Positions 1-35,280 of a DNA stretch of 35,280 bases are shown here, piece by piece. The notes under the pieces are model-generated. The model ran no database searches. It was not told where the DNA came from and was given only the letters and a program-made list of their open reading frames with translations. The stretch covers positions 1 to 35,280 of the IMG/VR virus record IMGVR_UViG_3300025018_000335. One strand, written 5' to 3'. The position numbers were made by a program, and so were the translations under genes. Source of the DNA: a virus. Lineage: Duplodnaviria > Caudoviricetes. Every line of letters starts with the position of its first letter. The first letter of the stretch is position 1.

Positions 1-167
1 CCTCTACCCAAAAACCTTACATTTTGTAATTCAGCACCATAGAGGTTAGCATCACGGAGGTCAGCACCACGGAGGTTAGCATAACTGAGGTTAGCATCAC
101 GGAGGTCAGCACCACGGAGGTCAGCATAACTGAGGTTAGCATCACCTTTCTCTTCAATAGCTTCTTT
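1..167. repeat. Terminal direct repeat / circular overlap, left copy (7 pentapeptide units)
   Basis: Matches 35069-35280 except that the right copy has 45 extra bp. Confidence 0.9.
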
Positions 168-335
168 GTATGTTGTCTTTGTAGATTGAAAAATTACTTC
201 ACCTGTAATGCGGTTTTGAATAGCAATACCAATAGCAATACCAACAGCCTTCTCCTCTTTTTTGTTTTCCACTTCACTAATATACTTCTTTACCTCTTCT
301 AAATTCTCTAATACTTGTTCTTTTGTTATCTTCAT
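1..335 (-). CDS. Pentapeptide-repeat protein, 5' part; continues across the junction to the stop at 34996
   Basis: ATG at 335: MKITKEQVLENLEEVKK...[50 protein letters not shown]; A(D/N)Lxx repeats; absent from ORF track. Confidence 0.85.
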   Translation of the reverse strand, partial: MKITKEQVLENLEEVKKYISEVENKKEEKAVGIAIGIAIQNRITGEVIFQSTKTTYKEAIEEKGDANLSYADLRGADLRDANLSYANLRGADLRDANLYGAELQNVRFLGR

Positions 336-339
336 ATTT

Positions 340-633
340 TTAAAATGACTCTGATAATTCCTTTCCTTGCTTTAGTGCATAACTTGGTACTCCGTCATCT
401 GCCCATTGTACCTTTTTCCAGTCGTTTGTTGTTCCAATAAAGAGGTTTTCTTCATCCCACGAACCGCTAGTAAGTGTGAGATAAGTAAGTCTATTTAATA
501 GTTCATTTGCTTGCATTGTATTATTCGTTAGTTGGTAAATCTTCTTTCCAATTTTCCCCGAAACAATCAGGACAATTTGGATTATCGTTCTCACAATTAC
601 AGTAGATTGTATCTGTGAGTAGTTGGAAGTCAT
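340..633 (-). CDS. Hypothetical protein (true start may be the internal MQANELL)
   Basis: ORF track; co-oriented with neighbours. Confidence 0.5.
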   Translation of the reverse strand: MTSNYSQIQSTVIVRTIIQIVLIVSGKIGKKIYQLTNNTMQANELLNRLTYLTLTSGSWDEENLFIGTTNDWKKVQWADDGVPSYALKQGKELSESF

Positions 634-651
634 CTAGGGCTTCCGTATGAT

Positions 652-834
652 CTAGTCGCATGGAGGATATTCGTTATGTTCCTGATAATAATCTGATGGA
701 TTTGTGTTGTATTCTCGTAATACACAGTCCTCATATTTGTCTACCGCCAGCTCTAGTTTTGCATCTCTTTGGGCTGTCCAAGATAGGAAGCCGAGCATGA
801 ATGCGATTGCTATTAGTGTGTAAATAATTTTCAT
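652..834 (-). CDS. Small membrane-anchored hypothetical protein
   Basis: Hydrophobic N-terminus IIYTLIAIAFMLGFLSW. Confidence 0.65.
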   Translation of the reverse strand: MKIIYTLIAIAFMLGFLSWTAQRDAKLELAVDKYEDCVLREYNTNPSDYYQEHNEYPPCD

Positions 835-839
835 AATGT

Positions 840-889
840 TTCCCTTTGTACCACCCCCGCTTATCAGTAGGGGCAGTACACAGGAGATA
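840..889 (-). other. Long imperfect hairpin in the 5' leader of 652-834
   Basis: Minus strand TCCTGTGTACTGCCCC...GGGGTGGTACAAAGGGA. Confidence 0.55.
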
Positions 890-950
890 AGCTAATAATG
901 TTTCGACACCTTTATATTACCAAATCGTTTAGATAATTAAAACTCAAAAG

Positions 951-959
951 TGTGGATAA
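951..959 (-). promoter_or_regulatory. DnaA-box-like TTATCCACA upstream of a probable promoter
   Basis: tgtggataa on + strand immediately after the stop of 960-1247. Confidence 0.55.
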
Positions 960-1247
960 CTATTTTTCTAAATAAATCTGTAATTCCGCCATTGCTCTCC
1001 ACGCTTTCTTTGCTAGATGTAAAGCCCCGTCATCGTCATGTGTAATGCCTTTTGCTATATCTATCATGTGTCTTGCTCCTGAATCAGCGTGAGCCATTGA
1101 CTTTGTTTTATCCCAATGAAGCGGTTTGTCGGGATGGTGTTGGTTATTCCCAATTTGAGATATCTTTGCTACTTCCATTATTGCATCTGGAAAGTATGCT
1201 ATGAAACCAGAGTAAACTGGTATTTGTTTTCTTTCTGCGTCTTTCAT
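960..1247 (-). CDS. dATP/dGTP diphosphohydrolase N-terminal-domain-like protein (DUF5664-like)
   Basis: FPDAIMEVAKISQIGNNQH...W...DSGARHM...DDDGALHLAKKAWRAM pattern. Confidence 0.7.
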   Translation of the reverse strand: MKDAERKQIPVYSGFIAYFPDAIMEVAKISQIGNNQHHPDKPLHWDKTKSMAHADSGARHMIDIAKGITHDDDGALHLAKKAWRAMAELQIYLEK

Positions 1248-1555
1248 AAAAAATATATCTTTTTACCTTTTAATTTTGCGTAGTTTAATTCATCTACTGC
1301 GCCTTTGCTTGACATCCAATTAGGCATCATTGCTACTTCGTCACATTTATCTACCCAATAGAACCCACGAACCATATATTCATCGTATGCTAGTCCTGCT
1401 TGATAGTTGTTGAGATGAGGACAATAGACTATAAATCCTTGCTTAGATAGTTTTCTCATCCAGTACCACCCTTTGACCTCGTTTATGAACTGTCCTAATC
1501 TTTTGAAGATTATCCAATGGCAAGTTATTTTTCCTGATAAATATATGGATGTCAT
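1244..1555 (-). CDS. DUF4406 / nucleoside deoxyribosyltransferase-like protein
   Basis: IYLSGKIT...CD...MMPNWMSSKGAVDELNYAK..GKKI. Confidence 0.7.
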   Translation of the reverse strand: MTSIYLSGKITCHWIIFKRLGQFINEVKGWYWMRKLSKQGFIVYCPHLNNYQAGLAYDEYMVRGFYWVDKCDEVAMMPNWMSSKGAVDELNYAKLKGKKIYFL

Positions 1556-1576
1556 TTTTATTCTTTAGTTAATAAT

Positions 1577-1897
1577 CTATTCTTTGTTGGTTAGGGTAAT
1601 TTTATCTAATTGCTCTCTTGTGCCTTTGAATTGGGGCATTTCTTCTGGTTCTAAACAGCATTTGTCTGCTTCTTCTTCCGACTCAAAATCACTATTACAT
1701 TCTCCACAGGTATAGTAATCGTAATGAATATCCGCACTCCTTACACGGTCAATGTGTCTTTTAATTTCTTCAACTGCGTCTGTTAAGTGGTTATCATTAT
1801 CATAATGTGAGCCAGAAAAGGACATATTGCCAAAGTTGCCAGCACCTCTCATTTCTACTCGGATATATCCATAATCGTAATTTGGTTTTGTTTTCAT
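1577..1897 (-). CDS. Hypothetical protein with CxxC...CC motif
   Basis: YTCGECNSDFESEEEADKCC. Confidence 0.7.
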   Translation of the reverse strand: MKTKPNYDYGYIRVEMRGAGNFGNMSFSGSHYDNDNHLTDAVEEIKRHIDRVRSADIHYDYYTCGECNSDFESEEEADKCCLEPEEMPQFKGTREQLDKITLTNKE

Positions 1898-2226
1898 ACC
1901 TCTTTATTGATTAGGGTTTCTCTTAAATCTAGCCAGTGGTGGATACCTTTTTCTCTCTTGTACACCTCGTCAATCTCTGCGATTATTTCTTGTTTTAACT
2001 CCTCCTCGCATTGGGAGAAGGCAAGTTCTACAAGTTTTTCTGGTGTTCTATACTTGGGTGCGATAGTGTTCCAGTCTTTCACTATCTCCTCTACTCTTTG
2101 TGTGTTGTGATGACAAGAACAAGAACATTCTTCCCCAACACAAGAGCCGTCATCTTTTCCGATGTCTGTACATTTACGGCAATAATGTGTTGGTATTATT
2201 TCTTCTTCTATCTTTTGTGTGTTCAT
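1894..2226 (-). CDS. Hypothetical Cys-rich protein
   Basis: ORF track; 4-bp overlap with the next gene. Confidence 0.65.
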   Translation of the reverse strand: MNTQKIEEEIIPTHYCRKCTDIGKDDGSCVGEECSCSCHHNTQRVEEIVKDWNTIAPKYRTPEKLVELAFSQCEEELKQEIIAEIDEVYKREKGIHHWLDLRETLINKEV

Positions 2227-2228
2227 AA

Positions 2229-2402
2229 TTATTTATTATCCTCTAAACTTAATTGATAAAACGCCCACAACATACTCAAATCTCTACCACAATAATCACA
2301 GATATAGTGACATCTTCCTAATCTTCGTAGTTTATAAATATCAGAGCCAAATATAGCTTTATAGCAACAGTCATTGTCTTCTATTGGTTTTTCTGTGTTC
2401 AT
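2229..2402 (-). CDS. Small hypothetical protein, 57 aa (CxxC)
   Basis: Read manually: MNTEKPIEDNDCCYKAIFG...YICDYCGRD...; fills the gap between genes. Confidence 0.65.
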   Translation of the reverse strand: MNTEKPIEDNDCCYKAIFGSDIYKLRRLGRCHYICDYCGRDLSMLWAFYQLSLEDNK

Positions 2403-2412
2403 AGTTATTTAA

Positions 2413-3528
2413 TTAACTTTCTAATGTCATTTCCATGTACTCTGAATAATGTAATCCACAAAGGAGGGCTTGCATTTTTCCAGCGTGTGGGTTTTTTTCT
2501 GCTTCTTGGGGCGGACATCCTTCAATAAACACCCTGCCAGTTGGACAAGTCATCTTCAAGAAGTACATTTTAGGAAATTCTGTAATTTTGTTTATCTCGC
2601 TATTTTCTACGAGGTAAAGTTCATTTGTTCTGTCGTCTTTGTGAATTAGTTTTGCGTTTTCTTTGATAATTGCTTGTGGATTGTATTTTAGTGCGACAGT
2701 TCTCTGGTCTGATATTTCTATTTGCATTATTTCAGACAAAGACATTTCATGAGATACGACCTTTTCCCACAGTTCTTTTTCAAAATTAACACCATCAAGA
2801 TAATAAAATCCAGTGCCATCTTTCCATTCTATTGCAGGTTTTTGGTCTGAATGTATGTTTTCATTTTCCCACCTACACAGAGGATTTTCTACAACTATCA
2901 TTATCTTGCCTAGTGAAATTATTGTAGGGATAGACAATACAATGTCTGTCATTTTTTGTAGTTTTTCTTTGTCAAATTTTACTCCTATCATTTGAGCATA
3001 ATCATAATACCCCAACCATACCATCCAAAACTGTGTTGTGTAGTACGAATATCGTATTTCTTTTGGTAGTTGTGAGCGTAGTTGTGAGTCTATTTGTGAG
3101 CGTAGTTTTGAGTCTAGTTTTGAGTCTAGTTTTGAGTCTATTTGTGAGCGTAGTTTTGAGTCTAGTTGTGAGTATAGTTGTGAGTATAGTTTTGAGTCTA
3201 GTTGTGAGTATAGTTGTGAGTATAGTTGTGAGTTTAGTTGTGAGTCTAGTTGTGAGTCTAGTTGTGAGTATAGTTGTGAGTATAGTTGTGAGTATAGTTG
3301 TGAGCGTAGTTTTGAGTCGTATTTTAATACTCGCCCACCAGCAATAAACTTAACAATATCCACCCCATTCCGAATAGACTCTGCTATTATAACAGTTACA
3401 TCTCCAAACAACTCCTTAACCATTTTTACAGACATTTCACGATTTAGGGGTTCACTTGCTATACGAACCCATTTATCTATATACTCTGGTATTTTAGCTT
3501 CCTGTTCTTTTGTAATTGAATTTATCAT
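2413..3528 (-). CDS. DUF6745-like phage protein with SQL(Y/D/R) tetrapeptide repeats
   Basis: C-terminal IHSDQKPAIEWKDGTGFYYLDGV and LKMTCPTGR; likely start MINSITKEQ at 3528 avoids overlap with the upstream gene. Confidence 0.7.
   Translation of the reverse strand: MINSITKEQEAKIPEYIDKWVRIASEPLNREMSVKMVKELFGDVTVIIAESIRNGVDIVKFIAGGRVLKYDSKLRSQLYSQLYSQLYSQLDSQLDSQLNSQLYSQLYSQLDSKLYSQLYSQLDSKLRSQIDSKLDSKLDSKLRSQIDSQLRSQLPKEIRYSYYTTQFWMVWLGYYDYAQMIGVKFDKEKLQKMTDIVLSIPTIISLGKIMIVVENPLCRWENENIHSDQKPAIEWKDGTGFYYLDGVNFEKELWEKVVSHEMSLSEIMQIEISDQRTVALKYNPQAIIKENAKLIHKDDRTNELYLVENSEINKITEFPKMYFLKMTCPTGRVFIEGCPPQEAEKNPHAGKMQALLCGLHYSEYMEMTLES
3067..3320 (-). repeat. In-frame 12-bp tandem repeat, ~21 units: TCA (C/A)AA (C/A)TA (TAC/GAC/CGC/AAC)
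   Basis: Repeated tagttgtgag / tagttttgag on + strand. Confidence 0.95.
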
Positions 3529-3529
3529 A

Positions 3530-3871
3530 TCAGTCTCTAACTCTCCTAATTGCCCCACTAAAGTAGTCAAATTCATTTTTGATTATTATCTTATACACGC
3601 TTGGTGCTATTGTGTGAGTCTTGTGTACATCTGAACCTGTTTTTTCGTGAATAAGTTTTGACAACGAGGGTACTTCTACATAAGTATCTCCATTATGTGT
3701 GTAGACTTTGTACTTTGATAAGTCTATTTTATCTTTTACAAGAACATGGTGGTGTCCCGTTTCAGAGTGAGCAACGACAACCCTGTCTAATTCTTCTTTT
3801 AATATTGCTTCTTTTGGGAGTTCGCAAGGTTTTAGGATTGCTTCTCCGTGGCGTACTATTTGTGGTTTCAT
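3530..3871 (-). CDS. Conserved phage protein (RHGE...HSETGHHH), usually found next to DUF6745-like genes
   Basis: Motif recognition. Confidence 0.7.
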   Translation of the reverse strand: MKPQIVRHGEAILKPCELPKEAILKEELDRVVVAHSETGHHHVLVKDKIDLSKYKVYTHNGDTYVEVPSLSKLIHEKTGSDVHKTHTIAPSVYKIIIKNEFDYFSGAIRRVRD

Positions 3872-3894
3872 AGTTTAGTTGTTAGTTGATAATT

Positions 3895-5349
3895 TTATTT
3901 ATTTACTTCTACTAATTTACCTCCTTTTAATTTATACCAAGTATCTTCTTTTATTTTCTTTCCGTCTATTTGTTTAGAAACAACATATACGGGTTTATCT
4001 TCTTTATATTCTGCCAATGTAATCCAGCACCCCATCTTTCCTTTTATTATTCCTTCTATTCCGATATTGGCTCCAATAGAATCTTTCCCTGATATTTCTA
4101 GTTTGCTGGAGTCTCCTGATGAAGCTAGTTTGCTGTAGTTTCCTGATGAAGCTAGTTGGCTGTAGTTTCCTGATGAAGCTAGTTTGCTGTAGTTTCCTGA
4201 TGAAGCTAGTTGGCTGGAGTTTCCTGATGAAGCTAGTTGGCTGGAGTATCCTGATGAAGCTAGTTGGCTGGAGTCTCCTGATGAAGCTAGTTTGCTGTAG
4301 TTTCCTGATGAAGCTAGTTGGCTGGAGTTTCCTGATGAAGCTAGTTGGCTGGAGTATCCTGATGAAGCTAGTTTGCTGGAGTATCCTGATGAAGCTAGTT
4401 GGCTGTAGTTTCCTGATGAAGCTAGTTGGCTGGAGTATCCTGATGAAGCTAGTTGGCTGTAGTTTCCTGATGAAGCTAGTTTGCTGTAGTTTCCTGATGA
4501 AGCTAGTTGGCTGTAGTCTCCTGATGAAGCTAGTTTGCTGGAGTCTCCTGAATCTACGTTCTTGGGGTTTTGTTTGTACAAAAACTCAATTGAGGCTTTT
4601 ATAAAAAGTGGTAATTCAAAATTTATCTTTAATTTAGAATCAACTTCTTTAATTAGTGACCTTATATCCAATAAATCTAGGGCTAAAAATTCTTTACCCT
4701 CCTTATCAATCAGCTTAATATCTTCCCTGACATACCTTTCATTAAAAATACTCAACTTGCTTTTATCAAGATGTTCAAGTATTTTTTCAATATTCATATA
4801 CCCCAAGTGTTTCATCTCACTATCACCAACAGTCATTCCGATGTATTCTAGAAACTTAACAACATACCCAACATATTTAGGATGTATGTCTCCGTTTCCT
4901 TTTCCTTTAACTTGTTGGTCTTTCTCCACTGTGGCGTGGGGTAGATTGTCTTTGTCTCGCAAAGAATACACCTCTGTACCACTACGGCTATAATATGACC
5001 CAACACAATGCCTCATTAAGAAACCCTCCCTCTTGAAAGCATTTTCTCCAATAAGTTTGACGATTTTAAATCCATCTCCAAAATCTAAGACTATTTCTGT
5101 GTCTTCTGGTCCCTCTTTTATGTCCGCTCCTTTTTTCTGGAGTGCTTTGTTCCAGGTGTCTGCATTCTTCTTGGCTTGTATATAACTCATTCTTTCAATC
5201 TTTTTATCTGTTTGAGCCAAATAGTCAATTATATGCTCAACCTCTTCTATTGGGGGTTGATTTTTCTCTAGATAATTTGCAAGAGTGGTTTTAACCCACT
5301 TCAAAACAAATTCATTACCGCCTATGTGATTTGTGTAGTCTGTGTACAT
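3895..5349 (-). CDS. Multi-domain protein: PcfJ-like N-terminal region, 9-aa SGxxSxLAS repeats, conserved C-terminal IDGKKIKEDTWYKL domain
   Basis: REGFLMRHCVGSY...YSLRD...PHATVE...QVKGKGN; likely start MYTDY at 5349. Confidence 0.7.
   Translation of the reverse strand: MYTDYTNHIGGNEFVLKWVKTTLANYLEKNQPPIEEVEHIIDYLAQTDKKIERMSYIQAKKNADTWNKALQKKGADIKEGPEDTEIVLDFGDGFKIVKLIGENAFKREGFLMRHCVGSYYSRSGTEVYSLRDKDNLPHATVEKDQQVKGKGNGDIHPKYVGYVVKFLEYIGMTVGDSEMKHLGYMNIEKILEHLDKSKLSIFNERYVREDIKLIDKEGKEFLALDLLDIRSLIKEVDSKLKINFELPLFIKASIEFLYKQNPKNVDSGDSSKLASSGDYSQLASSGNYSKLASSGNYSQLASSGYSSQLASSGNYSQLASSGYSSKLASSGYSSQLASSGNSSQLASSGNYSKLASSGDSSQLASSGYSSQLASSGNSSQLASSGNYSKLASSGNYSQLASSGNYSKLASSGDSSKLEISGKDSIGANIGIEGIIKGKMGCWITLAEYKEDKPVYVVSKQIDGKKIKEDTWYKLKGGKLVEVNK
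4098..4551 (-). repeat. In-frame 27-bp tandem repeat, 16 full units plus 1 partial
   Basis: Unit TCA GGA (G/A/T)AC T(C/A)C AGC (A/C)AA CTA GCT TCA. Confidence 0.95.
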
Positions 5350-5350
5350 A

Positions 5351-5614
5351 TTATTTCGTAACCCACCAAAACTTTTTGAAATTACCTTGTTGAATACATT
5401 GTTTATAAAGATATTCAACTTCTCCTAAATCTTTTTTCAATAAGGGATGTGAGTTTATTCTTAATGCTATTAAACGATGTGTTACTGGTTTGTAAGGAGT
5501 ACCGACCCTCTCCTCGTTAATCGCTTGTACAAATTTATCAACAAGTTCTTCTCTGCGATTTTTATATACAGGTTCTCCAAAAAATCTATCAAGATTGTTT
5601 TGTGAAGTGTCCAT
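5351..5614 (-). CDS. Hypothetical protein, leaderless; possibly replication-related
   Basis: TATAAT 6 nt before ATG; first gene downstream of the control region. Confidence 0.7.
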   Translation of the reverse strand: MDTSQNNLDRFFGEPVYKNRREELVDKFVQAINEERVGTPYKPVTHRLIALRINSHPLLKKDLGEVEYLYKQCIQQGNFKKFWWVTK

Positions 5615-5620
5615 GAGCTT

Positions 5621-5666
5621 ATTATAAACAATAAGGAGGGTTTGTGAATACTAGGAGTGTGGATAA
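5621..5666 (-). promoter_or_regulatory. Promoter (-10 TATAAT 5621-5626) with upstream TTATCCACA box (5658-5666)
   Basis: Direct motif reading. Confidence 0.6.
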
Positions 5667-5917
5667 GTATTTTCTTTTTATAAAAACAGTTCTCCCCCCA
5701 TAGGGTGCTAGGGTGGGCTAGTTGGTTGTGAATATAAGTAGTGTTTAGTTTGTAGCTCTTGTCCAGTGTCATAACCCCATTACATTTATGCTCCATACTC
5801 CCCAATACTTATTTATAATAACAAACATTGGGGGGAACGGAGTACGCTGTGCTACCTGTAAGAAGCGTTTATTTAGAGGTGCTCCTTAAATCTCTAGTGA
5901 CTTATATTATTTGTACT

Positions 5918-6030
5918 AAAAAACCAATCTGTAGAAAGAAAGTTGCTATAATGCTCTCACGGGGCATCGGAGTAAAACTCCCTTTCTCTCTACACATTGG
6001 TCTTTGAATCGTGAGAATAATTTATAGCAA
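5918..6030 (-). ncRNA. Structured leader RNA with interleaved inverted repeats A-B-A'-B' followed by a U-tract
   Basis: A 6010-6030 pairs with 5943-5961; B 5982-6003 pairs with 5921-5942; G-U pairs favour the minus strand. Confidence 0.6.
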
Positions 6031-6037
6031 TATGCAT

Positions 6038-6066
6038 ATTATAGCAAACCGCAAATCATAAGTCAA
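6038..6066 (-). promoter_or_regulatory. Sigma70-type promoter TTGACT-17-TATAAT
   Basis: agtcaa 6061-6066, attata 6038-6043, 17-bp spacer. Confidence 0.85.
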
Positions 6067-6088
6067 GCATAAATAACCATTTTCTCTA

Positions 6089-6117
6089 TTGACACATAAA
6101 GACATTAAGTGTATAGT
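6089..6117 (+). promoter_or_regulatory. Divergent sigma70-type promoter TTGACA-17-TATAGT
   Basis: ttgaca 6089-6094, tatagt 6112-6117. Confidence 0.8.
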
Positions 6118-6123
6118 ATATAT

Positions 6124-6207
6124 GTCGACAGTCTTCCTTTACGGAAGTGAAGCGTGGTATCGTATTAACTACTAGAAAAGCACCCCATTTGCAGTGAGGT
6201 GCTTTTT
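6124..6207 (+). ncRNA. Putative ~85-nt small RNA
   Basis: Bounded by a near-consensus promoter and an intrinsic terminator; 5' hairpin CTTCC...GGAAG. Confidence 0.55.
6176..6207. terminator. Bidirectional intrinsic terminator
   Basis: AAAAGCACC...GGTGCTTTTT. Confidence 0.75.
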
Positions 6208-6257
6208 GCTTTAGTTGTAGTTTATATTTACCATTTGCATATTATATCATAGAAACC

Positions 6258-6276
6258 AAAAACCGCCAAAGCGGTT
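6258..6276 (-). terminator. Intrinsic terminator
   Basis: Minus strand AACCGC TTTG GCGGTT TTT. Confidence 0.65.
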
Positions 6277-6416
6277 GTGGTGGACTGATGTATCAAAGGT
6301 AAAATGGATGTTTTTTGAATTATCTGTCTCTTTGCGTAATGAAGCCTCTATACGGGTTCAGCAACATTTGATGTAGCATAAGCTATCGTGCCGTAACCAC
6401 CACAATTATACAATAC

Positions 6417-6523
6417 AAACAAAAACAACGCAACCGACCTGCGTTGTTTGTTTTGGAGGACATTGTATGCTGTATAAACACAGCCTACAAGGCTCTAGAA
6501 CGCCCTGTGGGCTGTTTTTATAC
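6417..6523 (-). terminator. Two tandem hairpins/terminators after the lysis genes
   Basis: AACAACGCA...TGCGTTGTT and GTATAAA-CACAGCC...GGCTGTTTTTATAC. Confidence 0.6.
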
Positions 6524-6957
6524 TAATCTTGATACATACTAAGGGTTTCTACTTTAACAGGCACTGACGACCATATTTCTTCACTTTCTGACCAATGTTG
6601 TAGACCATTTTCAGTGCTCATTATCTTCATGGCACATTCAATATTCTTTTCGGGTATTCTTCTTTCTTCCACATCATCACCACAATAATGTTTGTATGTT
6701 GATTTGACTATTTGATAGATACCAGTAGCAGAATAATAGTCTTCTGTGAACTTAAAATTGTCCACATTCTTAAATCTACTCTCGGACCAAGCAATAGAAA
6801 GAGCAATGTTTGGGTCTACATCATACTCTTCGGCATACTGAATTATCAACTCAGGTATGCTCGGTTCGGGGGGTATCTCATATATCGCAGTAGGGCTCGT
6901 CAGTAATAAAGGTATGGAGGCTACTGCGGAAATGATTTTTTGTAAAATAAGCGAGTG
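6523..6957 (-). CDS. Lytic transglycosylase (SLT-like); start uncertain (track start TTG 6849, frame open to 6957)
   Basis: IAWSES (catalytic Glu), SATGIYQI, NIECAM, GLQHW. Confidence 0.8.
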   Translation of the reverse strand, partial: HSLILQKIISAVASIPLLLTSPTAIYEIPPEPSIPELIIQYAEEYDVDPNIALSIAWSESRFKNVDNFKFTEDYYSATGIYQIVKSTYKHYCGDDVEERRIPEKNIECAMKIMSTENGLQHWSESEEIWSSVPVKVETLSMYQD

Positions 6958-7176
6958 TTATTTTTTAAAAGCAATGATGAGCTTTCGTGTCAATCCATAA
7001 GCAACCATTCCTGAAGCTATAAGCCCAATCATGCCCTCTACAAAGTTCGTGAGTAATCCTTCTGGTACTTCAAATGCTACCGACAATAGCGGAACAATAC
7101 CAAGTAAAAGACCACGAATTGTAAGAGATAATTCTTCTGGGTTAGCAGAAGATGTATACAATCTTATATCTTTCAT
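6958..7176 (-). CDS. Putative holin (two hydrophobic helices, basic C-terminus)
   Basis: LTIRGLLLGIVPLLSVAF / GMIGLIASGMVAYGLTRK; adjacent to SLT; TGCTATAAT 8 nt before ATG 7176. Confidence 0.65.
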   Translation of the reverse strand: MKDIRLYTSSANPEELSLTIRGLLLGIVPLLSVAFEVPEGLLTNFVEGMIGLIASGMVAYGLTRKLIIAFKK

Positions 7177-7194
7177 ACCACACAATTATAGCAT

Positions 7195-7226
7195 AAAAAA
7201 AGGAGGTTACCAAGTTGATAACCTCC
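7195..7226 (-). terminator. Intrinsic terminator
   Basis: GGAGGTTA...TAACCTCC followed by a T-tract on the minus strand. Confidence 0.75.
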
Positions 7227-7232
7227 CTTATA

Positions 7233-7454
7233 TTATGAACGGAGAAACCTCAGATATGCTCTGTGATACCACATCCGAGTATGTTTTGGTGCAAAAGGAA
7301 TGAAATCCCTCTCCAAGACATCGTGACAATCCCTGCACAGAATAGCTATTGGAGACGGCTCGTCTCTGTAGTACCTGCGGGGATAGATATGATGTCGTGT
7401 AATTGGGTTTCCTTTGTGACCTTTTGTTCCGCATTTCCTGCATTCACCCTTCAT
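7233..7454 (-). CDS. Small HNH endonuclease-like protein
   Basis: CRKC...TRHHIYP...LCRDCH. Confidence 0.75.
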   Translation of the reverse strand: MKGECRKCGTKGHKGNPITRHHIYPRRYYRDEPSPIAILCRDCHDVLERDFIPFAPKHTRMWYHRAYLRFLRS

Positions 7455-7890
7455 CTAGTGCCTCCAGTGGTTTTGGTGGAATCATTTTTCGGTACACAGT
7501 ATCAAAGATGTCAAAGTTTCTACAAGGTACTCCATAAAAGAGTACAAAACTTTGACCACCCTTCACACTAGGGTTACCTATGAAACAATTTCCACTTTGT
7601 TTCAAATGAATGACCGACAGTTTGTTGGTCTCCTTCATTAAAAAATACACAACATAGGCAACTCCATTTCCATTGGGTTCAGTTTTCTTGAACACAATGT
7701 ATCCAGAGTTGTCTGTGATTGCTTGGGTATGTAAGTCCCAACTGGTAAGATCTTGACCACACGCCTTTCCCGCAAAGAAAGAAGTGAGGATTATCAATAC
7801 CAGTATGAACCAACATGTACCGCCTTTACAGATTGTTTTCATCGTCTTTGTCGAATTCGTAAGGAAAATCTTCACGACCCATTCCAACAA
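7444..7890 (-). CDS. Secreted/membrane hypothetical protein (likely start MKTICK)
   Basis: Hydrophobic WFILVLIILTSFFAG segment. Confidence 0.6.
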   Translation of the reverse strand: MLEWVVKIFLTNSTKTMKTICKGGTCWFILVLIILTSFFAGKACGQDLTSWDLHTQAITDNSGYIVFKKTEPNGNGVAYVVYFLMKETNKLSVIHLKQSGNCFIGNPSVKGGQSFVLFYGVPCRNFDIFDTVYRKMIPPKPLEALDEG

Positions 7891-8125
7891 GAGCGTTGTA
7901 GTCTCTTATTTTAATGTGGTCTTCTGTGAAGTTGAAACAGAACCCTGACTCTGATGTGTAGTTTTCACCCATACAGAGATGACCGAAAATTACTTCACCA
8001 TAATCAGAGAATACCTTTGCGTAATAAATGCGTTGAGGTGTAACCTTTTTGCATTTACGACAGTATAGTCTTGCTGTGAATTGCATTAGATTATGAGTTC
8101 CATAACTCCCTCGTTTGTGAGCCAT
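7826..8125 (-). CDS. Hypothetical protein (CxxC)
   Basis: ORF track. Confidence 0.55.
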   Translation of the reverse strand: MAHKRGSYGTHNLMQFTARLYCRKCKKVTPQRIYYAKVFSDYGEVIFGHLCMGENYTSESGFCFNFTEDHIKIRDYNALVGMGREDFPYEFDKDDENNL

Positions 8126-8286
8126 TTATCCTCTGTATGGGATTTGTGACATGTGTACTTCACAAGCCACTTACAGTCCTTATATGCAATGATTACCATT
8201 GTGGTATGACCGTTGCATATATGACATCTTTTTCTTGAGTTAATTTTTACACTATGCTCAAGAAGCCGAATTAGAATTTGGAACAT
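8086..8286 (-). CDS. Small Cys/His-rich hypothetical protein
   Basis: GGAG Shine-Dalgarno upstream; CHIC motif. Confidence 0.55.
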   Translation of the reverse strand: MFQILIRLLEHSVKINSRKRCHICNGHTTMVIIAYKDCKWLVKYTCHKSHTEDKWLTNEGVMELII

Positions 8287-8640
8287 GATTTTCTCCGTTT
8301 TGTGAAAGAACTATCTAGCCGACAACAAGTGTCAGCTAACAACTGCCTCCGAACTTACGCTCGGCTAGATAATTCCTTAAATTGTAAAAGAACCTTCTTT
8401 AGTGGGGAACGACGACTGGCTTTGTTGCATTTCTTCTACTGGTGTAAAAACACCTCACTCCCCACAATCTATGGTATGCACACACTGGGTGGTTTTGTGG
8501 TCGTCATTGAAAAGTTGCCTCATCCCCCATTAAAGAACATTCCCTTTTACCCCTAACGAGCCTGTGTCTCTCGGGGTCTCTGGTTTGTTTACATCCTAGA
8601 CCCTTTTTTGTAAACCTAACAGCTGGCACTCGTTACGGGT

Positions 8641-8673
8641 AAAAGAGAGCCGATATTTTACTTGCTCGGCTCT
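8641..8673 (-). terminator. Intrinsic terminator after the metallophosphoesterase
   Basis: AGAGCCGA...TCGGCTCT CTTTT. Confidence 0.65.
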
Positions 8674-8680
8674 TACAAGT

Positions 8681-10168
8681 TTAGTGTAAAGGAACATCCA
8701 TCACAATCGGCAACCCTTCCTTGACGCTGATTTCCAAATACCCCGAGAGACTTGAGTAGCCCAAGTTCTTGGAGAAGTTGTTACCAGTGAAAATAGAAGG
8801 TGCATGGATTGTACGATTATGGAAATGGTCTGCATTTATCTTTCGTGAATGCAGGTGAGCCATAACCACAAGGTTGAACATTCCAGCAAATCCATACTGA
8901 TTGACAATATGGTCGGGGTTTTTCTTGGAAATAGCCAAGTGACCATGTGTGAATACAAATCCACAATCATCAAGCGTCATGGGGTATACATCCTTTGACC
9001 ACTCTACTGGAAACTTCTTTCCATATCGAGCGTGGAGAATGTAGTGTACCCAATGGATTATCTCACCGACAACATCTTCTTTGTTACTGCTCGTAACCCG
9101 GTCGTGGTTTCCTGCGATGAGGACAACACGCTCTATGTTATTTACGGCACCAATGAAGTCTGTGAGGATTTCCGTTGCCTTGATTGTGGCTTGTGTACCA
9201 TAACCATACTTCTTGTCGATATTCTTCCACGAGTTGATATGATTTAATCCAGTAAAAGTTTCAATAAGGTCTCCGTTTATCACGAGAGTTACCTTCTTGG
9301 CTTTTCTCTGGTTTGTTTCTTTTGCAATCGTAGCAAGTCTATTGACAATCACATCGGCATTGAAAGCAGGGAGATTTCTCTCCTCCTCGATTTCGGCACC
9401 AACATGTAGGTCGCACACATGAACAATGACATTTCCAGTACGAACATCTCTTGTCTTTTTCACAAGAGGGGCTTCTTTGGCTTCAGCCACATATTCAAGG
9501 ATTGCATCCTCAAATAACTGTCTGCGATAATCGAGTTTGGCAACTTCCTTGATTGCGTTCTCGTACGCCCTTGTGCGTTGTTTATTGTCCTCATGGACAA
9601 TAACGGCACGCATATTTTTAGGACTGTACTTTTCTGCAATCTTAGAAGCAATCATGTCACACGCTTCCTTCTCCGTATGGAGAGAGAGTGTGTATGGACT
9701 AAAGACATCGCTGTCTTTTACCAAGTCAAATGTTCGCTTGAGACTTTGCCACTCAATGGCATTGAATCCGTGGTCGTTCTGAACCTGGACTTGAGACTTG
9801 TTGAGACCATGCTTTGAGTATTCATAGAAGATTGAATCCAACTCCACGAGAGTTAGTTTCATGTCTCCATGTTTGAACTTCCAAAACACATCCTCACCCT
9901 TCACTTCAAAACGAGGTTCTGTGGCTTGTTCAGCCTTGACATAACCTGTGGGAAATGGTGTTGTGTCGTGTCCTTCATCGGCTAGTTTTTCAGCGTGTTT
10001 TCTTACTGCACGCTCTGAAATACCAAGCTGTTCAGAAATCCACTTCACATTACTGTTAGGGTGTCTGTCGTTCCAGTGTTCGTAAACGAATTTACGCCTA
10101 CAATGGCAACCCTTTACACTCGGAGGACGAACCCCTTTGTATGTGGGGTGTTTGTCACATTTGAACAT
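8681..10168 (-). CDS. Calcineurin-like metallophosphoesterase with N-terminal HTH
   Basis: CDLH, NGD, AGNHD, THGH, AHLH motifs; HTH ISEQLGISERAVRKH; AGGAGG before ATG 10168. Confidence 0.85.
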   Translation of the reverse strand: MFKCDKHPTYKGVRPPSVKGCHCRRKFVYEHWNDRHPNSNVKWISEQLGISERAVRKHAEKLADEGHDTTPFPTGYVKAEQATEPRFEVKGEDVFWKFKHGDMKLTLVELDSIFYEYSKHGLNKSQVQVQNDHGFNAIEWQSLKRTFDLVKDSDVFSPYTLSLHTEKEACDMIASKIAEKYSPKNMRAVIVHEDNKQRTRAYENAIKEVAKLDYRRQLFEDAILEYVAEAKEAPLVKKTRDVRTGNVIVHVCDLHVGAEIEEERNLPAFNADVIVNRLATIAKETNQRKAKKVTLVINGDLIETFTGLNHINSWKNIDKKYGYGTQATIKATEILTDFIGAVNNIERVVLIAGNHDRVTSSNKEDVVGEIIHWVHYILHARYGKKFPVEWSKDVYPMTLDDCGFVFTHGHLAISKKNPDHIVNQYGFAGMFNLVVMAHLHSRKINADHFHNRTIHAPSIFTGNNFSKNLGYSSLSGYLEISVKEGLPIVMDVPLH

Positions 10169-10205
10169 ATCGTCCTCCTGTTGTTTGATTGAACTTTCCA
10201 TTTAT

Positions 10206-10241
10206 ATTATACCACTTTATAGGAAAAAGTCTTGTGGATAA
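10206..10241 (-). promoter_or_regulatory. Extended -10 promoter (TGGTATAAT) with TTATCCACA box (10233-10241)
   Basis: Direct motif reading. Confidence 0.65.
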
Positions 10242-10242
10242 A

Positions 10243-10836
10243 TTAAGTCAGAAGATATTGTACATATCTCATACCTGACTTTACGAGTGTGTTCATGTCT
10301 GCTTTATCGACAGCAAACTCATCTTGTAAAAATAGGTGTGGGGAGAAACTTCCGTTGGCTTCATTACTGTCAATCCAAGTAATAACTCCACTATGTTCAT
10401 CGTATTCAATTCTATAAAGTCCAATGTGTGTATGTGGTCCAGTAGAGAAGCCTGTGTTGTCTGCAATCATTATCAACTCTCCTAGTTTTGGTTCATAGCC
10501 TTCTTTCACAAGTATTCTGTCTCCATGAGCCATCACCAAATAAGCGTAACATTCTCTTTCAAACATTTTTACCTTATTTTTTGAGCGTAGCCACATTTCT
10601 CTACCACCTCCTTTTGGAAAGTCTCTTACTAGGTGTACAACAAAACCCTCTACTGGACAGTAGACGGGATAGTGGGGTTGTTTCCCTTGATGTGTGTGGA
10701 GGTAACCAGTATTTGCATCTATTCCATTATGTAGTGAGAAATCAAAACCATTGTCTTTGTACATTTGGTTTCTGTTTCCCCATTTTTGAGTAACGATGAA
10801 GGGTTTAAATGGTTTATATATTTTTAACTCATTCAC
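10243..10836 (-). CDS. M23-family peptidase (endolysin-like)
   Basis: HNGID (HxxxD) and NTGFSTGPHTH (HxH). Confidence 0.85.
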   Translation of the reverse strand: MNELKIYKPFKPFIVTQKWGNRNQMYKDNGFDFSLHNGIDANTGYLHTHQGKQPHYPVYCPVEGFVVHLVRDFPKGGGREMWLRSKNKVKMFERECYAYLVMAHGDRILVKEGYEPKLGELIMIADNTGFSTGPHTHIGLYRIEYDEHSGVITWIDSNEANGSFSPHLFLQDEFAVDKADMNTLVKSGMRYVQYLLT

Positions 10837-10843
10837 GAGTTTT

Positions 10844-10881
10844 ATTATACAATGTATTGTATTTTGTGCAAGTGTGGATAA
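10844..10881 (-). promoter_or_regulatory. Promoter TTGCAC...TATAAT with adjacent TTATCCACA box (10873-10881)
   Basis: Direct motif reading; -10 lies 7 nt before the GTG start. Confidence 0.65.
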
Positions 10882-10886
10882 CTATG

Positions 10887-10915
10887 TTTACTTCCAGAAA
10901 GAAAAAATGTATAGT
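10887..10915 (+). promoter_or_regulatory. Promoter TTTACT-17-TATAGT
   Basis: 17-bp spacer; ATG 8 nt downstream of -10. Confidence 0.6.
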
Positions 10916-10923
10916 GTGAATAT

Positions 10924-11025
10924 ATGATAAGTATATTATTCACAATGATAGGGGCACTTATTTCCTTTTACTTTATATGGATTATGATATGTGCTATTGT
11001 CAGAATAAAAGATGATTGGTTTTAG
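10924..11025 (+). CDS. 33-aa single-TM protein, the only credible + strand CDS
   Basis: MISILFTMIGALISFYFIWIMICAIVRIKDDWF; own promoter; fits the intergenic gap. Confidence 0.6.
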   Translation: MISILFTMIGALISFYFIWIMICAIVRIKDDWF

Positions 11026-11028
11026 GCG

Positions 11029-13059
11029 CTACCGTTTTAGTATAATTTCTAAAGCAGAGATGATCTCTTGATCTGTTGTTCCTAACACCCTGTCAGCCGC
11101 CAACTCTATTACATCCTTGCCAGCACCCAGTAAATTACCCTGAGCCAGATTTTGCGCAACGCGAACCCCTCGACTAGACTGTTCTAGTGCCCTACCAACT
11201 TGCCCCTGCAAACCAGTAGTTGCTTGTGTGCCAAAGATATCTTCTAATATATCGTTTACAATAACAAGGTTGGTGATACTTCTGTTTGCGTCTCCCCCAA
11301 GTTTTGCAGTTTCTCTGTCTAGTATTTGAAACATTCTCAACACATCACCCCTATTTGCTGAGTTGCCAAGTGCCCGTCTTGCAACCTGTCCAGCCCTTAT
11401 ATTTGCAAAACCGCTATTTATATCAAATTTAGTACCAAGAACATCTCCAATGTTATCAGCAATATTTATAAGTTGTGAATATTGAGTGTTGGCTAGGTCA
11501 TAGGCTGGCACAGCACCATCTAGCACTCCGTCTATATCTCTTCGCAATTCTTTAACTATACGAACACTTGTCCCCTTAAGACCTTCCGCTGATTTACCCC
11601 ACTCCACATTTTCGTCTATTAGTTTTTTTAGTCTATGACCCTGAATCGCATCATCGTCTATTCCTCTTAATCTTTTCCAAACAGTTTTTAATAAGTTTTG
11701 AGCGGGCGTGACACCCTCAAAAGAAGAACCTTCAAAAATCAGATCACCAGCATCATCTACAAAAACACCCTGCTCTTGAATCATGTCTATAAAATTAGAT
11801 TCAGCAGCAGTATAGTCTACCTTAACACCCTTTAATCCTTTTGCAGCCTCATCAACATTCTTTCCAGCTTTTTTTATTTCTTTTTGTATAATTTTTACCT
11901 TGTTTACAATTTCGTCACCAACTATATCACTAGATCTTTTAACAAATCCACGATTTGCTTTAGATTTTTGGGTGGTATCTAGCATTTCAAGCGCCGCCTT
12001 TTTCTCTGATTGTGTTAAGCTTTTTAACTGAACAACATCAGCCTCCTCTAATCCTGGAACCCCACGAAGCAACTTCCTGGATTCTGTGTCTTGTTTTATT
12101 GTACCGCCCTCTACCTTAAACTTTGCCAACTGCTCTGTCTCGTCTTGTGTTCGTATAATTGTTCCAGGCAACAGGTCGTCTGATTGTGTTTTTATTACTG
12201 CTCTTTCCCCCAACCCATTTGAAGGAGCTAGTGTTGTTGGTTCGCCGCTAAATATCTTTTGCGATTCTAGTTTGCGAAGTTTTCTTGCTGAAGTGGCACC
12301 ACCGATACCGCCAGCAGCGGCGCCCAATGCACCACCAGCCAAACCTCCAATCGCTCCACCCGTTGCGACACCTTGAATAACATCACCAACCCCCTCGTCT
12401 CGTCTTAATGCTGCAGCACCCCCTTCAATTGCGCCAAATCCAGCACCAAACTTTGCTCCTGTTTTTAAACCCTCCAAAGTCGCTCTACCAGTGGCTTGAG
12501 TAGCCCCACCTCCGAGTATACTTGGGACACCCTTAAATCTTTGAAAAGATTGTGCACCCTTCGCCGCCTTACCTATAGTGCCTAGACCAATAACACTTGC
12601 CGCTGTTCCAATAGCCTCACCAACTACTTGTTTATTAGATTTTCCAATAGCTGGGTTAATTGCCGAGTCTTCCGCCTCGATATTTATGCCACTTTCTTTT
12701 AGTGCGCCGAGTAGCCTTGATACATCTTCTCCTCTACTCCGCTTTTCTCTTATGCGGTCTAGCACTGTATCTTGCGTAGATACAAGTTGCTCTCTTGATT
12801 GTGTTAATTCCTTTGCTTCTTTAGTTTCAGGTATTATAGAACCTGCGATTGAACCACCGAAACCACGAACTCCAGGTAGAATAAAATCAGTAGCCTTACC
12901 AAGAAAATCCCCCTTGCTCTTTTGGGGTTGTCTTAGTCTCCTGACTTCCTCAATTGCCTGTTCTTTGGTCGGCATTGAAGTGTCGCTAGGTGTATCTTGA
13001 AGCATGGTGCTTGTCATAAATTGCTTTACCTCTTGTTTTTGTTCTTGTGTTAATGCCAT
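11029..13059 (-). CDS. Putative DNA ejection / internal virion protein
   Basis: Large helical protein with Gly/Ala-rich hydrophobic segments; end of the structural module. Confidence 0.6.
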   Translation of the reverse strand: MALTQEQKQEVKQFMTSTMLQDTPSDTSMPTKEQAIEEVRRLRQPQKSKGDFLGKATDFILPGVRGFGGSIAGSIIPETKEAKELTQSREQLVSTQDTVLDRIREKRSRGEDVSRLLGALKESGINIEAEDSAINPAIGKSNKQVVGEAIGTAASVIGLGTIGKAAKGAQSFQRFKGVPSILGGGATQATGRATLEGLKTGAKFGAGFGAIEGGAAALRRDEGVGDVIQGVATGGAIGGLAGGALGAAAGGIGGATSARKLRKLESQKIFSGEPTTLAPSNGLGERAVIKTQSDDLLPGTIIRTQDETEQLAKFKVEGGTIKQDTESRKLLRGVPGLEEADVVQLKSLTQSEKKAALEMLDTTQKSKANRGFVKRSSDIVGDEIVNKVKIIQKEIKKAGKNVDEAAKGLKGVKVDYTAAESNFIDMIQEQGVFVDDAGDLIFEGSSFEGVTPAQNLLKTVWKRLRGIDDDAIQGHRLKKLIDENVEWGKSAEGLKGTSVRIVKELRRDIDGVLDGAVPAYDLANTQYSQLINIADNIGDVLGTKFDINSGFANIRAGQVARRALGNSANRGDVLRMFQILDRETAKLGGDANRSITNLVIVNDILEDIFGTQATTGLQGQVGRALEQSSRGVRVAQNLAQGNLLGAGKDVIELAADRVLGTTDQEIISALEIILKR

Positions 13060-13064
13060 GTTGT

Positions 13065-14906
13065 TTATGCGTAAAATCCCTCTTGTCTTGCTATTGCCTG
13101 TAATAGTGAAACGAAGTTTATATTTCCAGTCCTTGTGTCGGGAGAAACTCCTAATATAGATGCTACAGAATTTGTCCAGTTTGGATCTTCTGCATACACC
13201 TTACCAAGTTCTGCAAGTGTTGGGTTTGCTGGTAAAAATCGACTATTTCCAGATATTTTTGCTCTCAAATCTCTTTCCAATGCTTCAAATCCCGCGTCTG
13301 CGTCAGGGAATATTAAGTGCCCTTGTTCATCTGTGCCTATTGCGAGAGTGTCTGCGAGTCCTCCTGCTTTTATATTCCCTGGATTGTTGTTTCTTTGAGG
13401 AACATTTGAGGCTTGTTTTGTGTCGCCCCCAACCTGTTTAAAATTACCGCCATGGATTTCTCTCCATGCCTCCAGTGCTATGTCAGCAAGTTCTTCGTCT
13501 GTGGCATTTGGGAATCTTTGAGATGCCTGAATTACCACTTCTGAAAAACTAGAATTTTCTTGTCTCAGGGCTGAGCCAGCCTCATCCCGTAGCCCTTGAA
13601 TGACCGTTCTTCTGTTCTGTGATTTTTGTTGAATAACCTCTGGAGAGTCGCCTGGTTGTGGGAAGTATTGTAATTGAGCACTTTCAAACTCTGTATCTGT
13701 AATATTCGCGCCTGATTCTCGCCTCAAGATTGCGTTTACAAAGTTTCTCTGCGCTTGTTCAAACCTCTGTCGATCTGATGACTTTAGAAAATTAGGCGCA
13801 AATCTGCCAAGTTCTAATGCGCCAGTAAAATCCGCCCCAATTTCATTTATAACATTATCTGCCTGTGATGCGCGGCTAGAAAATGTTGCTGCTTGGAATT
13901 GTGTACCAGACGGCGTTGGTACATCATCCTCCTCGCCAGCAACTGCTGCTAGCACATCTGTTATCTCATCAAGTGATATATCTCCCACCTGATTACCTTG
14001 TTCATCAAAGTTTATCATTTGGAATATTTCTTGTGGCGATGTTATACCTGACGATATTACACCAAGAACAGCCGCCTGTCTTGATGCTTCAAAGTTTCCC
14101 TCGGGTTTCTGTAATTGTTTTTCCAGGATCTCTCCTATTTGAACTATGTTTTCTAGGTTCTGTTGGCTAAATCCTAGAGATGTTTGTAGCATGTTTGCCA
14201 TTCCCGTTCTACTGTCCGTCAAAGCCTGTAGTTGATTAGTCAATGCGTTTCTCTGTATTGCTGATTGTCTTTGAATCTCTGCCTGTTCACCTCGTATTGC
14301 AAATGTTGGTGCTCGTCTAGCCTCTGATATTGCGTCTTGACGCATGGTTTCAAGGTCGAAGTCTCTTATCTGTTGTAGTGTCTGTGTTTCAAGGTCTGTA
14401 GGCTGTGACAATCTAATTGCTTCCTGCTGTAGTCTTTGTATCTCCTCTTGCTGTGCCATGATAGGAGATAGTATGTCTGATTGTGTTGGTCTGTCTGTTA
14501 CTGCTGTTTGTACTACGGGTGCAGAAATGTTTGGTGTAATCTGTGCTGTGTCCACTGCAAAAGTAGGTACACCTGATGTTATGTTGCCCGTTTGGTCTAC
14601 TGTGACCTCTCTACCGTTTGGTAATGTAACTGTTTGAGGAGACATTTGAGAAGATACTGGTGCAGGTTGTGCCACAGGTAGCGGAGCCTGCGGTGCTGTC
14701 TGTGTTGGTCTAGGTTCCACAAAACCTCTGTTTGATTCTCTCAGGGGTACGGTCTCAGTAACTGACCTTTGTTGTCCAGCAAGACCAGTGCTTGGCACCT
14801 TTCTTGTTTGTGTAACTGGTACACTTCCCAAATCAAAACCAGATGCGACTGACTTCGCAAAGTCTGTTGTAGGAAGTTTGAAACTTGATGATGATAAAAT
14901 TGCCAT
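13065..14906 (-). CDS. Putative ejection protein with C-terminal lysozyme-like domain
   Basis: Gln-rich coiled coil; C-terminal RNNNPGNI...FPDADAGFEAL...TLAELGKVYA. Confidence 0.65.
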   Translation of the reverse strand: MAILSSSSFKLPTTDFAKSVASGFDLGSVPVTQTRKVPSTGLAGQQRSVTETVPLRESNRGFVEPRPTQTAPQAPLPVAQPAPVSSQMSPQTVTLPNGREVTVDQTGNITSGVPTFAVDTAQITPNISAPVVQTAVTDRPTQSDILSPIMAQQEEIQRLQQEAIRLSQPTDLETQTLQQIRDFDLETMRQDAISEARRAPTFAIRGEQAEIQRQSAIQRNALTNQLQALTDSRTGMANMLQTSLGFSQQNLENIVQIGEILEKQLQKPEGNFEASRQAAVLGVISSGITSPQEIFQMINFDEQGNQVGDISLDEITDVLAAVAGEEDDVPTPSGTQFQAATFSSRASQADNVINEIGADFTGALELGRFAPNFLKSSDRQRFEQAQRNFVNAILRRESGANITDTEFESAQLQYFPQPGDSPEVIQQKSQNRRTVIQGLRDEAGSALRQENSSFSEVVIQASQRFPNATDEELADIALEAWREIHGGNFKQVGGDTKQASNVPQRNNNPGNIKAGGLADTLAIGTDEQGHLIFPDADAGFEALERDLRAKISGNSRFLPANPTLAELGKVYAEDPNWTNSVASILGVSPDTRTGNINFVSLLQAIARQEGFYA

Positions 14907-14928
14907 GTTTATATATTATATAATAAAA

Positions 14929-15177
14929 TTATGCACCTGTCGAGTACCGCCATTCATTGTTTGTTGTGTCATACCAATAAAAACGATAGGTCGTGGTGTT
15001 CTTGTAAATTGCGAATTGTTCTGTGAATGTTCGTGGGGTCCAATCTGGTACTGCTGATACGGTTTTAATAAATCCTGTGAGATTTATAATATCTCTGTCT
15101 TCTCCTGTGTTTATCTCGGGCTCGTCATATTTGAGTGTCAATTCTGGCTTTTCTTTTGTGGGTGTATTTATTTTCAT
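14929..15177 (-). CDS. Small virion/tail protein
   Basis: Position; YWYDTTNNEWRY. Confidence 0.6.
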   Translation of the reverse strand: MKINTPTKEKPELTLKYDEPEINTGEDRDIINLTGFIKTVSAVPDWTPRTFTEQFAIYKNTTTYRFYWYDTTNNEWRYSTGA

Positions 15178-16601
15178 TATGTTTTTGTTGGTTCACCATA
15201 CACATCTATCTGCTTTATTGACAGACCTGTAAATGCAATGTCAAGTAAAAGAGACTCACACTCTAGGTTAGAGTAGAGATTCGCAACTCTCACAGCGCCT
15301 TTATTAGCAAAAGATATCTCATTTGTTGCACCAAATCCAGACAAAGAACTGTCAGGTGTTGGTGCTGCTAATACTGTCATTTGATCTCCACTTGCCAGAG
15401 GTTCTGCAAAAGTAAATCGTATTCTGTTTATTGTATATCTATCTTTAAGGTCAATGGCTGTAGTAACTGCTTTCGATGAACTTGTTCCTGCTGAGGTGAT
15501 ATTTGCTCGATAAAGTTTATCAGATGATGTCCCTACAAAAAGTCGTTCTATCTTGGCGTTTGCAAGTACGAGTTTTGCTGTCCCTGAATGAATGTATGGA
15601 TTGAACAATGCCGTGGGTACATTGGGTGTCATTTTCCCATAAGAAGATGTTTTTGTAGAGTTTCCGATTAAAATAGCCTCATTGTATACATCAGTTGCGT
15701 TGTGTACCGTACTCCCAAGTGTTGTTGGTACATTTTGTACTAACTGGGGAGATGAATTAAATGTGAAAGCATATATGCCCGTAGGGGTTACTGCATACTG
15801 TATTCCACCTATGTTTCTGATTGCGCTAATAGATATAGCGGGTATATTCCACTCTCTTTGCCACGAGCCTGAGTTTTGGTCCCAGAATACTACCTTTGTA
15901 GAAGATTGTCCTAGCAGTCCATTAGGGTTCTTTGTTATTCCTGCTACAAAATATTGTCCATCATCTGAAATAGTTGTTGCAATGTAGTCGTCTTCAAAAT
16001 CAAGCACATTCACATCATTGACTGCTGCACTTGTACCATTGTCATAAATCATCCCTATCTTTGAGCCATTTGTATAATATACTCGGTCAAAAATCCTGTG
16101 TGTAATGTGAATAGCGTTTGTAAGACCTGTGAAGTGGTTATCAGTCCATCCTGTAGGGTGTGTTCCTGACAAATCCCATCGACCAATTTGTGTATTTTGG
16201 AAATAGTATAAATATCTTTGAGACTCTCCGCGAGCCTGAAAGATAGCCATACCTTCTTTAGGTGTGGTGATTGGCGTACCAGAGCGCAAGTCTGTTGGAG
16301 CACCATCAGAAGACATGTCTAGTTTATAGAAATGTCCATCATCTCCAGTTATGTATAAAAATGTACCTCCAGTAGTTGTATCTACTACAGACCCTATCGG
16401 CGTATCTACTACCACCGCACCTGATATGTCTGTGAAGTCTGGCGAAGCGTTGATTATTCCAATACCACTAGAAGAACCGCTCGAAGGTGCGATAAATGGA
16501 TTGAATGTACTACCGATAGTCCAAAGACCTCCTCTTGAATTGTGAAAAGAAGAGTTTATTCCTGATAGTATTTGTTCTGTGCTTATTGTAAATAATTTCA
16601 T
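15177..16601 (-). CDS. Putative tail nozzle / head-closure protein (beta-rich)
   Basis: Size, beta-strand-rich sequence, position between fibres and ejection proteins. Confidence 0.55.
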   Translation of the reverse strand: MKLFTISTEQILSGINSSFHNSRGGLWTIGSTFNPFIAPSSGSSSGIGIINASPDFTDISGAVVVDTPIGSVVDTTTGGTFLYITGDDGHFYKLDMSSDGAPTDLRSGTPITTPKEGMAIFQARGESQRYLYYFQNTQIGRWDLSGTHPTGWTDNHFTGLTNAIHITHRIFDRVYYTNGSKIGMIYDNGTSAAVNDVNVLDFEDDYIATTISDDGQYFVAGITKNPNGLLGQSSTKVVFWDQNSGSWQREWNIPAISISAIRNIGGIQYAVTPTGIYAFTFNSSPQLVQNVPTTLGSTVHNATDVYNEAILIGNSTKTSSYGKMTPNVPTALFNPYIHSGTAKLVLANAKIERLFVGTSSDKLYRANITSAGTSSSKAVTTAIDLKDRYTINRIRFTFAEPLASGDQMTVLAAPTPDSSLSGFGATNEISFANKGAVRVANLYSNLECESLLLDIAFTGLSIKQIDVYGEPTKT

Positions 16602-16879
16602 CGTAATAATTTAATTGTTCCCACTATTGCCGCTACTGCAAGTAGTATCTTGCTTATCCATATAATAAAGTTACCTGCGTTATTTGCTCCCTCGTATGCT
16701 CTTAGTATGGGTTCCATTGTTTCTGTATGTCGGTCTAGTTTTTCATGTAATTTATCAATCTTTCCGTTCACTGTTTTCTGTATAGATTGTTCTACTGCGG
16801 GTATAACCTCTACCTTAATACTTTGTAGAACTTGTCTTGTTACTTCTTGTTCTATTTCTTTTTTTGCCTCCCTGTCCAT
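16598..16879 (-). CDS. Coiled-coil plus C-terminal TM protein (holin/antiholin-like)
   Basis: FIIWISKILLAVAAIVGTIKLLR. Confidence 0.6.
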   Translation of the reverse strand: MDREAKKEIEQEVTRQVLQSIKVEVIPAVEQSIQKTVNGKIDKLHEKLDRHTETMEPILRAYEGANNAGNFIIWISKILLAVAAIVGTIKLLR

Positions 16880-16881
16880 AG

Positions 16882-17559
16882 TTAAAACATTTGAAAAAAG
16901 TCTGATGTGTTTGTGGCTGCTGCTGGGGCTGGTTTTAGAGCAACAATGGCTGTTGCTCCGTTATCAGTACCAGAAGCTGTCCACTCTACCGCATATGAAC
17001 CCGCTGTAGTTGTGGTGCGAGACGCTCCAAAATTCTGAACACCTATCGTGCCATTATCCTGAGACCAGACAGCCGTTGCGGGAGAGTCAGGAGTCCAAGT
17101 TCTGTTGTTTCTTGAAGAGCCAGAACCCACTATTAGAGCATTATCTGTCAGAGAAGTTGTGGAAATGCTTATTGCAGTCCCCCCTCCTACCGTGCCTGTA
17201 GCGTTAGCCTCAATAAAATCTGTTTGGTCTACTCCTGTATAAGATACCGCTACCGCATACCTATCACTTACACCAGTACCTCCTGAATAAGTAATTGCAA
17301 CTGTATTTGACCCTGATGCGGGATTGGTTAATTTGAAAACAGCCTGACCTCTACTGTTGTCCACGGTATTTGAAACAAGTGTCATCGAAACACTGTTGTA
17401 TGTCGCTGAGACAATATGAGTACCAGATGTAATACCGTAATAATAATAGACAAGAAGACCTCTATCACTTCCTGCTGTTGTGTGCGAAAAACTAGCTGGA
17501 GAACCAGCGTCCATATTTGATTTAGGGGATTCTGTTTTTGAGTCAAATGCTATTGCCAT
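16882..17559 (-). CDS. Ser/Thr/Gly-rich tail-associated (receptor-binding-like) protein
   Basis: MAIAFD...SFSHTTAGSDRGLLV...ATYNSVSMT...NPASGSNTV. Confidence 0.6.
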   Translation of the reverse strand: MAIAFDSKTESPKSNMDAGSPASFSHTTAGSDRGLLVYYYYGITSGTHIVSATYNSVSMTLVSNTVDNSRGQAVFKLTNPASGSNTVAITYSGGTGVSDRYAVAVSYTGVDQTDFIEANATGTVGGGTAISISTTSLTDNALIVGSGSSRNNRTWTPDSPATAVWSQDNGTIGVQNFGASRTTTTAGSYAVEWTASGTDNGATAIVALKPAPAAATNTSDFFQMF

Positions 17560-17560
17560 A

Positions 17561-17677
17561 TTATTTCATTGCAATTATCGCCAATAATACTGTCCAAAGA
17601 ATAAGGAAAGGTGCAAAGATAAAAACCTCTATATGCCAGTAGTCTGCTATTTTGATTTTTTTAAGAAAATCTAACAT
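17561..17677 (-). CDS. 38-aa membrane protein
   Basis: Read manually: MLDFLKKIKIADYWHIEVFIFAPFLILWTVLLAIIAMK; fills the gap exactly. Confidence 0.65.
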   Translation of the reverse strand: MLDFLKKIKIADYWHIEVFIFAPFLILWTVLLAIIAMK

Positions 17678-17678
17678 A

Positions 17679-18695
17679 CTAAGTCTCGTTAGACACTGCT
17701 ACACATCCCCACTTGCTAGACACGCTATTCCACAAAAATCCGACCGTTAATAGTTTACTGATTACTGTAGTTGTGGGTAATGCTACTCCAGCATCTTCAA
17801 ATGAAGCCCCCCATGTTATCGCTCTTGCTGTTCCGTTATCTTTAATCCTGATGATGAGTTTTTGGAAGTTGGTCGGAGTACCGCTAAGGTTAGTGGTCAT
17901 TGAGGTTATCGCAGTAGCCAATGCTGTAATTGAATGAGCATCAGAGTTGTCTGTGTTTATCGTAGGTGTAGCAGAAGAAGTTTCAGATGATACACGGGGG
18001 GTTATTCTTTTGTTTGTAAGAGTGTTTGTAGAAGATATAGAAGGTATCACTACTCCTTCTACTGCAAGAACTCCCGCTGAGCTTCTTGAAAGTGTTGTGT
18101 CATTAGCGTGTCCTAATTCAAGTGAACCCACACCAAGCGCTGTTGAGGTTGAAGACGTTATTCCTGCGACAGGAAGTCCTGTTGCGTTTGTTAGTGTTCC
18201 GGATGAGGGAGTGCCTAAAGCCCCATTAAATGTTACAAATGCTCCCGCACTTCCCACATTTACTCCGAGAGCTGTTTCTACCCCAGTTCCAAAGGTAATT
18301 GTCGCTTGTTTCCCATTAAGCTGAGTTTGAATTGCAGAAGTTACACCATCTACATAGTTAAGTTCTGTTGTAGTGAGGGTTGCGCCATCAAGAATGTTTA
18401 GCTCTGTTGCTGTTGCTGTAAGTGCTACCGCTTCGTTTATGTTTGGAGATGTGAGTGTTTTGTTTGTGAGCGTTTCTGTTCCTGTTATAGATACCGCTTT
18501 ATCTGAACCAGTTACACCAGAAAGTTTATAGTCATGACTAGAAGTAACAGCAGAACCGTCTACTCCTACTTTTGCCTGTAGTGCTTCAATAGCATCATTT
18601 GCATCTGCGTGCTGTTGTGCGTGGTCAGGACTGGTTAAAACATCCGTTCCTAACGGGTTTGTGAATGTATCTAATGTTGTTGGGTAATTTATCAT
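17679..18695 (-). CDS. Tail fibre protein
   Basis: TLTNKTLTSP, TELNILDG/TELNYVDGVTSAIQTQLNGK, GTPSSGTLTNATGLP fibre motifs. Confidence 0.8.
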   Translation of the reverse strand: MINYPTTLDTFTNPLGTDVLTSPDHAQQHADANDAIEALQAKVGVDGSAVTSSHDYKLSGVTGSDKAVSITGTETLTNKTLTSPNINEAVALTATATELNILDGATLTTTELNYVDGVTSAIQTQLNGKQATITFGTGVETALGVNVGSAGAFVTFNGALGTPSSGTLTNATGLPVAGITSSTSTALGVGSLELGHANDTTLSRSSAGVLAVEGVVIPSISSTNTLTNKRITPRVSSETSSATPTINTDNSDAHSITALATAITSMTTNLSGTPTNFQKLIIRIKDNGTARAITWGASFEDAGVALPTTTVISKLLTVGFLWNSVSSKWGCVAVSNET

Positions 18696-18697
18696 GA

Positions 18698-19102
18698 TTA
18701 TATTTTATCGCTAGGGTCTATGTTGGTCCAAGATGAACTGTTTACACTTTCGTTATTCCATGATGCTGAATTGGGTGTACTATTTGTCCAAAATGTTTTT
18801 ATTCCATTGACTGCCTTAATTAGTGTCTCAGAGATGCCTATATTTTCTGTAAATGTTCGTGTGAGCGTTTGTATTTTTGTAAGCGTTTCTGATGCACTTA
18901 TGTTCTCTACTAATGTTTTTGTTATCGACCTTGTAATAGTGTCTGCAATAGAGAATGTCTCTATCACTGTTCTTGTAAGTGATCTTACAGCGGAGTCTGC
19001 TATACCGATTGTCTCGGTAAATGTCCTTGTCATAGAGGTGCTTCCTAAGTAATTCTTCTCAGCCTCATTGTATGTAATTCCAGCTTCGTTGTAAGTAATC
19101 AT
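18698..19102 (-). CDS. Thr-rich virion protein with ~18-aa degenerate repeats
   Basis: TRTFTETIGIAD / TRTVIETFSIAD / TKTLVENISASE / TRTFTENIGISE. Confidence 0.65.
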   Translation of the reverse strand: MITYNEAGITYNEAEKNYLGSTSMTRTFTETIGIADSAVRSLTRTVIETFSIADTITRSITKTLVENISASETLTKIQTLTRTFTENIGISETLIKAVNGIKTFWTNSTPNSASWNNESVNSSSWTNIDPSDKI

Positions 19103-19104
19103 AA

Positions 19105-19587
19105 TTAACTAAATGCAAAATCGTATTGTAATGTAACTGAGTCTCCATTCACTACATTAAGTGCTGAAAACACTTGGTGTCCTAGCATTGTTCCTGATGA
19201 ACTTGCGTTGAAAGCACCAATCTCAGTAACTGCCTTTGTTCCTGTTACAGGAAAAGTCTTTGCTAGTCGTAGTGTGTCATTTGTTACTGTTGTTGTTGTT
19301 TGTGAAACAGTTGCCGCCGCACGAGCAAGCCCCGAGTCTGTTATCTCAGTTTCAAGTGTTGTATCTGTCGCCGCTACCGCTGTCGTACCTGTTCCTACTG
19401 CTAGGAAAGTAAATGCTGTCTTTGAGCCTGTGTTTCCAACAAGTCCACTAATTTCTGCAAGTGAAGCGTTGGTTATCACATTGTCTTTTTCACGCACATC
19501 TTTCACATTTCCTTCACTGTCTCGTACTTCAATCTTGAAGTGACCTTTAATTTTTAATTTATCCTTCATATTATTCGTTATTATCAA
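19105..19587 (-). CDS. Tail/fibre-attachment structural protein
   Basis: LAVGTGTTAVAATDTTLETEI and VTEIGAFNASSSGTML motifs. Confidence 0.7.
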   Translation of the reverse strand: MIITNNMKDKLKIKGHFKIEVRDSEGNVKDVREKDNVITNASLAEISGLVGNTGSKTAFTFLAVGTGTTAVAATDTTLETEITDSGLARAAATVSQTTTTVTNDTLRLAKTFPVTGTKAVTEIGAFNASSSGTMLGHQVFSALNVVNGDSVTLQYDFAFS

Positions 19588-20284
19588 ATTGTACTAATAA
19601 TCTATTCGACCTGTCTCTGTCTCTATCTGAGATATGAGCCAGAAAATTGTTTGTTAATTCTTCCCTTCGCACTCTCAACGGGTCTAATCTATCTGGTCTG
19701 AATATACCCGCCCATTCTTCTGCTACTTCGTGAGCAATCACCTGGTCACCTAATCCTCCCATTCCCACATCTGTTGTTGTCGTACTTGCATCAAATTCGT
19801 TTATCTCTCGGTTATATGTGAGTTTTATACCTGCTGTAGTAGTAACCTGTGCAGATGATGGTGCTGGATAGAGGATGATTGACTCGTTTTCTAGTCTGTA
19901 ATATTCGGGTAATCCTTTTACTTCTCTAAACTCGTCAAGTGCTACATCTATGTTTGTATCATCTATTGGGTCTACTACGAACCAGTTTCCCGCACTATCT
20001 TTTACTTCTACTCTCCTTATTCCCATTGCATCTGTTGGTAGTGTATAGTCTGCTTGGTCGTCTACTAGAGTAGTAGTCGCTATTGGGAAAGTGGTATATC
20101 CTCCATCGTTAAAATCCCATGCATCTTGTTGCTTCCATACCTTTACTGCAAGGTTATATTTTGCGGTGTTTGTTGCTCTCGAAAGATCCGCAAGAGGAAA
20201 CTCGCTAGAGGAAATGCCACCGAGTAAGTACCATACATAGTGAGCAAGGCTATTATGTGTATTTGATGTATCGTTAAACTTCAT
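19571..20284 (-). CDS. Head-tail adaptor (tubular protein A-like)
   Basis: Follows portal; TLVDDQADYTLPTD...GLPEYY...IILYPAP. Confidence 0.7.
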   Translation of the reverse strand: MKFNDTSNTHNSLAHYVWYLLGGISSSEFPLADLSRATNTAKYNLAVKVWKQQDAWDFNDGGYTTFPIATTTLVDDQADYTLPTDAMGIRRVEVKDSAGNWFVVDPIDDTNIDVALDEFREVKGLPEYYRLENESIILYPAPSSAQVTTTAGIKLTYNREINEFDASTTTTDVGMGGLGDQVIAHEVAEEWAGIFRPDRLDPLRVRREELTNNFLAHISDRDRDRSNRLLVQFDNNE

Positions 20285-20285
20285 A

Positions 20286-21995
20286 TTATTCTTGCCCTAC
20301 GGGTGCTACTACTTGTAATTGTTGCGTACCTCCCCCCATTGCCATTCCTGTCGAAAGTCCAAGTAATCCTATTGGATTTGTACCTGCCAAAGACAATATC
20401 TGATTAAGTACCTTCTCTGCTCTAGGGTCTTGCTGTTCTGATAATACTGTGTAAAGACTTGTAAGGGTTGTAAGGTCAGTTGCGGTGTTGGAGTTTTCTC
20501 CAGTAATAACAATCTTTATCTTTGTTTTTATGTTGTCATAGAATTTGTCGGGTAATTCTGGAAATCTCTCATCTCTCTGTCGTAGTTTTTCCATTATCTT
20601 CATTCTCTCTGCTTCAACATGTTGAGGTAATGGATATACTCCATTTTTCTTTACGAACTTATCCATCTCCTTTTTAAGGATTGCGTTTGTCATTAGAAGG
20701 TCAAACTTATTCATTTCATCTGCTTCTGCGGTAAACGAGAATATGTGTCCTTTTCTTTTCTTCTTCTTAAACTCAGGGATTATAAAGTCTTCTATAATTC
20801 CAGTAATAAATAGTCCTAGCTTCTCTCTCTTGAAATTAAAGTATGAGTCTGTCGCATTTGAAAGTATTGCACCGAGTCTAAATGGTGTCCCTGATGGTAG
20901 CGACTCTCCTGTGTTTACTTCAAATGTAAATGATGTTCCGTCTGAGTTGTTGATTATTCTCTGATACAGTGCATTGAACTGAGCGAGGTTTCTTTCAGCC
21001 ATTGGTATCTCTGTGAAATCTCTTGATTCAATAACATCTCCGTTCCTCTTTGTTCTAAATAGGTTCTTTGGTACATTGGGGTCTGATGATCTGAATAGTT
21101 TTCTTGTATTCCACTCCAGTGCTTTTCTTTCCTTGTTGTTTACATCGTTATAGAACTCTTGTGCTTCAAAGTTTTCTTCTACTACACCAACACCAATTCC
21201 TCTGTGGTCTATACTCTCCCATGACAAAGACCTGTAAGGAAATACATCTAATTCTTGCTTGTGTAGTATGATTGTTGGTACTTCTTTCTTCTTCTTTTGC
21301 AGTTCTCTGTCAAAACCTGCACAAATAACAACACCAGGACTAAGTGTATCACCACCTCCGTCTACCAAGTCTCTCTCTTCGTAGTATCCATATCTTTCTA
21401 TAACTCCAATAGTTGCAATATCATTACTTTTGTAGAGTGCGAGTACCTCCTCAACTGCATCTTTATCCCACCCTAATTCTTCTGCTGTATTCTGAAACTC
21501 CTCTATTGTGTAGAGATGTTCTTCGTGCACCCATGGTGAGTCCTCAATGTGTAACTGAGGGTCATATCGAAGGTTATGTAATGAAACAACTTTCGGCTTT
21601 CCTTTTACATTCTTTACTACCACCTCTCCGTATTTTGGATATCTTTCTACAACATCGTTAAGAAACTCTCCAAAGTTCTCCTCCTTCATGAACTGTAAAA
21701 GTTCTTTCTCAAGAAACCACGCTTGAATATCTGAACCACCCTCTTCTGCTTGTACTTGAATGTCTTTTGTGTCAATATCCACACTCTTTTGTGAGGTCTT
21801 GACAGGTCTTTTATTTATGTTGAAAAATATCTTCTTGAAACCGTCAGAATCTCTTTCACCACCCATAAATTTGGAATTGTAGTACAACTCCGTCTTTCTT
21901 AGTGTACGAGGAAAATCAAACTCAAGACCCTCCGCTATAGTAACGGGTGTCTCAAAAATCTCTTTCTCTCTTTCTATATATCCTCTTATTTGCAT
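20286..21995 (-). CDS. Portal protein (podovirus-type)
   Basis: 569 aa; FFNINK...KYGEVVVK...GIGVVE...AQEFYN; precedes the adaptor. Confidence 0.7.
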   Translation of the reverse strand: MQIRGYIEREKEIFETPVTIAEGLEFDFPRTLRKTELYYNSKFMGGERDSDGFKKIFFNINKRPVKTSQKSVDIDTKDIQVQAEEGGSDIQAWFLEKELLQFMKEENFGEFLNDVVERYPKYGEVVVKNVKGKPKVVSLHNLRYDPQLHIEDSPWVHEEHLYTIEEFQNTAEELGWDKDAVEEVLALYKSNDIATIGVIERYGYYEERDLVDGGGDTLSPGVVICAGFDRELQKKKKEVPTIILHKQELDVFPYRSLSWESIDHRGIGVGVVEENFEAQEFYNDVNNKERKALEWNTRKLFRSSDPNVPKNLFRTKRNGDVIESRDFTEIPMAERNLAQFNALYQRIINNSDGTSFTFEVNTGESLPSGTPFRLGAILSNATDSYFNFKREKLGLFITGIIEDFIIPEFKKKKRKGHIFSFTAEADEMNKFDLLMTNAILKKEMDKFVKKNGVYPLPQHVEAERMKIMEKLRQRDERFPELPDKFYDNIKTKIKIVITGENSNTATDLTTLTSLYTVLSEQQDPRAEKVLNQILSLAGTNPIGLLGLSTGMAMGGGTQQLQVVAPVGQE

Positions 21996-21998
21996 AAT

Positions 21999-22066
21999 AA
22001 AAAAAGGCGACTATTTGTCGCCCACAGTATTGCTGTTGGGTTATTATTAAACTTATATATATTATA
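21999..22066 (-). promoter_or_regulatory. Promoter plus leader attenuator (bulged hairpin overlapping a terminator), copy 1
   Basis: TGCTATAAT; CCCA-A-CAG-CAATA-CTG-TGGG; GGCGAC...GTCGCC-T7. Confidence 0.75.
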
Positions 22067-22074
22067 GCACACTT

Positions 22075-22989
22075 TTACAAATGCAACAAATTTTGCAATC
22101 TTTTAAGTCTGTGGTCGTATGTGTGATTGTCTTTTGTGTGCTTCCACCCAGCAAGTATCATCTTTTTACGCTCTGATTCATTCTTTTTATAGAAATCCAT
22201 CTTTTCTTGCAACTCCTCAATGCTATCCCAGTATACTCGGACTGTTTCAGGGTATAATTCTTCATGCCCTGGAAACCTTTTGGTTAAAGGAAAGCCAAAA
22301 TATCCAGGTATTACCCAATATCTATTGGATACATACTTCTCTATGTCCCAAAAGTGTGAAATATCTAGAGTAAACTGCGCGTTTCCATAGATTTTAGGCA
22401 TATTCCAGTATATTTCTGCTCTTTGCTCTGGTGTATTGCCATCTATACGCTTTAATTTCATGTTACTTTCTAGGTGTTGGATTATCGCTCCCCTTTGTGC
22501 GAACGCTTTACCAAAACCTTTAGCACCAATAAATACAAAATATTCTTTGAATGAGTCATCTACGACAGGTTCATCGACAGGATCTACTGCGAGGGGTAAA
22601 AACTCAGGCGTCATGTTAAATTGTTGTTTTATGAAGTCTTTTTGTCCATCATTTGATACAAAAAATCTATCTACTGTTTCACTTAAGTCATTTATATCTT
22701 GACCAGTTCTCTCATCTCTTAGATCTCCATACCACATACAGATTATAGCATTAGGTAGTGCCTCACGAATGCGCTCTCGGGCTTGTGTATCTCTCATCAT
22801 GTCTATAAGCCCATAAACTATGACATCAGGTTTACTTGCGATTATATCATTGACATAATTTGGATTGTAACGACATGAAACAAAAGACCAATCCCATCCA
22901 CTTCTTGTAAGGGCACTTTTAAGACCTGACCAGTGTGTGCAGGCTTGTTCGTGTATTGGTTTATCTGCACCCACTATTGTTATTCGCAT
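22075..22989 (-). CDS. GT-B glycosyltransferase (CgeB/YkvP-like)
   Basis: WYGD, FIG, YVSNRYW...G, C-terminal HTYDHR. Confidence 0.8.
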   Translation of the reverse strand: MRITIVGADKPIHEQACTHWSGLKSALTRSGWDWSFVSCRYNPNYVNDIIASKPDVIVYGLIDMMRDTQARERIREALPNAIICMWYGDLRDERTGQDINDLSETVDRFFVSNDGQKDFIKQQFNMTPEFLPLAVDPVDEPVVDDSFKEYFVFIGAKGFGKAFAQRGAIIQHLESNMKLKRIDGNTPEQRAEIYWNMPKIYGNAQFTLDISHFWDIEKYVSNRYWVIPGYFGFPLTKRFPGHEELYPETVRVYWDSIEELQEKMDFYKKNESERKKMILAGWKHTKDNHTYDHRLKRLQNLLHL

Positions 22990-23429
22990 TTTATTAAAAC
23001 AGCGGTTATTATCCCGTTGTCGTTAGTTTTAAGGCTTCTAATCTCCCAACCCTTAAATCCGTACACACTTCCATACAACTTATACTCTCTTGAATCTTTG
23101 TTAAAGTAGGAAAACATATCAGGACTAAACCTTCTACAGTCATAGGGGTCTTTGTAGGCATTGACATGAAGTGCGTGTGGTACAACCACCCTCATAAACC
23201 CTCCTTCTTTAAGAACACGCCAACACTCATTCATTGCAAACAGTAAATGCTCGTTTTCTTGTATCTGCTCGAGTACACCACTAATATATATCTCCTCTAC
23301 TGTGTTGTTTTTAAAAGGGAGTTTATCTGTTCGTATGTCTAAATACTCATCCGCCCTTACTTCCTTTGAGACATCTATGTTTGTATATCCTTGCAGATAT
23401 TCACGCCCACATCCAATGTTCAGTCTCAT
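22980..23429 (-). CDS. SAM-dependent methyltransferase (type 11-like)
   Basis: LNIGCG...NID, LPF, RVLKEGG. Confidence 0.85.
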   Translation of the reverse strand: MRLNIGCGREYLQGYTNIDVSKEVRADEYLDIRTDKLPFKNNTVEEIYISGVLEQIQENEHLLFAMNECWRVLKEGGFMRVVVPHALHVNAYKDPYDCRRFSPDMFSYFNKDSREYKLYGSVYGFKGWEIRSLKTNDNGIITAVLIKCE

Positions 23430-24109
23430 TCTGTTTTTTTAGTAAATAATAACTTTGCTCTAATCTTATCCAAGTCACGATTTATCTCTCCTCTTTCATG
23501 AGATGCTTTGAATGAAGCAGAACCCACATGTTCTACGAGTACATCTCTACGCATTATTGCACCGCCTGTTCTCTTTGCTCTATGTGCCCATTCACTGTCT
23601 TGTCCGTAGATATAAAAGTCTTCATCAAAATCACCCAACTCCTCATAGAGTGTTTTCTTAAACAAAAAACAATAACCCGACCATATACCCGTGTTTACGG
23701 TGGGATCAGGATAAGGAGTTGCGTGTGATACTTGTTGATTAGCACCCCCTGGTGCAGAAGAAACGGGTATTACAAGCCCCGTCTCATCTATACTCTCCAT
23801 CATTCGTGTAAGCCAGCAGGGGTCTGTATCGGGTACAAAAGCATCAGAATCTATGAGCATTACATAATCACAAGTGGTCTCTTTGACCAACTTATTCCAT
23901 ATTCTTGAGGTATTAGCAGTGTTTAATCTGTTATCGTAGATAGTTAGCTTGAAAGGATGTTTGGTGTTGTCAATAATGCGACTGATAGCCTTCTTTTCCA
24001 CCTCTTCGTCTTTGTACTTGAGCATTATAATCTCCACACGCTTAGTTTCCTGCTCTGTTTTCATTGGAATCTGTGACAATTCCTTTAATTTTTCCATTTC
24101 TTCCTTCAT
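23426..24109 (-). CDS. GT2-family glycosyltransferase
   Basis: YDN, LIDSD (DxD), SGYCFL, GDFDEDFYIYGQD, VEHVGSAS. Confidence 0.85.
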   Translation of the reverse strand: MKEEMEKLKELSQIPMKTEQETKRVEIIMLKYKDEEVEKKAISRIIDNTKHPFKLTIYDNRLNTANTSRIWNKLVKETTCDYVMLIDSDAFVPDTDPCWLTRMMESIDETGLVIPVSSAPGGANQQVSHATPYPDPTVNTGIWSGYCFLFKKTLYEELGDFDEDFYIYGQDSEWAHRAKRTGGAIMRRDVLVEHVGSASFKASHERGEINRDLDKIRAKLLFTKKTE

Positions 24110-24486
24110 TTTAGGTCGTACATTAGTATTACATTCTGTCTGTGAGAATATTTGTTGATAACCTCAAATCCACAGTTCAAAAACATGGTCTCTACATAGT
24201 AATCATTCAATGTTCTTGCAAGGAGTATATTGCTTTCCTGGAGACCTCTTTCTTCTTGTACTACTTTTTGTATAAGTTTTGTGGCATAGCCTTTTTTCTT
24301 ATACTCATCTGGTGTAAAGAGGTGAAAAAGTATACTCACACCATCAAAAGCGAGAACATAGCAGTGCGATTTGTTGTCAATATCATACTTTCGCAACTTA
24401 AAATACGGATTGTCAATAGACATTAGTTTCTCTATCAACATTCCCCACTTTTCATTCCAATTAGGACTCTTTAGAAACTCTTGCAT
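24106..24486 (-). CDS. GNAT-family acetyltransferase
   Basis: LFTPDEYKKKGYATKLI acetyl-CoA motif A; FLNCGF. Confidence 0.75.
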   Translation of the reverse strand: MQEFLKSPNWNEKWGMLIEKLMSIDNPYFKLRKYDIDNKSHCYVLAFDGVSILFHLFTPDEYKKKGYATKLIQKVVQEERGLQESNILLARTLNDYYVETMFLNCGFEVINKYSHRQNVILMYDLK

Positions 24487-25490
24487 ATTGTTATGATCCT
24501 ATATACATCAGCAAGTGTCAAATCGTGGTGTAGAGGTACATGAAACATCTTATCTTCTATTGCATCCATGTATAGATATTTACCACGACCACAAAAGATG
24601 GTGTATTTGTCATTCCTGTAGTGGTGCGTTCCTGCCTCATATCCTGCTTCTTTGAGTTCCTTTACTATCTCATCTTTCTGGTGGTGTATGTAGGTAGCCA
24701 TCCAAACCCCTGCTTGAAAGCCATGTTCTTTATATAAATCTCTATATGTCCGTCTTCTTTGTATTACCCAGTCTATGGCGTGCAAGTTTCCAAGTGCAAT
24801 CGCCGCACTAATATCATTCATGTGGTATTTATAGCCAATCTCTGTGAGGTCTGTGTCTCCACACCGCTGTTTTTCTTCCCTGTCGTACCCAAACCACCTC
24901 AATCTCTTTGCCTTTTCGTGATCTTCCTTCCTTTTACATATTAAAATACCCCCATCGCCTGCCGTAAGTGTCTTGATTGCTTGTAATGATACGCAAGTAA
25001 AGTCTGCCTTACCCCAGTTCTCTGAACCTACCGCTTGTGCGGCGTCTTCAATCACGGTAATTCCATGCTCTGATGCTATTTCTAGTACCTCATCTAACCC
25101 CTCATTGCTACCTCCAAAGTGTACGAAGACAATTGCCTTAGTTTTTGGTGTTATCTTCGCTTTAATGTCCTCTGTATAGGCGTTGAGAGACTCACCAGCG
25201 TCTGCAAACACTATCTTCGCACCAATCCTCGCAAGAGGTATGTTAGTTGCAGTACAGGTCAATACAGGCGTTATTACTTCATCTCCTTTTTGTATACCTG
25301 CAAGTTCATATGCCAATTCTAGTGCAGATGTTCCTGAGTTTAGGGCACATACATTTTCAAAGCCAAATTTCTTTCCAAACTCCTCCTCAAATCTTTTTGC
25401 TACGGGACCTTCTGCTAGTTGTGTGCCCATTAGCACCTTTAATGCATAAAGTCTTGCTCTCCAGCTGATGTATGGTTTAAATAGTTTCAT
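24471..25490 (-). CDS. DegT/DnrJ/EryC1/StrS PLP-dependent sugar aminotransferase
   Basis: NSGTSAL, GDEVIT, IEDAAQA, SLQAIKTLTAGDGG. Confidence 0.93.
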   Translation of the reverse strand: MKLFKPYISWRARLYALKVLMGTQLAEGPVAKRFEEEFGKKFGFENVCALNSGTSALELAYELAGIQKGDEVITPVLTCTATNIPLARIGAKIVFADAGESLNAYTEDIKAKITPKTKAIVFVHFGGSNEGLDEVLEIASEHGITVIEDAAQAVGSENWGKADFTCVSLQAIKTLTAGDGGILICKRKEDHEKAKRLRWFGYDREEKQRCGDTDLTEIGYKYHMNDISAAIALGNLHAIDWVIQRRRTYRDLYKEHGFQAGVWMATYIHHQKDEIVKELKEAGYEAGTHHYRNDKYTIFCGRGKYLYMDAIEDKMFHVPLHHDLTLADVYRIITICKSF

Positions 25491-26397
25491 TGAAGTATTC
25501 AGTTATCCCTTCCTCAAAATTATATAATGGTTTCCACCCTAATGCAAACAGTCTTGATGCATCCATTTGATACTTTAAGTCCATGCCAGGTCTATCACCT
25601 TTAGATGTGGGTACTTCCTTCCCTGTTATGTCCTCAACTTTCTTTATAAGTTTACTTACTGTGAAGCCAGCATTGAGCGTAACATTGTATGTCCGATTTC
25701 CTCTTTCCATAATAAGTTCCATGACTTGCGGTATATTCTTTACATAGATATATTCACGATACCCTCTTCCTCCTTCATGTAATGGTACAACATACTTACC
25801 TTCTACCGCCTCTTTTATTGCAGGTAATATCTTTCTTTTGTCTTGTCGTGGTCCAAACACATTACAGAAGCGTGTTTCTGCTGTCTTATTACGCAACTCA
25901 GGATAAGAGTTGTCAAATGCTATTCTCATTAGTGAGCCTACAGCCTTAGAGCAAGAGTAGGGGTTCTTGGGAAATATAATATCAGTTTCTTGTTTAAGAA
26001 CCTCACACTCCCCATATACCTCATCGGTTGATACATATACAAACTTCTTGATGTCTGGTAGTCTTCTTGCCGCCTCAAATGCATTGAGATTAGCAAGTAT
26101 ATTTGACTGTAGTGTTTCGTATGAGAACTTAATAGAAAAGTCCACATCAGATATGGCTGCTGCATGAATAAGATAGTCTGGGTTTTCCTCGAGAATAATC
26201 TTTATTACAGAAGGATCAGACATATCATACTTATAGTATTTGAAACTTCCGTCTATTATCTCAGGATGAGAGCCTACACTCTCATTGTCAATAACAACAA
26301 CCTCATATCCTTTAGATACAAAGTATTCAGTAACATGGGAGAAGATAAAGCCTAGTCCACCTGTTATGAGTATTTTAGATGAGGGATTCAATGTCAT
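25477..26397 (-). CDS. NDP-glucose 4,6-dehydratase (RmlB-like extended SDR)
   Basis: ITGGLGFI, HAAA, STDEVYG, YSCSK, NVFGPRQ. Confidence 0.9.
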   Translation of the reverse strand: MTLNPSSKILITGGLGFIFSHVTEYFVSKGYEVVVIDNESVGSHPEIIDGSFKYYKYDMSDPSVIKIILEENPDYLIHAAAISDVDFSIKFSYETLQSNILANLNAFEAARRLPDIKKFVYVSTDEVYGECEVLKQETDIIFPKNPYSCSKAVGSLMRIAFDNSYPELRNKTAETRFCNVFGPRQDKRKILPAIKEAVEGKYVVPLHEGGRGYREYIYVKNIPQVMELIMERGNRTYNVTLNAGFTVSKLIKKVEDITGKEVPTSKGDRPGMDLKYQMDASRLFALGWKPLYNFEEGITEYFNETI

Positions 26398-27250
26398 CGG
26401 TTCTTCCTATTAGTACCCAGTCTGGGTGTATTTTTAATGTGTCGTCTACGCTACGAACGGGTATGTCTATTATTTGTCCATCGGTCTTTTGTATAAATGC
26501 AAACACTTCTTTTTGTGTCTTTATCCTGTCTTTCTTTGGTTTTTGTGCAGTGTCTTCTACGAATTTCTGTACTTCTATTCTTATTTTATCTAAGTCTAAC
26601 TTATCTTCTTTAATCTCTGCTGCGAGATCATCATAGTATGTCTTTGCAATAAACTGTGCTTTGGGGTCATACTTTGCATATCTCTCAACCTTCTTTTGTC
26701 TGTCTTTCTTTTCCTTAAGTCCATAGTGGAGTACAAAGTAGGGAGAGTAATATCCATAGTGCCATACCCATTCAGGTGCTAGTCCACAATGTAAAGCCTT
26801 TTGTGGAAAATCTAACCCCTTTTCTGGCTTAAACCTCCATGCTCGTATATTCCAAAAACTATGTGCAACTGAATATCCATCCCCCCATAAATCTACGATG
26901 TAGAAATAAAAAGCATCAAACGGACTCTTGCTTAACTCCTCAATATCTTGTCGTGTCATATTAGGGTCAAATACCTCATCCATATCAAGACATACACACA
27001 TATCAGGATTCAGTTTTGCTATATGATTTTTTACAAGGTCTTGTTTTATCTTCCACTGTGTCTTACCCCACTCTCTATTATCTTCAACTAACTTAAAACC
27101 GTACTTGTTTATTAGGTTGCGTTCTTTGTCTGTGATGTTGTTACCACATATAACAGTTTCGTCACATAGACGCTTAAACTCTTTTAATGTGGCTTCCATA
27201 TATCTGTCTGCTTCACCACCACCACAAATACCGTAACCTACTACTCTCAT
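26375..27250 (-). CDS. GT2-like glycosyltransferase with C-terminal extension
   Basis: CLDMDE (DxD), LHCG, VLHYG; start MRVVGY at 27250 gives an ATGA overlap. Confidence 0.8.
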   Translation of the reverse strand: MRVVGYGICGGGEADRYMEATLKEFKRLCDETVICGNNITDKERNLINKYGFKLVEDNREWGKTQWKIKQDLVKNHIAKLNPDMCVCLDMDEVFDPNMTRQDIEELSKSPFDAFYFYIVDLWGDGYSVAHSFWNIRAWRFKPEKGLDFPQKALHCGLAPEWVWHYGYYSPYFVLHYGLKEKKDRQKKVERYAKYDPKAQFIAKTYYDDLAAEIKEDKLDLDKIRIEVQKFVEDTAQKPKKDRIKTQKEVFAFIQKTDGQIIDIPVRSVDDTLKIHPDWVLIGRTDDIESLI

Positions 27251-27462
27251 AGTGACTTTAGATATTTTAGCCAATCCTCTGTCGTTTCTTTCACCTTAGT
27301 CTGTTGGTCAATCTGTACTTGATAGTTTTTGTATGCATCTCCACCTTCTTCTAGTGTAGCCTTTATACCTTCCATGTGTCCTAAAACAAGGTCAAGCCCT
27401 ATCAGCTTCTCCTCTGCACCGTCTATGTTAATTTGTATTATCTCCTTTTTTGTTTTTGCCAT
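27247..27462 (-). CDS. Hypothetical protein
   Basis: ORF track; coupled to neighbours. Confidence 0.7.
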   Translation of the reverse strand: MAKTKKEIIQINIDGAEEKLIGLDLVLGHMEGIKATLEEGGDAYKNYQVQIDQQTKVKETTEDWLKYLKSL

Positions 27463-27808
27463 GTTTCTTATGTATTTTCTTAATATATGCTTGTAAATCT
27501 TTGTCGTCTTTGGGGTGTGGTATCCGACCTAACTTTATTGCCTTCTCTACCTCATTTTTCATCCATTCGTCTATCTCTTTCTCTGCTGTTCTGTTTACCA
27601 CTTGTGTCTTTTTGTCTATTGCACCTACATCTTTGATATGTCGGAGTCTTTCTTTGAGTGCCTCGTCTACTTCTTCGTCTTTGAGTGCCTTGTTTACCAC
27701 CTTTCTTATTGTGGGGTACTCATATCTCTCTTTCATGAGCCTGTCCATCAACTCTTTTGGTATATTTTCACTTATTCTTTTTAATTCTTTTGAAGTTTTG
27801 GTGTTCAT
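27428..27808 (-). CDS. Hypothetical basic protein
   Basis: ORF track. Confidence 0.7.
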   Translation of the reverse strand: MNTKTSKELKRISENIPKELMDRLMKERYEYPTIRKVVNKALKDEEVDEALKERLRHIKDVGAIDKKTQVVNRTAEKEIDEWMKNEVEKAIKLGRIPHPKDDKDLQAYIKKIHKKHGKNKKGDNTN

Positions 27809-28344
27809 AATCCCATTTGTTGCATTATCTTTTTGCGGTCTTGTCCTTGTGGTGTGATAACCGCCTTGTTTCTTGGCATTTTTATATTACCACGAGCGAC
27901 CTTAAGTTCTGCTTGAAAAGCGTCGTCTACTATAGACTTCTTACCTTGTTTCATTTTCACTTCTAGGGGCTCAAGTTCACTCTCTATCTTTTGTATCTTT
28001 TCTCTTACTCTTATCAGTTTCTCGTCTGTGTCATCTAGTACCTCTTCAAAGACAAATCTTTCTTCTGTTGCTCTGTATTTGTTAAGTGTTTTGGTAAGTT
28101 CGTCAAACCTTTCTTTTAACTCTGCGACCTTTTTTGTACTATTCTTTACCTTTGAATGAAATACTGTTCCGTCTGATACTCCAATAATCTTGAAGTCCCT
28201 TCTTCTCCAACTGGTGGGGTTATGTATTATCTCAAAGGCATCTTCCTCATTGGTGGCGAAGATAAAACCATCTCCTGTGCGCTCAATAAACCATGTTTCC
28301 ACAGGTCTAGTGTCGTCTATATTTTCTTGTATTGGTTTTGTCAT
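27805..28344 (-). CDS. Hypothetical coiled-coil protein
   Basis: ORF track; directly downstream of the capsid gene. Confidence 0.75.
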   Translation of the reverse strand: MTKPIQENIDDTRPVETWFIERTGDGFIFATNEEDAFEIIHNPTSWRRRDFKIIGVSDGTVFHSKVKNSTKKVAELKERFDELTKTLNKYRATEERFVFEEVLDDTDEKLIRVREKIQKIESELEPLEVKMKQGKKSIVDDAFQAELKVARGNIKMPRNKAVITPQGQDRKKIMQQMGL

Positions 28345-28359
28345 ATTATTCTGCTCTAT

Positions 28360-28400
28360 TACCCCTTGTGTTCCTCATAGAGCTGTGGACACAAGGGATA
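28360..28400 (-). other. Long hairpin after the capsid gene, without U-tract (mRNA stabiliser or processing site)
   Basis: TATCCCTTGTGTCC...GGAACACAAGGGGTA. Confidence 0.6.
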
Positions 28401-28406
28401 GATTAA

Positions 28407-29270
28407 CTATGAAGTTACCGCTGTAGTATTTGCGTTGATCAACACTGCTGCTGGTTCACGAAGAACTGCAACACCGTAGATAACATCTGCTACTGCTAAT
28501 GTTCCAAGATTAGTCAAAAGGTAATCTGACTGCACTCGTACCATTCCTGCTCCCATAGTTTGGAAAGCAACACCGAACGCTGACTTGTGAAGCAAGAGGT
28601 TTCGATATGTTTGTAGACCTGATACAACTCTTGAAGAGGTGAATACAGGAATATCATATAGAGATCCCTTGAAGTTTCGTGTCAAACCAGTCTTACCAAA
28701 GTTTCCTGTGGCAATGTGGTTTAGATTAGAAATCTGTTGTTCGTAGTATTTTGCAATACCTGACAACTGCTTCCAATAAACTGTTGGGTGGAAGAAGAAT
28801 GCACACTCGTCGAGTTCATAATTTGAAGAGTCCAAAGCTGAAATAGCTGAGCGGATTTCAAAATCTGAAAGAACGGTTACTGTATCTCCCACTGAGTTTG
28901 TTGAAATAGATGACCATAGACCGAAGAGTGAGTCTTCTACTGCTTGTAGAAGAAGTCCTCGAGCCTCACGAGCATACTTCTCATTTAGCTGGTACTTACT
29001 TGCCAATTGGCGCATATCTTTATCACCAATTATCCATGCAACATACTTGTGTAGGTTGATTGCTAATGTGGTGTCTACTTGTGCAACTGACTCATCTACA
29101 ACCGCATTACCCTGTGTAGACTGTGTCTGCACTGAGAATGTGTTTGTATAGATGTCTGGTACATGAAGTGTATCCGCACCGTCTGTAGCGAAAGGTGATA
29201 GGTCAGTAACCCAATTAAGGATTGTGACATTATCGAACTTAGGCTCGTTTACGATGGGTGTCCAAACTTC
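28407..29270 (-). CDS. Major capsid protein, exon 2
   Basis: EVWTPIV...GADTLHVP...GSLYDIPVFTS...LLHKSAFG...ADVIYGVAVLR, HK97-fold capsid pattern. Confidence 0.85.
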   Translation of the reverse strand, partial: EVWTPIVNEPKFDNVTILNWVTDLSPFATDGADTLHVPDIYTNTFSVQTQSTQGNAVVDESVAQVDTTLAINLHKYVAWIIGDKDMRQLASKYQLNEKYAREARGLLLQAVEDSLFGLWSSISTNSVGDTVTVLSDFEIRSAISALDSSNYELDECAFFFHPTVYWKQLSGIAKYYEQQISNLNHIATGNFGKTGLTRNFKGSLYDIPVFTSSRVVSGLQTYRNLLLHKSAFGVAFQTMGAGMVRVQSDYLLTNLGTLAVADVIYGVAVLREPAAVLINANTTAVTS

Positions 29271-29873
29271 CGTTATGTAATCTCTTGTTACCAAGAGTGT
29301 CGGACTGTCGCTTCACCCGTTATATAGGTGTTGGTTCGCTCAGTCTCTCACGGTGCAATATGTCTCTGTGATTTAGTTCTCGGATTTTTGTATAAAGTTC
29401 TTCACGCTTCTCATTTGTGTGATGTTTCAACGGCAATCCTTTATTAACCGTCTTAATGAACTCTAACAAAATGGTAGCTTGTTCTTGTTTAATGCGTAGA
29501 AAAGGTTTGATGGCTCTAATAAACTTTTCTAGTTGATAGACACTTTTCAGTGACCAACAATAAGATGTTTTACTATTACCCTTACCTAATCGCATTTCAA
29601 AACTACCCCCGTAACTGTCATATAACCACTGTATGATTGCTTTGTCGGTATTTGCAATCTTGATGACTGGTTTGAAATAGTGGGCATTTGCACTACTCCA
29701 GTCTTTTTTTTCACCCTTCTTTATTTTTAAGATTCCGAGATAGCCTTCGCCATCTACGAACCCTGCTAAATAAGGTGCAGTGGTTTTTGACATCAGCGAC
29801 ATACGCTTCCGCCCTGTTGCCCCATTTGGGGTTCCAAGTCAATTAGAACCAATTTTAGATACCCAAAGTTTCT
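29271..29873 (-). mobile_element. Group I intron (603 nt) in the major capsid gene
   Basis: P1 GAUACCU/GGGUAUC with U-G at the 5' splice site; terminal G; P10 AAACUU/AAGUUU; P3 UUGGUUC/GAACCAA; P7 GACUG/CAGUC; P9 CUCUUG-GUAA-CAAGAG; splicing restores the frame (MIP-EVW). Confidence 0.92.
29320..29802 (-). CDS. Intron-encoded single-motif LAGLIDADG homing endonuclease
   Basis: YLAGFVDGEGY; IKPFLRIKQEQA. Confidence 0.92.
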   Translation of the reverse strand: MSLMSKTTAPYLAGFVDGEGYLGILKIKKGEKKDWSSANAHYFKPVIKIANTDKAIIQWLYDSYGGSFEMRLGKGNSKTSYCWSLKSVYQLEKFIRAIKPFLRIKQEQATILLEFIKTVNKGLPLKHHTNEKREELYTKIRELNHRDILHRERLSEPTPI

Positions 29874-29933
29874 AGGTATCATTGCTGCCAAGTCTGATGC
29901 TGTATATGCGTCTGTGGGACTTGAAAATGCCAT
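29874..29933 (-). CDS. Major capsid protein, exon 1 (20 aa)
   Basis: MAFSSPTDAYTASDLAAMIP; starts 12 nt after the scaffold stop. Confidence 0.88.
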
Positions 29934-29945
29934 ATTGTGAATGTA

Positions 29946-30485
29946 CTATTTTCGTCTAGATAGGGCTTCGTCGCGGGCTGCCTCAAAGGCTGCCTGCTTC
30001 TCATTAGGTGTGGTGTCATCACTTGAAAGCGTTTCCGCAAACTTAGTGGACCTCACTACTCCTGCTCTACCTGACGGAGAGGGACTAGATTGTTTCTTCT
30101 GGTTCGACCTAAACGACGCAAGCGTGTCTTTCCAGACTGATGTTCTGGCGAACTTAACAGGGTCTACTCCCAGCTCTTGTGCTTTTAATTCCAAAGTCTC
30201 AAGCTCTTCCGAGTTCAATTCTTTGGTTACGATAGCAATTTCTTTCACTGTCTGAAAATGTGATTGCTCTACATGTTCTTTTTTTGTTTCAGGTTTTGTC
30301 TCCTGAGTTGGAATATTCTGAGAAGAATCCAACTTCTTCTTTAACCTTCCAGAAATAGCCTTGTACTTTTTGGCTTCCGCCTCCCAGTCTCGGTCTTCTT
30401 CTGATGTGTCATCGTCTTCATTGAAGTCGATGTCCTCGTCTTGTTGCTCCTGTTCGAGGTCAGGGTTTTGTTCATCTTTTTCCAT
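29946..30485 (-). CDS. Capsid scaffolding protein
   Basis: Acidic N-terminus, coiled coil, PSPSG, directly upstream of the capsid gene. Confidence 0.75.
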   Translation of the reverse strand: MEKDEQNPDLEQEQQDEDIDFNEDDDTSEEDRDWEAEAKKYKAISGRLKKKLDSSQNIPTQETKPETKKEHVEQSHFQTVKEIAIVTKELNSEELETLELKAQELGVDPVKFARTSVWKDTLASFRSNQKKQSSPSPSGRAGVVRSTKFAETLSSDDTTPNEKQAAFEAARDEALSRRK

Positions 30486-30565
30486 AGAGGATGTAACTAG
30501 AGCCGAATCGCTCGGCAGGGTTAATAAAGCGGTTTTTACCGTGGTTTACCGATGCCCACGAAAGA

Positions 30566-30793
30566 CTACTCGTAAGAGTCCATTGCTTGTTCTTGCTCTG
30601 GTTTCTGTAGTCTTTTAATAGTGTTTATTTTGTCTTCTAGCCAGTAAAGATGCATTTTGTATGCTTTCACATTAGCTATATCATCATCTGGTATTTGGTC
30701 AGGGCTCTGTAATGCATTCAGGTCATGCTCATACCATTTAATGAGGTCGTCTCCATTTGTTAATGCTATTTTTCTTCGTTGTTCTGTATTCAT
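30566..30793 (-). CDS. Small head-module hypothetical protein
   Basis: ORF track; first gene of the head operon. Confidence 0.7.
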   Translation of the reverse strand: MNTEQRRKIALTNGDDLIKWYEHDLNALQSPDQIPDDDIANVKAYKMHLYWLEDKINTIKRLQKPEQEQAMDSYE

Positions 30794-30797
30794 AAAT

Positions 30798-30856
30798 AAA
30801 AAGCACGCTTTGTGTGGCGTGCCCCAGTATTGCTGTGAGCTATTAAATATATTATA
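30798..30856 (-). promoter_or_regulatory. Promoter plus leader attenuator (bulged hairpin overlapping a terminator), copy 2
   Basis: TGGTATAAT; GCTC-A-CAG-CAATA-CTG-GGGC; GCACGC...GCGTGC-T5. Confidence 0.75.
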
Positions 30857-30866
30857 CCATACTTTC

Positions 30867-31019
30867 CTATTCTATGTCTAGGAATTTCTTATCTAAGTTT
30901 ATCTTTTCTCTTTTCCATATAGCATATTGCACATCAGATATCTTAGAAATCTCTAACTTATCATGCTGTGCCATGTTTCTAAGTAACAGTAAGATTTTTC
31001 TTTCGTGCTCATTCAGCAT
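30867..31019 (-). CDS. 50-aa hypothetical protein
   Basis: Read manually: MLNEHERKILLLLRNMAQHDKLEISKISDVQYAIWKREKINLDKKFLDIE. Confidence 0.6.
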   Translation of the reverse strand: MLNEHERKILLLLRNMAQHDKLEISKISDVQYAIWKREKINLDKKFLDIE

Positions 31020-32301
31020 CACCTAAATCATTATGTATATTCTCTCGAATACTCAATAGTCTTTTAACAGGATCATTAGTCTCCTTGCTTATCATTCTTG
31101 CTGGTAAATCCCACACTGCTAGAGCAAGTGACATAATCCTGTCGTCATGGACTCCTTCTGGTACTTGTACATTTATTCTACCACGCTCTGTCATTGTGTA
31201 CTGCATAGAGCGTAATTCATCAAGTAACCCTTCGTCATCTGCTGGTAAATATATCTGATTTTCGTTTATAAGTATTCGTAAGTTGTTCAATAGATCCATT
31301 CTAGATTTACTGGTGAACTTAAAAGACTCTATGTTTATACCCCTTGATAATAGGTCGTCATAAATAGGGTCGCCAAGACCTGTAGAATCAAGCCATACAA
31401 GCCCCTTATTGTATCTGTGGTAAAAAGCCTCAATCATTGACTTCTGCATTTGCCAATCTATCTGATTAAACCTTTCTTGTTGATACACCTGTCTCGTGTG
31501 CAGATTTATTGCTGTGAGTACGGTAAAGTCCTGATATTTTGCAAGGTCTACCCCTAGTCTAAACTTATGCCATGGTTCAATCTTATTATCGGGAAGATAC
31601 AAACACCTTTCTAGTCCAATAAAGAACTGACTAGCGCCTTCTACGAACTTACAGAAGTATTCTTGTTCAAATAAGTCTTTAGGCATTTGGGACTTCTCTT
31701 GCTCTAGTACCTTTACATCTATTGCTTTTGTGTCTTCTACAGTAAGCACTTGTGTAAAGCCACCAGCGTCTCTTACTTGCTGTAGTATCTTGTGCCCATG
31801 ATTCATACCTCTTGGAGTGAATACAAAGACCGCCCAGCCCCCATTTTCAGCCAATATAGGGCGTATTAAATCCCATGCTTTAGGGTTTTGTAGTGAATAC
31901 TCTGTGAATACACACCCTACAGGGTTAGTACCAACAATGCTATCTACCCTATCTGTACCGATTACCTGAATGATTGATCCATTTACTAATTCAATCTTTA
32001 ATTCAGTATCATTTTTCTTCGATAGTAGTTGTTTTGGAATATGGTCTATAAAAGATAATCCTGTTCTAGCGTCTATTCCATCCCATATAATCTTTTTACC
32101 CTGTGTATATGTTGGTGCAAAGTAATAATAAAGACCTTTGTTTTCAACAGCTTCTCTTACTATGTAATTCCATGAGGTTCTATCTTTGCCACTTCTTCTG
32201 TGCCATATAAGCACCGCTCTTTTAATACCAGAGTCCATTGCTTTCCAAAAAGGAAGTTGATAATCTCTTGGTTTATAGTTATGAGGTACTGTCGTCTCCA
32301 T
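31009..32301 (-). CDS. terL: Terminase large subunit
   Basis: PRDYQ, Walker A HRRSGKD, APTYTQ, FTPRG, nuclease LGVDLA...D, HDD. Confidence 0.95.
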   Translation of the reverse strand: METTVPHNYKPRDYQLPFWKAMDSGIKRAVLIWHRRSGKDRTSWNYIVREAVENKGLYYYFAPTYTQGKKIIWDGIDARTGLSFIDHIPKQLLSKKNDTELKIELVNGSIIQVIGTDRVDSIVGTNPVGCVFTEYSLQNPKAWDLIRPILAENGGWAVFVFTPRGMNHGHKILQQVRDAGGFTQVLTVEDTKAIDVKVLEQEKSQMPKDLFEQEYFCKFVEGASQFFIGLERCLYLPDNKIEPWHKFRLGVDLAKYQDFTVLTAINLHTRQVYQQERFNQIDWQMQKSMIEAFYHRYNKGLVWLDSTGLGDPIYDDLLSRGINIESFKFTSKSRMDLLNNLRILINENQIYLPADDEGLLDELRSMQYTMTERGRINVQVPEGVHDDRIMSLALAVWDLPARMISKETNDPVKRLLSIRENIHNDLGDAE

Positions 32302-32578
32302 ACTTTACTACTTTGATAGTTACATCTCCTGAGAGTTCGTTTTTTTGTGTTGGCATACCGTCTAGGTAATTCCATATTAGTCTTTGTATAGAAGAGTCTC
32401 CATCTACGATGGCTTTCTTTAGTATGGATTTTATAAATGCTTCTTCGTATGTATAATCCTCGCCTTCTGCAATCTTCTCTAAAGCCTCTCTCACTTTAGT
32501 TGTGAAGTTCTTGGATCCTTGTGGTCTCCCCTCTCGATTTATTCTCGGGTCATCTTTTGTAAATGGTGTTCCTCGCAT
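32279..32578 (-). CDS. terS: Terminase small subunit (DUF5681-like)
   Basis: PFTKDDPRINREGRPQGSKN...YLDGMP; immediately upstream of TerL. Confidence 0.8.
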   Translation of the reverse strand: MRGTPFTKDDPRINREGRPQGSKNFTTKVREALEKIAEGEDYTYEEAFIKSILKKAIVDGDSSIQRLIWNYLDGMPTQKNELSGDVTIKVVKYGDDSTS

Positions 32579-32583
32579 AGTGT

Positions 32584-32787
32584 TTATTTGCTGTTATCAC
32601 TGATTTTCCCCACCATATCCACAGTATGTACATAAATATCTGTACCACAAGGCAAAGTCCCTCGATAATCGGGGTCTGGTAATTCATTATGTTTTACTAA
32701 GCCTGATAGATACTTCCAATAAACACCCTTATCTATGTAAACCTTATCGGTGGTGTTTGTCTTTGGGGTTTCTACATAATCCGTCAT
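32584..32787 (-). CDS. Hypothetical protein, leaderless (start MTDYVE)
   Basis: TGGTATAAT 6 nt before ATG 32787. Confidence 0.6.
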   Translation of the reverse strand: MTDYVETPKTNTTDKVYIDKGVYWKYLSGLVKHNELPDPDYRGTLPCGTDIYVHTVDMVGKISDNSK

Positions 32788-32817
32788 GTATGTATTATAC
32801 CACAAAATGAAAGAAAA

Positions 32818-33225
32818 TCAAAGCCCCTCACTACAAAACTGACAATATCCTAACTTTCCATTACCTGCAGACTTACTTCTTAAACTTATGTTACACGATA
32901 AACACCTTTCGTGTTGTCTTTTTAGTTTGTTTTTTATCTTGAGTGGCATTTTTCTTTGTTTCACAAGTCTTGTTTCTATTTCTTGGTCTGTAAACAATAA
33001 TCTACAATCTTTACAGGCTCTATTCTTTCTTCTTGCCTTAAGTTCATAGTCATTGCCACACATAGGACACTCTACTACTTCTACATTATGAATATCTTTT
33101 ATAATTCTTGCCTGTTGTATCTCTAAACCTGACATATATGCTGACTCTGCAACATCATAGACTTGATTGTATAGTAGAAATTGTTGTCTTTTATAGGTTT
33201 GAGAGTTTGTCATTATATTCGTCAA
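32818..33225 (-). CDS. Basic protein with four CxxC motifs (putative Zn-binding regulator)
   Basis: CPMC, CKDC, CLSC, CQFC. Confidence 0.65.
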   Translation of the reverse strand: MTNIMTNSQTYKRQQFLLYNQVYDVAESAYMSGLEIQQARIIKDIHNVEVVECPMCGNDYELKARRKNRACKDCRLLFTDQEIETRLVKQRKMPLKIKNKLKRQHERCLSCNISLRSKSAGNGKLGYCQFCSEGL

Positions 33226-33580
33226 TTTTGTTTAGATAGTCTTCTTTTGTCCATTTTTCTGGAGATTCTTTGTGGATTTTATACAATTTTTCGTGCATTT
33301 CTTCTCCCAAATTCTCCCTATACACATGACGATTCCCCTCAAGGCGATGATTACAGTTTGTACATTGTGCATGACAGTTGTCTTCGTTAAAATATAGCTG
33401 TAAATTACACGCTCCTCTTGGTATGTAGTGTCCATTGTCAATGTTTGTCCTGTCTCCACTTCTACCACAGGTGAAGCAGGTGAAATCGTCTCTTGTTCTG
33501 ATATAGAGTGAGAAAACCTTATCAAATTCTTTCTTACACTTTCTTAGGTCCCATTTTTTGAGTTTATTTTCTCTTTTCAT
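33191..33580 (-). CDS. ninG: NinG/Rap-like HNH recombination endonuclease
   Basis: FSLYIRTRD...CFTCG...DNGHYI.RG...FNEDNCHAQCTNCN. Confidence 0.88.
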   Translation of the reverse strand: MKRENKLKKWDLRKCKKEFDKVFSLYIRTRDDFTCFTCGRSGDRTNIDNGHYIPRGACNLQLYFNEDNCHAQCTNCNHRLEGNRHVYRENLGEEMHEKLYKIHKESPEKWTKEDYLNKIDEYNDKLSNL

Positions 33581-33610
33581 TCATATATTATATCATATCA
33601 AGATTCTGCA

Positions 33611-34039
33611 TTAAATCATTTCTGCTTTGTCTTTGTCTATTTTGTATTGGTTAGGATCAGGAACATTTAATCCATTCTCTTCAAAGTATCTAACAGCCCT
33701 CTCTATGGCTTTGCTCATAGTCTCGTGGTTTGCACTCGACAGAGAAAGACCGACTCTATATGCCTTGTCTTTTGTCGTGATGAAGCGGTAATTAAACTCC
33801 TCCTTCATTATGGCGTGAGATTCTTCCATCGAAAGCCCATGATAATGTGCGAACTCAGGGACTAATGCCCCATGCCAATAACCGAGTTGTGCTTTTGATT
33901 TACTTCCTTTGTATTGCTCTGCTTTTATCCTTATTTGCTTTCCTTTCTTATCAAGAAGCCAGTCATGCCAAATCGCTTTTTGATTCGGTGACCATATTAG
34001 TTTTCCTTCACTGTCTACTTGTAAGATAAATGTTCGCAT
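33611..34039 (-). CDS. NinB-like protein
   Basis: KSKAQLGYWHG...H..MK..F...S...M...IE. Confidence 0.7.
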   Translation of the reverse strand: MRTFILQVDSEGKLIWSPNQKAIWHDWLLDKKGKQIRIKAEQYKGSKSKAQLGYWHGALVPEFAHYHGLSMEESHAIMKEEFNYRFITTKDKAYRVGLSLSSANHETMSKAIERAVRYFEENGLNVPDPNQYKIDKDKAEMI

Positions 34040-34054
34040 AAAGGTAGGATAATT

Positions 34055-34414
34055 TTAGAGTGCGTTGAACTCGTCTTGTGCGGAGTAAAGTTCTCCTTCT
34101 CCAAAAGGAACATCTCCAGTTATATCCACGGGGCTGTTTGCCTGATTGGCTTTTGTGTATGTGTTTAGTTTGGTGTAGAGTTTACCGTTCTTGCTTACTA
34201 ATAAGTCCATGTTTACCCACCCATTGTTACTGTGCTTTCGTAGGAATTGTATAAACTCATCTACTTTTACTGACATACTTCCTTTAACAAACTGTGGTGC
34301 TCCCTCTCGTGGTTTCTTGAAGATAAATCCATCGGGGAATATTGTTTCGTTTTCCATATTATATTTCAAAATCGTTATCGTTTGTAATTTCTTCTTTTTG
34401 CTCTGCATTATCAT
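34055..34414 (-). CDS. Putative ssDNA-binding protein (likely start MENETIF)
   Basis: Follows the annealase; acidic C-tail with DVPF. Confidence 0.55.
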   Translation of the reverse strand: MIMQSKKKKLQTITILKYNMENETIFPDGFIFKKPREGAPQFVKGSMSVKVDEFIQFLRKHSNNGWVNMDLLVSKNGKLYTKLNTYTKANQANSPVDITGDVPFGEGELYSAQDEFNAL

Positions 34415-34793
34415 CTTTCAATAGTCCATGGTATGCACGATTACCTATTGAGAAGTGTGCAAATGCTTTTTTCATTGCGTCTGTCTGTGCTGACTTCATT
34501 GCATCACCATAATCATCTAGTATCGGGTGCGATGCGACAGCGTCAATACTTCTACCATCTATTGTTATTCTGACTTTTGTTAGAACATCAATAATTTGTG
34601 AGCCTGATTTATTTGACCGACCAGAGTCTCTTTCTGATGTTTCCAATAACTCCATGCTCCACTCAATACCAGCTTCATTTACTGCGTCTATTACCGCTTG
34701 TGGCTTATATCCCGCGTAACCTTTGTGATCCTTACTCCAGTTATGTGGCTCACCCTTTTTCAGTATTTCGTTTACTTGGTTTATTTTATCCAT
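34359..34793 (-). CDS. Rad52/Sak-like single-strand annealing protein
   Basis: GYKPQAVIDAVN...W...DAMKSAQTDAMKKAFAHFSIG..Y. Confidence 0.8.
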   Translation of the reverse strand: MDKINQVNEILKKGEPHNWSKDHKGYAGYKPQAVIDAVNEAGIEWSMELLETSERDSGRSNKSGSQIIDVLTKVRITIDGRSIDAVASHPILDDYGDAMKSAQTDAMKKAFAHFSIGNRAYHGLLKDDNAEQKEEITNDNDFEI

Positions 34794-34794
34794 A

Positions 34795-34971
34795 TTAGCT
34801 AAAATGTTTACCTGCTGTTAAATCTCCTTCTCCTGTTAGTTGATTAAGCATAATTGCATACATAACCTTGCCTGTTTTCTTCCACTTTTTCATTAAGTTA
34901 TCTGCTTTTGCTTTCTCAATTTGGTATAGTCTACGCTCTCGACCTTCTTTTGTTGATGTATCAAATGTCAT
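34795..34971 (-). CDS. 58-aa hypothetical protein
   Basis: Read manually: MTFDTSTKEGRERRLYQIEKAKADNLMKKWRK... Confidence 0.6.
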   Translation of the reverse strand: MTFDTSTKEGRERRLYQIEKAKADNLMKKWKKTGKVMYAIMLNQLTGEGDLTAGKHFS

Positions 34972-34995
34972 ATCTCTAAAATGATTCTAATAAAT

Positions 34996-35280
34996 TTAAT
35001 CTTCAATCTGAAAACCTAAAGCGTTTAGGAAATCAGATACTTGTTCTGTTTTTAGTTTGCTTGTTCCACCTCTACCCAAAAACCTTACATTTTGTAATTC
35101 AGCACCATAGAGGTTAGCATCACGGAGGTCAGCACCACGGAGGTCAGCATAACTGAGGTTAGCATCACGGAGGTCAGCACCACGGAGGTTAGCATAACTG
35201 AGGTTAGCATCACGGAGGTCAGCACCACGGAGGTCAGCATAACTGAGGTTAGCATCACCTTTCTCTTCAATAGCTTCTTT
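34996..35280 (-). CDS. Pentapeptide-repeat protein, 3' part (10 units)
   Basis: KEAIEEKGD(ANLSY-A[D/N]LRG-ADLRD)x3[40 protein letters not shown]. Confidence 0.85.
35069..35280. repeat. Terminal direct repeat / circular overlap, right copy
   Basis: Matches 1-167 plus one extra 45-bp block. Confidence 0.9.

Follow-up and report, generated by a model that had tools for sequence, protein, structure and literature searches.

Late genes of this phage are probably gated by a phage-encoded antiterminator composed of a protein and its cognate RNA, in which a 51-aa protein would bind a bulged hairpin and block the terminator that the hairpin overlaps. The window, meaning the whole stretch of DNA analysed here, is a virus record of 35,280 bases with an estimated completeness of 94%. 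The original prediction placed an RNA element in competition with a leader terminator ahead of virion operons, and it is supported by comparative data on covariation, co-occurrence and genome-specific cores. The comparative data also point to a specific phage protein, encoded at 30867-31022, as the candidate partner. From the sequence we infer promoter firing, a stop at the U-tracts, RNA binding by the protein, and the timing.

The two leader copies and their setting

The window encodes ninB-like and ninG-like proteins, terminase, a major head protein, a sugar-modification cluster, a portal-like protein, an SU10-type adaptor and fibre proteins. All genes around both leader copies lie on the minus strand, as do the leader features described below. 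Copy 1 heads the portal, adaptor and tail genes. The first gene behind it is the portal-like gene (20286-21995, minus strand, 569 aa), followed directly by the head-tail adaptor gene (19571-20284, minus strand) and then the tail genes. The portal-like assignment of this first gene agrees with the earlier reading: 3 of its 120 listed homologues carry PF23899, an SU10-type portal family, and the gene that follows has a match to SU10_adaptor (PF24175). Copy 2 heads a block comprised of a 75-aa ORF, a putative scaffold, the major capsid gene and sugar-modification genes.

Copy 1 has the architecture originally described, and its coordinates were confirmed: an extended -10, a bulged hairpin, an overlapping 6-bp terminator, U7 and the portal ATG. 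The extended -10 promoter-like site, TG-c-TATAAT at 22061-22069, is a consensus match only. Its TATAAT lies at 22066-22061 and is accompanied by a poor -35 (TTGTTG, 3/6), which is why the promoter scan did not list it. After a spacing of 20 nt comes the 20-nt hairpin CCCA-A-CAG-CAAUA-CUG-UGGG (22021-22040; core 22025-22036), with a lower stem of 4 bp, a bulged A, an upper stem of 3 bp and a 5-nt loop. The hairpin shares 2 nt, or 3 counting a G-U pair, with an intrinsic-terminator-like hairpin (21999-22022) that has 6 bp, a 5-nt loop and U7 and that ends 3 nt short of the portal ATG. The terminator stem GGCGAC/GUCGCC occupies 22022-22006 and is followed by seven U at 22005-21999, ATT, and the portal ATG at 21995.

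The second copy, which had been placed at 30798-30856, was confirmed as having an identical core with a different lower stem and terminator. Its promoter-like site, TAGACA-18-TATAAT with TG (30851-30880), obtained the top score in the promoter scan (11/12), and the -35 falls within the last codons of the small gene 30867-31022. The hairpin is GCUC-A-CAG-CAAUA-CUG-GGGC (30821-30840; core 30825-30836), and the intrinsic-terminator-like hairpin with U5 spans 30798-30822, with the stem GCACGC/GCGUGC at 30822-30803 and an ATG at 30793. Within the window, the 12-nt core has exact matches only at 22036-22025 and 30836-30825. By chance, a 12-mer was shared in 130 of 200,000 random pairs of window segments of equal lengths. 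The descriptor "bulged hairpin overlapping terminator", which was written from these same two examples, matched exactly two window sites, compared with one match in 30 shuffles. Rfam 15 gave no covariance-model match at the element in the window (E<=5) or in 13 relatives (E<=2), consistent with the earlier reading, which did not recognise the motif as a named family.

Several other features of the window were noted. Genes for glycosyltransferases, a nucleotide-sugar epimerase, a DegT aminotransferase, an acetyltransferase and a methyltransferase form a cluster at 22075-27274 (minus strand), inside the late region. This cluster is common in relatives too and possibly serves virion glycosylation. 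A LAGLIDADG/HNH-type endonuclease ORF (29320-29879, minus strand) lies just before the TTG-start major head ORF; the capsid gene may start near 29930, with a mobile intron interrupting it. Several promoter-like sites occur, along with terminator-like hairpins and long inverted repeats, in the long intergenic regions at 5806-6522 and 8287-8680, including divergent promoter-like sites near 5944-6066. Rfam matches in these two regions were sub-threshold only. Pentapeptide-repeat coding sequence is present at both record ends (1-335 and 34996-35280, minus strand), possibly one gene split at an assembly break.

Hairpin types and predicted folds in relatives

Portal relatives provided 183 loci, of which 23 were removed as truncated or at an edge, leaving 115 after merging at 85% identity. 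In many of these relatives a promoter, hairpin, terminator and ATG precede the portal gene. The expected conservation in related phages was therefore found for the layout, which recurs with a genome-specific core, but not for the exact core. An exact scan of viral contigs for the promoter, window core and U-tract returned 20 loci, none of which had the hairpin-terminator layout by eye. Exact pattern scans gave 14 loci for type A, comprising two records already in the set and 12 loci without leader context, and 10 loci for type B, none of them leaders. In type A, the form of the window, a 3-4-bp stem is followed by a bulged purine and a 3-bp stem, which an invariant G-C closes beneath a pentaloop; the window's loop is the most unusual among type A. 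Type B has a 4-bp stem, an A-rich 5x2 internal loop and a 3-bp stem.

Both types showed covariation. In the type A alignment (10 copies), 94% of cells are paired and six of seven pairs have a double-sided change, with a covariation score reached by 0 of 500 shuffles. In the type B alignment (15 copies), 98% of cells are paired and compensatory change is seen in six of seven pairs. The pair counts are inflated, because both alignments were built from examples chosen for structure. Between the two window copies, the lower stem differs by two double-sided changes and one C-G to U-G change. The claim that structure is kept while sequence changes thus holds both within the window and across the hairpin types of relatives. 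In type A, one pair is G-U in four cells and the bulge is one-sided, both of which favour an RNA element over a DNA palindrome.

The G-U pairs and the bulge also bear on a reading that we consider very improbable, in which another phage protein opens the gates by acting on DNA or RNA polymerase, the core being a DNA site. One example would be the product of a zinc-ribbon ORF (32818-33225, minus strand, 135 aa), which has two CxxC pairs and weak zinc-ribbon matches. Lambda pR'/tR' is a sigma70-type promoter that runs into a terminator before the late genes, and lambda Q acts at a DNA site at a fixed place in the promoter. The window resembles this in its sigma70-type promoter (a consensus match), its terminator before late genes and its nin-like genes upstream, and the zinc-ribbon ORF holds lambda Q's place after ninG. 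However, the window core lies at a variable distance, 24 and 14 nt behind the -10, and so has no fixed position, and the G-U pairs and one-sided bulge are kept. The ORF also had no phmmer match in 25 loci with the small gene (seven of them whole records, of varying completeness), nor in 111 related loci.

For the RNA element, the predicted default fold is the terminator, and forcing the hairpin costs ~2 kcal/mol in the window and 6-14 kcal/mol in six relatives' copies. In the predicted folds of the window only the lower stem competes with the terminator, and a 4-bp terminator remnant survives; the upper stem of copy 1 coexists with the terminator with a pair probability of 0.96. The claimed competition between hairpin and terminator is accordingly strong in relatives, where the two exclude each other, but partial in the window, where the overlap is 2-3 nt and the upper stem is compatible with the terminator.

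Covariance models of the two types were used to search phage DNA, as had been proposed, with a different outcome for each. Beyond its training set, the type B model detected five copies that sit in promoter-hairpin-terminator-ATG context, every one of them in a record with the small gene; its matches in records without that gene had no leader context. In 31 sources, the type A model gave no further copy with leader context. A search of sequencing runs found no RNA holder among those listed.

The main rival reading, which we judge unlikely, is that the protein-hairpin pair acts mainly on translation, as for Mu Com, with binding melting a stem that hides the start codon in an SD-less host. Between the end of the terminator stem and the ATG lie 10 nt in copy 1 and 9 nt in copy 2. 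An SD-like word precedes only 4 of 43 window genes and several genes appear leaderless, from which an SD-less host with sigma70-type promoters, for example one of the Patescibacteria, is suggested. Locus L176 and the portal copy of L056 keep the hairpin without a clear terminator. At L176 (1603-1645), a type A hairpin with the window's upper stem has no U-tract, and the end of a complementary stretch coincides with the portal AUG, pointing to a possible translational version. Against a mainly translational role, a G+C-rich stem and U run end most copies, and these would be needless for a translation block. Translational control at the adjacent start codon may nevertheless act alongside antitermination.

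A small gene associated with the leaders

The candidate hairpin-binding antiterminator is the 51-aa ORF at 30867-31022 (minus strand), directly after the terminase large subunit and beside copy 2. A leave-out profile built from 148 other sequences recovered this ORF at E=1e-7, and the next of 746 frames had E=1.9. The family spans 47-75 aa and 151 clusters at 50% identity, and an ORF of this size lies directly after terminase in most loci with a leader. Pfam, PHROGs, NCBIfam, PDB-sequence and Atlas gave no significant assignment for the family. The predicted model contains a helix-strand-strand core (H5-15, E22-27, E31-36; mean pLDDT 86), and fold searches with it returned no clear relative, the best Z being 3.1 for a MinE domain. 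DUF2292 has a helix-plus-strands shape that may resemble this predicted core, but PF10055 (DUF2292) gave no match over the cut-off in five records including the window, nor among family members. The best-kept positions of the family are E7, R15, E24, I25 and K/R40. The median net charge is 0, so the family is not notably basic, and there is no conserved Cys. The window's own protein forms a long, unplaced branch in the protein tree, and as a single-sequence query it had no match in 111 other loci. A locus search with one subfamily added a single locus, L207, and its leader is of type B.

The small gene co-occurs with the terminator. By automatic labels, 15 of 23 loci where the small gene is adjacent have a terminator before the portal ATG, versus 9 of 92 where it is not (p=1.3e-7). 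After hand correction, in which L058 was counted as having a terminator and L152, L173 and L196 were removed as spurious, the counts are 19/26 with the gene versus 3/89 without. L022, L024 and the window record are counted as gene-positive here because the gene sits elsewhere in the record. Each trait requires 16 changes on the portal tree (FastTree). Independent pairs on that tree went 8.5 the same way versus 0 the opposite way, of 12 (median p 0.008), and with automatic labels 7.2 versus 0, of 11 (median p 0.016). Of five terminator-less records searched, four of them with terminal repeats, none carried the small gene.

At the portal, a terminator is missing from seven of the 26 loci with the gene. 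Three of these, L056 and the records of L062 and L053 (the near-identical partner of L027), have a terminator at the adaptor instead; L176 keeps the hairpin without a U-tract, and the fragments L036, L050 and L157 show none. The three terminator-positive loci without the first family each have a different small ORF upstream. These ORFs (L188:9665-9853, L192:40-267 and L084:2449-2685) lie upstream of portal leaders and align with each other as a second unnamed small-protein family, whose profile comparison with the first family was not significant (probability 0.8%). L084 and L192 have hairpins of the form GCCC-(U)UA-stem-C-GGGC that overlap long terminators.

In portal relatives with neither the small gene nor the terminator, TTGCGG is present shortly before the ATG, 10-16 nt past a promoter-like -10. 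Copies are at L076:9986, L081:5855/11183/14371, L088:741/6096/9254, L095:1416/6767 and L101:9968/15483/18891, with up to three per locus, at the portal, the adaptor and a third gene. TTGCGG may be a parallel late-control motif.

It is distinctly unlikely that the leaders serve as passive, leaky attenuators or as targets of a host factor, with the hairpin only tuning read-through or protecting the 5' end and the small gene a passenger of the cassette. The two window folds differ by only ~2 kcal/mol, the gene adjoins the first leader in most loci, and the promoter often overlaps the end of the gene, all of which would fit such a passenger. However, the association persists at unlinked sites. For L022 and L024, which have a portal leader, the predicted gene was found elsewhere in the record (E 1e-18). 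Second leader copies are found at a distance of 5-13 kb from the portal, in most cases ahead of the adaptor gene. Adaptor hits numbered 37, or 33 after removal of two that were truncated and two directly after the portal, and a terminator was found at the adaptor in six of nine loci with the small gene versus 1 of 24 without (p=5e-4). The new information in this test is in the negatives, because the adaptor profile had been seeded with the six positives, which were already known. Inspection by eye added an adaptor terminator for L041 and L058, and the second copy of L052 precedes another gene. The sites of L022 and L024 and the adaptor site indicate that the association of leader and gene is not due to physical linkage alone.

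The cores themselves are genome-specific and track the protein tree, which a shared host factor would leave unexplained. Core identity is 11.5/12 within genomes versus a mean of 8.0/12 between them (permutation p=2e-4), and paired copies share 12, 12, 12 and 10 of the 12 core bases. The lower stem is unconserved within genomes (3.75/8). Five type A proteins form one branch (SH-aLRT 98), whereas their portals fall in two distant branches, and in 20 of 20 cases a protein and its nearest neighbour share the RNA type. The hairpin type follows the small protein rather than the portal.

Comparison with known regulators and proposed mechanism

The original prediction likened the element to BglG/LicT RAT elements. 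In PMC7430163, BglG, SacY, LicT and GlcT are described as acting locally through RAT RNA, an otherwise unstable hairpin that is stabilized by the protein and overlaps a terminator. The same source describes control of sugar operons, specificity that separates paralogous pairs, and contacts of LicT with two bulges. The logic of the window leaders is alike, as the hairpin overlaps the 5' arm of the terminator and the terminator is the predicted default fold, but membership in this family fails on the CAT domain, the PRD domains and the number of bulges. The CAT domain (PF03123) had no match in the window genome at E<=10, where controls were detected, and none in 16 family members; PRD domains had no match in 56 ORFs, and the protein is only 51 aa. 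Instead of two bulges, type A has one bulge and type B one 5x2 internal loop. The predicted regulator is also a stand-alone protein of ~50 aa, acting on phage virion genes instead of sugar operons.

Lambda Q and lambda N are a further comparison (PMC11658703). At lambda pR'/tR', a host-type promoter is shut by a terminator until a phage protein appears; Q and N both modify RNA polymerase processively, Q through a DNA site and N through a site in the RNA. In the window, by contrast, every operon starts with a separate hairpin that overlaps the terminator of that operon. The likeness to lambda N boxB is loose and lies in phage-specific loops, including purine-rich pentaloops in relatives. Mu Com, according to PMC6483171, is a small phage protein that binds a short cognate mom hairpin and switches on a late gene, as a zinc finger that activates translation. 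Com is a Cys4 zinc finger, whereas the window's 51-aa protein has no cysteine, and the competing fold here is a terminator. No Q-family protein matched in the 56 ORFs, and neither the Q nor the Com family had a match at the thresholds used. Judged from these comparisons, the predicted system works like BglG/LicT-RAT, fills lambda Q's place, and gave no match in the protein-family tests for CAT-PRD, Com and DUF2292.

In the proposed antitermination mechanism, host RNA polymerase would start at both promoters and stop after about 50 nt. The 51-aa protein would bind the bulge and loop as they emerge from the nascent RNA and hold the lower stem, so that the terminator remnant is too small to work. 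The small gene is located ahead of both gates, so its product would come from the terminase transcript. The late genes would be read only after the small protein has built up. Read-through would be local, with one hairpin per terminator, and the same terminators would also end transcripts coming from upstream.

A literature search that covered subscription journals sparsely found no description of the system. Within the supplementary material of PMC10690425, six files gave no match, and three others may hold similar motifs. We lean towards regarding this as an undescribed class of minimal phage antiterminators for late genes, in which a ~50-aa protein (at least 151 clusters at 50% identity) and a cognate hairpin of 20-27 nt form co-evolving orthogonal pairs. 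Each pair would be gained or lost together, and a second small-protein family or leaderless promoters could take its place. If true, this would explain how many uncultured small phages delay their virion genes while using host-type promoters, without Q, N or a sigma factor. It would also give an unnamed protein family a candidate function testable by reporter assay, and natural sets of cognate proteins and hairpins of such size would be useful as orthogonal RNA-level switches.
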